Position numbers and translations under genes: made by a program
Notes under the pieces: generated by a model
Seen by the model: the letters and a program-made list of their open reading frames with translations, nothing else
What the model was told of the DNA's origin: nothing
Databases searched by the model: none
Source of the DNA: an uncultured delta proteobacterium
GTDB taxonomy: Bacteria; Desulfobacterota; Binatia; Bin18
Direction of reading: 5' to 3'
Length of the DNA: 64,000 bases
NCBI GenBank assembly: GCA_963733195.1
Contig: CAVTCR010000056.1
Span: forward strand, 32,001-96,000
Part shown: positions 1 through 64,000 of the stretch, one piece after another
Layout of the letters: every line of letters begins with the position of its first letter
How positions within the stretch are numbered: the first letter of the stretch is position 1

Positions 1-474
1 TACGCCCTGGTCAATGTCTTCGAGTGAAACCAAGCCAATCCCATAGAGCCGTTTCGGATTGTGCGCGCAGAAGTCGGCGACCCAATCGTTGTATACACCG
101 AAACAGGCGCGTTGTAGATCTGCATCTTGTAAACCGAACAATGGCATGCCAAGTGTGGTGTAGAGAACCTCAGCCTCGACACCGTCAAGTTCCTGATCCT
201 TGATACGTTCGACCGGATCCCAGCCGCTTGGGCGGGCGGCTTCGTAGCCTTTAGACAAATGCTCTTTCAGTTCCTCACCCGAACGTCCGGCACCAAAGCC
301 ACCAGCAACGGGGAAGGAGTCAATGCCTTCAGCGACAAAAATCAACCCGGGCTTCTTGGGATTTTGGATGACTTTGGGAGAGCGTTCCCGGAATTTTTTA
401 TCCAGGCGGGTGGTCCACAAATCTGCCGGCTCCATCATGTGAGAGTCAGCGGAAACGAAACGAAGATTCGCCAT
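1..474 (-). CDS. Amidohydrolase_2 family protein (runs off window start)
   Basis: Manual translation MANLRFVSADSHMMEP...GWDPVERIKDQELDGVEAEVLY...YNDWVADFC; AGGAGGA RBS at 481-487. Confidence 0.9.
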   Translation of the reverse strand, partial: MANLRFVSADSHMMEPADLWTTRLDKKFRERSPKVIQNPKKPGLIFVAEGIDSFPVAGGFGAGRSGEELKEHLSKGYEAARPSGWDPVERIKDQELDGVEAEVLYTTLGMPLFGLQDADLQRACFGVYNDWVADFCAHNPKRLYGIGLVSLEDIDQGV

Positions 475-691
475 GTACGGTCCTCCTTTTGTATAGATAA
501 AGAATAAGACGGTTACAAGCTCCATTCGTCTGAACGTGGACTTCTGTGCTCCCGTACACTCCTTAATGTCTTTTCATGGGAGCTAGTTTGCTGTCAAGAG
601 AGCAATGAACGAAGATTCATTCCTGTGCTCTCTCAATGACGGGTCACCCAGGATCCGAACCGCCTGTGATACGAATCGGTGCTGCTGAACA

Positions 692-976
692 CTACGGAGT
701 CTCTAGCGTGTCGTCTTCAGGTGTCCAGGAACTATCAGTCTTCCGTGAGCGACTGCGCTCGAAGCGTTGACGATGGACTTCGCGCCAATGAAACGACTGC
801 GGTGGGCGTTGTTGTCGCTCTAAGCTGCTAAGTAAGGCTTCTTTGTTATCAGCTCTACCAAAGCAGTGCTCTCCAAGCCACAATTCCCATCCCTCACGAC
901 TCTTCCCGTCTGGTCCGACGATATCGCGACGGACAAAGTGTGGTTCCCCTCCAAGGCTTGGCTTCGTCGTGAACAT
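692..976 (-). CDS. hypothetical protein (94 aa)
   Basis: ORF with GGAGG RBS upstream; no recognised family. Confidence 0.6.
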   Translation of the reverse strand: MFTTKPSLGGEPHFVRRDIVGPDGKSREGWELWLGEHCFGRADNKEALLSSLERQQRPPQSFHWREVHRQRFERSRSRKTDSSWTPEDDTLETP

Positions 977-1033
977 GTTGTCCTCCGGTTGTAGCGGTTG
1001 TGTGTAGCAGTTGTTGTGTCCACAGGTGCTCTT

Positions 1034-1631
1034 TTATTCCTGTTCACGAATGAGTCCGAGGAAGTCCCGTAACACGCGATAGGTGAGACCCCAGATCGTC
1101 TTGCCGCCATATATTAGCGCGGGAACCTCTATCATCGTTTTGTCGGGTAAATCTCGGCGGACGGTCTGTTCAACTTCATCACGTTGCATAAAAGACAACG
1201 GCACCCAGATTGTATCTTGGACCTCTACTGGATCAGGGTTTGAGTTGCGCTTCCGGTGATACGAGATACACAAATGGTGAGACCGCCATGTTGGTGGGTC
1301 GTCCGCGTGCCATAGCTTGTACTTCAGCTAATCGGCCTAGATATTCACCATGATTGTCGAGGTCGATTCCCACCTCTTCTCGTGTTTCCCGCGAGATCGT
1401 GACTAATAAGTCTGAATCTTCCGGATCTTGTCGTCCCCCAGGAAATGCCATATGGCCAGACCAGGGATCATGCGGATGATGAGCACGATGAATAAAAAGG
1501 ACGTGTAAATCCTCTTCTTGTGGTTGGAGGAGCAACGCCACCGCTGCTCGCATCGGGTCTTCAAGCGTAACACGGTCCGGGTCGTGATCAGACAACCGGT
1601 GACGAATGCGAGAAATCTTTTTATGTACCAT
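1034..1631 (-). CDS. CoA pyrophosphatase (Nudix hydrolase, NudL/PCD1-like), frameshift near 1250
   Basis: WSGHMAFPGGRQD...RETREEVGI Nudix box; C-terminal IWGLTYRVL lies in another frame. Confidence 0.85.
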
Positions 1632-1867
1632 GCCACTTCCCAGCGAAGAAAGCTCATTATATCGTAATTTCTATGGCAGAGCGAATAATGATTGCTATTT
1701 TCCTCCTTTGTCCTCTCAGGTGGATGTGGTAGCGCGTATTTTCATGAAGTGAGAAAAGGGGAAGCATGCAGTTTCTGAAGAAGTTACCGTTGGCGTCAGC
1801 GTGGTCTGAGTATCGATGATTGCTTGCGACAGTTGTTGACCCCGCGGCCATGATTGCCATGCCTTGC

Positions 1868-2060
1868 GGAAAGAGACGCTCTACTCTTAGGAGAGAGTCT
1901 CGGTTCAGGGACACTGTTTGGTGGTTGTGGTCTTGACCTTGGACGTTGGCTGCAGCCGAACGATGTCATCGAATTGGAAATCGAGCGGATCGGAGTGCTG
2001 CGGAATCGGGTTGTGCGAAAAAGGAATTCAGTAGACAGGAGACAGAATCCAGAAGACTAA
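1868..2060 (+). pseudogene. C-terminal fragment of a fumarylacetoacetate hydrolase family protein
   Basis: LGSGTLFGGCGLDLGRWLQPNDVIELEIERIGVLRNRV is a typical FAH C-terminus; no N-terminal part upstream. Confidence 0.65.
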
Positions 2061-2147
2061 AGGAGTCACGATTCCTTTAGTCTTAGTGCTCTCTGTTTCC
2101 ATGCTGACCTCTAGCCCCTAACTTCTGACTCCTGACTTTTTTGCTCA

Positions 2148-2384
2148 TCATTGGTGTGACGATTCCTCCTGATTTGCTTCCTTGACGGCATCGAGCACTG
2201 CACTGGCACGTTGTACATGAACTTGGACTTCCAGAATCTGATTGAGTAAACGACCGATATAGGCTCTGGCCTCTTCAGTTTGTGGGCCGAGGCCTTTAAC
2301 GAGTTGGGTGGCAGCACTCACGCCTTGTGTGGCTTGGGTAACGGCACTTTCGATTTCTGCAAATGTTTCCGTATCAATGATCAT
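2148..2384 (-). CDS. hypothetical small helical protein (78 aa)
   Basis: ORF with GAGG RBS; amphipathic helical pattern. Confidence 0.6.
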   Translation of the reverse strand: MIIDTETFAEIESAVTQATQGVSAATQLVKGLGPQTEEARAYIGRLLNQILEVQVHVQRASAVLDAVKEANQEESSHQ

Positions 2385-2583
2385 GTATCTTCCTCTTATG
2401 AGGGTTGAAGCGGGAAGTCTACCAGCCTCCTTACTTTCGCCTCCGGCACTCTACAGAGAAAAGCTATTTCTCGTCAACGCGGTCAATGTGTCTCTGTCTA
2501 AATATAGTTATCGTGGTATTTGGGTATTGCTGTCAAGGTTTGTTTTGTCACTCCCTTCACTCTGGGGGTGACACAACTGCACT

Positions 2584-3372
2584 ATGCTGATGCTAGCTCA
2601 ACTGGGACAGAAAACTGACTCTCTCTGCTTGGCCATTGGCCATCGCGGAGCGGCAGCCATTTGCCCGGAGAATACGCTCCCCTCGTTTCTGGCTGCGCGT
2701 GACGCTGGGGCGCGTATGATCGAACTCGATGTGCAGCAAAGCGCTGACGATGAGTTGATCGTCTTTCATGATGAAACCCTTGACCGCCTTTGTGGTGAGG
2801 CGACAGCCGTCGGTTCTCTCACCGAGTTGGCAGTAACCGCCAAAGTCGTTGGCCAATGGCATGGCCAATCTGTGACTATTCCTTCCCTTGCTCATGTGTT
2901 TACGACACTACGGGATTCGCTGCTGTATAACGTGGAACTGAAGACCGATACCGTGCACTATCCAGGGATTGAGTCTCGGCTTGCTGCTTTGGTTGCTGCT
3001 CATGGACTTGCTGAACACGTTCTTGTCTCCAGTTTTAATCATGAAAGCTTACGGCTCGTGAGACAATGTGACCCTCACCTATCCTTAGGGATACTCCTCG
3101 ATGCTCGGCAAGCGCAGCAGTGTGACGGTCCTGACGGAATTGTGGCTCGGGCACGTGAGTTCTCGTGTTTCTCTGTTCATCCTAAGTTCACTGTCCTGCG
3201 TCGCTGGCCTGAACTTGGAACCGCGTGTCATGCGGCGGGTCTGCGAATTTTCCCGTGGACAGTAGACGACGAGGCAGATTGGCAGTTTCTCGTTGATGTT
3301 GTTGGTGTCGATGGGATTATTACCAATGATCCAGGGAGACTTACAAGTGGTTACAGGCTCGATTGCAGGTAG
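2584..3372 (+). CDS. glycerophosphodiester phosphodiesterase (GDPD)
   Basis: IGHRGA, PENTL, IELDV, VFHD, NVELK, WTVD, DGIITNDP motifs. Confidence 0.93.
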   Translation: MLMLAQLGQKTDSLCLAIGHRGAAAICPENTLPSFLAARDAGARMIELDVQQSADDELIVFHDETLDRLCGEATAVGSLTELAVTAKVVGQWHGQSVTIPSLAHVFTTLRDSLLYNVELKTDTVHYPGIESRLAALVAAHGLAEHVLVSSFNHESLRLVRQCDPHLSLGILLDARQAQQCDGPDGIVARAREFSCFSVHPKFTVLRRWPELGTACHAAGLRIFPWTVDDEADWQFLVDVVGVDGIITNDPGRLTSGYRLDCR

Positions 3373-3420
3373 ATTACTAAAGCGAACCACACGACATTGG
3401 GACACGGGCTACTTAGAAGC

Positions 3421-3535
3421 TCATGCTGAGCCTTCGACTTTGCTCAGGTAACTAGCCGTAGGGCGAAGTGAAGCATGTCGACTCTTGACGCGCTGCTCTT
3501 CGACTTCGCTACGCTACGCTCAGGACGAGCGGAGA
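3421..3535. repeat. REP-like repeat (CCTTCGAC...GCTCAGG family); related copy at about 19530-19590
   Basis: ccttcgactttgctcagg and cttcgacttcgctacgctacgctcaggacgagcgg here; ccttcgacttcggcgcttgcgcctacgctcaggacgaacgg at 19.5 kb. Confidence 0.65.
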
Positions 3536-3585
3536 AATATTCCATAGCGCGTGACGGGAGGTGTGCACATCTTCTGTGGTTTTGT

Positions 3586-3753
3586 TTAACCAGGAGGATG
3601 TTCACCAAACATCCTGTGCCAATGCTCTTTGTACACAGCGATAGGAACGAGTCGAACGGCAAGAAAGATCAGTCCCGGCACGATAATTACGTCATCAAGA
3701 TGCCCAATGAGCGGAAGGAAATCAGGGATTAAATCAAAGGGCATCGCACATAC
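3586..3753 (-). pseudogene. duplicated 3' half of the DUF1232 (YkvA) gene
   Basis: About 90 bp nearly identical to 4783-4872, followed by a diverged distal part with its own stop codon. Confidence 0.85.
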
Positions 3754-4700
3754 TGAAAGTTGACGGTGAGCGAGGTGTTTACGCGGCAGCGCATGGGGGC
3801 GGTTCAGCTGCTTGTTGCCGACGGATCTCTTTTGAGCTTCTTGCCGGACAGTGCGGTGCAGTTGGTGCGTTCCCCACTCCCACGCCAGCTCCTGCTTGAG
3901 CGTGAACGCACTCCAGACTGCGGTTGGATCTGTTGGCGCGCAGTCGCAGCAACAGCAAATACGCCATCACCGCTACGGCCACCGAGCGTTCCACCCGTGC
4001 GCGTCTTTGGTGACTTGATGTTGTCTAAGCCACAGCACTCTTGAGTTCTTTGATACAGAGTTCACCGGCCATCTTCTGAGATAGAGTGCACGGTCAGGTG
4101 CGCGTCGCTTACGGATATTCCGAGAGTTTGGTGTGTTTGTCTCGTCCGCTGCCGTCGACTGAGCCCACGGTGACTCTCCCTCTGCGCGAACTGCGCTTGC
4201 TTAGCTAATGTCCAGAAGTTCCTGCGATGGACGGATATGGGGGACAATCAAGGAACGCGATTCATAGTAATGATGGATCGGCAATGATTACGATATCGCG
4301 CGATATTGGCCGTTGGCAGCTCAGGTCCGCGAAGGCGATCCAGAACCAGCCGCGGCTAGATCGCTTGCGATCGCGCGCGAGGATAGGCCGCCGGCCACCA
4401 CCACCGCTTTCTTACACCGGCAGCGGCTACCCCTGTAGCCTCGCGAAACAGCGCTTCTCTGATTGTACTCTTGCTCTCTTGGTTGACCAGCCGAAACGCG
4501 AGCGGTGCGTAGATTCCCTGTGCGATCAGTGACCCTGCAACCGAGTAAAGGGTGCGTCTCGTTGAGCGCCTCTTGGCCAGCGTTTTCTCCGCGCTTGTCT
4601 TCAGGTACTGTCGACTACCAAAAGAGCCGCCATCTTGGCGGGAGGAACGCGGCCAGCGCTTCACTCACCAGCCATTCCAGGACGCCCTCTCTCGATCACA
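3753..4700 (-). mobile_element. decayed IS701/IS4-like transposase remnant
   Basis: Fragments VERSVAVAVMAYLLLLRL, LVVDST and PLAFRLV across broken frames; end sequence CTGAAAGTTGACGG at 3753. Confidence 0.6.
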
Positions 4701-4709
4701 GGTCGGTTG

Positions 4710-5000
4710 TTAATCAACAGAGTTTTCACCAAACATTCTGTGCCAGTGCTCATTATAGACTGCGACGGGAATGAGCCGGACAGCAAGAAAGATCAGTCCC
4801 GGTACGATAATTACGTCATCAAGATGCCCAATGAGCGGAAGGAAATCAGGGATTAAATCAAAGGGCATCGCAACATACGCAAGTGCAGCCCAGAGCAAAT
4901 AGCGTGCGAGTCGTGGAGTTCGTGGGTCTTGATAGAGCGCTCGGTAGAGCGCGAGGTGTTGGCGAAGTGTGCCTGCGATTTCTTTCAGTGTCTGAAGCAT
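4710..5000 (-). CDS. DUF1232 / YkvA family membrane protein
   Basis: DPRTP...YVAMPFDLIPDFLPLIGHLDD signature. Confidence 0.9.
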   Translation of the reverse strand: MLQTLKEIAGTLRQHLALYRALYQDPRTPRLARYLLWAALAYVAMPFDLIPDFLPLIGHLDDVIIVPGLIFLAVRLIPVAVYNEHWHRMFGENSVD

Positions 5001-5014
5001 GTGGTTTTTCTGTA

Positions 5015-5043
5015 GTAGAGACGCCCCGGCGGGGCGTCTCTAC
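5015..5043. repeat. GTAG-type REP palindrome
   Basis: GTAGAGACGCCCC-GGC-GGGGCGTCTCTAC perfect hairpin. Confidence 0.75.
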
Positions 5044-5046
5044 GGC

Positions 5047-5910
5047 TCAGCGAAATAGACTCAACTGTGTCGGCGTTGAGGGAATCGCATTCCAAGGTAA
5101 CGGAGGGACAAGAATCTTTCGTTGTTCAAGAAGTGATTGAAAGTAACGTGCTGTTCCAGGCGAATAGTCTTCGATCGGACAATGGACAAAGAAATAGATG
5201 CGTGTTCCTTGAGATAACCAACGGGCAACGTGGGTTATCCATTCCTCAATGAATAGATTGTTACTCTCTCGGTGTGGATGGCTAATAAAACGTACAAGAC
5301 TAAAGGGAGCAGTAACACTTGGTTGCAGAGGCAACTTCGGTTTCCGCCACTTCATCCCAATCTGCGGATCATCAGGGCCTTCATAGAGCGGGCGGGTATC
5401 GAGCAGCACTCGCCCAACACTAAGACTCTCTAACAGTGAGGTCAATGCTTGAGCATGTGGTTCGCGAAACCAATCGAGATGCCGAACTTCGACAGCTAAC
5501 GGTATTTCTTCTCGTGGCCAAGCCGAAAGAAACGCATGAAGGTCGTTCAGCATCGTCGGTCCGTATTGTGGCGGTAATTGCACGAAGATCGGACCAAGGC
5601 GATCACCCAGTGTTTGCATGAGTTTCCCAAACGTTAACGCGTGAGGAATCGACGGTTGCAGGAGGCCTCTGTGGGTAAGATCCCGTGGTAGTTTGGGGCA
5701 AAATTGAAAACCTGGTGGGGTTTCTGCTGCCCAGCGCATGACAGTGTCACGACTTGGCACGCCGTAAAAAGTGGCGTTGATCTCCACCGCAGTTAAACGC
5801 TGGCTGTACAGACGCAAGAAGTCAGCGGCTCGACTGCTTGCCGGGAAGAAATCTCCCAGCCAGCCTTTATAGGCCCACACTGCGCACCCGAGAAAGAAAT
5901 TCGCACGCTC
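5047..5910 (-). CDS. DUF72 family protein (YecE-like); start uncertain
   Basis: FLGCAVWAYKGW, VEINATFY, FCPKLP, QLPP, AVEVRH, YFFVH motifs. Confidence 0.9.
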   Translation of the reverse strand, partial: ERANFFLGCAVWAYKGWLGDFFPASSRAADFLRLYSQRLTAVEINATFYGVPSRDTVMRWAAETPPGFQFCPKLPRDLTHRGLLQPSIPHALTFGKLMQTLGDRLGPIFVQLPPQYGPTMLNDLHAFLSAWPREEIPLAVEVRHLDWFREPHAQALTSLLESLSVGRVLLDTRPLYEGPDDPQIGMKWRKPKLPLQPSVTAPFSLVRFISHPHRESNNLFIEEWITHVARWLSQGTRIYFFVHCPIEDYSPGTARYFQSLLEQRKILVPPLPWNAIPSTPTQLSLFR

Positions 5911-6710
5911 ATACTCGTACCATAGCGAGGGCAGACTGCCGACGAAAGCTCAGTTACTCATGATTCTTTGCACTTGCATTTTGGAGCGGCCTGAGCTGTA
6001 AACAGGCCAAGGGAAAAACTGCGAATGACATTCGATGAGGTGCTCGCGCAAGTTCGTGCGTTGTTACAACGTGAAGGACGCGTGTCCTATCGCGCTCTTA
6101 AGCGGCGTTTCGACTAGATGATGAATATATGGAAGATCTCAAGGCCGAACTCATCCACGCAAAGAAACTTGCCAGTGATGAAGATGGAACGGTGATCGTT
6201 TGGCTGGATCAAGGGGAAAACGGCAAAAAGGCCGAAAATGGCGAGTCCGGAGTTCAGAGTCAAAGGAGTAAGGCCAATTCTTAGTCCCCAGACCGCTAGA
6301 CGCTAGACACCGAACCCTCAGACGTGCCGACCTCTCGGCGCCAACTGACGGTGATGTTCTGTGATTTGGTCGGCTCGACCGCACTGTCGGCGCGGCTCGA
6401 TCCAGAAGATTGGCGTGAGATCGTACAGGCGTATCAACGTACATGTTCAGAAGTGATCCACCGTCATGAAGGTTTCATCGCGCAATATCTTGGTGATGGA
6501 TTGTTGGTGTATTTCGGCTATCCGACCGCGCATGAAGATGATGCGCGGCGGGCTGTGCGGGCAGGATTGGAGATTATTCAGGCGTTACACATAGAGGTTC
6601 CCTCTCTCTTAGGGGTGAAGGAATTCCTCCAGGTCCGCATCGGCATTCACACCGGCCTGGTCGTGGTAGGAGAAATCGGCAGCGACGAAAAACGCGAGTT
6701 GCTCGCCCTA

Positions 6711-7916
6711 TATGCCTGGCAGCCAAGAAGTGGAGTTTAGCGAGAGGGAGTATAATCATGGAGCGAAGGAATTGAAGGAGGGAGAAGAGATGGGATGTTG
6801 AGCGAAGCGGACTATCAGGAAGCACTACGGCGGTACAAGGATAAGACGTGCAATGGGCACGAACGCCAGCGCTATCATGCCCTGTTGCTGGTGGCGAAAG
6901 GGTATAGCTATCGGGCGATTGCCGACATTCTCTTTGTCGATGAAGAGACGATCAGTCGCTGGGTGCGGGTGTACCGGGAGCAGGGGCTCGACGGGCTCAA
7001 GAACCATCCGGACTGGGGCGGGGAGCATGGTCAGTGCCGTCTAAGCGAGGAGGACTTGGCACAACTTGGACCGGTGCTGGAACAGGAGGCGATGCCGGGC
7101 ACAGCGGTGGGCAGTGGGTGGACTATCCGGGCGATTCGCGCCCTGCTGGAGGAGCGCTTTCTGGTGTGCTACAGCCGCCGGGGCGTGCGCAAGCTGATGA
7201 GAGCCCTGCGGTGGAGTTATCAACGGGGGCGGAAACTCTACATCAAACGGAGTGCGGAGGAGCAGCGACGCTTTGAGTGGGAGACGCGGACCGTGTTGGC
7301 GGAGCTGGCGGCCAGCGGTGCGCGGGTGACACCCTTAGCGGGGGATCAGAGTAAGGTGTATCTGGAAGGAACGGTGGCGTGGCGCTGGAACCCAGTCGGG
7401 CAGCAACCCTTGATTGCCGATGGGGCACGCAGTAAAGCAGCGGAGAACCTGTACGGCGCAGTGCATCTAGGCACCGGGGAAGAAGTCGTGCCTTTTGTGA
7501 TTGACTGGCAAGACTGGGACGCAACGATTGCTGGCTGGAGCAAGTGCTGACGGCCTGTCCGCGCGGCGAGGTCGTCTTGTGGATTGATCAAGCCCCACAC
7601 CATACCAGTGAGGAGGTGGAAGAGTGGCTGGAGGTCCATCCCCGCCTGCGGGTGATTCATTTCCCGGCCTATACTCCGGAGGAGAATCCCAAAGAGGCAA
7701 CGTGGAAGACCCTGAAGGAAGAAGTCTCGCATCACCGCTGGCACGAAACCAAGGCGGCATTAAGCAAGGCGGTCGATGAGTTCTACCAAACTGCGCGGCG
7801 ACACACCGTCAACTTCCTGGAAAAGTTCGGGTACTGCTGGCGGGAGGGGCGGATTTATGCCTTATCTCACCCCGCGTGACACCATTCAAAATCCAGATCT
7901 TGGTGTGCCACATATA
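6711..7916 (+). mobile_element. IS630-family insertion sequence with TA target duplication
   Basis: TA at 6709-6710 and 7917-7918; imperfect terminal inverted repeats; removal restores the host frame ELLALGETPN. Confidence 0.9.
6795..7879 (+). CDS. IS630 transposase (frameshift near 7530)
   Basis: N-terminal HTH; DQSKV, WIDQAPHH, FPAYTPEENPKEATW catalytic motifs. Confidence 0.9.
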
Positions 7917-9825
7917 TAGGTGAAACGCCCAATATTGCCGCCCGCATTCAAGGATTAGCAGAACCCAATACCGTCATTATGAGCGCTGCTACGCATCGAT
8001 TGGTTGACGGTCAATTTGAATGTCAACCTTTCGGCTCTCATCTCGTCAAAGGGATCGATGTCCCTATTGCTGTCTACCATGTCCAGAGCGAACAACAGAA
8101 CACATCACTACTGGGAAGCAAAACGACATTCACCCCATTGGTCGGACGTGAGCAGGAAGTGGGACTGCTGTTTGACCGTTGGGAGCAAGTGAAAGAAGGA
8201 CGCGGCCAGGTGGTGTTGCTGAGTGGGGAGCCTGGGATTGGTAAATCTCGCCTTGCATACACTTTGAAAGAGCATGTTGCAAACCAAGGGTACCTGCTGA
8301 TCGAATCACGCTGCTCGCCGTATCATCAGCACAGTGCGTTATATCCACTGATCGAGTTCTTACAGCGTGTGTTGTTACTAACCCGCCAGGAGGCAGACAG
8401 TGAGAAGGTAGGGAAGCTTGAGCGTGCGTTGGCGCTATACGACATGCAAGAGACTGTACCACTCTTTACCGCACTCCTCTCGCTGCCGACGCCGTCACAC
8501 TATCCGCCGTTGAATCTTACGCCACAGAAGCAGAAAGAACGGACACTGCAAGCGGCAGTGCAATGGTTAGTAGCCCAGGCAGAGCGGCAAGCGACGGTGT
8601 CCGTGTGGGAAGATCTGCATTGGGCTGATCCGTCATCGTTAGAGTTCCTGACCCTTTTGGTAGAACAAATTCCCACGACCAAACTGTTACTCGTGTTAAC
8701 GTTCCGCCCTGAATTTACTCCGCCGTGGAGATTGCGCTCGCATCTCACACAGCTGAATCTCAATCGCCTTGGCAAACGGCACATTGAGAGCGATGATTAG
8801 AAAGATGGCGAAGGAAAAGCGAACTCTCTGCCGAAGTCATCGATCAAATTCGTACCAAGACAGACGGAGTGCCGTTGTTCGTGGAAGAGCTGACCAAAGC
8901 CGTGATCGAGTCGGACGGGGTAGCGGGCACGGCACGCCGTTTCTCTACAAACCATTCCCGCAACGTTACAAGAAGCGTTACTAGCCCGGCTCGACCGTCT
9001 ATCCGACGCACGCCAAGTTGCCCAACTTGGCGCCACGCTGGGGCGAGAGTTCTCTTATGAATTGCTGCGCGCGGTTGCGCCAATCGCTGAAGCCGACCTG
9101 CAAACAGCTCTCACCAAGCTTGTTGAAGCAGAGATTCTCTACCAACGTGGCGTTGGACAGCAATCACGCTACTTCTTCAAACATGCCCTCATTCAGGACA
9201 CGGCTTATCAATCGTTACTCAAGAGCACGCGGCAGCGCTATCACCAACAGATAGCTCAAACGTTAGAGGAACGATTTCCAGACACCAAAGAGGCTCAGCC
9301 CGAACTGCTCGCGCATCACTACACCGAGACAGGACTGATTGAGCAGGCGATTCCGTATTGGCAAAAGGCGGGACAACAAGCCGTACAGCGCTCAGCAAAT
9401 ACAGAAGCTATTAGCCATCTGACCAAGGGACTAGAATTACTCAAAACTCTGTCTGATACGCCTGAACGGGTTCAGTTAGAACTTTTACTACAAATCACCC
9501 TGGGCACTCCGTTGATGGCTACCAAGGGGTATGCTGCCCCAGAGGTCGAGCAAGCCTATACCCGGGCATGGGATCTTTGTCAGCAAATTGGAGAAACGCC
9601 GCAGCTCGGTCCAGTTTTGTCCGGATTATGGGGTTTTTATGTCGTACGTGCGGAGCACAGAACTGCGTACGAGATCGGAAAGCGCCTCTTGAGCCTGGCC
9701 GAAAATCAAAAAGATACAACCCGCCTTGTTGCAGCCCACTGGGCACTTGGCTGCTCGTCATTCGTCCTCGGGGAGCTGACCTCTGCTCATGCCTACCTGG
9801 AGAAGGTCTTTGCACTATATAATCT

Positions 9826-10890
9826 GAAGCCTGTGCCATAAATCGGTCGGGGGTCGCAGAGAGTCTTCACTCTCTGCACAGTAGGGTAATGCCAAACCAT
9901 CCCCTGTCCCCCGACGCCTCGCTCAGGATAGTTGAGCAAATCAAAGAATACTATGTGGAACTGCCCCGCCCCCGCCAACGGGGCCGCCCCCGCACTTTCT
10001 CGGCTCAAGCCTTTCTGCTGTTGGCCGTGGTGGCGGTGGTGCTGCGCACCTTCAGACCCCAGGAACTGCATACCCTGTTGGCGAAAGATGCCCGGTTGCG
10101 GCAAGCCTTGGGCTTTGGCCGCGTTCCTCACCGGTGCACCCTCAAGCGGCGCCTGTCGGCCACCTTGCCAGAAGCCGAAGCGCAAGTGCGGGCCGTGGGC
10201 CAGCAAATTCTGGTGGAGGTCGAGCCTGGTCCGGATGAGCCCCACGCCTCGGCCATTGATGGGCGCATGTATCAAGCCCAAGGGCCGCTCTGGCATAAGC
10301 GCGACCGGGAACAGGAGCGGATTCCCCCCGGGCTGCGCAATGTGGACACCGAGTCGGCCTGGTCCAAGAGTGGCTATCGGGGCTGGGTGCAAGGCTATCG
10401 CTTGGTCCTGCAGGGACTGGTTTTTCCCCCTCCTGTGCCGCTCTTTGCCCGCTGGTGCTCCAACGCGGTGGGGGAAAGTACGGTGCTGGAACAGGCGCTG
10501 GCCGCTGAGCACTTCCCGGTCACGGCACTCTTGCTGGGCGACTCGACCTTTGGCGGAGCCGACCTCGTGGCCCTCTATGCGCAGCACGGCGGTTGGCTGC
10601 TCACGCCCCAGCAGTTGCCGACCAACCCTGAGTCGTGGCAACACGACCTGTATGCCTATCGGCGCGAAACCATCGAGTTGCTCTTTCAGCGGATTATGCA
10701 AACGTGTGACCTCAAAGCCTGCCCCACCAAAGGCTTGGCGCGCACCGGCACCTTTGTCATCGCCAGTGTGTGGCTCTATCAAGTGCTCTTTCTGGACAAC
10801 CATCGCCAACAGAGACCTAGCGCTCACATCAAGGAGCTTATCGATGAAGGACGGTGGCGCATAGCGGCCTGAATTACGCGGACAGACTTC
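9826..10890 (+). mobile_element. DDE insertion sequence (IS982/IS5-like), 9 bp target duplication
   Basis: ATATAATCT at 9817-9825 and 10891-10899; ends GAAGCCTGT and ACAGACTTC; removal restores ALYNLLEYHSLAF. Confidence 0.88.
9889..10872 (+). CDS. transposase (DDE_Tnp_1-like)
   Basis: AIDG, GWVQGY, LGDS, YRRETIE motifs; occupies most of the element. Confidence 0.88.
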   Translation: MPNHPLSPDASLRIVEQIKEYYVELPRPRQRGRPRTFSAQAFLLLAVVAVVLRTFRPQELHTLLAKDARLRQALGFGRVPHRCTLKRRLSATLPEAEAQVRAVGQQILVEVEPGPDEPHASAIDGRMYQAQGPLWHKRDREQERIPPGLRNVDTESAWSKSGYRGWVQGYRLVLQGLVFPPPVPLFARWCSNAVGESTVLEQALAAEHFPVTALLLGDSTFGGADLVALYAQHGGWLLTPQQLPTNPESWQHDLYAYRRETIELLFQRIMQTCDLKACPTKGLARTGTFVIASVWLYQVLFLDNHRQQRPSAHIKELIDEGRWRIAA

Positions 10891-11805
10891 ATATAATCTC
10901 TTGGAATACCACTCTCTAGCTTTTATGCATGTACATGACCCCGGAGTGAGTAGTTTATGTTTTGACGCATTGACGCTATGGCAGTTGGGCTATCCAGATC
11001 AAGCCCTGAAGAATAGTCAATCGGCGGTTTCTCTGGCTCGAAAAGTGGCCCGTCCTTTTAGCTTAGCGTATGCTCTGGACTTTGCGGCTTGGTGCCATCA
11101 ACTCCGACGAGGAAGCAGAAAGCCAAAGTGCAGGCCGAAGCCGGAATTGCCGTTTCGAGTGAGCACGGAATCCCCATGTTTTCAACCATGGGTACTATCT
11201 TTCGAGGTTGGGCCCTTATAGAGCAAGGACAGGAAGAAGAAGGAGTTGCGCAGATATGCCAGGGACTGGCTGGTTTTAGGATTAGTAGTGGGGGAGAGTG
11301 CTTGCGACCACATCTTCTTGCTCTACTGGCAGATACGTATGTAGAGGTGGGGAAAGCCGAAGAAGGGCTGAGTACATTGCCGAAGCGCTGGCGCTGGTCA
11401 ATAGAACAGGAGAGCGTTCCTACGAAGCCGAACTCTATCGACTCAAAGGCGAGCTCTTCTTCGCAGGAAAGTCCAAAGTCCAAAGTTCCGAAAGTCCAAA
11501 GTCCCAACGCCCAGAATCCTAAATCCCAAGGTAGAGGCCGAAGAATGTTTCCTCAAAGCCATCGAGATATCCCGCAAGCAACAAGCTAAATCGCTCGAAC
11601 TGCGTGCGGTGATGAGCCTTGTCCGTCTTCGACAACAACAAGCGATGCAGTCCGCATCACGTGATACGCAACACGAAGCACGTAACATGCTCGCCGAAGC
11701 TCACAAGATGTTGTCTGAGGTTTACAATTGGTTCACTGAAGGGTTTGATACGAAGGACTTGCAAGAGGCGAAGGGATTGTTAGAAGAGTTGATGGAAGAC
11801 AAGCT

Positions 11806-12108
11806 ATGAGAAGAACCATAAAACCTCTTATTCGTGAAGTTGTTGGAGGAGAACCATATGAGTATTACCCTGTTGGTCGTCACATTGTGGTTGCACCAGG
11901 AGTGTGTGGCGGACGACCGACTTTCAAGTATACCCGGATTGACGTCCGACATGCGTTGAGCCTGCTCGCTGCCGGGCGGACAGTCGAACGTGTAGCGCAA
12001 GGCTACCAGATCCCTGTCGCAGCAGTACGAGAAGCACTTACACTAGCAGCGAAGGCACTAGACCAGAAAACTCGAAGCTTGGGGCAAGAACTGGCAGAAC
12101 GTGCATGA
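11806..12108 (+). CDS. DUF433 family antitoxin
   Basis: PGVCGGRPTFKYTRIDV signature. Confidence 0.88.
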   Translation: MRRTIKPLIREVVGGEPYEYYPVGRHIVVAPGVCGGRPTFKYTRIDVRHALSLLAAGRTVERVAQGYQIPVAAVREALTLAAKALDQKTRSLGQELAERA

Positions 12109-12515
12109 TTGTCCTCGATGAAGAGCTGCAAGGGTTAGGACTGGAGGAAGAAATCTCAAATTGGTATCGCGGGTCTGTCCTTCTGATCAAAGCCTTACGG
12201 CCAGGAACTGTCATTAAGGACGAAGCAGTTCCAAGCTTACTGCGTCAGGTCAGGCAACCTACTTTCGTAACAATCAACCATAGCGATTTCTGGCGACGGG
12301 CTGCTGCTGAAAAATCTTTTTGCTTACTCTGTTTCAAACTCACTGCTGACCAAGTCGATGAGCTTTCCTACTTGCTACGGCGGATCTTCAAGATTCCAGA
12401 ATTCCAGACGAAAAGCATGCGAATGGGGAAAATTGCCTTAGTCAGTCAACGAAACCTTCAGTATTACGACGTTCACGACAGACTCATCCATTTCCTTGGT
12501 TGGCCAACCATATAA
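12105..12515 (+). CDS. PIN-like (DUF5615/VapC45-type) toxin
   Basis: MIVLDE N-terminus, [15 protein letters not shown]; overlaps the DUF433 stop (ATGA). Confidence 0.7.
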
Positions 12516-12613
12516 GTGAGTTTGAGGATGAGGATAGTCTCAACCTTGACATCTCCCTCAGCCCCGGCGCATACTCGCTTCCTCTTTCTGCTGAAAAAAG
12601 GAGAGTCCTTGGC

Positions 12614-13819
12614 ATGCAACAGGCACTCAGCGGCATTCGCGTTGTTGATCTAACGCACTACATCGCCGGTCCATACTGCACCAAGCTGTTAGCCGATTAT
12701 GGTGCACAGGTGGTGAAGGTCGAGAGACCTGGTGTCGGAGACGGCGCGCGTACGTTACCACCGTTCTTCGCGAACACACCAGGGTAGGAACGCAGTGGTC
12801 TCTTTTGTTTTCTGAATACCAACAAGCAGGGTATCACGCTTGACCTCAAGCAGGATCGTGGACGTGAGGTTGTACTCCGGCTTGCTCAGAGTGCAGATGT
12901 GCTGGTGGAAAATTTTCGCCCTGGGGTGATGGATCGCTTGGGGCTCTCACGTGCAGATCTGGAAAAGGTGAATCCACGCTTGGTGACAGTGTCGCTCTCC
13001 AATTTTGGTTCTTCGGGACCTTATCGCGATTACCAAATGACTGATGGTGTTGCCTATGCGTTAGGGGTCTGGACCTATCCGATGGGTGAAGTTGATCGTC
13101 CTCCGGTACAACCTGGTGGTGCGTTTGGGCAATATATGGCTGGGCTCTATGCGGCAATCGGTGCGTTGCAAGCCGTGCGTCATCGTAATGAAACTGGGCA
13201 AAGCCAGTCAGTCGAAGTCTCAATCCAGGAAGCGCTGGTCGCGACCACGTTGTATGACTTCGTCGCGTTTTCATACGCTGGCTTCTTACGCAAGCGTTCT
13301 GGTCGTCAGTTTCATCTCGGTTACCCGAATCTAGTCACGTTGCCGTGCGCGGATGGGTATGTCGGTTTCCATGCCGGATTGCCACAACATATTCACCATC
13401 TGTTAGAACTCGCCGGGCGACCAGATCTTGCGGCTGAACCACGTTTCAACAGTCTGGCGACGATCGGAGCGCACGCAAAAGAATTGCATGATGTCCTAGA
13501 GCCGTGGTTGAAGACACGCGGAAAATGGGAAGTGTTCCATACTGCGCAGAAACGCGGCATTCCGACCTCACCAATTCCAACACCTGACGAAGTCGTGAAC
13601 TGGCCACATCTCAAAGAGCGACAGGCGTTCATTGAGGTTGAGCATCCAGAAGGTGGGAAAGTGAAAATTCCCGGACCGCCGTTCCGTGAGCAAGGTAAAC
13701 TACCCTGGCCGTTGCGTCGCGCGCCACTGCTCGGGGAGCATACGGAAGAGGTACTGTGTGGGAAGCTCGGGTATAGTGCGGCGGAGGTGCGGGGGATGCG
13801 GGAGAAGGGGATTGTTTAA
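12614..13819 (+). CDS. family III CoA-transferase (CaiB/BbsE-like) with an in-frame TAG at 12785-12787
   Basis: [10 protein letters not shown]...[14 protein letters not shown]; the same frame continues after TAG with [27 protein letters not shown] and APLLGEHT. Confidence 0.88.
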
Positions 13820-13981
13820 AATGCAGAATGATGAATGCAGAATGATGAATGTCAAAGAGAAAACATCGATTGTTTCACTTTTTGGCTGGCTACTGATAGC
13901 TGAGAACTGATAGATGTAGGGCGGGCTGTGCCCGCCAGTGAGAGACGGCAGGCGTAGCCTGCCCTACAGGAGAGTGTAATC

Positions 13982-15212
13982 ATGACCAAACCACTCCGTA
14001 TCATTGATCTCACTAATGGTTGGGCGGGACCGCTAGGCACGTGCTTGATGGCAGACTTTGGTGCCGAGGTGATCAAAGTCGAATCGCCGTCACACATGGA
14101 CTGGTGGCGTGGTGCCGGACTGCAAGGAAGCGCTGACGGGCCGAAGTTGTACGAGGCATCACCAACCTTCAACACGGTCAATCGCAACAAATACGGAATT
14201 GCTCTCGAACTGATGCATCCACGTGGACGGGAGTTGTTCCGTGAGTTAGTGAGAGTCAGCGATGTGCTTGTCGCGAACTATCCCTTACGGAGCCTGCGCA
14301 AGCTCGGAATCGACTTTCAGGCACTCTCTGCCGTCAATCCTAATTTGGTGATGGTGACATTGCCTGCGTTCGGCGGCAGCGGGCCAGACAGTGAATACGT
14401 CGGCTTCGGTTGTACGACCGAAGCAATGGCCGGGATTACTGGCGTGAGCGGTTACACTGATGGACCGCCACAGATGTTGAGTAACGCGATTGGTGACCCA
14501 GGCACAGCGCTCAATGGCTGTTTCGCGACGCTTGTTGGTTTGTTCGAGCGTGACCGACGCGGAGCAGGTGTTTCCATTGATCTGTCTCATGTGGAAGGGC
14601 TTTTGCCGATGAACGCCGAGGCGTTGCTAGACTACACCATCAACGGCGTTGTGCAGGGACGCCGAGACAACCGCCATCCTACGATGGCTCCGCATGGATG
14701 CTATCCGTGTAAAGGTGATGACGAATGGTTGATGATTACCATCGCGTCTGATGCTCAGTGGCAAAAGTTCTGTCAGGTGTTGGGAAACCCGACCTGGGCT
14801 CAACGTGAACAATTTGCTACGGCTGCCGGAAGAAAAGCAGCGGAAGATGAACTCGACCGCCACATTGCTGAATGGACCAAAGAGCATGACCACTACGAAG
14901 CCATGGAATTGTTGCAAAATGCTGGTGTGGCTGCTGGTGCAGTGATCTCAGGTTTGGAAGTGTTGAGCGATGCCCACATCACTGCGCGTGAATTTATGTT
15001 GCCAATCGACAAAGCCGAAGCAGGAACGCATCTCTATCCTGGATTCGTGCCGCGATTTTCTCCGGATACATCCACTCTGGAGCGACCCGCGCCCTGTTTT
15101 GGTGAGCATAATGACTATGTCTTCGGGACGATTCTTGGGTTGCCGTCGCAAGAAGTGGAAACTGCTCGTGAAAGAGCGCATTATTAGCAAGGAGCCGATT
15201 TTTCCGGCGTGA
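13982..15212 (+). CDS. family III CoA-transferase (BbsF-like); frameshift near the 3' end
   Basis: LRIIDLT..WAGP, NRNK, AIGDP catalytic Asp, APCFGEHN. Confidence 0.9.
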
Positions 15213-15235
15213 TGATCTGTTATACGAGAGGAAGG

Positions 15236-15665
15236 GCTGCGAGAATTTCGCAGGACGTCTCTCTGCCTCGATCGGTTGCGATCGAAATCGCCACTCGAAA
15301 CTCGCAAGGGTCAACCCTGATTTTGCCACTACTGCATACTGGTAGGCATCATTCCAACAATCGAGGATTAAAGTCTTTTGCGTATCGACAACCGCTGCCA
15401 TAACTTCTGGAGATATGCCTATGCAGGCGCTACATCCAGTATCAAGTAGCATATCCCTTCGGGGAGACGTGCTGAAAGGCTCGATGGCGCTTTCGCCGAA
15501 AGAGGCTCACAGCAGCGGCTAGCGAACGTAGGCGACGAAATCAGAGCACGGAAAGAACTCATTTCTGATGCACTTTTGGAGAAGCTGCTCCTGCTTCGTG
15601 AGCCGCTCTCTTGCTTCAGGGAGGATTTCCAGTGTCAGCATTGGTGTCAGAAGGAGATTTCATTT
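15236..15665 (-). pseudogene. PIN-domain (VapC) toxin, many indels
   Basis: Fragments across frames resemble MKYLLDTN, DAYQYAV, SFD and DFD; directly follows DUF2281. Confidence 0.6.
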
Positions 15666-15886
15666 CTCTTCGAGCACGCCAGTCTGAGATTTAATGTTGA
15701 AGTCTCGCTAGATGTATATGCATCTCGTAAGTCTTTGAGTGCTCCAGCCCAGGAAAATGTAGGTTGATGTCTTGGCCGTTTATTCCGCTGCTCCAACAAA
15801 AATATGACAAAGTCTCTCACTTCTTCTTGGTAATCTGGCGGAAGTTCTTTCACCAGTTCCTCCAGAGATCGCGAGTGTTCTTGCAT
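15647..15886 (-). CDS. DUF2281 family antitoxin
   Basis: ELPPDYQEEVRDFVIFL...FSWAGALKDL. Confidence 0.8.
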   Translation of the reverse strand: MQEHSRSLEELVKELPPDYQEEVRDFVIFLLEQRNKRPRHQPTFSWAGALKDLRDAYTSSETSTLNLRLACSKRNEISF

Positions 15887-18800
15887 ACGTCCATCCTTTC
15901 GACTTCAGTATAATGCCTCACTGCCCTCAATTCTTCCAACAACGCTTTGGCTTCTTGCAAATCTTTGGTATCAAAGCCTTCGGTAAACCAGTTGTAGACT
16001 TCGGATAACATCTTGTGAGCTTCGTCGAGTCTGGTGCGTGTGTCGTGTTGCGTGGTACGTGATGCGGACGGTGTTGCTTGCTGCTGTCGCAGTCGTACCA
16101 GGCTCATTACTGCACGCAGTTCGAGGGATTTGGCTTGTTGCTTGCGCGCGATGTCAATGGCTTTGAGGAAGCATTCCTCTGCCTCGGCTTGGGTGCTAGG
16201 GGTTGGGTGCTGGGGGTTGGGGACTGATAACTGAGAACTGACGACTGACAACTTTTGCAGAGTGAGTTCGCCTTTCAGCCGATACAGCTCGGCTTCGTAG
16301 AACCGCTCTCCAGTTTTGTCTGCACGATCACCAGCGCTTCGGCCAGTGCATCCAGTCCTTCTTCAGCTTGTCCACTTTTCCCATACGCCTCGGCTAAGAG
16401 CCCTAGCCAATACGACGCTGTATTCTTCTGCCCCTGTGGCCCGGAAGGCAGCCAGAGCCCTGGTGTATCTCTGTAATTCCCTCTTCTTCTTGTCCTTGCT
16501 CGGCGAGCGCCCAGCCTCGCAGATACGTGTCCCATCGCCAAGAGTAGCGGAAACCCTTGCTCGGTCGAGAGTGTAATAGCTGCCTCGTGCTCTGCTCTCT
16601 GGACTGCCTGTCCCTCCCGGCGGTAGCTGATAGAACGCAAGCAGCAAAGCACAGAGGCAAAAGCTAAGCTAAAGGGATGCGATCAGCTCCTGAGCTAGGG
16701 CGAGCGCCTCGTTGCTCCTTTTGAAAGCCTGGTCTGGATAACCCAGCAACCACAAGGCTAAGGGCAGCAAAGGATCAGCAGACATTACTCCAGGATCGTA
16801 TCCGTAGAGAAAAGGCAGGGAGCGATGCTGCTGTGGGTCGTAGAGGGAATGCCTTGCTCCAGGTGCTCTCGGGCAGCAGTAAACTCTCCCAGAAGCAGTA
16901 CAAGTATTCCCTAGCGCCAGTGGGCCTCCAAGAAGAGAGCTGGGTCTTGTGCTCGCTGGGCCAGGCTGAAGAATTGCTCCGCCAGCTCGTGCGCCGTCTG
17001 GTATTCCGCCCGCACAAGATAAAATGACCCACAGTCCCTATAGGACCGGGAAGAGCTGTGGGGTTTCTCCCATCTGCTCGCATAAGTTCCCGCGCTCGGG
17101 TGTAGACTGTTTCTACCTCGGGGAGCCGCAAAGCCTGTGGTGGCTATGCAGCGGCACGCCAGGGCGATTTGCAGAGTCGAGTTCTTGCTGGGCGCGCTCG
17201 GGCTGTCTGGCAGAGTCTTGAGCAGCTCCAAGGCATTCGTGAGGTGACTGATCGCTTCCGCATTCGCCGACCGCTGCACGGCTTGTTGTCCAGCAAGCTG
17301 GAGATAATCCACTGCCTTCTGTGTATTGCCACTGCGGCTGTAGTGATGGGCTAAGGCGCTGTAGTGATCATCAAGCTTGTAGCGATAGACTTCTTCGATC
17401 GCTCGTGCGGCACGTTCGTGCAGCACTTTGCGTCGTTCTTGTAACAGTGAGTTGTAGGCTACTTCTTGGGTGAGCGCATGCTTGAAGATGTACTCAACAT
17501 CTGGAAAAGCCGGTTGTTCGTAAATGAACTCTGCTGCCTGGAGATGGGCGAGCTGGCCGTAGAGTTCTGTTTCTGGTTGCGCGACGACTCTTTTCAGCAG
17601 GCTTGCGGAGAACTCCCGCCCAATCACCGCCAGTGTTTGCAGTAGGCCTTTCTCGTCAGGCGGCAGACGATCCATGCGGGCGGCAAGTATGCCTTGAACC
17701 GTGGTGGGAAGACGCAGGTCAACATACTGGTGGGCAATGCCCACCCTACGCGGATCGGTCAATATTCCCTGTTCGCGCAACTCCTGCACGATCTCTTCCA
17801 TGAAGAAGGGGTTGCCTTCGGTTTTGTCAAGGATGAACTGCCGTAGGGGCGCAGCATGCTGTGCCTCTACATCGCCTAACAACACCGTCAACATCTCCTC
17901 TGCTTGTTCTCGCCCCAACGGGTCGAGCCGTAACTGGGTGTAATAGCCTTTGTTGCTCCAATCATGGCGATACTCGGGGCGGTAGTTCACCAGCAGGAGA
18001 ATTCTGGCAGTCGGAATACTTTCGCTGAGCAACGTGAGGAACGTTTGTGTTTCGGCGTCCAACCAATGCAAGTCTTCAAAGACGAGGATGAGCGGTTGGT
18101 TGAGGCTTTCACGGAGCAAGAGTCGTTTTATTGCGTCGAGAATCCGTCGTCGTCGGATTTGCGCGTCCATCTGCTGCAACGGCGAGGTTGGTTCGGCAAT
18201 GCCCAGCAAGAAGAACAGATAGGGCAGGACATCTTCTAAGCTACGATCGAGCGTGAGTACACGGCCAGTAATTTTCTCGCGTCGTATCCGTTCATCGTCG
18301 TGAAGTCCGAGTTGAAAATAGTTCTTCAACAGATCGATGAGCGGTAGGTAGGGATACGCTTTTCCATGCGAGACCGAGAACGTTTCCAGCACCAGGCACC
18401 GTTGGGTGGGAAGGGCAGTACGACCATAGGCGGCAAGAAACTCGAAGAACAGTCGAGATTTTCCCACACCCGGTTCGCCCACCACGCCGGCGATTTGACC
18501 ATGCCCGGCTTTGGCTAATTCCCATACCCGCCGCAATTGTTCCATTTCACTCTGGCGTCCGACAAAGCGCACCAACCCCCGCCGCGCTGCCACCTGCAGC
18601 TTGGTGCGTAGCGGACCAACGCCAGAGACTTCGTAAATATGGACGGGCTCAGTGAAGCCTTTGATCTGTGCTGGACCTAGCGACTTAAAATCAAAATAGC
18701 CTTCGGTGAGTTTATGCGTATGTTCGCTGACGACGATTGCCCCCGGCGTGGCGAGGTTCTCCATGCGTGAGGCGAGATGCGTCGATTGTCCCACTGGCAC

Positions 18801-19485
18801 GTAATCTGTATGCAAATCATCTTTACGGATCGAACGGAGTACGACCTCACCTGTGTTGACACCCACGCGAATTTGTAGCGTGAGTCCTTTCTCCCGTCGT
18901 AGCTGTTCCGCTTGTTTTCTACTTTCTTCTTGCATAAGCATTGCGGCATACAACGCACGTTGGGGATGATCCTCATGGGCAATCGGGGCGCCGAAGAGGG
19001 CGAAGATGCCATCCCCTATAGACTGCGCGACGTAGCCCTCATAGCGATGCACCGCATCCATCATGCACTGCAAAACGGGATCAAGGATTGCCCGGGCTTC
19101 TTCAGGATCGAGATCGTGAATCAGGTCGGTTGAACCTTTGATATCGGCAAAGAGGGCAGTAATACTCTTACGCTCGCCATCTGGTGCGCCGCGGGCTTCC
19201 ATGGCTTCCCGCTCGGCCTGAATCCGTTCGGCAAGGTGACGAGGGGTATAACTTGCTGGGGGCTGGGAACTGACAACTGATAACTGAGTAACTGACAACT
19301 TTTTTTGTCTTTTGCCTTTTGCTTTTTGTTTTGCCCGTAAGGGTCGTACCGCATTCGCCACAAAACTTGGCGGTTGGCCTGACCTCACGCCCGCAACTCG
19401 GACACGCCTGCACCAGCTTGATGCCGCATTCCTCGCAGAACTTCGTGCCTTCAGGGTTCGCAAACCCGCAGCTTCCGCATTGCAT
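15850..19485 (-). CDS. double zinc ribbon + adenylate/guanylate cyclase + AAA ATPase + TPR protein (multiple frameshifts)
   Basis: MQCGSCG..CEECG..CPSCG..CGECG; ERKSITALFADIKGST; GEPGVGKS; EDLHWLD; FKHALTQE; WFTEGFDTKDLQEAK. Confidence 0.88.
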
Positions 19486-19621
19486 GTTGTCTCTTTACTC
19501 TTCTGCGCAATACAGGGCAAGGAAAAGGAATGTTCGCGTTCATCCTTCGACTTCGGCGCTTGCGCCTACGCTCAGGACGAACGGTAAGATAATCTAGGCC
19601 GGTTCTATGAGCCGCTAGCTC

Positions 19622-20240
19622 CTAATCCCTAATCCCTTTTTCTGGAACATACTCAATCGGTGACTTGGAGAAATCCCACGCCTGGATCTTCTTGGGAACA
19701 ATCTTGGTGAAGACGCGCCCGATGTTGTCTTTGAAAATTTGGCTGTTCTCGATGCCTTGCTGCGGCGAACATGCCACGAAAAGCTTCGCGGGTCATACCT
19801 AACGCGCCATCGCGTTCAAACAATCCGTAACGGTTCGAGAGCATCGCCACCCCTTGCTCAGGGGTGTACTCCCCTTTCCACGGGCCAGCATCAATAGTCA
19901 CTTTCTGTCCTGATCCGACTTCAGTCATCTGTGCATCACCGAAAATCAGTACCGCTTTGGCGAGGTTGCTGCGCATGCCCATCAACGGTCGATCGTCCAT
20001 ATCGACCACTACCGAACAGCGGGGATTGCTCTTCAGGTTCTTGCACGATTGGCGGTTACGCGTCAGCGAAACATAGAAGCACTCCCCATCCCAGTAGTAC
20101 CAAAGTGGAGCGATATGCGGGTATCCGTCTATCCCATGTGTTGCCAAGCGGGCAATCCAGCGACCAGAGAGAAACTCGTCAATCTCCTCTTTTGTCATTG
20201 CCACGTGTGGATGCCACGCTAAGACTCCGCTGACTTTCAT
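19622..20240 (-). CDS. pyridoxamine 5'-phosphate oxidase-like (PPOX/F420-binding) protein; 3' frameshift
   Basis: ARLATHGIDGYPHIAPLWY, NLKSNPRCSVVVD. Confidence 0.85.
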
Positions 20241-20484
20241 ACACACCTCCGGGAAGCTGTCAGCTACTCAGCCGTCAGCTGTCAGTCCTTTTCTTACCAC
20301 AGAGACCGTGCTTCTTGACAGAGGGAAGGGGAAGCGAGTAGGATCGCTTCCAGGAAAGTAGAAAATGAACGCGGAATGCTGAACGCTGAACGGAAGACGA
20401 AGGTCGAGGATATTCTTTAATTCAAGACTGGGATCTGCCAATACATAGTTTGCATTCGACAATTTTTGGAGTACGAAGGGGGCC

Positions 20485-21600
20485 GTGCAGCTATTGCGCG
20501 AGGGATATCATGAGCAACTGTTTCTGCTCACGAACGAGCGAGGGGAAGCGATCGTTCGTAAACAAGCAAAGCCTAAGCCCGACGGGACGTTACTGACTGA
20601 AATCGCGTGGCTGGAAGAACTCCCTCCGCGCTGCCGTCAGCATTTTCCTCGTGTGCTTCGCTCTCACAAGAAGAGTGATGGGCAGCCATTTTTTTACGAA
20701 ATGCCATATTTCGGGCAAGAGTGGGTGTTGCTGTCTGACTTGATTCTCAGCGGTGCCATTGATCGTCCTCGTGCGCTTGCCTTGATTGCACGAGTAATGC
20801 AGGTGATGTTCGACAACATTTTCCCGACGACCTATCCTGAAGAAACCGCAGCCTATCCCGAGAAGCTCATTCGCCTGCTTGAACAATGCCTCCGGCGGAT
20901 TACTGAACTGCCGGCGTTTCGACCCTTCATCTTTGCTGACACGATTCGCGTTAATGGTGAGGAATGTCGGAATGTGTTCTCCTTGTTAAGAGAGGTCAGG
21001 GCGAACTCGTGGTTACGTGCGACGTTGTGCCCTGCGGTGGTGCGGAAAGTGCACGGCGATTTATATCCAGAGAATGTCTTAATCCGGTTACCAAGTCTGC
21101 GCCGGTCTGTTCCACAAGTGATGATTCTTGACCCAATTGCGGCGATTGGTTTGAACCGGGGTGACTTTGCCATGGATATTGCTAAGTGCAAAAGCTGGCT
21201 ATCGGCAGAGCTGCTCGCGCTGCGCCTTGGGCTCTTTACTATCCAAGAGGAACGTGGTGCATCACCGTCTTTTACGCTGACGTTGCGCATGGAAGATGAG
21301 CAACTCCGCGCCTTGAGTGATGGATTTTTATCGCACGAGTTTCTTCAGTTCTTCGGTTCGACACAATGTTCACGCACAGTATGTGATGAAGATCCATCTT
21401 GGCAACGGCGTGTTAGCTTTTACGAAGCGCTCTACGCGCTGAGCATGGTTCCACTGGTGCCGACGTGGCAGAGCCTCGCACGCTTCTTGGTCGGGGTGCA
21501 GCACTTCCATACGTTCGTTTCTGCTTCGCGCGCTGATGGGTTATCCGTTGCTAGCCGGGAGCCCAAGTCGCTCAATTCCATACTGACTACTGGCTACTGA
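20485..21600 (+). CDS. APH/kinase-like phosphotransferase, unknown substrate
   Basis: VRK, EIAWL, YEMPY, VHGDLYPENV Brenner motif, ILDP, DIAK. Confidence 0.7.
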   Translation: MQLLREGYHEQLFLLTNERGEAIVRKQAKPKPDGTLLTEIAWLEELPPRCRQHFPRVLRSHKKSDGQPFFYEMPYFGQEWVLLSDLILSGAIDRPRALALIARVMQVMFDNIFPTTYPEETAAYPEKLIRLLEQCLRRITELPAFRPFIFADTIRVNGEECRNVFSLLREVRANSWLRATLCPAVVRKVHGDLYPENVLIRLPSLRRSVPQVMILDPIAAIGLNRGDFAMDIAKCKSWLSAELLALRLGLFTIQEERGASPSFTLTLRMEDEQLRALSDGFLSHEFLQFFGSTQCSRTVCDEDPSWQRRVSFYEALYALSMVPLVPTWQSLARFLVGVQHFHTFVSASRADGLSVASREPKSLNSILTTGY

Positions 21601-21626
21601 CTACTGGCTACTTTTGGGAGGAATCT

Positions 21627-22661
21627 ATGCGTTTCGGTTTTTTTGATCAACTTCCCTGCGCGGACGCGCAGTCAGAACACCAACGTTACACAGACATTCT
21701 GGCACAGATTGAGCTCGGTGATACGCTGGGATTTGATACCGCTTGGCTTGGAGAACTTCACTTTGGCCGTCGCTCGTCGCTTCTTGCCTCCCCATTGATG
21801 GTCCTGGCTGCTGCCGCTCAGCGGACCAAACGTATTCGTTTGGGAACGGCGGTTACTCTCTTGCCTTTACACAGTCCAGTGAAAATTGCTGAAGAAGCAG
21901 CAACTGCTGACATTCTCAGTGGTGGCCGTCTTGAATTTGGCGTTGGCCGTGGGACGGCACCTATTCACTTTATCGGTTATAACGTGCCACCAGAGGAGAG
22001 TCGTGAACGATTTGAAGAAGCACTTGATGTGATTCTGAAAGCATGGACCGAGGAGCGCTTGTCCTACGACGGTAAGTATTTTCAGGCGCAGGACCTTGCC
22101 ATCGTTCCCAAGCCGTTACAAAAACCACACCCGCCGATTCGCTTGGCTGCTAATAGTCCGGACACCTTTACCATTGCTGGGCAGTTAGGGTTGCCGATTT
22201 TTGCCTCACCATTGATTAACCCGCCGGCGAAGTTACGCGAATTCCTTGACGTCCATCGCCAGACACTAAAGCCTGGGGTAAAGCAGGATGTAGCGTTGAT
22301 GTTCTCGGTGCACGTGTCGGAGAGCCGAGAGCAAGCCCGACGGGAGTGTGAGGCAAGTCTAAAAAACTTCTTCCTTGCTGCGGGCGAGCGGCTAAAACCA
22401 CTCGGTGAGACGACAGTTAAGAGTTATGAGGCTTTTCATGAAGCGGTGAAGAAACTCGAACGTGCGACCTATGAGAGCGTTGAGCGCATGAGCGTATTTG
22501 GCGATCCTGATTATTGTGTGGAACGCGTCCGCGCGCTGCGTGAGCAGTTTCACATGGATGAATTTATCGGCTACTTCAATCAAGGGGGACTCGTCGATCA
22601 TGCGATTATCAAACGGTCGATGGAGCTGTTTGCTAAGGAAGTCATTCCACGTTGTCGATGA
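21627..22661 (+). CDS. LLM class flavin-dependent oxidoreductase
   Basis: WLGELHF, RTKRIRLGTAV, SGGRLEFGVGRG. Confidence 0.93.
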   Translation: MRFGFFDQLPCADAQSEHQRYTDILAQIELGDTLGFDTAWLGELHFGRRSSLLASPLMVLAAAAQRTKRIRLGTAVTLLPLHSPVKIAEEAATADILSGGRLEFGVGRGTAPIHFIGYNVPPEESRERFEEALDVILKAWTEERLSYDGKYFQAQDLAIVPKPLQKPHPPIRLAANSPDTFTIAGQLGLPIFASPLINPPAKLREFLDVHRQTLKPGVKQDVALMFSVHVSESREQARRECEASLKNFFLAAGERLKPLGETTVKSYEAFHEAVKKLERATYESVERMSVFGDPDYCVERVRALREQFHMDEFIGYFNQGGLVDHAIIKRSMELFAKEVIPRCR

Positions 22662-22670
22662 GGAGGATTC

Positions 22671-23885
22671 ATGCCGGGAGCACTTGAGGGCGTAAAGATT
22701 GTTGAACTTGCTATCTGGGCCGCCGGTCCTGCCGGTGGCGGCATCATGGCCGATTGGGGAGCCGATGTTATCAAGATCGAAGACCCAGAGGGTGGCGATC
22801 CCTTCCGTGGATTTTTATCCCTCGGTGTCGGTGCGGCGTCAGCCTCGTCAATCAACGGTTCTTTCGATAGCGACAATCGTAATAAGAAGAGTGTTGCGCT
22901 CGATGTGCGGACGAAAGATGGACAAGAGGTTGCGTACCGATTAATTAAAGACGCTGATGTGTTCTTAACGAATTTCCGACCTGCGGCGATCGAACGGTAC
23001 GGAATGAGCTACGCCAAGCTCAAAGCGATCAACCCACGACTGGTGTATGTGTGGGTGACCGGATACGGACCAGTGGGACCGGAGAAGGATCGCGCCGCGT
23101 TTGATTACGCCGGATTTTGGGCTCGCTCTGGCATTATGGCAACCATTGGTGAGCCTGATGCACCGCCGCCGGGACAACGCCCTGGCATGGGAGATCACAC
23201 AACGTCTATTGCGGTTGTTGCGGCAACGACGGGTGCATTGTTCGCTCGCGAACGGACTGGCGTAGGACAAGAAGTGTGGGTGTCGCTCTATCGCACTGGG
23301 TTGTGGGTCGATTCGATGGACGTACAAACTGCACTACTGAACCGACAAAATGTTCCACGCTTGAGTCGTACTCAGATGGGTAATCCACTGTTTAATGCCT
23401 ATCGAGCAAAAGATAACAAATGGTTCCAGTTAGTGAATTTACAGAGTGACCGGCACTGGCCGGGGTTCTGCAACGCGATTGAGCGTAAGGATCTGATCGC
23501 TGATCCACGATTTATCGATGCAGCCACGCGGCGAGAAAACGGTCCAGCGCTGATTGCGATTATGGACGAGGTCTTGGCCACGAAAACTCGCGCGGAGTGG
23601 GCAGCGCTCTTTGATGCCGCGGAAGTCTTTTGGGCACCGATTCAGACTGTAGAAGATGTAATTAACGATCCCCAAGCGCATGCCAACGGTTCGTTTGTGA
23701 AAGTAGATCATCCGACCGGTCAGCGTATCGAAATGGTCGCCACGCCGATTGATTTTCGCTCTACCCCCGCTCAAACGCTTACTGCTGCTCCTGAAGTTGG
23801 ACAACACACAGAAGAGACCCTTTTAGCTGCGGGATATACCTGGGAGGACTTGGCGCGATTGAGAGAACAGGGAGTGATTGGGTGA
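22671..23885 (+). CDS. family III CoA-transferase (CaiB/BaiF)
   Basis: ALEGVKIVEL, NRNKKSVALD, GMGDH, APEVGQHT. Confidence 0.93.
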   Translation: MPGALEGVKIVELAIWAAGPAGGGIMADWGADVIKIEDPEGGDPFRGFLSLGVGAASASSINGSFDSDNRNKKSVALDVRTKDGQEVAYRLIKDADVFLTNFRPAAIERYGMSYAKLKAINPRLVYVWVTGYGPVGPEKDRAAFDYAGFWARSGIMATIGEPDAPPPGQRPGMGDHTTSIAVVAATTGALFARERTGVGQEVWVSLYRTGLWVDSMDVQTALLNRQNVPRLSRTQMGNPLFNAYRAKDNKWFQLVNLQSDRHWPGFCNAIERKDLIADPRFIDAATRRENGPALIAIMDEVLATKTRAEWAALFDAAEVFWAPIQTVEDVINDPQAHANGSFVKVDHPTGQRIEMVATPIDFRSTPAQTLTAAPEVGQHTEETLLAAGYTWEDLARLREQGVIG

Positions 23886-24059
23886 AGAGGCTTCAGGTAT
23901 AGGCTGTGAAGGTTACCAGAATAAGAGGGCAAAGTGAAAACTATCTGAAAAGGCAAAATGGAAAAACAGCGGGAATCGCATAAACGACTCCGCTATATCC
24001 GCTTCTTGCTGAGACGGACTCCGAAGAGTGGCGGCACGCATTATAGTAAAATCCTCAAC

Positions 24060-25133
24060 CTAGAATCTCGCAATCACTTTCTCACTGAACTCTCGAACAA
24101 ACTCGGCAAATGCTCCGGCGGCTGGGATGAAGGCAATCTGTTTGACACCAGCACGTTCGAGCGCGCGGAGCCGTTCGATTAATTCTTCGGGGGCACAGGT
24201 CATCGTCGTTGCGCGAATGACTTCCGGTGTGGCAAAACGCGCTTCATCGGTTTGCAAATACATGCCGTGCCCGTCATGTAAGCTCAAGTAGTAGCGATCC
24301 CCCAAACGGCGCTTCTGGTCATCGATGAACGTCTGATACCGGGCAAAGATTGGTTGAATTGTCGCAGGAGCAGCGGTTGGATTCTGCACCCGTTCGTACA
24401 AAGCATGCATAGCCATCAAAGCCCACGGTCCAGCCTGTGCTTTCACACGCGGTGAGTCGTAGTCCTCTCCGGACCGAAGGAGGCAGGTGGTTGTGAGCAT
24501 CGTCGTGTACAGTTTCGCTGGATCTTTTCCGGCTTTTTCTGCGCCACGCTGAACCTGGTTCCACGTCTGCTGCCATCCTTCTAATGAATTGGTGCGGGAG
24601 GTGATAAACCCATCACCTACCTCTCCGGCGAGCATCATTGCGTGTGGAGCATTGGCGGCAACGTGAATCGGCACAGGATCGTTGGTGTTGATGAAGCCCT
24701 GTCCCTGATGGAAAAATTTGACCACACGCTGATCTTTGCCATACTGGAACTCGACTTCTTCTCCACGTAAGAGTCCGCGAATCACACTGACGTTTTCACG
24801 CAGTTCACGCAATGGACGTGGAGCCATACCCATCGCCCGCCACGCACTGTTGCCAGCGCCAAGGCCAAGAATGACTCGCCCTGGTGCAAGCTGGTTCAGC
24901 GTGGCGATAGAACTAGCTGTGACTGGTGCGATACGAGTGCCGACAATCGAGACTCCGGTACCAAGCTTGACTCGTTTCGTTTGCTGCGCGATGAGCGCAA
25001 GGCATATGTAGGGATCGCCCGCCATCATCTGCGTGTCGCTGACCCACACGTGTGTGAAGCCATTGTCCTCTGCAAGCTTTGCGTCCTGTGCGCAACTGTT
25101 CGGCTTAGCAAATATGCACACGCCAAAATCCAT
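24060..25133 (-). CDS. LLM class (Mer-like) oxidoreductase
   Basis: WVSDTQ, TKRVKLGTGV, APGRVILGLGAG. Confidence 0.92.
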   Translation of the reverse strand: MDFGVCIFAKPNSCAQDAKLAEDNGFTHVWVSDTQMMAGDPYICLALIAQQTKRVKLGTGVSIVGTRIAPVTASSIATLNQLAPGRVILGLGAGNSAWRAMGMAPRPLRELRENVSVIRGLLRGEEVEFQYGKDQRVVKFFHQGQGFINTNDPVPIHVAANAPHAMMLAGEVGDGFITSRTNSLEGWQQTWNQVQRGAEKAGKDPAKLYTTMLTTTCLLRSGEDYDSPRVKAQAGPWALMAMHALYERVQNPTAAPATIQPIFARYQTFIDDQKRRLGDRYYLSLHDGHGMYLQTDEARFATPEVIRATTMTCAPEELIERLRALERAGVKQIAFIPAAGAFAEFVREFSEKVIARF

Positions 25134-25281
25134 AGGTGATCCTCCTTTTTCCTGCTGATTCGCCCCTAACGGCTTGCAACCGGGAAGTCAATCATACATA
25201 TAAGCGGTCAGCTGTCATTTTTCAGCAGTCAGCTTTTTACTCCCTCTTTCGCAACAGGGAAGAGGGTAGGGGTGCGGGCTA

Positions 25282-25806
25282 ATGGTGAAATACTCACGCT
25301 CGGGGGACTGGGACTCTCAACTCGTAGAGGAAATCGAGATTCGCGCTTATCGTGCCGGGCTCGTTGCCGGAGCTGTGACGTTAGTGGCCGCGCTCGGAGC
25401 TGTGAAGGATCTGTATGCGCTTCTGAAACCTAGTGGCCGAGGGCAATTGGTTCTTGGGTTCTTGATGCTTCGTTACACACGACTGGAGCGTGTGTGGTTT
25501 GGCTACCGTTTCACTGGGCAGGCGGCGCTGTTAGCGACGATTCCTCACCTACTCATCTACGCCGCAGCGGCCTATGGATTGGTGACTCGTCGTCGCTGGG
25601 GTTGGTATCTTGTGTTTGCTTATGTGCTCTACATTCCGCTTTCAGAAGCTACTTTTGCGTTCCTCTACCCGCTCGGCTGGCTCGCCGGCCACCCGCATGA
25701 CCAATCAGTGGTACGTGCAGAGTGGTTCTTCATCGCAGTGAGTTTGCCATTGGAACTGTTCACGGTGGGACTTTTATGGTGGTACCGGGATTTATTTGTG
25801 CGATGA
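25282..25806 (+). CDS. hypothetical multi-TM membrane protein (paralog 1)
   Basis: Hydrophobic segments; shares RVWFGYRF, RRWGWYL, WWYRDxFVR with the next ORF. Confidence 0.8.
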   Translation: MVKYSRSGDWDSQLVEEIEIRAYRAGLVAGAVTLVAALGAVKDLYALLKPSGRGQLVLGFLMLRYTRLERVWFGYRFTGQAALLATIPHLLIYAAAAYGLVTRRRWGWYLVFAYVLYIPLSEATFAFLYPLGWLAGHPHDQSVVRAEWFFIAVSLPLELFTVGLLWWYRDLFVR

Positions 25807-25824
25807 CAGGCAAAGAGTTGCGCT

Positions 25825-26355
25825 ATGAATGAGGGTACCAATCTCACCGCGAATTCTGTGGCTACTCCATCACAACTAGTGGGAGACATTCGTGTGTTTC
25901 GCGCTGGGGTAATCGCTGGAGTTCTTGCCCTTATTGGTTTTCTTGGAGTGGTCAAAGATATTGGTGCGATCCTGAGCCCTGGAGAACGCGGCGATCTCAC
26001 TTGGGGTTTTCTTTCGGTGCGCTACACGAGCCTGAGTCGCGTGTGGTTTGGCTATCGTTTTGTTGGGGAGGAAGCGTGGAAAGCCGCATTTCCTCATCTG
26101 ATTCTTTATGCTGCAGCTATGATCGGGTTAAGCGGCATGCGTCGCTGGGGCTGGTATCTTGCGTTTGCTTACCTGTTATATATCCCAGTTTCTGAATGGA
26201 CATATATGCTTCTGTATCCGCTTGGCTATTTGACGGGTCAGGCATACCCAGACCCGATTCGTCAGAGCGAATGGATTTTCTTAGCTATTAGCTTTCCACT
26301 TGAACTCTTGGCTGCCGGGTTATTGTGGTGGTATCGCGATGTGTTCGTGCGTTGA
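25825..26355 (+). CDS. hypothetical multi-TM membrane protein (paralog 2)
   Basis: Tandem paralog of 25282..25806. Confidence 0.8.
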   Translation: MNEGTNLTANSVATPSQLVGDIRVFRAGVIAGVLALIGFLGVVKDIGAILSPGERGDLTWGFLSVRYTSLSRVWFGYRFVGEEAWKAAFPHLILYAAAMIGLSGMRRWGWYLAFAYLLYIPVSEWTYMLLYPLGYLTGQAYPDPIRQSEWIFLAISFPLELLAAGLLWWYRDVFVR

Positions 26356-26368
26356 AAGGAGGGATGGA

Positions 26369-27193
26369 GTGTCTGGCTATCAAGACAAGTTTGTTACGGT
26401 CAACGGTCTACGATTGCACTACCTTGATTGGGGGAACGAAGGGAAACCTCCACTTGTTCTTCTGCATGGTGGTTCGGCCTACGCGCACTGGTGGGATTTT
26501 GTCGCTCCAGAGCTCACGAAAGACTTTCATGTGTTTGCTCCTGATCAACGTGGGCATGGCGACAGCGATCACACAAAGCCACCTGCTTATAGTACACGTC
26601 ACTATGTGAGTGATCTGCGTGAGTTTATGCTTGCCCTTGGTTTACACAATCCAGTGCTGATAGGCCACTCGATGGGCGGACATAACTCGGTGATCTTTGC
26701 CACTCAATATGCGCAGGACTTGAGTGCGCTTATCCTGGTGGACACTGATGCGGCCTATCCAGAGGCCGCGGTGGAGTTCTTACGCAAGCTCGGCGAGAAA
26801 CCGGCAAAAGAGTTTGATTCGTTTGCTCTGGCGGTAAGCCGCTTCCGGGTGTTGCCAGCTGAGTCGTTGATGTCAACTGAACGGTTGCACTACATTGCCT
26901 CCTTCGCGTTCAAAGAACGGCCAGATGGCAAATGGGTATCAAAACTGGATCGTAACACACTGTTTCGTGAACCGGTTGATGGACTACCGTTACTCGGGCA
27001 GATCACCTGCCCGACGTTGGTTGTTCGTGCCGAAAATACTCCAGTATTGTCGGATCGGAAGATGGAGCGACTTGTCGGTGGCCTTCCCAACGGCCGCTGG
27101 GCAGAAGTGAAGAACTGCTATCATCATGTGATGTTGGATAACCCGGAGGGGTTGGTAAAAGTGGTGCGGGAGTTTCTGGGGGAAAGGCTATAG
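26369..27193 (+). CDS. alpha/beta hydrolase
   Basis: LLHGG, DQRGHGDS, GHSMGG nucleophile elbow, HHVMLDNP. Confidence 0.92.
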   Translation: MSGYQDKFVTVNGLRLHYLDWGNEGKPPLVLLHGGSAYAHWWDFVAPELTKDFHVFAPDQRGHGDSDHTKPPAYSTRHYVSDLREFMLALGLHNPVLIGHSMGGHNSVIFATQYAQDLSALILVDTDAAYPEAAVEFLRKLGEKPAKEFDSFALAVSRFRVLPAESLMSTERLHYIASFAFKERPDGKWVSKLDRNTLFREPVDGLPLLGQITCPTLVVRAENTPVLSDRKMERLVGGLPNGRWAEVKNCYHHVMLDNPEGLVKVVREFLGERL

Positions 27194-27471
27194 GCTGAAG
27201 GCTTCGAGCTATAGGGACGAAAAGGCAAAGGGCAAAAGATCAAAGTTCCATTTTCCCGTTTCGCCATTTTCCCCTTCTTGTTAGATTACTTCCTGTTCTC
27301 TCAATTGTTCTATGTCCTCCCACGTGTAGCCTGAGGATGCCTCCTTACCTCGCGATTGCTCTCCGGCATTACCGACCTTTCTGCGCAAAGGCAAGAGGAC
27401 GAAGAAGTAAAGATTGGGATCTTAGTGCCGATTTTTGGCGTGAGCGACGGAATTGCTCAGTCTCAACGATT

Positions 27472-27774
27472 ATGAAAAACATGATGAATAAACGGCTTTC
27501 TGGTTGTGCCCTGCTACTTGCCTGCGTGATCAGTATCGACCTCGGCGAGGGGCTCTCGAACGCGAGTCAACAAGTGACGGAGACAGCTCCAGCGGCCCAA
27601 GTGCAGATGCAAGCCCGTCAGAATCCCAACAACAATGATAGAATAGGTCCTGACTCAGGAGGCGTTCGCGAGATCGATGGAACCCAACGCTCATCGTCTT
27701 CTGCGGGTGAAGCTGTGCCGTTTGGCGGTGATACCTGTCGCCCGGAGAAGATCGAAGCAACTCCTTGTCAATAA
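27472..27774 (+). CDS. small putative secreted hypothetical protein
   Basis: Signal-peptide-like N-terminus; start uncertain. Confidence 0.4.
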   Translation: MKNMMNKRLSGCALLLACVISIDLGEGLSNASQQVTETAPAAQVQMQARQNPNNNDRIGPDSGGVREIDGTQRSSSSAGEAVPFGGDTCRPEKIEATPCQ

Positions 27775-28206
27775 TCAATCGTTAGATACTCTGCTTTTCG
27801 TTTCCCGTCCCTCACTCTGCCGCATTGCTTGTGCATCCCAGGGAAGGTCAGCTTAGCCGCATGATCCCTTCCTGGGGCAGGGTGATGTCGCACTTCTCTC
27901 TGATGACACAGCTTCTATAAGGGTGGCGTCCATATGCAGACGTGCGGCCCGCTCGATAAGAGCGCTGCTGACCGCGACCTCAAGAGTTGAGTAGTCCAAA
28001 AAAGCAATCCTCTGCAGAGTGACACCGGAGATGCCTTGGAGTTGCCTTTGGGCAAACGGATACGCTACAAAATAAGAGGCAATCAATCTGTCAGCGAGAA
28101 CGGGCAGAAGTTGTTTCTCTACCCCCGCCCTGTACTACATTTAAGTGATGGGCTTGCTTACCGATTGACGGAGGACAGGGCTATACGGTGGGGACACGAG
28201 GAGACT

Positions 28207-28824
28207 ATGCCCGGACGCATGCGACCCTTACTGGCTTCGACTTCCCGTTCTGGCTGCTACTGGTGGAAAACGATTGTTGTAATGGTGTTGCTGCTCAATT
28301 CTGGGGCAGCGTGGGCACAGGGGAAGATTTATACCTGGACCGATAAGAATGGGGTTGTCCATTTCTCTGACTCGGTAAGCTCGCCACAAGATTTTGGTCG
28401 AGCCAAAGCCCTTGCAACGGAGTCTCGCCAAACGATGCCGAAAGGGAAAGGGAACACCGAGGAAATTCCCCTCGTGACTTTTGCGGACCGCCCGTCGCAG
28501 AAATTTGTTCGTGCTCAGCTTGAAAGTGGCCGTGGGACCCGGGATGTGTTGATGCTGGTTGATACCGGCGCGCAGATCTCGCTTGTTGATCAACAAACCG
28601 CCAAAGATCTCGAATTAGAACATGTGGAAGAGGCGACCTTGCGTGGCGTTAATGGTGTTACACAGAGTTGGATCGGGCGATTGCCCTCTCTTCGTGTAGG
28701 TGAAGAAGAGATCCGCGATCTTCGGGTGCTGGTTGGCCCGCAACCCGGGTTGGTGCTCCTGGGGATGGACGTGCTGGATCGCCTCAAATTATCTGTTGGT
28801 CCTCAGAGTTTGCACCGCCGGTAA
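28207..28824 (+). CDS. DUF4124 + retropepsin-like aspartyl protease
   Basis: IYTWTDKNGVVHFSD; LVDTGA; LLGMDVL. Confidence 0.88.
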   Translation: MPGRMRPLLASTSRSGCYWWKTIVVMVLLLNSGAAWAQGKIYTWTDKNGVVHFSDSVSSPQDFGRAKALATESRQTMPKGKGNTEEIPLVTFADRPSQKFVRAQLESGRGTRDVLMLVDTGAQISLVDQQTAKDLELEHVEEATLRGVNGVTQSWIGRLPSLRVGEEEIRDLRVLVGPQPGLVLLGMDVLDRLKLSVGPQSLHRR

Positions 28825-29000
28825 GGGGAAAATGATAAAAAAAATGAGAAATGTAAGGAAGGAAAACGAAGAGAACACAAGCCGACCAAGGCTACGGAAT
28901 TCTCCATTCTCCATTTTTAATTCTTCATTCCCTCCTCACAGTCTGCTGGGTCTTGCCAGAGACATTACCCTTCCCGGTAAGATCCCGCCATCCTTCCCAC

Positions 29001-29085
29001 GCCGGGATGGCGGAATTGGCAGACGCAGTGGACTCAAAATCCACCGCTCCACAAAAGCGTGCGAGTTCGAGTCTCGCTCCCGGCA
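29001..29085 (+). tRNA. tRNA-Leu (CAA); CCA not encoded
   Basis: GCCGGGA/TCCCGGC acceptor stem, GTGGA-CTCAAAA-TCCAC anticodon arm, long variable arm, GTTCGAG T loop. Confidence 0.95.
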
Positions 29086-29142
29086 TACTATGATCCAGTA
29101 CTCACTCGCGAACGATAACTCATGCGAGAAGGAGAACGTAAA

Positions 29143-29376
29143 ATGCCACGCACTTTACCGTTCGACGCTGCGAAAAGCCATCTGCGGGAACTAGTCGAAG
29201 GAATGGTTCCTGGTGAAGAACTCGTGTTGACTTCACAAGGTGAGCCGATCGCAGTTGTTACCCGGCCACCCCGAGCCAGCTGGCCGTGTCAGCCAGGTTC
29301 AGCGAAGGATACGAAGTACTGGATGGCCCCGGATTTCGACGCGCCACTCGAGGACTTTGCGGAGTATATGGAGTGA
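29143..29376 (+). CDS. Phd/YefM-type (VapB) antitoxin
   Basis: AKSHLRELVE..GEELVLT...MAPDFDAPLEDFAEY. Confidence 0.88.
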   Translation: MPRTLPFDAAKSHLRELVEGMVPGEELVLTSQGEPIAVVTRPPRASWPCQPGSAKDTKYWMAPDFDAPLEDFAEYME

Positions 29377-29759
29377 CGCTCCTTCTTGATACCCACAGCT
29401 TTCTATGGTTTTGGTGGGACGATCCGCAGTTGAGTGAGACAGCCAAGCACGCGATCTGCGATCCAACCCAGCGGAAACTGATCAGCACAGTCAGTTGCTG
29501 GGAAATCGCCATCAAGGTGAGTCGTAAGAAACTGGACCTCGGTGTGCCGTATAGAGGGTTCATCCATCAACATATGGTTCGTAATAACTTCGAGTTATTA
29601 CAGATTACAGATGAACACCTGGCTTGGCTCGTTGATCTGCCGTTCCACCACAAAGATCCATTCGATCGTCTGCTGGTAGCGCAGGCCTTGTACGAGCAGA
29701 TTCCTATCGTCAGTGCCGATCCACAGCTTGATGCCTATGGGATTACTCGCATCTGGTAG
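29373..29759 (+). CDS. vapC: PIN-domain VapC toxin
   Basis: LLLDTHSFLW, WEIAIK, HHKDPFDRLLVAQA, VSAD. Confidence 0.92.
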   Translation: MTLLLDTHSFLWFWWDDPQLSETAKHAICDPTQRKLISTVSCWEIAIKVSRKKLDLGVPYRGFIHQHMVRNNFELLQITDEHLAWLVDLPFHHKDPFDRLLVAQALYEQIPIVSADPQLDAYGITRIW

Positions 29760-29843
29760 CGACGATGCCCACAAAAGCGTGCGAGTTCGAGTCTCGCTCC
29801 CGGCATCAGCAAATCAAACCCGTACACGTGGGCAACGCACGGA

Positions 29844-30620
29844 TCATCTCCTATCAATAAACACTCGCTCTTTGCCGACCCACATCGCTGATCTAGGAAA
29901 ATCAATAAACTTCGCTTCATCTTCGACGGCGAGTTCCATCGCTCGCTTTCCTTCTGGCGTGTTCGCTATGGTCGCAAGTCGCTACGATCGAACCACGCTT
30001 CAGCATGACCAATATAAGGTGCGACTGTGGTCCCACGGCCCGTACGTAACTGTTGTTCGATGGCATCTTCATAGTAGTGGACTTGCAGGTAACGTTTCAT
30101 CCGCATGCCCAGCGAGACGCCACGAATAATGGTCCATGATTGGTACGCCAATACAATTGCGCTTCATCGGGGTTGAGCTTCGTCGGATGTCGGAGACAAA
30201 AGAAGAGTTTGATGAGTGCACTGTGTTCCCGGGCGACGATATCTTCTGTCGGGTTCACTTGTGGATACTCATATGCAAACCACAACGGTGAGTTTGGCAG
30301 GTCGATAAAGTTTTTCTCGTCTTCTAGCAGTTCTTTACCCGCAGCTTGTCCTGTCGACTTCCCGAAGCTTGAGACAATTGCCTCGCGGTTCGTCCACCAT
30401 AGTTCGGCAACTCCATCATAGGGCTTCTCCATTGAACCTCGTGCTCCAGCAAGCTGGTCGTTAAGGGATCGTCTAAGGTGTGGAGCTGAACATAGCGATG
30501 GATGTTGAGTGTTGTTGAATGCTTTGCAACCAACGGTCCATGCACCTCGCGCCAGTATTTCTGAAATTCTGCGAGTGACATTCCGGGTTTTCGCCGCAAG
30601 ACAAATTCTAAGCGAATCAT
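29844..30620 (-). CDS. tandem EthD-domain protein (several frameshifts)
   Basis: RRKPGMSLAEFQKYWREVHGPL, YDGVAELWW, EDEKNFID; second repeat YWRTNHGPL. Confidence 0.82.
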
Positions 30621-30886
30621 GATTCCCCCTTTTGTTCGAGGTGAAAAGTGTCGCCGTCATAGGAGAAATTGTCTTAAGTTGCAAGTCATCCTGAACTGAG
30701 CCTAGTTCAACACTGGAACAGGCTCAGTTTGTTTATTTGTAAGTATTTGAAAAGTATTGTTTATTTTTCATCTTTAGATTTATTTTGTGGAGAAATTAAA
30801 GTTTTCCCTCGACGTTCCGATAATCCTTACTGGGGGTTCCAAACTGATTGCGATCTCATGACCAAAGGACCTCAGGAGGAATATTT

Positions 30887-32979
30887 GTGAACGGGGTGAA
30901 ACCGAGTTCTCCACGTTGGCTTCCGTTGCTTGCCGGAGGAAGTGTCGCGCTTATCTCCGTGGTGCTCTGGTGGACACTTAGTGTCCAAGAACAAACTCAT
31001 ATTCAGCACATGGTGACGGCTGAAGCGACGAGTATCAAGAACGAAATTGCGGTGCAGATGCAGGCCCGTATCCTTGCGTTAGTTGACATTGCTAGACGAT
31101 GGGAAAAAACTGGGAGGTTGCCGCAGGACGATTGGGAGATTGAAGCGGAACTGAATCTCAATCACTTCCCAGGGTACCATGCGATAGCCTGGGCGGACGC
31201 CTGGCTCGCTTTACGATGGGCAGTTCCTCTCAAAGATGATGATGCTGCGCTCGAGTTGAACTGGATTTTTGAAGAGCAGCGACGGAAAGCCTGGGCCGCA
31301 GTCCGCAATCGTCGTGAAGTGACAGTGACACCCGCAGTTGAACTGAGCGCAAAAGAAAAAGGCATTCTAGTCTTCATCCCTATCTTTCGGGGACAAGAGT
31401 GTGCTGGCCTGATTGTCGGTGTCTTCCGTATTCAGGAACTCCTTGATGCTATTTTGCATGAACATGTGATGCCCGAGTATGGGGTTCGCGGTATTTGATG
31501 CGACCACCCAAATTTATCGTGCAACGCATGCAAGTCCAGAGTACGAGGAAGCGAGGCAGCAGACCTCGATCATCGACTTGTACGGAACCCCTTGGCGTTT
31601 ACGGGTCTGGCCGCAGGCCACTATTGTTGAAACGTGAGGTTTCATCGCTGCCAGTAGTTGTCTTGCTCGCCGGACTTGGTATCTCGGTGCTCCTTGCTTT
31701 GGCGGTGACTTTTGCCCAGACAGCAAGTGTTCGTACCCAAACCGTTGTCAGTGTAAATGAGAAACTCGAACGCGAGATTGCCGAACGGGCGCGTGTCGAA
31801 GACGAGGTGCGGACACTAAATGATGAACTAGAACAGCGAGTGACAGAGCGCACAACGCAATTAGCTGAGGCAAATACTGATCTTGAGAAAGAAATAGTCG
31901 CACGTGCGCGTATTGAGCAACTTTTGCGTGAGAGTGAGAAGCGGTATCGCGGACTCATTGAGAATGTCAGCGATGGGATTCTCTCGTGTACTCTTGAGGG
32001 GATTGTGACAGATGTGAACTGGGGTTTGGAAATGACGCTGGGATGGTCGCGCCACGATCTCGTCGGGCATCACTACCGCAAGATCGCCACGCAAGCTACA
32101 GTTGCACTTTGTGACGAGCGTACTCGTCTGGCCGTTGCCGGAGAGCGTATGCCGGCGTTATTTGAGACTGAGATGGTGCGCCGAGATGGGCGGACTGTAC
32201 CAGTAGAGATCCGTGCGCGTCTCCGCCGCGATAAAGAGGGACAGCCCATTGGCGTTATTGCCACTCTTCGTGACATTTCGACGCGAAAAGCCCTGGATCG
32301 GCAACGCCAAGAGTTTCTCACCATGCTCACGCACGATATCAAGAGCCCGCTCGCTGTCGTACTCGGTTATGCGGACTTACTTCTTGAAAGTAACGGACAA
32401 CAGAGTGAAGAACAGCAAGAGAAAGATCTGCGACAACTGCGAGACAATGTCTGCACGGTATTTTCTTTAGTCGAGGATTATCTCAACGTATCTCGACTTG
32501 AAGACGGTCATTTAAGTTTGGAGAAGGGGCCAGTCGAGATCAATGCACTGCTGACGCATGTTGGACAGCAATATGAGGCGGAAGCACGGCAGCGCAGCGT
32601 CGCGCTTAAGTTTGCGCTGCAACCTGATCTGCCAGTGCTACACGGAGATGCGCTTGCCTTAGCTCGCGTCGTGAGCAATTTGGTTTCTAATGCATTAAAG
32701 TTCACTCCGCGAAATGGTCATGTCACTTTCAGTTCTAAGTGGCGCAATGGCGAGGTCGTCGCCTCGATTGCCGATACTGGACCTGGGATTCCTCCGGCGG
32801 AAGTTCCTCTCCTCTTTGAAAAGTATCATCGCGGGACGACGAGTCGGGAGGTCGAAGGAACCGGACTGGGGCTCTTTATTGCGAAGGCCCTCGTTGAAGC
32901 CCACGGTGGTCATATTGAGGTACAAACTGAGCCTGATCACGGAGCGAATTTCTCGCTGGTGCTTCCGCTGCCGAATTAA
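30887..32979 (+). CDS. CHASE-PAS sensor histidine kinase (frameshifts near 31490-31620)
   Basis: Two TM segments, PAS region, MLTHDIKSPL H-box, NLVSNALKFT, DTGPGI, GTGLGL. Confidence 0.88.
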
Positions 32980-33088
32980 GTCACGGAGTACTCTTGACCG
33001 ATTTCCCAGGTATAGCCGGGTTGTTTCGTTACTAGATTTCCGGTAGGCAGGTCTCTCAACACCTAGCGAATCGAGGTCAAAGAGAGTC

Positions 33089-34759
33089 ATGAGTAATACC
33101 AGCGACGTGGCCAAGGCATACAAGGAATGGGACGAGAAAGTTGTGCAAAAAGCGCTTCCTCGGTCTCCTGAACGGAAGAAACGGTTTGAGACAACTTCAG
33201 GGATTGAGATCAAACGGGTGTATACCTCTGAGGACACCGCTACGCTGGATTACCAAAAATCTCTCGACTTCCCTGGGCAATATCCCTTCACTCGTGGTGT
33301 GCAACCGACCATGTATCGTGGTCGTTTCTGGACGATGCGACAGTATGCCGGTTTTGGTACAGCAGAAGAATCTAATAAGCGTTATCGGTATCTCTTAGAA
33401 CAAGGGCAAACTGGATTGTCAGTTGCGTTCGACCTTCCCACCCAGATGGGCCGCGATTCTGATCATATCCTGGCAGCAGGTGAAGTCGGTCGCGCTGGAG
33501 TAGCGATCGACTCGCTCGCAGACATGGAAACCCTGCTCCAGGGGATTCCGCTTGATAAAGTCAGTACGTCAATGACGATTAACGCGACTGCCTCGATTCT
33601 GTTGGCATTATATCTGGCGGTTGCTGAGAAACAGGGAGTGACGTGGGATAAAGTTAACGGCACGATTCAGAACGATCTGTTGAAAGAGTATATGGCACGA
33701 GGGACTTATATCTACCCAGCGACGCCGTCGCTCAGAATTATCACCGATATTTTCGCCTTCTGTACCGACCAAGTGCCGAACTGGAATACCATCTCTATTT
33801 CCGGCTACCACATTCGCGAGGCGGGTTCGACCGCAGCCCAAGAGATTGCCTTCACACTGGCCGATGGCATTGCTTATGTCGAGGCGGCGGTTTCGGCAGG
33901 ACTCGATGTCGACAAATTCGCTTCGCGCCTTTCCTTCTTCTTCAATGTCCACAACAATTTCTTCGAGGAGATTGCCAAGTTTCGCGCCGCGCGTCGGTTA
34001 TGGGCGAAGATTATGAGGGAACGCTTCAAAGCGAAGGACCCACGTTCGTGGATGCTGCGTACACATGCGCAAACTGCGGGATCAACGCTCACCGCGCAGC
34101 AGCCAGATAACAACATCATGCGTGTCACCTTGCAGGCCCTGGCGGCCGTGCTGGGCGGGACAAACTCGCTGCATACGAACTCCAAAGACGAAGCCCTGGC
34201 ATTGCCGACGGAAGAGGCAGTACGGATCGCCTTACGAACACAGCAAGTAATCGCCTACGAATCTGGCGCAGCAGATACGATTGATCCAATGGCGGGGTCG
34301 TATTTTGTTGAATCACTTACCGATCAGCTAGAAGCCAAGGCGGTTGAGTATATCGAACGTATCGACAAGTTAGGTGGTGCGGTCAAAGGCATCGAAGCGG
34401 GATACCAACAGCGCGAGATTCATGAGGCAGCGTTCCGCTATCAACAGGCAGTCGAAAGCAGAGATCAGGTTATCGTTGGCGTCAATGATTTCACTATTGA
34501 AGAAGATAACCAGGGTGAACTCTTGAAAGTCGACCAAGCCTTGGAAGAACAACAGAAGAAGAAACTCGCCGCAGTGCGAGCCGAGCGCAATCAAGCCGCA
34601 GCGAAAGCGGCGATCGACAAGGTCGAAGCAACAGCGCGGAATGGTGAGAACCTCATGCCAGTGATTGTCGATGCCGTACGTGTGTATGCCACACTCGGTG
34701 AAATTTCTGATGCCATGCGTAAGGTATTTGGTGAATACCGTGCGCCATCCTTCTTATAA
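33089..34759 (+). CDS. methylmalonyl-CoA mutase, substrate-binding (large) subunit
   Basis: [36 protein letters not shown]; no B12-binding domain. Confidence 0.93.
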
Positions 34760-34787
34760 GTAGATAAGAACCTTGGGGATTGTTCCG

Positions 34788-34820
34788 TAGGGGTACGGTG
34801 TGCCGTACCCCTATTTTTTT
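34788..34820 (+). terminator. REP-type hairpin with U-tract (putative intrinsic terminator)
   Basis: TAGGGGTACGG-TGTG-CCGTACCCCTA followed by a T run. Confidence 0.6.
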
Positions 34821-34866
34821 GCTACGATTACATAAACCACCGCAATGCATAAGGTGAGGGGGCACT

Positions 34867-36081
34867 GTGACCGACGCTGTTGAGTTCAATCCTTTTGATC
34901 CAGAGTTTCGTGTAAATCCCTATCCTTTTTATCATCGACTTCGCGCTGCAGACCCGGTGCACTGGAGTGACATTGCAGGCCGCTGGGTACTGACCCGCCA
35001 TGCTGATTGCATAGCTGTGCTGCGCGATGCCATACGGTTTAGCGCCGATCCCTACAAATGGGAGGCATTTGAGGAATTTATCCAGACGCAGGGAGGCGGA
35101 GATGGGCCTCTCCTACGAATGCAGACTAACTGGATGCTGATGAAAGACCCACCGGATCACACTCGGTTACGTACGATCGTCACCAAAGCGTTCACCCCAC
35201 GTGTAGCAGAAGGGATGCGGCCACGTATTCAAGCAATCGTCGATGGACTCCTCGATCAGGCGCAAGCTGCTGGGAAGATGGATCTTATTGCGGACTTTGC
35301 CTATCCGCTGCCCACAGTAGTGATTTGCGAGATGCTCGGGGTGCCAGTAGAAGAACAAGAGCAGTTCAAGGTATGGACACGGGATCTGGCCCGGAGCCTC
35401 GATCCGATTATCACTCCAGAAATTATCGACGCCGCTAACCAAGCGACTGTGGCTTTCTATGAATATTTTCGCGGACTCATCGCCAAGCGTCGCCAAAATC
35501 TCCAGAACGACTTACTTAGTGGTCTTATCGCTGCAGAGGAACAAGGTGATCGATTAAATGAAGAAGAGTTGGTGGCAACAGCGATCTTGTTGCTCGGTGC
35601 TGGACACGAGACAACCATGAATCTGATTGGCAACGGCATGCTCGCTCTGCTGCGCCACTCCGATGAATTCGCCCGATTGAAAGTGGACTCTTCGATCATT
35701 CCGAGTGCCATAGAGGAATTTCTCCGCTATGACGGTTCAGTGCAAATGACTGCGCGTACCGCTTTGGTCGATGTCGAGATTGGCGGCAAAGTGATTCCCA
35801 AAGGGACACAAGCCATCATCCTGCTTGGTGCGGCAAACCGCGATCCTGAGGTGTTTCCTGAACCTGATCGTCTCGACATTACTCGCAAGGACAACAAGCA
35901 CATTGTTTTCAGTTACGGGATTCACCATTGCCTTGGAGCGCCACTAGCCCGTGTCGAAGCGCAAGTCGCCTTCGCTACGCTTCTTCGTCGCATGCCGAAT
36001 CTCCGACTTGCGACTGAAAATTTGGAATGGCGGGACACCGTAACGTTGCGGGGACTCAAGTCACTGCCCGTCGCCTTCTAG
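34867..36081 (+). CDS. cytochrome P450 (CYP107/BioI-like)
   Basis: DPPDHTRLR, AGHETT, EEFLRY, FSYGIHHCLG heme motif. Confidence 0.95.
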   Translation: MTDAVEFNPFDPEFRVNPYPFYHRLRAADPVHWSDIAGRWVLTRHADCIAVLRDAIRFSADPYKWEAFEEFIQTQGGGDGPLLRMQTNWMLMKDPPDHTRLRTIVTKAFTPRVAEGMRPRIQAIVDGLLDQAQAAGKMDLIADFAYPLPTVVICEMLGVPVEEQEQFKVWTRDLARSLDPIITPEIIDAANQATVAFYEYFRGLIAKRRQNLQNDLLSGLIAAEEQGDRLNEEELVATAILLLGAGHETTMNLIGNGMLALLRHSDEFARLKVDSSIIPSAIEEFLRYDGSVQMTARTALVDVEIGGKVIPKGTQAIILLGAANRDPEVFPEPDRLDITRKDNKHIVFSYGIHHCLGAPLARVEAQVAFATLLRRMPNLRLATENLEWRDTVTLRGLKSLPVAF

Positions 36082-36211
36082 ACGAATGAAGAATGAAAAG
36101 TGCAGAGTGAAGAATGAAGAATTGACACAAAGATAAAAACTCTTCCTTCTTAACTCTTCACTTCCTCCATGCTACTGTCCCGCCCATTCGGAGAGTATCA
36201 GGAGGGACATA

Positions 36212-37294
36212 ATGAAGGGCAAAATCGCTTACATTCCGCAAGCCCGCACTATTGAGTTTCACGAATTTGATTTGCCAGAGGTCGAACCTGGCGCCATTCT
36301 TGCCCAGGTGAGCCGTACAAACATCTGCGGCTCGGAAGTTCACATGTGGCGTGGTGAGTTCGGCAAACGTGGAGTGATGCCCGGTCACGAGATGGTCGGT
36401 CGGGTGTATAAACTCGGCAAAGGGGTCACGACAGATACTGCTGGGCAACCGCTGAAAGAAGGCGACCGCATTGCCCCAGTGTACTATCGTACCTGTGGTC
36501 TGTGCGCCAACTGCCGTGATGGTAACGCTGCTGCTTGCCTGACAATGGGTATTCGTGCTCGGCGTTTAGTGCCACAAGATCCGCCACACTTTCACACGCC
36601 TTTTGGCACCCACTATTACATCCAGCCCGGACAACATGTGTACAAGGTGCCGGATAATGTCCCTGATCATGCTGCGTCGTCAGCGAACTGCGCCTTGTCG
36701 CAGGTATTCTTCGCCCTTGACCGTGGTAACTTGCGTTACGAGGAGACCTTGGTCGTACAAGGCGCGGGTGGACTCGGACTCCATGCAATGACCGTAGCGA
36801 AAGCGCGGGGCGCACGGGTAATTGCAATTGATGGCGTTGACCTGCGTCTGAAACGCGCGAAAGCATTCGGTGCGGATGAACTTATCGATATGCGGACCTT
36901 TTCGACTCCAGAAGCACGAGTCGGAAGAGTGCGTGAACTGACTAATGGTCTCGGTGCAGACGTGGTTCTCGAAGTTGCCGGGATTCCCGAGGCGTTTCTT
37001 GAAGCAATTAACCTCGTTCGTAACGGTGGAAGAGTTTTGGAGCTTGGCAATATTTCTCCCGGTCTGACGATTACGCTTCCTCCCTCATTTATCACTTTTA
37101 AGTCCATCTCCATTATTGGCGTTGCAACCTATAATCCACACTATCTGCAGAAATCATTGAACTTCTTATCTGGGCACATCAACAAGTATCCGTACCACGA
37201 GCTGGTTGACGCGGTGTTTCCGCTAGAGAAATCCGCCGAAGCGATGGACAAATCTGATCGCAAAGAGATTACACGCGCAGCGATTGAGCCGTGA
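36212..37294 (+). CDS. zinc-binding alcohol dehydrogenase (MDR family)
   Basis: ICGSEVH, GHE, CxxCxxC zinc site, QGAGGLG. Confidence 0.93.
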   Translation: MKGKIAYIPQARTIEFHEFDLPEVEPGAILAQVSRTNICGSEVHMWRGEFGKRGVMPGHEMVGRVYKLGKGVTTDTAGQPLKEGDRIAPVYYRTCGLCANCRDGNAAACLTMGIRARRLVPQDPPHFHTPFGTHYYIQPGQHVYKVPDNVPDHAASSANCALSQVFFALDRGNLRYEETLVVQGAGGLGLHAMTVAKARGARVIAIDGVDLRLKRAKAFGADELIDMRTFSTPEARVGRVRELTNGLGADVVLEVAGIPEAFLEAINLVRNGGRVLELGNISPGLTITLPPSFITFKSISIIGVATYNPHYLQKSLNFLSGHINKYPYHELVDAVFPLEKSAEAMDKSDRKEITRAAIEP

Positions 37295-37384
37295 GGAAGT
37301 AGTCAGGAGTTAGTAGAAAAGGAGTCACTGTAGGGCGGGCTGTGCCCGCCATCGTGGCTGACCCAACAGGTGATGGAGGAACAA

Positions 37385-37762
37385 ATGAAAGACACATTGA
37401 AACCAGGGATGGGACACGAGAGGATTATTACCACGACGCCAGAGATGGGCATTTCACACATGGGGCCAGGTGTTCCGAGTATGTATTCCACGCCGGCAAT
37501 GATCATGCTGATGGAAGGAACGTGTGTTGAGTTTCTGACGCCGCACATGGATGCAGGAGAGCAAACAGTCGGCTTCCATGTCGACGTAAAACATCTCGCT
37601 CCAACAAAGATCGGACAAAAAGTGAGGGGGAAAGTTACCCTGGATGAAATCAAAGGCCGCCGTTTGCTGTTTACTGTCGAAGCCTTCAATGAAGACGGGA
37701 CCAAGGTTGGTGAGGGAACGCACGAACGGGCAGTGGTGAAGATCAGTAAGTTTGCGGGATAG
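37385..37762 (+). CDS. FlK-like hotdog thioesterase
   Basis: YSTPAMIMLME, TVG, HLAPT, GTHER. Confidence 0.9.
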   Translation: MKDTLKPGMGHERIITTTPEMGISHMGPGVPSMYSTPAMIMLMEGTCVEFLTPHMDAGEQTVGFHVDVKHLAPTKIGQKVRGKVTLDEIKGRRLLFTVEAFNEDGTKVGEGTHERAVVKISKFAG

Positions 37763-38088
37763 TGAAGCGGGAGATGAATACTGGTCTCTGAGTCATGCCA
37801 CATGAACTTTGACAAGCACGTTCGGTAATACTTGGATCCCTGGTTTCAGGTTCCCTCTCCCCCATCGGGAGAGGGACAGGGTGAGGGAGAGCGACGGCGC
37901 GGGTACAAATTGTGACCAGCAAATCTCACTAGCTACGCGCTCAAGATAACTGGTCGATACGCCAGATGGTGGTAGCTAATCGCTCCATCCCATTTTGCCG
38001 AGCGGAAATTCGTGCGGCATTCCACTCAGCGTTTTCTTCCGCCAGTTTTCGTGTAGTGACAAACTCGCTGGTCTGATAGACTGCACGT

Positions 38089-38370
38089 TTGTCGGCGAAA
38101 CTGTTGTTGCCCATCAATACATATCAGAGGAAATCCCTCTGGATGATACTGTATCAAGCAGAAGCAGCTAGATACTGGACAATGATTGAGAAGAAGAAGG
38201 AAAGCGTCAATCAGTGGGAGCTGCCCACCTTGGAGCTCACGGAGAAACCAATAATTTGTCAGTCTCCAATCGTAGCGGACACGGAGGAGCTTAGCTCGAT
38301 GGATAGTCTCTCGCATGTATGCCCTGCAGAGAGTCGTTCGGACGTTGGGCTGCAGAATGTTGCAGCCTAA
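38089..38370 (+). CDS. hypothetical, probable cassette ORF remnant
   Basis: Stop TAA lies inside GCCTAAC, an R''-like attC inverse core. Confidence 0.4.
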   Translation: MSAKLLLPINTYQRKSLWMILYQAEAARYWTMIEKKKESVNQWELPTLELTEKPIICQSPIVADTEELSSMDSLSHVCPAESRSDVGLQNVAA

Positions 38371-38520
38371 CAAGAGTCAAGTCACGCTTGCAAGGACGAC
38401 AACAAAAGTAGTACAGGATGAAGAGTTTTTGTGATCACGTTGTGAGATGGCGTAGCTGTGATGGACTGCACGGCTGCGCGGCACTCCCAAGAAATTTCGG
38501 CAGCCCATATAGCGTTAGCG
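38365..38520 (+). other. degenerate attC region
   Basis: GCCTAAC at 38365; ATGGACTGC/GCAGCCCAT stem; GTTAGCG core at 38514. Confidence 0.45.
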
Positions 38521-38563
38521 TGCGCCTGCGTAGCTTTTGCGACAATAACAAGATGAGATTCCA

Positions 38564-39226
38564 ATGGAAATGCTCTGGTTAGCCATACCTCTTGTAGCGT
38601 GGATTCTCTTCGTACTCTACCGTCAGGAGAGGCGGCGAAGTCTCCTCCAGCAAATTGAAGAGAAAAGCCGGGGCACTCCGTAACACTCTCAAGCAAAACT
38701 TCCTCGTTCAACCCTTCCCTCGCTGTCATGGTTCACCATGCGACTGAATTTATCCATGTTCGCTCTGTTCACTGCGACTCGATCGAATTTGCTTCGTTCT
38801 AATAACTCCTAATTATGCCTTGCGCTTGTGCGAGTAGTTCACTACCAATGTACTCACTGTAATAAGAAAATGCGTGCGGCAGCAGGAACCCCCAATGCTC
38901 CACAAATACTCACCCTTTTGAATGGTTTTACCGAACTCGTCAATCAATACAACGAAATCACAAGATCATCCCCGATTACTGGAACCGTGGAGTTTACAAC
39001 ACCCCCCGCGCCGCTACCATATGAGCAAACCAGTCGGACACCGATACCGGAAGCAGTGCGAAGTGAAGTCTGGCGCCGTGATGGAGGGCGTTGTGTGAAA
39101 TGCAGTTCAAAGGAAAACTTACAGTTTGACCACATCATTCCGGTAGCGCGCGGAGGTGCGACTTCAGCGCAGAATCTTCAACTGCTTTGCCAACAATGCA
39201 ATCGAGTCAAAGGTACAAGAATCTAG
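38564..39226 (+). CDS. TM + zinc-finger-like + HNH endonuclease cassette gene (5' part frameshifted)
   Basis: MEMLWLAIPLVAWILFV TM segment; CTHC; RDGGRCVKC..FDHIIPVARGG...NLQLLCQQCN HNH. Confidence 0.8.
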
Positions 39227-39248
39227 AGGCTTCAGGGGGAAAAGGCGC

Positions 39249-39971
39249 AGCTAAATCGGGTAAGGGCGGTCATTGCTGACCACCCTCCCCACACCACCTA
39301 GCATGCGGGTCCGCACTAGGCGGTTCAGGCAGGATGGGAAGCGAGAGAGATCTCGCTCAAGGCTGGGTCGATGACCCTCCGCCGCAGCGCCGTTGCCCGG
39401 TACGGGCCTGGCTCTGTCGAGGCGGTCATCCCTCCGCCTTGTCCTCCCTGTTCGGTCCTTCGCGGTCGGCCTCGGAAGAGGCCGACCGCTACTATGCCCG
39501 CGGCTGACTTCTGCTCCGGGCTCAAAGAGGATTACTCCTCCCCGCAGTCAATTTCCGTGGCACGCCACTTCCCAGGACACGGAGCAGATCTCCCCGGATA
39601 AGACCGTGAGTGGTCGTTGCACAAGCGCGGCATTTACCCGATCCCCCGATTCACAGGACTTCGTTGTGTTGTGCCAACTCGTCCCGGGGAAGTGAGCCTT
39701 CTATGCCGTTCGTGTTCCTCGCCTCGCAACGCGGTCGCCGGCTTCCTTCAGACCCCACCTCGCGGTGACGCCCTTGCCTTGGACTTGTAGTTATCCTCAT
39801 GTATCCTGCGATTCATGAAGGTGAACCTCCTACAGGGGACTTGCACCCCCACACTCACGCCCATGCCGGGCGTACACCAACTCGTTCCACCGCATCGCCG
39901 CCCGTTAGCGACTCTGAATGAACTCTGAATGGCTACGTTTGGGCGGCTCGCGGTGACCGCGAGCGTTAGCG
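39249..39971 (+). other. attC site interrupted by a group II intron
   Basis: Removing the intron gives GCAGCTAACCAACTCGTTCCACCGC...GCGGTGACCGCGAGCGTTAGC; homologous to the attC at 50416-50514. Confidence 0.85.
39254..39875 (-). mobile_element. ORF-less (internally deleted) group IIC-attC intron
   Basis: 5' end GTACGCCCGGCATGGGCG; domain V GAACCGCCTAGTGCGGACCCGCATGCTAGGTGGTGT; domain VI ending CCCGATT; no RT ORF. Confidence 0.88.
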
Positions 39972-40123
39972 TACACGCATGACGATCGCTATCTCTATGA
40001 ACGTTGGGCTTGATGTTCGTTAGCGGTCGGTATCTGAACGTATCCACTTCCCTGAAGCGTAGATGTCTCGGTTGCTCGTTTGTGGGTGGCATAGCCATGA
40101 CAAAACAGTCAGTTTGTTTGTCT

Positions 40124-41287
40124 TCATAACGGCTCCGTACCTTCGTTGAGAATTGCCAGATAGTGATCGTAAGCGAATACACGATTGCGTCGGTGTCCGG
40201 TTAACTCTCGGGCAATGCCGAGTTCGAGAAGACCCTTGATGCCTTTCGTCGTAGTGGGAAAGGAGATGTTCGCGCGCCGGGCGACGTCATTTAATGTGAT
40301 AATAGGTCGTTCGCAGAGGGTATTGAACACATGCAAGGCGCTTGCACCTGCACGTCCGAGCGAATGCACGCGATCGCGATCTTCTTTGAATAACCCTACC
40401 AGACGCTGGGCGGTGCGTACTGCATTTGATGCGGTATCTTCCACCCCTTCTAGAAAGAAGTCCAACCATACTTCCCAGTCCCCTTCTGTACGCACCAAAT
40501 CGAGCAGGCGATAGTATTCGAGCCGGTGTTGCTTGAAGTAGAGGCTCAGATAAAGCAACGGCGAGGAGAGCACGCCGCCATTGTGCAGAATGAAAGCGAT
40601 CAGCAGGCGGCCTATACGACCGTTCCCATCAAGAAACGGATGGATCGTTTCGAACTGAACATGCGCCAGGGCAGTTTTGACCAGCGTAGGATAAGGCGAA
40701 TGTTCGTCATGAATGAATCGCTCTAGCGCTGCCATGCAGTCTTCGACTTGGGCGGGTGGTGGTGGAACGAAGTGGGCATTGCCTGGACGTGTACCACCGA
40801 TCCAATTCTGCGTACGGCGGAATTCACCAGGAGACTTCTCACTCCCTCGGCCACGTGAGAGCAACACTGCGTGCATTTCCCGGATGAGCCGGTTGGAAAG
40901 CGGAAAGTTGTCACGCAACCGGGCCATGCCATGCTCTAGCGCGGCGACATAGCCCGAGACTTCCACTACGTCGTCGAAGGGTACCCCGGGCGCCTCTTCT
41001 AGTTCGAAGAGTAGCAAATCTGCGAGCGAGGACTGGGTCCCTTCGATTTGTGAAGAAAGCACTGCCTCGCGGCGGATATAGGTGTACAGGAAAGTGTTTG
41101 GGTCTGGCAGCAGTAACGTGATGCTGTCCAGCCGCCCGAGGGCGAGTGTTGCCCGCTCCAATAGCCGTTGGCGAGCGTTGGAAAAATCCATAGGCGGGTC
41201 CGGCGGCAAAGGATGCGGAATAAAAGCCCGAATCTGTTCACCACCTGCACTGGTGATTTCGTATTGGCCTGTGTTTCCTCGTCGCAT
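40124..41287 (-). CDS. Fic family protein (Fic N-terminal domain, C-terminal HTH)
   Basis: EAVLSSQIEGT, HPFLDGNGRIGR Fic motif. Confidence 0.95.
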   Translation of the reverse strand: MRRGNTGQYEITSAGGEQIRAFIPHPLPPDPPMDFSNARQRLLERATLALGRLDSITLLLPDPNTFLYTYIRREAVLSSQIEGTQSSLADLLLFELEEAPGVPFDDVVEVSGYVAALEHGMARLRDNFPLSNRLIREMHAVLLSRGRGSEKSPGEFRRTQNWIGGTRPGNAHFVPPPPAQVEDCMAALERFIHDEHSPYPTLVKTALAHVQFETIHPFLDGNGRIGRLLIAFILHNGGVLSSPLLYLSLYFKQHRLEYYRLLDLVRTEGDWEVWLDFFLEGVEDTASNAVRTAQRLVGLFKEDRDRVHSLGRAGASALHVFNTLCERPIITLNDVARRANISFPTTTKGIKGLLELGIARELTGHRRNRVFAYDHYLAILNEGTEPL

Positions 41288-41298
41288 CGATCCTTTTC

Positions 41299-41322
41299 CT
41301 TATTTAACGATCGTTAAATAAG
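41299..41322. promoter_or_regulatory. perfect 24 bp palindrome upstream of fic (putative operator)
   Basis: CTTATTTAACGATCGTTAAATAAG. Confidence 0.55.
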
Positions 41323-41372
41323 ATATTTCCTTATTAAAAGAAAAGCAGGAAACGTTTAATAAAAAATCTCAC

Positions 41373-41717
41373 TTATCGCACTTTCGCCCCTGCCGCGATT
41401 GGCTTTTCTGGACTCAAGACGATGACTTTCTCCCCGTCGGATGCAGCGAGTAACATCCCCTGACTTTCGACGCCACGAAGCATCGCCGGTTGTAGATTTG
41501 CGACTACCACAATTTGTTTGCCAATCAGATCTTCTGGTGCGTAATGCGCACGAATGCCAGCAACCAACTGGCGCTCTTCGGTGCCAAGATCAATTTTTAA
41601 CACCAACAAACGATCCGCTTTCGGATGTGGTTCCGCTGCTTTCACGGTAGCTACGCGTAGTTCGACTTTACTGAATTCATCAATAGTGATTTTTGTCGTT
41701 CCTTCAGGCGTTTCCAT
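41373..41717 (-). CDS. tRNA-binding OB-fold protein (MetRS beta subunit/CsaA-like)
   Basis: ITIDEFSKVELRV, HPKADRL, NLQPAMLRGVESQGMLLA. Confidence 0.92.
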   Translation of the reverse strand: METPEGTTKITIDEFSKVELRVATVKAAEPHPKADRLLVLKIDLGTEERQLVAGIRAHYAPEDLIGKQIVVVANLQPAMLRGVESQGMLLAASDGEKVIVLSPEKPIAAGAKVR

Positions 41718-41803
41718 TTAACTAGCTCCTCTAACAGTTTCGTGTCACTATAACTGCGACATGGGGAGTAGTCAGCATTCAGTGCCAGATAGGAGAGGAA
41801 AAA

Positions 41804-42821
41804 ATGCCTGAACCTTTGAAAGCAGAAATGCCAATTTTGATGGAGATCCTTGGTGGTGCCGATCGTGCGGCGCTTTTGCTCGGCGCGGCGCAACTCGACT
41901 TATTTTCTCCGCTGGGAACTGGCCCCGCTACTGCGGCTGATGTCGCAAAACACACTAGCCTGCCGTTGCGAGGTGTCGTACGTGTGCTCAATGCATGTGC
42001 AGCCCTTGGTTTTGTCACCAAAGAAGGTGAGCGTTACCGGAACTCTCCCTTGGCTGACACTTTTCTTGTCAAAGGTAAACCAGGATACGTTGGTGGCATG
42101 ATTAACCAGACCGCAGATCGTTATGCGGCCTGGAGCAAAATGCCTGAAGCGGTACGAACCGATAAACCGGTCTTGCCGTTGACGGGAGCGGAACTGTTTA
42201 ACGCTCCACCTGAAGTACTCGATAACTATGTCCACGGCCTCTTCGATATGGGCAAAGGCCTGGCTCAACGTATTAGTGGTCTAGTGGATCTCAGCTCGTG
42301 TCGCTCTTTACTCGATGTGGCAGGTGGTTCGGGGGTGTATTCGATTCTCTTCTGTCGTCAGTTGCCGCAACTCAAAGCCACGATTTTTGAACTACCGCCG
42401 ATTCTCCAACGGGCGCGACAAATTATTGCACGTGAGGGGATGACGGAGCGAGTCAGTACACGGGAAGGAAATTACTTTACTGATGATTTCGGCTCGGGCT
42501 GGGATGCGATTCTGTTGTCCAATATGTTGCAAACCGAAGGCCGACAGACGTGTCACATGGTGCTGAAAAAAGCCTTTGCCGCGCTCAATCCGGGTGGTAA
42601 GTTATTGGTTCACGGCATTATGCCTGATGTCGATCGTATCAGCCCAGCGCAACCAGTTTTGTTCTCGGTGTTTATGATGTTAGTCTTCCCCGAAGGTGAG
42701 GCGTATCCAGCAGAGGAGATCATTGATTGGGCGCAAGAGACGGGATTTGTCGAAGGGCAGAAAATTGCTACTTCCTCCTCCGGCGTTTTCCTCATTGGTT
42801 GTGGCGCGGAAGCCGGGGTAG
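41804..42821 (+). CDS. SAM-dependent O-methyltransferase with dimerisation domain (3' frameshift)
   Basis: LLDVAGGSG, GNYF, LNPGG; the alternative frame ends VVARKPG*. Confidence 0.88.
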
Positions 42822-42886
42822 AAACACAACTCTCGACGGTAGGGATTATGGTCGAACGTCGAGGTCGGATAACAACGTGATTTGGT

Positions 42887-42917
42887 AGGGCAGGCGTTGA
42901 AAACCTGCCCTTTTTTT
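42887..42917 (+). terminator. putative intrinsic terminator
   Basis: AGGGCAGG...CCTGCCCT stem followed by a T run. Confidence 0.6.
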
Positions 42918-42925
42918 CTTGTCCT

Positions 42926-45900
42926 ATGGTAGGTCGTGGATTACTAAATCAGTTACACCCCCGTCACGTCCGTTGGTGGCAGTGGCTTGCCCTCGTCCTT
43001 CTCGCAATCGTCCTTCTCGTCCGTTCGTGGCTTCCTGAATTCCTCCGTCGACAGATTGTTGCCAAGATTGCTTCCACTACACCCGCACATATCCAACTCG
43101 CTGACGCCGATATTAATCTGCTTCGTGGATATCTAGCCCTACAACAACTCACCTTCACGTTGGACGGTGACACTCAGCCTGTCCTTACGATCAACGACCT
43201 TGCGGTCAATGTCAGTCTACGCGCGTTGCTGCGCCGGAGAATCGTCATTGAAGATGTCCACGTCAATGGTGTCCACGTTCAAGTGGTGCACGAAGCAAGC
43301 GGGCAGTTCAATCTCAATCGCTTGTTTCCGTCATTGCCATCAGAACCGGAAGAGCCGCCATCGGATTTGCCAACGTTAACCGTTCAGCACATCCGTATTA
43401 CTGACAGTCAACTTACTTACCATGACCTCACTCGCACCCCTGGAGTGCGCTTCCCGTTAGCAATAGCTGAGCTTACGGCTGCCGATATTGCACTCCAAGC
43501 GAACGGATTAATTGCTCCGGTAGCTATGGAAATGAACGGTACGCTTGATAACAATCCACTGAGAGGAGAGGCGCAAGTAGCGTGGCAGCGAGCACGGGCG
43601 TCGATTGACGCAAAACTTGAAACGAAACAATTGGCACTCGCGACGATTGATCCCTACCTCCGCAACGTTCTTGCTGTACAAAAAGTGACAGGCCAGTTGG
43701 GAGTAAGCCTTCAGTATCGTTATCACAGCGGAACCCAAACTCCTCTGCACCTACTTAGCGGAATAGTGAACGTGGATCACTTGCAGATTGTCGATCCAAC
43801 CAGTAAGCAAGTAGCCCTCGAAGTTCCCAACGGTCATGTTTCAATTGACACTATCGACCTCCTTACGCATAACGTGCGCTTGCAATCAATTGAGCTAAAA
43901 AATCCGAAGCTTTTCCTCGTTCAGAGTGACGTGGGTTTTAATGTTGCCTCATGGGTGCGAACTGCCGAAGCGACAAATCCCTCTCCTTTGCATGACCACA
44001 GTTCGTCTCCGTGGAAATTCTCTCTTCCCGTTGTCAAATGGACTGGTGGGGAGTTACTCTACCGTGACAGTAGATGGCCAGAGAAAGAAACCTTAACGAT
44101 ACAGCCGGAGGAAATCATCACGAGTGACCTGAGCAGTGATATGAAGGAACTTCCTTTCCAGTTTCGTACTCGCGTTGGAGATGGCGGACTGACAGGGGAG
44201 GGACGAGTTCAGTTGTCACCATTCGGCTTACAACTCTCGCTTCAACCGAGTGAACTAGAGGTTGCAACTTTAGAGCCGTTGCTGACTCCAATCCTTGCTG
44301 CAAAGAGGGCGCGTGGCAAAGTAACCGGTACCCTGCAAACCAGCATTACTGAACAGGATGGAGTGCGGAGCATCCACACGCATGGGGTTGTGGAGACACG
44401 AGAATTCACACTTAATGACATTCCTGAACAAGGCGAGGCCGTGAGTTGGCAACAGGGCAAGATCGAGATTGGCGAAGGCAGCACCCTCTCACCATTTTCT
44501 CTTCACCTCAAACCAGACCTGACTCAAGTGATTCTCAAACGAGCAGCAAACAATGATCTTGTGGTCGAAAAGGCGACTGGCGATATACGACTTGCTCAAG
44601 CAACTGCGGTTGACGGCCAAACCCAGGTGGCGATCGCCGGCACTCTTGAGACAACGAAACTTTCTCTCAATGGTTTACCACAAGACATCAATGTACTCGC
44701 ATGGGACAGTGGGCAAATCGAGCTCCGCGAGGGAAGCACGTTTGTGCCTCTCGTCCTCAAGCTCAAGGCTCAAGTTTCGCAGCTTGCTTTACGCCAGTTG
44801 CCACAGGGAGATGTGACAATAGAAAAAGCCAACGGCGATCTTCGGCTAATACAAGAGGATGGAGAACAGCAGACGTCAGTCTTCAAAGCCCACGGCCTTG
44901 TCGAATTCACCAATTTTGCACTGACTCACAGAGAAGAGAAGCAAATCTTATTAGGTTGCTATCACGGGAAAGCTACGATCAATGAAGGTAGTCGCGTGCT
45001 TCCTCTCGACATCAAGTTGCGTGATGTCGCTTTGGAATACACCTATGCACAAGGTATACGTCTGCCCGCCGGGAAATTCCAGCTTTTTATTCCGCCGGTC
45101 AAAACACAGAGTGTGAACAACCCACCATTGACGCCTGCACAGCCGGAGACCGGCGCAGTGCCTGACTCCCTCAGTGTCGCTACGACTTCCCCATCAACTG
45201 TGCCTCTAGCTTCGCCGCCAGCGCATGAGATACCTGCAACAAACGTGTCAATTCAGATCGATCGTGCCACGATCATCGGCGGACAATTATATTTTGAAGA
45301 TCACACAGTGACACCACCCCAAACGGTGTACTGGCAAGATGTACGTGTCAACCTCAGTCGTGCTGGATATCCTACGCTGCTGCCCGCAACATTCGCCGGG
45401 TCTGCTTACAATGAAGACGGTGCGCCAGTCGAGTTCAAAGGGACCACCGAGCGAAAGGGCGAACAGTCAATTATCCGCGTCCAGGGTAAAGTCGAGAAGA
45501 TGTCACTGCCACGTTTCAATTCTTATTTGGAGCCTGGTCTGGGTTATCGAGTAAAGAAAGGGGCGGTGTCAGCGACATGGGACCTTGTCCTGCCAGGCGA
45601 TCGGGTGCAAGCGAACATGACAGTCACCCTGCACGACATCAACCTTGGTGGCAAACAGCAGGTGTCGGAGTTGGAACAGCAGGTGGGGTTGCCCCTCGTG
45701 CTAGTGATCGCTCTACTCAAGGACCTAAACGGTGACATCAACTTGCAGTTGCCGGTGAATGGCCGAGTCAATGAGCCAGGATTTCAATGGCGTGGAACTA
45801 TCATTCGCGCAGTGCGCGACGTGATTATAGGCGCTGTGGCTTCACCTCTTAAACTCCTGGGAGCTTTGTTTAAAGGAAAAGATAAGTTGGAAGGCTTCAC

Positions 45901-46439
45901 CCTTGAGCCGATTAGATTCACACCGGGAACTATACAGATAGCGGAAACCAGTAAAGGGCAACTCTCGCAGACTGGCGTTTTTTTTGACACAACGTCCGAA
46001 ACTCGATCTCCGTTTCAGTGGCATAACCGGCCCGGACGATCTCGAACTCTTGCGCGACCAGATGATTCTCAATCAAGTTCCGACGAAACCCCCACCAAGC
46101 GGAAATGAAAGCGAAGCGGCACTACAAGTGAGCCCACAGGATGAAGTGCGTCAGTTTCTGGCAAAGAAATTAACACCTTCAGAAAGCGGGACAGTCCCAC
46201 CGTTATCTGCCCAGGCAACCAACTTGCTGACGCAGCTACGCAAAAACGCTACAGTGCCTGCGGATGAAACTGCGCGGTTAGCCAGCGACCGCGTACAGGT
46301 GGTGATCGCCGAACTTACCACTCACCATGCGATTGCTGCTGAGCGGCTTCACATCAGCCCTGAGAAGCAACGTGGTGCAGGAAGTGCTGAGGTGCGGTAT
46401 ACGCTTCAGACGCGGGAGGAGAAAGAAAGTAGTCAGTAG
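42926..46439 (+). CDS. DUF748-domain envelope protein (frameshift near 45970)
   Basis: N-terminal TM, beta-rich repeats, LLKDLNGDINLQLPVNG, ASPLKLLGAL. Confidence 0.85.
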
Positions 46440-46530
46440 CCAGTAGAAAAAGGCTAGAGGCTATAGGCTGTAGGGGTAAGGAAAAGCGGCAGTAGCGTGC
46501 GAAATGCGCACGAATCAATTCGGAGGATCT

Positions 46531-46992
46531 ATGATCCATCTATCAGCTCATACTTGGGACACTCTGTGTCAACACGCGCAGGAGATCTTTCCTGACGAAT
46601 GTTGTGGCGCGATTCTCGTGGAAAATGATCGGGAGGAAGTACGGCGCATTCCCAACATCCAGAACGCCATGCATGCGAAAGATCCGCAACAGTTTCCACG
46701 TGATGCGACGATTGCCTACTTCATGGACCCGAAAGAGTTACTAGTAGTGAACAAAGAAGTCGATAGTGGAAAAGTGACACTCAAAGCCCTCTATCACTCC
46801 CATCCTAATCATGACGCGTACTTTTCTGCTGAAGACAAACATCAAGCACTGTTCGGTGACGAGCCGTCGTATCCTGATACGGCCTACTTAGTAATTTCAG
46901 TCTACAACCGCCAGGTGCGAAATATTAAAGCGTATCGGTGGGATGAGACAACAAAAGATTTTGTTGAGACTGAGTTGAGGACCAATGTGTAG
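46531..46992 (+). CDS. JAB/MPN (Mov34, M67) metallopeptidase
   Basis: PDECCG, YHSHPNHDAYFSAED JAMM motif. Confidence 0.92.
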   Translation: MIHLSAHTWDTLCQHAQEIFPDECCGAILVENDREEVRRIPNIQNAMHAKDPQQFPRDATIAYFMDPKELLVVNKEVDSGKVTLKALYHSHPNHDAYFSAEDKHQALFGDEPSYPDTAYLVISVYNRQVRNIKAYRWDETTKDFVETELRTNV

Positions 46993-47283
46993 CGAGCCAC
47001 GCTTCGGGAACAGGTTCTTTCGGAGCGCGCGATAAAATGTCACTGTTCAGCCGTGTTATTTTGCCAGACCTGCAAAATAATGTTGAGCGGGGAATTCGAG
47101 GAAAAAAGAATTAACCCTTGCAAATCGTAGAGGAATCGCGCGGGATCGCGGCAATATCAGCGGTATGTTATTTTGCAGGAGTGGCAAGGATTGCCAACTT
47201 TCTTTGGGCCAACGAACATGCGTTAGCCATCCGACAAGGGCCAGCACCACCCGTGAGCGGGAAAGAGTGAGAGGACAGACGAA

Positions 47284-48309
47284 ATGAGCAGTAATGAGAG
47301 AAGCCTGATCCGTAAAGCTGATTATGTTGATCGTCTGCTAGACGAGGGGCTAGGGCTAGATGAAACTGGCGACTCCGAGATGACGACCTGGGAGGAACTG
47401 CTGAGGCGGAATGAAATCGAGCCCCCGAAGTCGCGTTTGGGGTTAGCGACTCTCGATAAAGTCGTCTACTGTGCCACTGGAATCGCGGGGGGAGTACTCA
47501 ACCTGACGCAGTCGTACTCGAAGGTGATGACGAATGAAGGGCTGCACCAGAAGTTCAATAAGCTCTCGAATGACTACATCGAGAAGGTAACGGGCCAGAA
47601 GGGGATTACCTCCATTGACAACTACAAAGGCGGTGGTGTCTCCCATCGTCTCGTTGGCCCAGGCCATGACCTTACGCGCTTTTTCGAAACCATTGCTCAG
47701 ATGATGTGCGGCGAATTCCTATCCAACGTACACGGGGTGGAGCACATTGCAAGCAGGTACCGCACCGGCAGTGCAGAGTACCTGCCGATTGAAGACCCTG
47801 TGGATGCAGCCATCATCCTGATCCTTCACCTCATCGGGGATTTCTTCTCGAAGCAGAGTCTGCCAATCCCAGGCAGGACAAGGCTGGCCGAGTCAGAATG
47901 TGTTGAGGTGGTCCGTGAGGTCTTCAAAGAATTCAGGAACGGCGACAACCTTAGGAAACAGGTTGCAACCTTCCTAAGCAACTTATCCAGTGCGATATTC
48001 ATCTCGCTCGTGCTGCGCCTTTACCGTTACATGGACCTTTTCATTGTTGAAAGCCAGAAGCCAGGGTTGAAGCAGTTGCAGCTTGGAGAGGACTTCAAAT
48101 ACCATCTCCTGAATCGCAACGCGCAAACCATAGCCTTCGTTATCTCCACAGGCAGGGCTGTTTTCAGCGGCAACCCTGCCGACGTAAATTACCTGAGCTT
48201 CATCCAGGTCGTTCGTAGCGGTGCGTCAATAAACCGGCTTTCGCTCCAAGAGCAGGATAATCTGCTTGCCGAGTTCTCCATCATCAGGAATCAAGTAGCG
48301 GCGTTGTAA
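47284..48309 (+). CDS. hypothetical protein (341 aa) with HRxxxxGHD motif
   Basis: Intact ORF with GAGG RBS; SHRLVGPGHDL, HLIGD motifs; hydrophobic helices. Confidence 0.85.
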   Translation: MSSNERSLIRKADYVDRLLDEGLGLDETGDSEMTTWEELLRRNEIEPPKSRLGLATLDKVVYCATGIAGGVLNLTQSYSKVMTNEGLHQKFNKLSNDYIEKVTGQKGITSIDNYKGGGVSHRLVGPGHDLTRFFETIAQMMCGEFLSNVHGVEHIASRYRTGSAEYLPIEDPVDAAIILILHLIGDFFSKQSLPIPGRTRLAESECVEVVREVFKEFRNGDNLRKQVATFLSNLSSAIFISLVLRLYRYMDLFIVESQKPGLKQLQLGEDFKYHLLNRNAQTIAFVISTGRAVFSGNPADVNYLSFIQVVRSGASINRLSLQEQDNLLAEFSIIRNQVAAL

Positions 48310-48310
48310 A

Positions 48311-48757
48311 ATGCCTGGACCTGCTCCCGTAATCGTCGCTATAGTTATTAGTGCTGCCGTTGGTGGTGCAGTGATCTACTTTTTCGTGTCGAACAAGGCG
48401 GGTGCGCGACGCGAGGAGTACATGCATGAGGTGAATGCAGTGCTCGACTTGCTCAGGCAGAAGGCCGAAAAGTTAGTCGAACGGATTCGGAAGCTTGAGA
48501 AAGAGACAACAGAAGCCAGACGGGAGAAGGAGAGGCTAGAAACCGAGCTCTCCGCTACCAAGCGCGAGTTAGAGAAGCTGAAGGCAGAAGCTGCAAATTG
48601 GCAACAGGCTGAGTCGGCGCATGGCCTCACGACGAGGGTTGCCCTTGTCCGTAGTTCAGCCGTCCTGAGTGCTGTACGATACAGACCGAAGAAGGCGTTG
48701 CAACACCTTAAGGAGAGAGAGCGAGAACTGAAGCAGGAGTTAACCGAACTGGATTGA
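48311..48757 (+). CDS. N-terminal TM + coiled-coil protein
   Basis: VIVAIVISAAVGGAVIYFFV followed by an E/K/R-rich heptad pattern; starts 1 nt after the upstream stop. Confidence 0.82.
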   Translation: MPGPAPVIVAIVISAAVGGAVIYFFVSNKAGARREEYMHEVNAVLDLLRQKAEKLVERIRKLEKETTEARREKERLETELSATKRELEKLKAEAANWQQAESAHGLTTRVALVRSSAVLSAVRYRPKKALQHLKERERELKQELTELD

Positions 48758-48775
48758 GGGGTAACGGCTAGGGAT

Positions 48776-48898
48776 GTCTAACCCGCTGCTGTATGCCCAC
48801 GCAGGGCTCGACGAGCTGGCTTCGTTCGAGCGCAGGAGTCTCCTTGCTTCGTGTGAACGCTGTGCTGCCCTGCGCGGGTGAGTAGCAAATCGTTAGCC
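48776..48898 (+). other. attC site
   Basis: GTCTAAC...CCCACGCAGGGC/GCCCTGCGCGGG stem...GTTAGCC. Confidence 0.82.
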
Positions 48899-48951
48899 GT
48901 CAACAGAGTGTCAAGTAATAAAAATCCAACCTTTCACAGGAGGAAGCATCA

Positions 48952-49754
48952 ATGGCTGAACTTCCGCTGATTGATCCTGATGACGAGCTTCTGCCTCTCC
49001 TTCGGTCCGCGCCTAATACTTTTCTCGATCCGCTTGTTGCCTATATCACAAACAACAGCGAAGGACGCCTTACCTCTCAACTTGACGACACTGCAGTTTA
49101 CGCTGCCCACTACCCAAATCACTCAGTCTATGTTGATGAGATTGCCGCTGAAATCCAGAAATTTGGCGGGAATACCATTATGAACTTCTTCCGTGGAGGG
49201 AAAGGGTTCCATACATTGAGGTGGTTCGTGATGTGGCTCGCCAATTAAAAGTCAACTTCAACGATTCTATGGACGCTGGAAGTATCGAGTTGCAAATTCT
49301 TCTTCGCATCCTCGAAAAAGCCTATCAGAAGATGACAGAAGAGGAACGCCAGGAGTTTCTTTTGAGCATTGGTCTGGAGTATGGAAAAGTGCCCGATTCC
49401 TTACCTATCATTGCGATCCAGGCAGCTCTTGGCGCGGCAGGATTTTTGGCTTATCAACTCGCCGTTATTGTAGCTAATGCTGTGGCACGCCAGATTCTCG
49501 GGCGTGGATTATCTCTGACTCTGAATCGGACATTAGCGAAGTCACTGAACGTTTTGGTTGGACCAATCGGGTGGGCCGTTACCGCCTTGTGGACCTTGGT
49601 AGATATCGCTGGTCCAGCCTATCGGGTAATTATCCCGTGTGTTGTTCAAATTGCGGCGATTCGCCAGCAAAGTCTGAGACAGATGTGTCCTGAAGGGCAC
49701 CTGAACTCAGCCCGAGCGAAATTCTGTGCTGAATGTGGTGCTTCCTTAGGGTAG
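48952..49754 (+). CDS. YaaW/UPF0174-like protein with C-terminal zinc ribbon (frameshift near 49205)
   Basis: EIQKFGGNTIMNFFRGG, GPIGWAVTALWT..DIAGPAYRVIIPCV, CPEGH..FCAECG. Confidence 0.82.
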
Positions 49755-49781
49755 AAGAAGGAAAAATGCTTCCAGGCTGCC

Positions 49782-49885
49782 GCCTAACGAACCTACGATA
49801 GGGGAACGCGGCTCTTCTGGCGGTTTGGGATGAGCGTGACATGAAAAAATTCGTTTCAGAGCCGTGCCCTTGATCGGACGTGCGA
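49782..49885 (+). other. degenerate internal attC-like hairpin (no intact GTT core)
   Basis: GCCTAAC followed by an AGGGGAACGCGGCTCT/AGAGCCGTGCCCTT stem. Confidence 0.5.
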
Positions 49886-50499
49886 TGACACGCAGACCAC
49901 TTAGTAAACAGATGCGCGTCCAGATTCTTGCACGCGATGAGTACCGTTGCTTGATGTGTGGTCGCGAGAAAGACGAGGTAGCCCTCGAAGTTGATCACGT
50001 AATTCCTGTAGCTACAGGTGGCACGGATGAACTTGAGAACTTGGCTACTCTTTGCCGAGACTGCAATAGGGGGAAGTCAGCCTATCGATTTTCGGATTAT
50101 CGAAACATGAATGTCATTCCGGAGGAGCTTCAGCAGAATTTTAAGTTTTTTCATGATGCACGTTCCGGTGATTTTGAGCAGTTCCATCTCTTTCTTTACT
50201 ACAAGAACGGAATTCATCCTGGCACCACAGATGACAAGTTCCACCACCCCTGGAAGATCTCTGGTACATCGTATGACACATCGTCAGATCAGGCTGCACT
50301 CATTAAGCGGCGTCGCGAGGAGGAAGAAACGAAGTTTCTCGCCGAAATCAAGAGACAACTCATTCTTGAAGGGAAGCGGTTGGTCATTAATGAAGAGGGT
50401 ATTTGCAAAGTCGACGGCTTACAAACCGTTCCACCGAATTGCCGCCCGCTTGCGGTTCTGAATGAACGTGAGAGGATACGGTTGGGCGACAAACGGTGA
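49885..50499 (+). CDS. HNH endonuclease with uncharacterised C-terminal domain
   Basis: RDEYRCLMCG, LEVDHVIPVATGG, NLATLCRDCNRGK. Confidence 0.9.
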   Translation: MTRRPLSKQMRVQILARDEYRCLMCGREKDEVALEVDHVIPVATGGTDELENLATLCRDCNRGKSAYRFSDYRNMNVIPEELQQNFKFFHDARSGDFEQFHLFLYYKNGIHPGTTDDKFHHPWKISGTSYDTSSDQAALIKRRREEEETKFLAEIKRQLILEGKRLVINEEGICKVDGLQTVPPNCRPLAVLNERERIRLGDKR

Positions 50500-50514
50500 C
50501 CGGGACCGTTAGCC
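50416..50514 (+). other. attC site (R'' reads GGCTTAC)
   Basis: CCGTTCCACCG..GCCGCCC/GGGCGAC..CGGTGACCGG..GTTAGCC. Confidence 0.82.
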
Positions 50515-50566
50515 AGCAACAAGAGAAGTCATAGAAAAGCACAGGAAGGCAATTTATAAGGCGGGC

Positions 50567-51024
50567 ATGGATCGTCAAAATCCGAAAAGACTTTACCTTG
50601 ACATTTGTACCCTTTGCCGTCCTTTCGATGACCAAAGCCAGATGCGTATCCGCCTTGAGACCAATGCTTACTACTTGATCCTCCAAGCCCTTCAGGATGC
50701 ACACTATACAATGGTTGTCTCTCCCGTGCATTTTGCAGAAGCCAATGCGATCAGCGACGTAGAAGAAAGACGAGAAATCATAACGATGCTGGAGAGACTT
50801 GGGACAGCGGCTGAATGCGACGTAGCAACAGCAAGGGCAAGAGCAGAAGATCTCCACGCCAAAAAATTTGGCCTTGCCGATGCTGCGCACGTGGCGTTTG
50901 CTGAGGCCACGGCGGACGTTTTCTCTCGTGCGATGATCGCTTGGTAAAGAAGTGCCGAAGGGAAAAGGTCGCGGTGACAACCATGAACCCGGTCGAATTT
51001 ACTATCGCGGAGGACCTAAAGTGA
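50567..51024 (+). CDS. PIN-domain toxin (frameshift near 50920)
   Basis: YLDICTLCRPFDDQSQMRIRLE, DAAHVAFA, DDRL. Confidence 0.85.
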
Positions 51025-51245
51025 AAGCCAGTGTATTTACGGACGAGGAACAACTGATTACGAAAGCGATAGCTATCTTGGTTAAGGAACTCGGACCGGT
51101 TGAAGCGAGCCGGTTCTTAGCCTTACCGAGAAAGAAGCGCGTGGAATCGGTGAAACGCCATCGACAATGGCAAGCGCAGTTACAGCAAGAAGAGTTCTTT
51201 GCCCACGTATTCGGCGCACGGTCGAAAGGACCTGAGAGGAGGTAA
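51021..51245 (+). CDS. putative antitoxin partner of the PIN toxin
   Basis: KAIAILVKELGPVEASRFL; overlaps the toxin stop (GTGA). Confidence 0.72.
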   Translation: MKASVFTDEEQLITKAIAILVKELGPVEASRFLALPRKKRVESVKRHRQWQAQLQQEEFFAHVFGARSKGPERR

Positions 51246-51266
51246 GAGTCCTCCCAGTGAGACGTT

Positions 51267-51295
51267 GGCTAACCAACGCGTTGCACTGAAGCCAG
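51267..51295 (+). other. left half of an attC, truncated
   Basis: TTGGCTAACCAACGCGTTGCAC; complementary to the cassette start GTTAGCCA at 50508. Confidence 0.65.
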
Positions 51296-51297
51296 GC

Positions 51298-51460
51298 CTT
51301 TGGCAAGAATCCCGTTTATTATGTTCTTGGACAAACCACGTCTGGTCGGTATCTCTTTTGTGTCGTGATACAATTTCCCGATGGTAAGGGGTTTCCGGTG
51401 ACCGCACGCTCGATGACGCTTAAAGAGAAGCGACGCTTCAATCAATGGAGAAAACGATGA
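51298..51460 (+). pseudogene. 5'-truncated BrnT-like toxin
   Basis: VYYVLGQTTSGRYLFCVVIQFPDGKGFPVTARSMTLKEKRRF. Confidence 0.72.
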
Positions 51461-51717
51461 AGACCTCAAAGATGCCCCGAATTGACTCAATCGAAGAACT
51501 CGCGCGATTTTGGGACACCCATGACCTTACAGAGTTCAAGGGCGAATTGGAGGAGGTTAGCGATCCTGTCTTTGAACGAAGACCAGGGACAGTCGTCTCG
51601 CTGCATCTACGACCCCAAGAGGCTGCGGCAGTAAAACGGGTGGCCAAAGCCAGAGGGATAGAAGAGGCTACCCTGCTGCGAGAATGGGTGTTGGAAAAGC
51701 TACAAGCCAGCGCATAG
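51457..51717 (+). CDS. BrnA/CopG-like antitoxin
   Basis: SIEELARFWDTHDLT...VKRVAKARGI...LLREWV. Confidence 0.8.
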   Translation: MKTSKMPRIDSIEELARFWDTHDLTEFKGELEEVSDPVFERRPGTVVSLHLRPQEAAAVKRVAKARGIEEATLLREWVLEKLQASA

Positions 51718-51721
51718 CAAC

Positions 51722-51823
51722 CCCTAATGAAACCACTGCGTCTGCCCTCGCCTCCACGTTGCGGATCTAAATGACTCCGGACGGCAGCGGTTTAGCGGCG
51801 GCAGGTGACTGGCAACGCTGCAT
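51722..51823 (+). other. degenerate terminal attC
   Basis: CCCTAAT...GGCGGCAGGTGACTGGCAACG, similar to the right arms of the other attC sites; both cores mutated. Confidence 0.45.
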
Positions 51824-51864
51824 ACCACGCAATCCGAACCGATGTCACAGAGAATTTCTTCTTT

Positions 51865-52734
51865 TTACAATCCCGCCTGTTTGAAGGTATCGCAAGTGTT
51901 AATATCGCCACTCTGCATTCCTATCCGGAACCACTGGACGCGTTGCTGAGAAGAACCATGCGTGAAACCGTCAGGATTCACCCGACGACCAGCCATCTTT
52001 TGCATGCGATCATCTCCGATCGCAGCAGCGGCATTCAATCCTTCTTCAACGTCACCCTGCTCAAGAATCTGCCGTTGGCTATGCGCGTGATTAGCCCAGA
52101 CACCAGCGTAACAATCTGCCTGTAACTCCATCAGCACAGATAACGCATTGGCCTGTTCTTGACTGCTAGCCTGACTCTGGTATTGCCGAAACTTGCGTTC
52201 GGTGCCGATCACATTCTGTATATGGTGGCCGACTTCGTGGGAAATGACGTACGCAACTGCAAAATCCCCCGAGGCCCCTATCCGACGGAGTTCGTTGAGA
52301 AAGCTGAGATCGAGATAGACTTTCTGATCTCTTGGACAATAAAAGGGGCCTGTGGCTGAGGAGTTCAGCCCACAGGCAGATTCAATCCCGTCAGAAAATA
52401 ATACTAACTTTGGTGCTGGGTACCGCTGTCCGGATCCCGAGAACATTTTTCCCCATACATCCTCAGTACTCGCCAAGATAACTGAGACGAACTGCGCGGC
52501 TTCATCGTTTCCGGCCGGTCGCGGTTGCGGTTGCGAATCGGTGGAAACCCCAATGTTCGACTGCGAGAATATTTGTAAAAGCTCCAAGGGATTTTGTCCG
52601 AGGAGGAGTCCGATGACAAGGAGTAGTAAGGTCATACCCCCGCCAAGCTTCATACCCCTCGGTATCCTACGAGAGGAGCCTTCGTAGCGAACATCCTCAA
52701 CGTTTTCACTTTGTCGTTCGCCTCTCCAGCGCAT
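51865..52734 (-). CDS. neutral zinc metallopeptidase (YpfJ family)
   Basis: MRWRGERQSENVED, GPFYCP, HEVGHH, ELQADC, FTHGSS. Confidence 0.93.
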   Translation of the reverse strand: MRWRGERQSENVEDVRYEGSSRRIPRGMKLGGGMTLLLLVIGLLLGQNPLELLQIFSQSNIGVSTDSQPQPRPAGNDEAAQFVSVILASTEDVWGKMFSGSGQRYPAPKLVLFSDGIESACGLNSSATGPFYCPRDQKVYLDLSFLNELRRIGASGDFAVAYVISHEVGHHIQNVIGTERKFRQYQSQASSQEQANALSVLMELQADCYAGVWANHAHSQRQILEQGDVEEGLNAAAAIGDDRMQKMAGRRVNPDGFTHGSSQQRVQWFRIGMQSGDINTCDTFKQAGL

Positions 52735-52823
52735 AGTATTCCTTTCTTGTATTGTTGTATTGGCTGTCTATTCTCATACCTGCAAGAAGCTGGCAAGATG
52801 CAGGGCCGAGAAAGGAGACACAG

Positions 52824-54050
52824 GTGAAGCCATTACATGGTCTTGTTGTTATTGATCTCACGCGATTCCTCGCTGGCCCGTATTGTACGCTCTTGCTTGG
52901 CGGGTTGGGAGCTGAAGTCATCAAAGTAGAGCCACCAAAAGAAGGAGAAGCTCAACGGTTGCGCCCCCCTTTTGCTGGCCCGAAGGGAGCTGGCCTGACC
53001 AAACAGACAGAGGACGACATCGGTTTACCTTTCTTGCATCGAGCACGAAACAAAAAAAGCGTTACGCTCAACCTACGCAGCGTGGAAGGGAAAGAGCTGT
53101 TTTTACAGCTCTGTGAGAAGGCTGATGTTGTAGTCGAAAACTTTGCACCAGGAACGCTGGAAAGGATGGGGTTTGATTTCCCCGTGTTGCAAGCACGGAA
53201 TCCTCGCCTGATTCTCTGCTCGATCTCTGGGTTTGGGCAGCATGGCCCACGGCGTGAATGGCGTGCGTATGATCCAATTATTCAAGCTGCAAGCGGGATT
53301 GTTAGCGTCACCGGCTATCCCGACCGTCCGCCGGTGCGCTGCGGTGCAGCGATTAGTGATACCACAACTCCGCTCTTTGCGGTAATCGGGATTTTGTCCG
53401 CCCTCCGGCAACGAGAGCAAAGTGGGAGAGGAGACTGGATCGATATTTCGATGCAGGATTGCTCTTTCTTTCTTCTCCCCGAGTTGATTGAATTTCTTGC
53501 TGCTGGAGATACGCCTCAGCGACAGGCGAATGCCCATATCGGCGGAGCACCGTTCAACGTCTATGTGACCACAGACGGGTATGTATCGATCTGCGCAATC
53601 AATGATCCAGATTGGCGGAAACTCGCTGTTGCATTAGGAAAAGCAGAATTGGCAAACGATCCACGCTTTGCCACGATCCTCAGTCGCCGTCAGCATCGCC
53701 AGGTCCTCGACGAAATGATCCAGCAGTGGATTGGGGCGTGGACAACCAGCGATGCCGTTGCCCATCTGCAACAGCACGAAGTTCCTGCCGGTCCGGTGTT
53801 GAGTCCGCCTGAGCTGTTACATGACGAGCATCTTCATGCTCGAAACATGGTGGTTGATGTCGTGCATCCGACTCGTGGTTCAATACCGGGGGTCAAAGGA
53901 ATGGGCATGCCGATCAAGTTTGTGCAGAATCCCATCACATTCGACCAGCCAGCGCCAGCGGTTGGGGAACAGAATGCCGAAATCTATGGTCGATTGCTTG
54001 GTATTGACGAGGCCAAGATGAAAGTACTCAAAGAACAGGGAGTGATTTAG
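52824..54050 (+). CDS. family III CoA-transferase
   Basis: PLHGLVVIDLT, RNKKSVTLNL, ENFAPG, ISD, APAVGEQN. Confidence 0.92.
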   Translation: MKPLHGLVVIDLTRFLAGPYCTLLLGGLGAEVIKVEPPKEGEAQRLRPPFAGPKGAGLTKQTEDDIGLPFLHRARNKKSVTLNLRSVEGKELFLQLCEKADVVVENFAPGTLERMGFDFPVLQARNPRLILCSISGFGQHGPRREWRAYDPIIQAASGIVSVTGYPDRPPVRCGAAISDTTTPLFAVIGILSALRQREQSGRGDWIDISMQDCSFFLLPELIEFLAAGDTPQRQANAHIGGAPFNVYVTTDGYVSICAINDPDWRKLAVALGKAELANDPRFATILSRRQHRQVLDEMIQQWIGAWTTSDAVAHLQQHEVPAGPVLSPPELLHDEHLHARNMVVDVVHPTRGSIPGVKGMGMPIKFVQNPITFDQPAPAVGEQNAEIYGRLLGIDEAKMKVLKEQGVI

Positions 54051-54059
54051 TCACAAAAG

Positions 54060-54315
54060 TAGATATGGGGAAGAGGCGAAGCGGGAAAAAGGGAAAAAGG
54101 ATAGGGAGGAAGAGGGAGATGGGAGACGTGATGTGTGAAACGTAATGCGTATTATCCACAAAAAGCGAAAGACGAGGAGCACATAAAACGTCACCCGCAA
54201 AGCCAGCAGTCAGAAACTCAGTCTCAGTAGTCAGTTCTTGGGTGTCAGGACCCCCCTATTCTTGGACTTTAGACTTTGGACCTTAGACCCTAGCCGCTGG
54301 ACTCCGGACTAGAAA
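54060..54315. repeat. patchwork of short (about 7 nt) tandem repeats
   Basis: ttggactttagactttggaccttagaccctag; tcagtctcagtagtcagttc; gggagatgggagac. Confidence 0.65.
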
Positions 54316-54355
54316 CTCTTTTAACTCATTCCTTGTTCGGCGAAGGAGATTTTGT

Positions 54356-54944
54356 ATGGCAACGGTACTTGGTATTTCTGGCAGTCTGACCAAAGGTGGT
54401 AGCACGCGGGCAGTGATCGATGCCGCCCTTCAGGGAGCAAAAACGCGGTATCCACAACTGACAACTGATGTGATCGACTTACGAAATGTGACTCTCTCTT
54501 TTTGTGATGGACGTCCACTGAATGAATATACCGATGATACACCGCGAGTTGTTGGCCAGATCCAAGCGGCAGATGCGTATATCATTGGCACGCCGATCTA
54601 TCGCGGGTCGTACACTGGGTCGCTCAAGAACTTGCTCGACCATGTTCCGGTCGAAGCGATGATGGGCAAAGTCGCTGGATTGATTGCCACCGCCGCCACA
54701 GACCACCACTATCTCAGTATCGACCAAGAACTGCGACCGGTTTTGCATGTGGTTCAATCTGCACTTGGTGCCGGGCAGTGTGTATGTCCGCAGTAATCAA
54801 CTCCAAGGCAACACGATTAGTGATGAACAAGTCAGCGAACACTTACGTTTATTGGGCGAGGCAGTGGCGGAAATGCAGCAGCGCCTCGCTGGAGGAGTAC
54901 AGGGGCCGCCGCCGCTGAGCTTGTGGGGGCGACGAAAGTCATAA
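54356..54944 (+). CDS. NADPH-dependent FMN reductase (frameshift near 54750)
   Basis: GISGS, TPIYRGSYTGSLKNLLD. Confidence 0.88.
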
Positions 54945-55050
54945 CCTACGGTGTGAGCTGGGGCTGCTTTCGGCCGCTTGCCAAATAGCTGGGAGTCGGA
55001 TAGGAGCGGTTGCCGACGTATGCCAATTTCACGGGTAAAGGGGAGGAATA

Positions 55051-55647
55051 ATGAGGTACTGGAGACGGTGGGGGCTAAGCTGTTTAGTGATTCTTGGGGT
55101 TTTGTGCGGGAGCAGGATTTCGTACGCTGAGGATGTCTTACCCAAAGCAGGGACATGGGAAGTAGGTTTACGCACCGGTTATATCTGGGGATTACGCAAA
55201 CATGCTGAAATGATCCCGATCAACTTACGCATTGGGTACACCACCTTCAAGGGACAATGGTGGATTGTCCCGGCTGGGGCATTTGAGATTAGTGCCGAGC
55301 CGTTTGTTTCTGTGATACATTCGATCAGACCTGGCACGCACGGTTCTGTGGAACTGGGCCTGGGACTTCCTGTGTTTACCTATTACTTTGATACAGGAAC
55401 TCGCTTTGCTCCCTATATCGAGGGGGGCCTGGGACTCTTGTATACAGATTTGCGTGGCTACAGCTTAGGCGGTCATTTCAGTTTTATGGAAAACATTGGC
55501 TTGGGGGCCAGCTACTTTTTAAGCGACAATCTGGCTTTCAATGCCATGTGGCGCTATCGGCATATTTCTAACGCCAATCTTTATGATGATAATGCTGGCT
55601 TGGACTCTGGTGTCATCCTTGCTGGTTTTTCCTACTTTCTTCCATAG
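55051..55647 (+). CDS. PagL-like lipid A 3-O-deacylase / acyloxyacyl hydrolase beta-barrel
   Basis: Signal peptide, PYIEGGLG, RYRHISNANL..NAG. Confidence 0.85.
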   Translation: MRYWRRWGLSCLVILGVLCGSRISYAEDVLPKAGTWEVGLRTGYIWGLRKHAEMIPINLRIGYTTFKGQWWIVPAGAFEISAEPFVSVIHSIRPGTHGSVELGLGLPVFTYYFDTGTRFAPYIEGGLGLLYTDLRGYSLGGHFSFMENIGLGASYFLSDNLAFNAMWRYRHISNANLYDDNAGLDSGVILAGFSYFLP

Positions 55648-55659
55648 AACGACACGACT

Positions 55660-56040
55660 ATGCTCATGATCTTGCCGCCCCTGCGGGAGCGGCGTGCTAT
55701 AGATCGGCTGCTGTCGAGCTTCTTCCATGACCATAAAATCAGCAGTTTTCGCCAAGCCGTCACGCGCCTCTGTACGTTCTACCGTCTTAAACGACCACGG
55801 TTTGAATGGTATGCCTACATTGATTGGGGAAAGACTGCCGGAAGAACATACGAGGATGGAATGATCCACCTCATGCACCCGGAGTATTGGAAACGAGGGC
55901 GGAAGTATAATTCCGAGCGGCAATGGGTTAATATGGTCTACCATGAAATGGGCCACTACATTTACTGGGTTGATGCGGAGCGTAAAGCAAACGCGTTCGC
56001 TCAGAATATGGTACGCGGCCTCAACCCTCAACGGCGGTGA
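55660..56040 (+). CDS. small HEXXH metallopeptidase-like protein (ImmA/IrrE-like)
   Basis: YHEMGHY...AERKANAFA. Confidence 0.7.
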   Translation: MLMILPPLRERRAIDRLLSSFFHDHKISSFRQAVTRLCTFYRLKRPRFEWYAYIDWGKTAGRTYEDGMIHLMHPEYWKRGRKYNSERQWVNMVYHEMGHYIYWVDAERKANAFAQNMVRGLNPQRR

Positions 56041-56048
56041 GAAACGTT

Positions 56049-56651
56049 ATGGCAAAAGAATCCTCCAGAGAACAGAGTGCTCGTGAGCAGAATGCAGATA
56101 ACAACTGGTGGGTTGAGAAGCTCAAAACTCGCGAGAAGGTCAAACTCGAAGAAGGCCAAGCTTTCGTTGGCGCCAACTTCTTTCGCAGTGTGGAAGGCTA
56201 CGACCAAGAAGAGGCAACCAAGAACCTCACTGACCTCAACCTCAAATTGCTTACCGCAGCGAACCCTGCACCTGGGGGGTGGGGGTATGTAGCACTGGTG
56301 GAACAGAAATCCCCGCCGACAGAGATCGACAAGGTTAAGCGCGCCTTACCGCTGCCTCCTGATGCGCGCGCAGTCCTGGTAGACTCGGGCTTGTCGTTGC
56401 GCGTGATCGTGACTGGAACCCCCGTTGGCGAACGCCTCTTGGAGTTCAATTTCATTGAGGAAGCTTCTTTCGATTGTTGGATTCGCGGGGAGTGGATTCG
56501 TGAAGAAGTGTTTCGCGGTAAACGCGAGTTGCTCCGCCGCGCCAGCGATCTTTTACGGCGATATATGGCACGAGATCTGGTCAGAGAAAAAGAATTCTTT
56601 TCTTCGCCCCATGCGAAGGGAGCGCTCCCTCCAGCACGTACGGAGTGGTAG
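56049..56651 (+). CDS. hypothetical protein
   Basis: Intact ORF following the HEXXH gene. Confidence 0.7.
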   Translation: MAKESSREQSAREQNADNNWWVEKLKTREKVKLEEGQAFVGANFFRSVEGYDQEEATKNLTDLNLKLLTAANPAPGGWGYVALVEQKSPPTEIDKVKRALPLPPDARAVLVDSGLSLRVIVTGTPVGERLLEFNFIEEASFDCWIRGEWIREEVFRGKRELLRRASDLLRRYMARDLVREKEFFSSPHAKGALPPARTEW

Positions 56652-56788
56652 ATCACGCCCTTCCTCGCTTCGAGCGAGCTATCCGTTCGGAAACCGATCT
56701 CGTGGAAGAACTACGAGGTGGTCGGTTCGCAACGGTTGATTTACACAACCGAACCTTGTAGGGGCAGGGGCATGAAGGAGGGAGCATC

Positions 56789-57613
56789 ATGCCTACAGTC
56801 AAAGCCAACAATTATGAGATGTACTACGAGATCGATGACTTTACCGATCCGTGGAAGTCGTCTGAACCGCTGTGGATTCAGCACGGTTTTGGTCGCAGTT
56901 TGCAGTTTTGGTATCACTGGGTTCCTTTGTTAGCTGGGCAGTATCGCGTGATCCGACGCGATATGCGTGGACACGGCCAATCTGCAGACCCTGGAGCCAA
57001 TTATGTGTGGTCCGTCGATGACCTGCTCAACGACATGAGAGGATTCCTTGACGCTCTTGGCATTGACAAAGTGCATTATGTCGGGGAATCAGTTGGTGGT
57101 ATTCTCGGAATCGCTTTTGCGGTGCGTTGGCCGGAACGATTCAAGAGTCTCACTTTGTGTGCGACACCACCAGCGATCCATCCTCATATTCAAGAGAAAT
57201 TTGCCGTTGGCTATAAAGATTGGTATACCGCGCTCGGGACCCTTGGGCCTGCTGGATGGGTGAAAGCACTGATGGAACAAGGAGGCGGCGTTGCCGTTGG
57301 AGAAGCGAGATCCCCACGGCTTGAGTGGATATTAAAAGAGTGGGGAAAAACTCGTACGCATGTATTGCAGGGCCTTTGTCGCTTAGTTCCGAGTGTGAAT
57401 ATCACGCCACTGCTACCACAAGTGAAAGTGCCGACGTTAGTATTGGCACCAGAGACGAGCCCGCTGACTCCTTTAACCGAACAAATGATGATTCGCGACT
57501 CGATTCCGGGTGCACGTATCTCTGTGATTGCCGGTCATGGCCATGAGATCTATCTCGATAATGCTGAAGGGTGTATTGCTGCGCTGCTTTCGTTTCTGCG
57601 GTCGCTGAAATAA
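56789..57613 (+). CDS. alpha/beta hydrolase
   Basis: QHGFG, DMRGHGQS, GESVGG, GHGH. Confidence 0.92.
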   Translation: MPTVKANNYEMYYEIDDFTDPWKSSEPLWIQHGFGRSLQFWYHWVPLLAGQYRVIRRDMRGHGQSADPGANYVWSVDDLLNDMRGFLDALGIDKVHYVGESVGGILGIAFAVRWPERFKSLTLCATPPAIHPHIQEKFAVGYKDWYTALGTLGPAGWVKALMEQGGGVAVGEARSPRLEWILKEWGKTRTHVLQGLCRLVPSVNITPLLPQVKVPTLVLAPETSPLTPLTEQMMIRDSIPGARISVIAGHGHEIYLDNAEGCIAALLSFLRSLK

Positions 57614-57630
57614 AGCTGTGAGGAGGGCAT

Positions 57631-58473
57631 ATGTCAGAAGCAGCACAACGGTTGCGTCAGATGCTCAGTAGTCCAGAAATGGTGGTCGCGCCGTTTGTCT
57701 TCGATGCCTTTCAGGCGCGTATTGCCCAAGCCGCAGGTTTTCAGGCTGTGTATATGACAGGCTTCGGTACGGCTGCGGCGCGCGGGTTCCCTGATGTCGG
57801 GCTGCTGACGATGGCCGAGATGGTCGAGAATGTTCGTTATATTGCTGGAGCGGTAAATATCCCTCTCATCTGTGATGCCGACACAGGCTACGGGAATCCC
57901 GTGAATGTGTATCGCACTGTACGTGACTATGAATCTGCAGGTGCAGCAGGGCTGCATATTGAAGATCAAGTATGGCCCAAGCGCTGCGGTTTTCTTGCTG
58001 GAAAGCAGGTCATTTCTCTGGAAGAAATGGTGCCGAAGGTGAAAGCTGCGTGTGATGCACGACGCGACCCTAACTTCGTGATCATTGCGCGCACCGATGC
58101 ACTGGCCGTCAATGGCTGGGGGGATGTTGCGAAGCGAGCACGAGCGTATCATGCTGCTGGCGCCGATTTGATCTTTGTCGATGGTATCCGCACGCTCGAA
58201 GATATGCAGCGTTATGTGCAGGAGATTGGTGATTTGCCACTGTTGTATAACGGTCAGTTACTGCCAGTGGTCGAGATTGAAAAGATGGGATTCCGTCTGA
58301 CGATTTACTCGGCAACGTTGACGGGATTCTATCTGCGTATGCGCGACATGATGCGCGAGCTGAAAGAAACCGGGAGTATCGCGCAGAGTTCGGGACCTGG
58401 GTTGTTTGACGAGATGACGACCCTCTTAGGGGTAAAAGATGCGCTGGCATTGGGCAAGAAGTATGAGAGCTAA
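57631..58473 (+). CDS. isocitrate lyase/PEP mutase family (PrpB-like)
   Basis: DADTGYG, IEDQVWPKRCG, IIARTDA. Confidence 0.92.
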   Translation: MSEAAQRLRQMLSSPEMVVAPFVFDAFQARIAQAAGFQAVYMTGFGTAAARGFPDVGLLTMAEMVENVRYIAGAVNIPLICDADTGYGNPVNVYRTVRDYESAGAAGLHIEDQVWPKRCGFLAGKQVISLEEMVPKVKAACDARRDPNFVIIARTDALAVNGWGDVAKRARAYHAAGADLIFVDGIRTLEDMQRYVQEIGDLPLLYNGQLLPVVEIEKMGFRLTIYSATLTGFYLRMRDMMRELKETGSIAQSSGPGLFDEMTTLLGVKDALALGKKYES

Positions 58474-58581
58474 CAGTATAGATGGTATCCTCCTCCACCA
58501 TTCTGGCGACTTGCAAATCAGATACCTGGTCGCAATAATGACATCTACATTAACAAGTCATATCATAAGAAAGAGATCGCT

Positions 58582-58869
58582 ATGCCAAGCGAAAAAAGCG
58601 TGACAGAAAAGATTCTCCATGTGTTGCGTCCATATGCGGCGCATTGGGGTGGGACTCTAGGCCGGGGAGATTTGGTCATTCCCCAACGCGAGATTCCCCG
58701 GGTAATCCATGAAATCATTGACACGATGCGAGAAGTTTCTGAGGGGCGACGGGAAGCTTCTGATGTGGACGTGTTTCAAGTGCTCAAGGAAAGCCGCCAT
58801 CTCTCGTCTATCCAGGATCAAGTTGAACGTCTCAAGCGGCAGTTCGTCCTCCTGAAGCGGCAATCGTAA
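58582..58869 (+). CDS. hypothetical protein (95 aa)
   Basis: ORF with a sigma70-like TTGCAA...AATAAT upstream. Confidence 0.6.
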   Translation: MPSEKSVTEKILHVLRPYAAHWGGTLGRGDLVIPQREIPRVIHEIIDTMREVSEGRREASDVDVFQVLKESRHLSSIQDQVERLKRQFVLLKRQS

Positions 58870-58949
58870 ATCCCGCGGTTTGCTCTGTCTGGTCATTTTG
58901 TTAAGTCCCCACGCTTGACGGCTTCCGTTTCTCCCGCTCTGTTAGAGAC

Positions 58950-59981
58950 ATGAATGCCGCCTTTGCTGCTCGCTTAGTTAACGGACCGTTTGGTGACCCC
59001 GGCTTATATATCCATTTGCGTTGGGAAGGTCGGGCATTGCTCTTCGATCTTGGGCATAATGATGCGCTGCCAGCGGCAGATATGTTTCGTGTGAGTCATG
59101 TATTTGTCTCACACTGCCACATGGATCACTTTATTGGCTTTGATCACCTCCTCCGCTTATTTCTTGCGCGAGATGAAAAGCTGTCTCTCTTTGGGCCTCC
59201 CGGCATCATCGATTGTGTGGACGGAAAGCTCCGCGGCTATACGTGGAATTTGGTGGATAACTATCAGTTCGCCATTGAAGTCTCTGAGGTTGCGCCGGAC
59301 AGTATCCGTCGCGTGCTCTTCTCGGCTCGTACTGGGTTTACTCCTGAAGACCTGCCTTCGTTGCCGTTTACCGGCATTGTCCTTGACGAACTTGCATTTC
59401 GGGTCCGTGTCGCGCATCTCGATCATCGGATTTACTCACTCGGGTTTGCAGTAGAGGAGAAAACCCACCTTAACGTCGATACAACCGTCTTATCGCGGAT
59501 GGGAGTACTGCCTGGTCCTTGGCTGTCTGAAGTGAAGTTAGCGCTCCGGCGCGGAGAGGCAGATGACTTTCCTATTGTCGCTCGGTGGCAGGAGCGGCAG
59601 AGTGGAGAGGTCAGTCGACAGTTACAACTCGGGGATCTACGGCATCATTTGGTCAAAGAAACCCGCGGACACAAAATCGCGTACGTCGTCGATACGATTT
59701 TCACTCCCGAGAACGCCTCACGTATTGCTACGTTAGCGCAAGATGCTGACCTCTTCTTTTGCGAATCACCTTTTCTGAACGAAGACGAAGACCAGGCAAC
59801 ACGGCGGTATCATCTCACTGCCCGTCAGGCTGGAATACTTGGGCGCATGGCGCAGGCCCGGAAGTTAGTCGTCTTTCACTTCTCTCCGCGATACTCGGGT
59901 CAAGCCGAACGGATCTACCGCGAAGCGCAAGATGCCTTTCGCGGACGCGAAGAGGGGAGTGGGGTTGTACGTCCAACATAA
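58950..59981 (+). CDS. ribonuclease Z-like MBL-fold hydrolase
   Basis: VNGPFGDPGL, SHCHMDHFIG, HLTARQAG, FHFSPRY. Confidence 0.9.
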   Translation: MNAAFAARLVNGPFGDPGLYIHLRWEGRALLFDLGHNDALPAADMFRVSHVFVSHCHMDHFIGFDHLLRLFLARDEKLSLFGPPGIIDCVDGKLRGYTWNLVDNYQFAIEVSEVAPDSIRRVLFSARTGFTPEDLPSLPFTGIVLDELAFRVRVAHLDHRIYSLGFAVEEKTHLNVDTTVLSRMGVLPGPWLSEVKLALRRGEADDFPIVARWQERQSGEVSRQLQLGDLRHHLVKETRGHKIAYVVDTIFTPENASRIATLAQDADLFFCESPFLNEDEDQATRRYHLTARQAGILGRMAQARKLVVFHFSPRYSGQAERIYREAQDAFRGREEGSGVVRPT

Positions 59982-60000
59982 GTTTGAAGAAAAGGTGTCT

Positions 60001-60441
60001 ATGACACTCCACATTGCCGAATCCGTCCAACGCTTCATTCACTCCCATGTGGTTGCTCGTTTGGCTACAGCCGATGCAACCGGTCAACCGCACGTTATCC
60101 CTTTTTGTTACGCCTTCGATGGTACGTCTTTGTACTTTATTGTTGATGAGAAACCGAAACGCCAGACTGGAAAACCGCTAAAACGGATACGTAACATCCT
60201 CGCCAATCCTCAGGTTGCGGTGGTGATTGACGACTATGCTGACGACTGGACCCAGTTGGCGTATGTTCTCATCACCGGGCAAGCCGCAATTGTCGAAAAG
60301 GAAGACGAACACGCACGTGCCCTTGGTTTGTTACGCGAGCGTTATCCGCAATATCGAGCGATGTCATTGACCTTTCCCCATAATGCGATGGTGCGGATCA
60401 TACCGGCAAAAGTGATTGCCTGGGGGAAGATTGAAAAATAG
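60001..60441 (+). CDS. PPOX-class F420-dependent oxidoreductase (TIGR03668-like)
   Basis: ARLATAD..GQPHVIP, VDEKPK, RIRNILANP, DDYADDW. Confidence 0.88.
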   Translation: MTLHIAESVQRFIHSHVVARLATADATGQPHVIPFCYAFDGTSLYFIVDEKPKRQTGKPLKRIRNILANPQVAVVIDDYADDWTQLAYVLITGQAAIVEKEDEHARALGLLRERYPQYRAMSLTFPHNAMVRIIPAKVIAWGKIEK

Positions 60442-60514
60442 ACTGAGCAAGGAGGGTGGGTCCTGTCCACCATTGTGATGCTCACATATACAATAAGAAA
60501 CAGGAGGGCGTCTT

Positions 60515-61043
60515 GTGAGTAATAGCACCACACAACAACGTCGAGTCTACACTGGTTATGTTGGTAACCCGAATCCCACTGAGCGTGAACGAATTATGCA
60601 TCTCCTTGATGTGTATCGTTCTACTGAAGGTTTTGTTGCTCAGTATCTCCCAGGTTGGATTGAGGTGAGCCAACACGAGGGAGTAAAAGGTGGACTCGCT
60701 GTGATACAACAACGCGAAGCTTTACACGCCAAAGTCATGAAAGCCCGGTTACGTGCCTTAGGGGGAACACCACAGGCAAAAGTACCTGAGGAACGTCGGC
60801 AAAAGGAGGTTCCGTTCTTTAGCTCTCCTGAACGCTCAGATGTTGAGAAACTTGGTGTCCTTGCGAACCTTTTTGGTGATCCCGAGGAGTTTATGAAACC
60901 AGTCACGAGACCTGGTGATGGAAATCGACGAAGATCAGCAGAGCAAGGAATTATTAGCGCAAATCGTTGAGGACGAGCGTGCCAGTATTCGGTGGATTCA
61001 AGGGATGTACGAAAAACTGCAGAAAGCGGAGAACGTGGTGTAA
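60515..61043 (+). CDS. ferritin-like four-helix protein (frameshift near 60905)
   Basis: QREALHA and EDERAS motifs in a helical protein. Confidence 0.6.
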
Positions 61044-61213
61044 GAGCTATAGGAAAAACACACCAAGATATCGATTGTTCGCCGATTACGGCAGGCACAG
61101 CCTGCCCTACTGTGAGTCGATGGAATTCGTAGGCGGGTATGCCCGCCATGGGCTGTTTAAGCAAAAGTCAAATCAGCTGTGTTTTCTATCGGTGACGTCT
61201 CTGTGGTAAAATC

Positions 61214-61697
61214 TATGAGACGTAACAATCACTGGTTGTCACGTATAAAAAGCACGGATGGTAAGTACAACAGTGTTTTTATACTCTGCGTGGCTGGAAA
61301 TAGTGCTCTTACGGCGGCCGATGATTTTCCGGAGCTTCGTTCAGGACTCTGGGAGTACCAGCGCACAGTGCAACGTTCGGACGAAAACTGGTCACCAAAA
61401 GATATAACCGTGCGTGAATGCGAGAATCCCATCAGCGTGTTGCAGAAACAGAATGAGCTATACAGGAAGCTTGGCTGTGCGATCGCAACAACTCGGGTGA
61501 CGGAGGCAACCTACCAGGTGACAGCTGATTGTCCGACAAAGAACGGTATTAAGACGAAATCTCGTGGTGTGGCTACATTCGACGGCGATAGTGCGTACAC
61601 GAGTGTGATTGACTCAGAGGGAGCTGTTGCTGGGAATCCGGTGAAATTTGTTGAGCGGTTGTCAGCCAAGCGTGTTGGTGATTGCGAAAAGAAATAA
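61214..61697 (+). CDS. DUF3617 family protein
   Basis: LRSGLWEY, paired Cys residues, AKRVGDC C-terminus. Confidence 0.8.
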
Positions 61698-62277
61698 GGA
61701 GGACGTATGGCACGGAAGGTTGCCGTTGGAATCAATTGGCAAGGATCACTTGACTACAAAGCATTGATCGAACGCGTCCAGATAGCGGACGCGATTGGCG
61801 TCCATTCCGCTTGGGTGCCAGAAGCCTGGGGGCGTGATGCGTTTACGATCCTGGCTGTGTTAGCCGATCGCACCAAAAAGATTCAGCTTGGTACGGCTAT
61901 CGTCAACACCTACTCACGGACACCTGCGGCGCTTGCTCAACACTTTGCAACCCTTGATGAGCTTTCAGGTGGACGCATGATCATCGGTCTCGGCACCAGC
62001 GGACCACAAGTGATCGAACACTTTCATGGGGTAAAGTTCGATCCGCCGCTCACCCGTATGAAGGAATGCGTCGAGATCATCAATACGCTGATGCGTAATG
62101 AGCCGCTCAAATACAGCGGTAAGGTCTTTAATCTCCAGCGTGGATTTACTCTACGCTTTGCTCCTGTGCGCAATCACATTCCGATTTATTTGGCGACACT
62201 GAATGCCAAGAGTGTGAAAATGACGGCAGAGTTAGCCGATGGTTGGTTGCCAGTCATGATTCCGCTGCCCAAACTTA

Positions 62278-63673
62278 GGAGCTGTAAAATCATAAGTTGG
62301 TCAAGTTGCAGGTTGCCTGAGGAGGCGAGGCTGAATCGTATAGTTCCAGTGCGGGAAGATACGATGAGTTCGCACGCGGAGACGGGCGATGTCTTCTTTT
62401 GAGGCTTTCTGCCCTGGGGAATAGTTTTTGGTATCAAGCCGTGCCAGGCACTGAAAGCCCGCAGTCGAGCGAGTTATTTTGAGATGTTTGAGCATGGTCT
62501 CATAACTCTCCAACGGTTGCCCCCTCCAGTTGGCACTGATCAAGTTGAACATGCGGTGTTCAATCGGGTTCCATTTCGAGGCGCCAGTTGGGTAATGGGT
62601 GACGGAAATAGTCAAGCCAACTTCGTCGGCGAAGGATTGCAGCCGCACCTTCCAGGCGTGGCAACGATTGCCATTCGACCCCCCACAATCTGCTTCAATC
62701 AATAACTGCGTGTGCGGGAAGTACACCTTCCGTCCCACGTGGACCCACCACGAACGAATGGCGCGGACCGCAAACTCTGGGGTGTCATGGGACACTCCGA
62801 CTACCACGTATCCTTTATTCCGTCCGACATCGTAAATGCCATAGGGAATAGCTTTCCCAACCGCAGTACTGGGAAAGTCATACATGTGGACTTCGTGCGG
62901 AGCACGACGCCACTGGTGGCCCGGATTTTTAAACCGGCCAATCAATTCCTTCTTCTTGGTATCCACGCTAATCACTGGTCGGCCGCGGCGCAAAAATGCC
63001 TTCCGCTGTCGGGCAAGGTACTGAAACTGTTCGTCACGCCCGAGGGACTGCTTGCCGGCCAGACGTTTATGATTCACTCGAAGTGAATACTTCCGATCCC
63101 GCAATAGCCGACTCACCGTGGGAGCACTCACTTCATACCCCCGACGCCCCAACTCACGGGCTACAGCGCGCAACGACTTATGCGTCCATTTGAGTCCCGA
63201 GATGGGATCACCCGCCGTCGCATCACGCATCACCTCATCCAGAGCACTCAAGAGGCCTGGTTGTTTTTTTCACTCCACTTCCCCCCTGCTCCAGGAGCCC
63301 GGATGCGACCATTGGCGACCAACCTCCTCGCCTCCAGCTCTCGCCGCCCCCGTAAAATGGTTGTCCGACTCATCCCCGTCACGCGAGCGAGTTGTTGGAT
63401 TCCTCCATATCCGTGTTGAGATGCCAAAAGGCCCACAAAATGGCGCCGCCGTCTCTCATCCAAGCTCTCCATCACTCGGTTAATACTGCCATGCAACTTT
63501 GCCGTCTCTCCGACTGGAGATCGCTTACACTCCTCACACCTACACTCATGAATCACTGTATCACGCTGTGCTGCCATATCTCCCCACCCATGGGCCCAAG
63601 CTGCCGAGCTAATGTGGATTCTCAGTCCCTCTGTATAGCAGCAAAGTTGACCAAGTTATCGCTTTACAAATCC
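62278..63673 (-). mobile_element. ISAzo13-family insertion sequence with TTA target duplication
   Basis: TTA at 62275-62277 and 63674-63676; terminal IRs GGAGCTGTAAAATCATAAGTTGGTCAA versus GGATTTGTAAAGCGATAACTTGGTCAA. Confidence 0.9.
62301..63577 (-). CDS. ISAzo13 transposase in two ORFs joined at an A7 run (63264-63270)
   Basis: ISVDTKKKELIG, ADCGGSNG, SKWNPIEHR, WNYTI. Confidence 0.92.
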
Positions 63674-64000
63674 TTAAAGGAGAGATTGACACGATTCGAA
63701 AAATGAGTGTTGCGGCCGGTCGTCCAGCTAATGCAGTGGCAATTCGCTCTCCTGGAACGACAACAGTGACGAAGAACATCGACAAAGTACGAGCTGAGTC
63801 GGCGGGAACGTTAGCATTTTACATTGGCCGCATGGGCACGTTTTACGCAGAGCAACTCACACGGCATGGATACGGTGAAGCGGTACAAGCTGTGAAGAAA
63901 GGATGGGAAGCGAACTCACGTGTCGCTGTTGAAGCTGTCCCGGCCAATCTGATCGACGCGACTAGCTGTGCAGGCACGGTTGAAGCTTGCATCGATCGCC

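Follow-up and report, generated by a model that had tools for sequence, protein, structure and literature searches.

A complete group IIC-attC intron without its reverse-transcriptase gene and its probable mobility in trans

Positions 39255..39875 of the minus strand, in the 64,000-nt stretch of bacterial DNA analyzed here (the window, whose numbering is used throughout), hold a 621-nt group IIC-attC intron, a complete ribozyme that has lost its own reverse-transcriptase (RT) gene. We give a probability of about 0.8 to the reading in which the gene was lost by a deletion in domain IV and the intron likely still retrohomes by means of a relative's protein.

Boundaries of the ribozyme and its attC site

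The group IIC 5' end, GTACGCCCGGCATGGGCG at 39875 on the minus strand, and the IIC-type domain V AACCGCC at 39325-39293, both named in an initial annotation made from the letters of the window, are present in the sequence. That annotation had proposed Rfam models and folding of domains I-VI as checks, and both agree with it. Three Rfam models match the intron, all at or above the gathering score: group-II-D1D4-3 (111 bits at 39769-39603), D1D4-1 (41.8 bits at 39545-39455) and Intron_gpII (40.1 bits at 39325-39255). The 621-nt RNA folds better than shuffled sequences (z -6.9; 0/20 shuffles equally good), and the consensus of 22 complete family copies contains 181 pairs, 39 of them with double-sided change, in a six-domain layout. 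The six-domain fold, the domain V and a bulged A in domain VI assign the element to the group II introns, while the short domain V with its CGC triad, a 4-nt EBS1 and a 5'-exon hairpin replacing IBS2 assign it to group IIC.

Read from GUACG to CCCGAU on the minus strand, domain I covers 39593..39870 and is closed by a stem of nt 6-10 with nt 279-283 (consensus structure, RF02001). Its d3 loop carries EBS1, ACAA, at 39669..39672, a position assigned from the Rfam alignment and the IIC register; it makes 3/4 pairs with the IBS1 TGGT, leaving one mismatched position. Domains II and III lie at 39454..39592 (RF01998 and folds), followed by a shortened domain IV at 39326..39450, with a basal stem, a DIVa-like stem containing the RBS and start codon, and a capped DIVb-like stem. 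Domain V, with a short stem and a 2-pair gap relative to the Rfam model, spans 39293..39325, and domain VI spans 39255..39292 (Rfam and fold), where the A at 39261, seven positions before the intron ends, is bulged.

The 3' boundary had been set at 39254, after CCCGATT, for a length of 622 nt. The true end is 39255, after CCCGAT, because the Rfam Intron_gpII match stops there, the branch A then lies 7 nt from the end, 59/60 distinct 3' exons of ORF-less family copies open with TA, TC or TG and none with TT, two clinical (plasmid) IIC-attC introns end CCCGAT/TAG, and one record (L235) has CCCGAT fused straight to GTACG. Records L235 and L205 contain head-to-tail intron junctions, the tandem pair of L205 without one base at the joint, and these could stem from insertion in tandem, from a copy that derives from a circle or from looping in the assembly. 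The GUACG 5' end is no special lesion, as clinical IIC-attC introns begin identically, and a simple, crude scan found no sigma-70-like outward promoter within the intron; such an internal promoter, Pout, is a frequent trait of IIC-attC introns and not one that defines them all. The term MITE-like, applied to the element at first, holds as an analogy only: MITEs have terminal inverted repeats and a target-site duplication and are moved by a transposase, and the ends here are intron splice junctions, without duplication across the family.

The larger part of the attC, at 39876..39971 on the minus strand, forms the 5' exon hairpin (R' CGCTAAC, L' GGTCACC, L'' GGTGGAAC) and ends with TGGT, the IBS1; the remainder of the R'' box, the 3' exon TTAGCTG, lies at 39248..39254 on the same strand, and its first T is IBS3. 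The intron, annotated at first as lying in the attC inverse core, splits the GTT of the bottom-strand R'' box, but with the corrected 3' end the site reads TGGT/TTAG instead of TGGT/TA. This is one T beyond the family rule, only this locus has TT, and the spacer between L'' and R'' is 6 nt versus 5 nt in a sibling attC at 50410-50520. Excision had been expected to rebuild a full attC, and removal of 622 nt does give a better R box than removal of 621 nt (-23.4 vs -20.5 kcal/mol), but the family evidence sets the intron at 621 nt. For the extra T there are two readings, an error in the sequence or the gain of 1 nt at this position; an error is a fair explanation in view of the frameshifts in the adjacent HNH gene and of two 98.6% identical repeats in the assembly that differ by 7 single-base gaps.

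The R and L boxes of the window attC are in the correct register, and a strict box test was passed by this site and by 14/24 family sites versus 16/220 shuffles; most family sites that fail still start with an R-like heptamer in another register, and one of them, L205, turns out to be an intron copy in tandem. Taken by itself, the hairpin energy of the window attC was no better than that of shuffles (z -0.85). According to the target-site descriptions in PMC7923331 and PMC3001079, IIC-attC introns have TTGT/T in the bottom-strand R'' of attC as their consensus site and run against the direction of the cassette. The window intron shares the R'' insertion in the bottom strand, as a TGGT/T variant, and has an HNH gene on the opposite strand; its domain IV does not encode the class C-attC RT/maturase without endonuclease that is typical of these introns and that two RT-coding relatives (L014 and L015, below) do encode. 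Since only a 34-codon remnant is left, we regard it as a deletion derivative and not as a standard member of the class. Across the family, EBS1 is ACAA or ACCA and tends to fit TTGT or TGGT (agreement over all copies 17/8/2/8, p 0.022, with kin that are not independent); retargeting through EBS1 among the ORF-less copies was not significant (13/8/1/4, p 0.15). No empty allele of the window site was found; at the 3 closest loci, the HNH homologues are not followed by an attC of this kind. The genome-wide attC scan was insensitive, giving 19 matches versus 5 in the reversed genome, and a regex search gave none.

The HNH nuclease gene lies ahead of the attC at 38564..39226 on the plus strand (Pfam and homologues). 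Its only single open frame is 38828-39226; the N-terminal part lies in other frames, and a membrane-like N-terminal segment is split over reading frames when compared to the homologues L263 and L264, so that the gene is either a pseudogene or carries assembly errors. Upstream of it we found neither attC nor attI, only a GTTAGCG heptamer ~50 nt before the start, with no hairpin. As the GTT of R'' is split, the R box can presumably no longer fold for IntI. That the intron blocks excision of the HNH cassette, as initially proposed, is nevertheless doubtful and here probably of no consequence: the gene carries frameshifts, the search upstream of it found no site, and intact intI, which encodes the integrase, lies on a different contig, C33. 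On the other side, a fic gene at 40124..41287 on the minus strand (Pfam) points into the attC bottom strand; a simple scan found no terminator between fic and the intron, and fic read-through is a possible source of intron transcription. Further along the window, 47284-52000 holds a cassette-like cluster, in which the sibling attC (core GTAAG) lies behind a second HNH gene, another hairpin occurs near 48775-48885 and toxin-antitoxin-like small genes follow downstream.

Domain IV and the deleted reverse-transcriptase gene

Domain IV measures 129 nt by the limits set in our scripts, and 1362 nt in the RT-coding parents. The 34-codon frame that had been read as a remnant behind an RBS is present at 39325..39429 on the minus strand, with GGAGG upstream. 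It consists of the first 26 codons of the parent IEP joined to the last ~7 codons and the stop, and 14/26 of its residues are identical to residues 1-26 of that protein. What the deletion took out is the ORF loop; the stems of domain IV, the RBS and codons 1-26 are still there. Across the junction, a hairpin AGCGAGA-TCTC-TCTCGCT (39340..39357, minus strand; 7 bp with a 4-nt loop) shows compensation among copies, its third pair switching between U-A and C-G, and in the parents the ORF ends are complementary (AGTGAG...CTCACT), both carrying GATC(T). Compared across copies, these sequences indicate that the RT gene formed the loop of a stem in domain IV and was lost with that loop, and that the stem is now closed, with changes that compensate.

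The domain IV pairs are well kept: scored on the same alignment from which the structure was derived, 98.1% of cells are retained and 20 cells have a double-sided change, a result reached in 0/500 shuffles. Covariation proper concerns 4/38 pairs only and does not exceed shuffles (135/500). Almost unchanged within domain IV is the stem with the RBS and start codon, which is the usual IEP-binding region. A functional 34-aa peptide was rejected, as the start and an in-frame stop are kept in only 21/59 scorable ORF-less copies (23 more being not scorable), and the remnant has no match in Pfam or NCBIfam. Since the peptide is not conserved, it is the RNA structure that is kept, and the kept structure is likely the protein-binding stem.

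A single origin of the deletion did not emerge from the analysis: a tree of 40 rows requires 3-4 changes between the RT and ORF-less states, and the junctions fall into at least two length classes, 30-31 and 35-37 nt ahead of domain V. Together with the presence of both domain VI types in both RT-bearing and ORF-less forms, this points to multiple deletions or to recombination between copies. In the same tree, 7/8 RT copies fall within one supported clade.

Family, parents and probable movement of the short form

In the own genome (G000), four attC sites contain one copy each: that of the window and those on contigs C55, C66 and C6. The C66 copy is split in domain I by a 1220-bp IS (G000:C66:40481-41700, L275) that ends in inverted repeats and whose DDE_3 transposase is spread over two frames. 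The C6 copy (G000:C6:101556-103946, part in L148) contains, in a twintron-like arrangement, a second group II intron that codes for an RT and is inserted behind nt 385; the inner intron has a 98.6% identical copy at another site on C39, and the contig ends inside the nested copy, cutting off domain IV of the outer one. Domain V-VI matches with no RT ORF nearby also occur at G000:C48:5465-5539, C48:8664-8738 and C26:465-539.

Family matches were found in 17/61 genomes searched, the own included. Complete ORF-less copies number 3 in G000, 7 in G003 and 1 in G013, with a domain IV of 128-130 nt in all, and one G003 ORF-less copy has a further internal deletion. A metagenome scan for a domain IV motif that the two forms have in common returned 104 matches (82 ORF-less, 11 RT-bearing, 7 other and 4 too short; full flanks for 80 only). 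The motif had been picked from these very sequences, so that RT relatives at a greater distance do not enter these figures. A 5'-motif scan of named genomes found 72 loci, distributed over several phyla, which after removal of duplicates include several more distant short derivatives. The phylum-wide domain IV query gave 0/400 among other genomes, only one of them drawn from the same family, so that the close family appears narrow in that sample; in viral contigs, 3 matches to the 5' motif were obtained, none from the family of the window intron. Other, unrelated short IIC-attC derivatives are seen in L103, L105, L116, L127, L129 and L258; L103 measures 588 nt, has a domain IV of about 50 nt and is the sister of the RT-bearing L072 and L091, so that the ORF has been lost repeatedly in the lineage.

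RT-coding parents are found in two relatives, L014 in G011 and L015 in G005; over DI-DIVa, the identity with the window copy is 85% for L014 and 81% for L015. The IEP of both parents has 445 aa, scores over the TIGR04416 cut-off, contains RVT_1 and GIIM and no HNH or other endonuclease domain, and is 53-54% identical to the IEPs of clinical/plasmid integron introns. At the RT active site, L014 and L015 have YCDD; other lineage members and the plasmid introns have YADD. No intact cognate IEP was found in the incomplete assemblies G000 (93% complete), G003 and G013, the latter two containing fragments only, while G005 has an intact parent and an ORF-less junction in one genome. A search for further short copies and a full RT-encoding parent, suggested at the outset, thus succeeded for the short copies in the own genome, and for the parent in relatives only. 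A different IIC intron at G000:C64:1-5100 has an IEP 55-61% identical to that of the parents, broken by frameshifts and a recombinase-type insertion, and intact RTs of other classes are encoded on C35 and C83.

Among 64 family copies there are 60 distinct 3' exons, and insertion is at one and the same base in many different attC bottom strands. Three ORF-less copies (L187, L194 and L219) show no difference between the 5' end and domain V although each is in an attC site of its own, which suggests that the short form still moves; L043 and L177, 98.4% identical, occupy two different attC sites. Copies within one genome differ by about 10%, which argues against a recent local burst. The initial view of a non-autonomous element mobilized in trans is supported by the parents, the many attC sites and the read-derived contigs described below; no intact cognate RT was found in this assembly. 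From these comparisons, the short form likely moves with the parent's RT acting in trans. By analogy with IIC-attC introns and with those of T. elongatus, the minus strand would be transcribed, here possibly by fic read-through, the parent maturase/RT would bind the retained DIVa-like stem and the RNA would splice out; it would then reverse-splice into the single-stranded attC bottom-strand hairpin at T(T/G)GT/T via EBS1 and EBS3, to be copied into DNA. Because no intact cognate RT was found in its assembly, the window copy is probably a passenger now.

Alternatively, the short copies might be dead relics of full-length introns, each of which lost its ORF in place by repeated deletion at a hairpin/GATC microhomology hotspot or by gene conversion with an ORF-less copy as the donor, in which case the short form would never be the one that moves. 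The two or more junction classes, the 3-4 state changes in the tree, the GATC(T) at both parent ORF ends and the occurrence of both domain VI types in both forms, hence common recombination, are all expected from such a history. We nonetheless consider it unlikely, given the 82 to 11 ratio of ORF-less to RT copies, the three attC sites occupied by identical short copies, the grouping of 7/8 RT copies in one supported clade and the compensatory changes that preserve a junction hairpin whose pairing a dead sequence does not need. The assembly itself could also mislead: the initial annotation had named collapse of an RT ORF at this locus as what would overturn it, and the frameshifts in the HNH gene and the 7 single-base gaps between repeats are compatible with local errors. 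The same junction recurs in three contigs of the own genome, two other genomes, 82 metagenome records and contigs of independent runs, so that an artefact is highly improbable and we reject the collapse. Contigs of 3/4 runs (X1, X6 and X17) cross the junction with >31 letters on each side, the X1 (DNA) contig matching 39283-39471 with 0 differences over 189 nt; X6 and X17 are RNA libraries, and these contigs indicate that the joined form is present in other samples, not that it is expressed.

Movement with no parent in the cell, through a non-cognate RT or by protein-free, HYER-like hydrolysis or reverse splicing of single-stranded attC, would account for the three assemblies that have complete short copies and no intact cognate IEP, the other-class RTs on C35 and C83 being at hand. 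It would also fit the use of attC as single-stranded DNA, and HYERs are described as ORF-less IIC introns cutting single-stranded DNA in the available text of 10.1101/2024.08.31.610620 and PMC11127173. Against this stand the almost unchanged stem with the RBS and start codon, the cognate RT fragments in G003 and G013 and the intact enzyme in G005; besides, such assemblies often miss multicopy elements, and an RT is needed for DNA copying in any case. We therefore see it as quite improbable and retain mobilization by the parent's RT. The picture of gene-less IIC-attC ribozymes that have outgrown their parent ~7 to 1 and spread without a cognate RT, by foreign RTs or protein-free attack, is an outside chance; if true, it would mean an RNA-only parasite locking or cutting integron cassettes.

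Significance and relation to known introns

In this lineage the short form is the commonest (82 vs 11) and has signs of current movement, so that RT-based surveys would undercount the introns that invade attC sites. Parent and minimal copy form a natural pair, known in dozens of variants, which marks the part of domain IV that a IIC maturase needs and is a ready test system for trans-mobilization into attC, which bears on integron site inactivation or cassette formation. IIC-attC introns, trans-mobilized ORF-less introns and ORF-less IIC introns are each known already, and the mechanism is not new. Searches of open-access literature found no paper on a mobile ORF-less IIC-attC family, and the window family does not appear in the available portions of PMC8876359, PMC8643678, PMC8919778 and PMC3053210.

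The closest relatives are the IIC-attC introns of the S.ma.I2 lineage (plasmid copies L260 and L261). As far as they are described in the sections of PMC3001079 and PMC7923331 available, the window intron shares with them the IIC ribozyme, the 5' end GTACGCCC, the 3' end CCCGAT, the EBS1 ACAA and an R'' insertion in the attC bottom strand, antisense to the cassette gene. Unlike them, its family has no IEP, a domain IV of 129 nt and many environmental copies, many of which are at TGGT/T and some of which have EBS1 ACCA; its parents have YCDD, not YADD, and no sigma-70-like outward promoter was found in the window copy by the crude scan. The ORF-less TeI3 introns of Thermosynechococcus elongatus, in the part of PMC2882425 that covers them, are alike in the DIVb deletion, the N- and C-terminal ORF remnants, the shared breakpoints and the excess of short over long copies, and their mobility through an IEP in trans was demonstrated (Mohr et al, 2010). 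The window family likewise has a common deletion of the ORF in DIVb, after which remnants of its two ends stayed behind, and a subsequent spread to many sites. TeI3 introns are, by the same account, IIB1/CL introns in one genome, retargeted by EBS change, whereas the present family is IIC, targets attC hairpins and extends over many genomes and metagenomes.

HYERs, as outlined in the available text of Liu et al (2024), resemble the window intron as ORF-less IIC ribozymes of similar size with a short target-pairing loop; unlike them, by that description, the window family can be traced to a parent, carries a precise deletion and targets attC. Group II introns of bacteria that lack an ORF are reviewed as rare and mostly immobile in the relevant passages of PMC4424553, which also present C.te.I1 of Clostridium tetani, likewise a bacterial ORF-less intron with no cognate IEP in its genome. 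C.te.I1 is described there as a single-locus splicing element within a gene, whereas the window intron is intergenic, antisense to a cassette gene and belongs to a family present at many sites.
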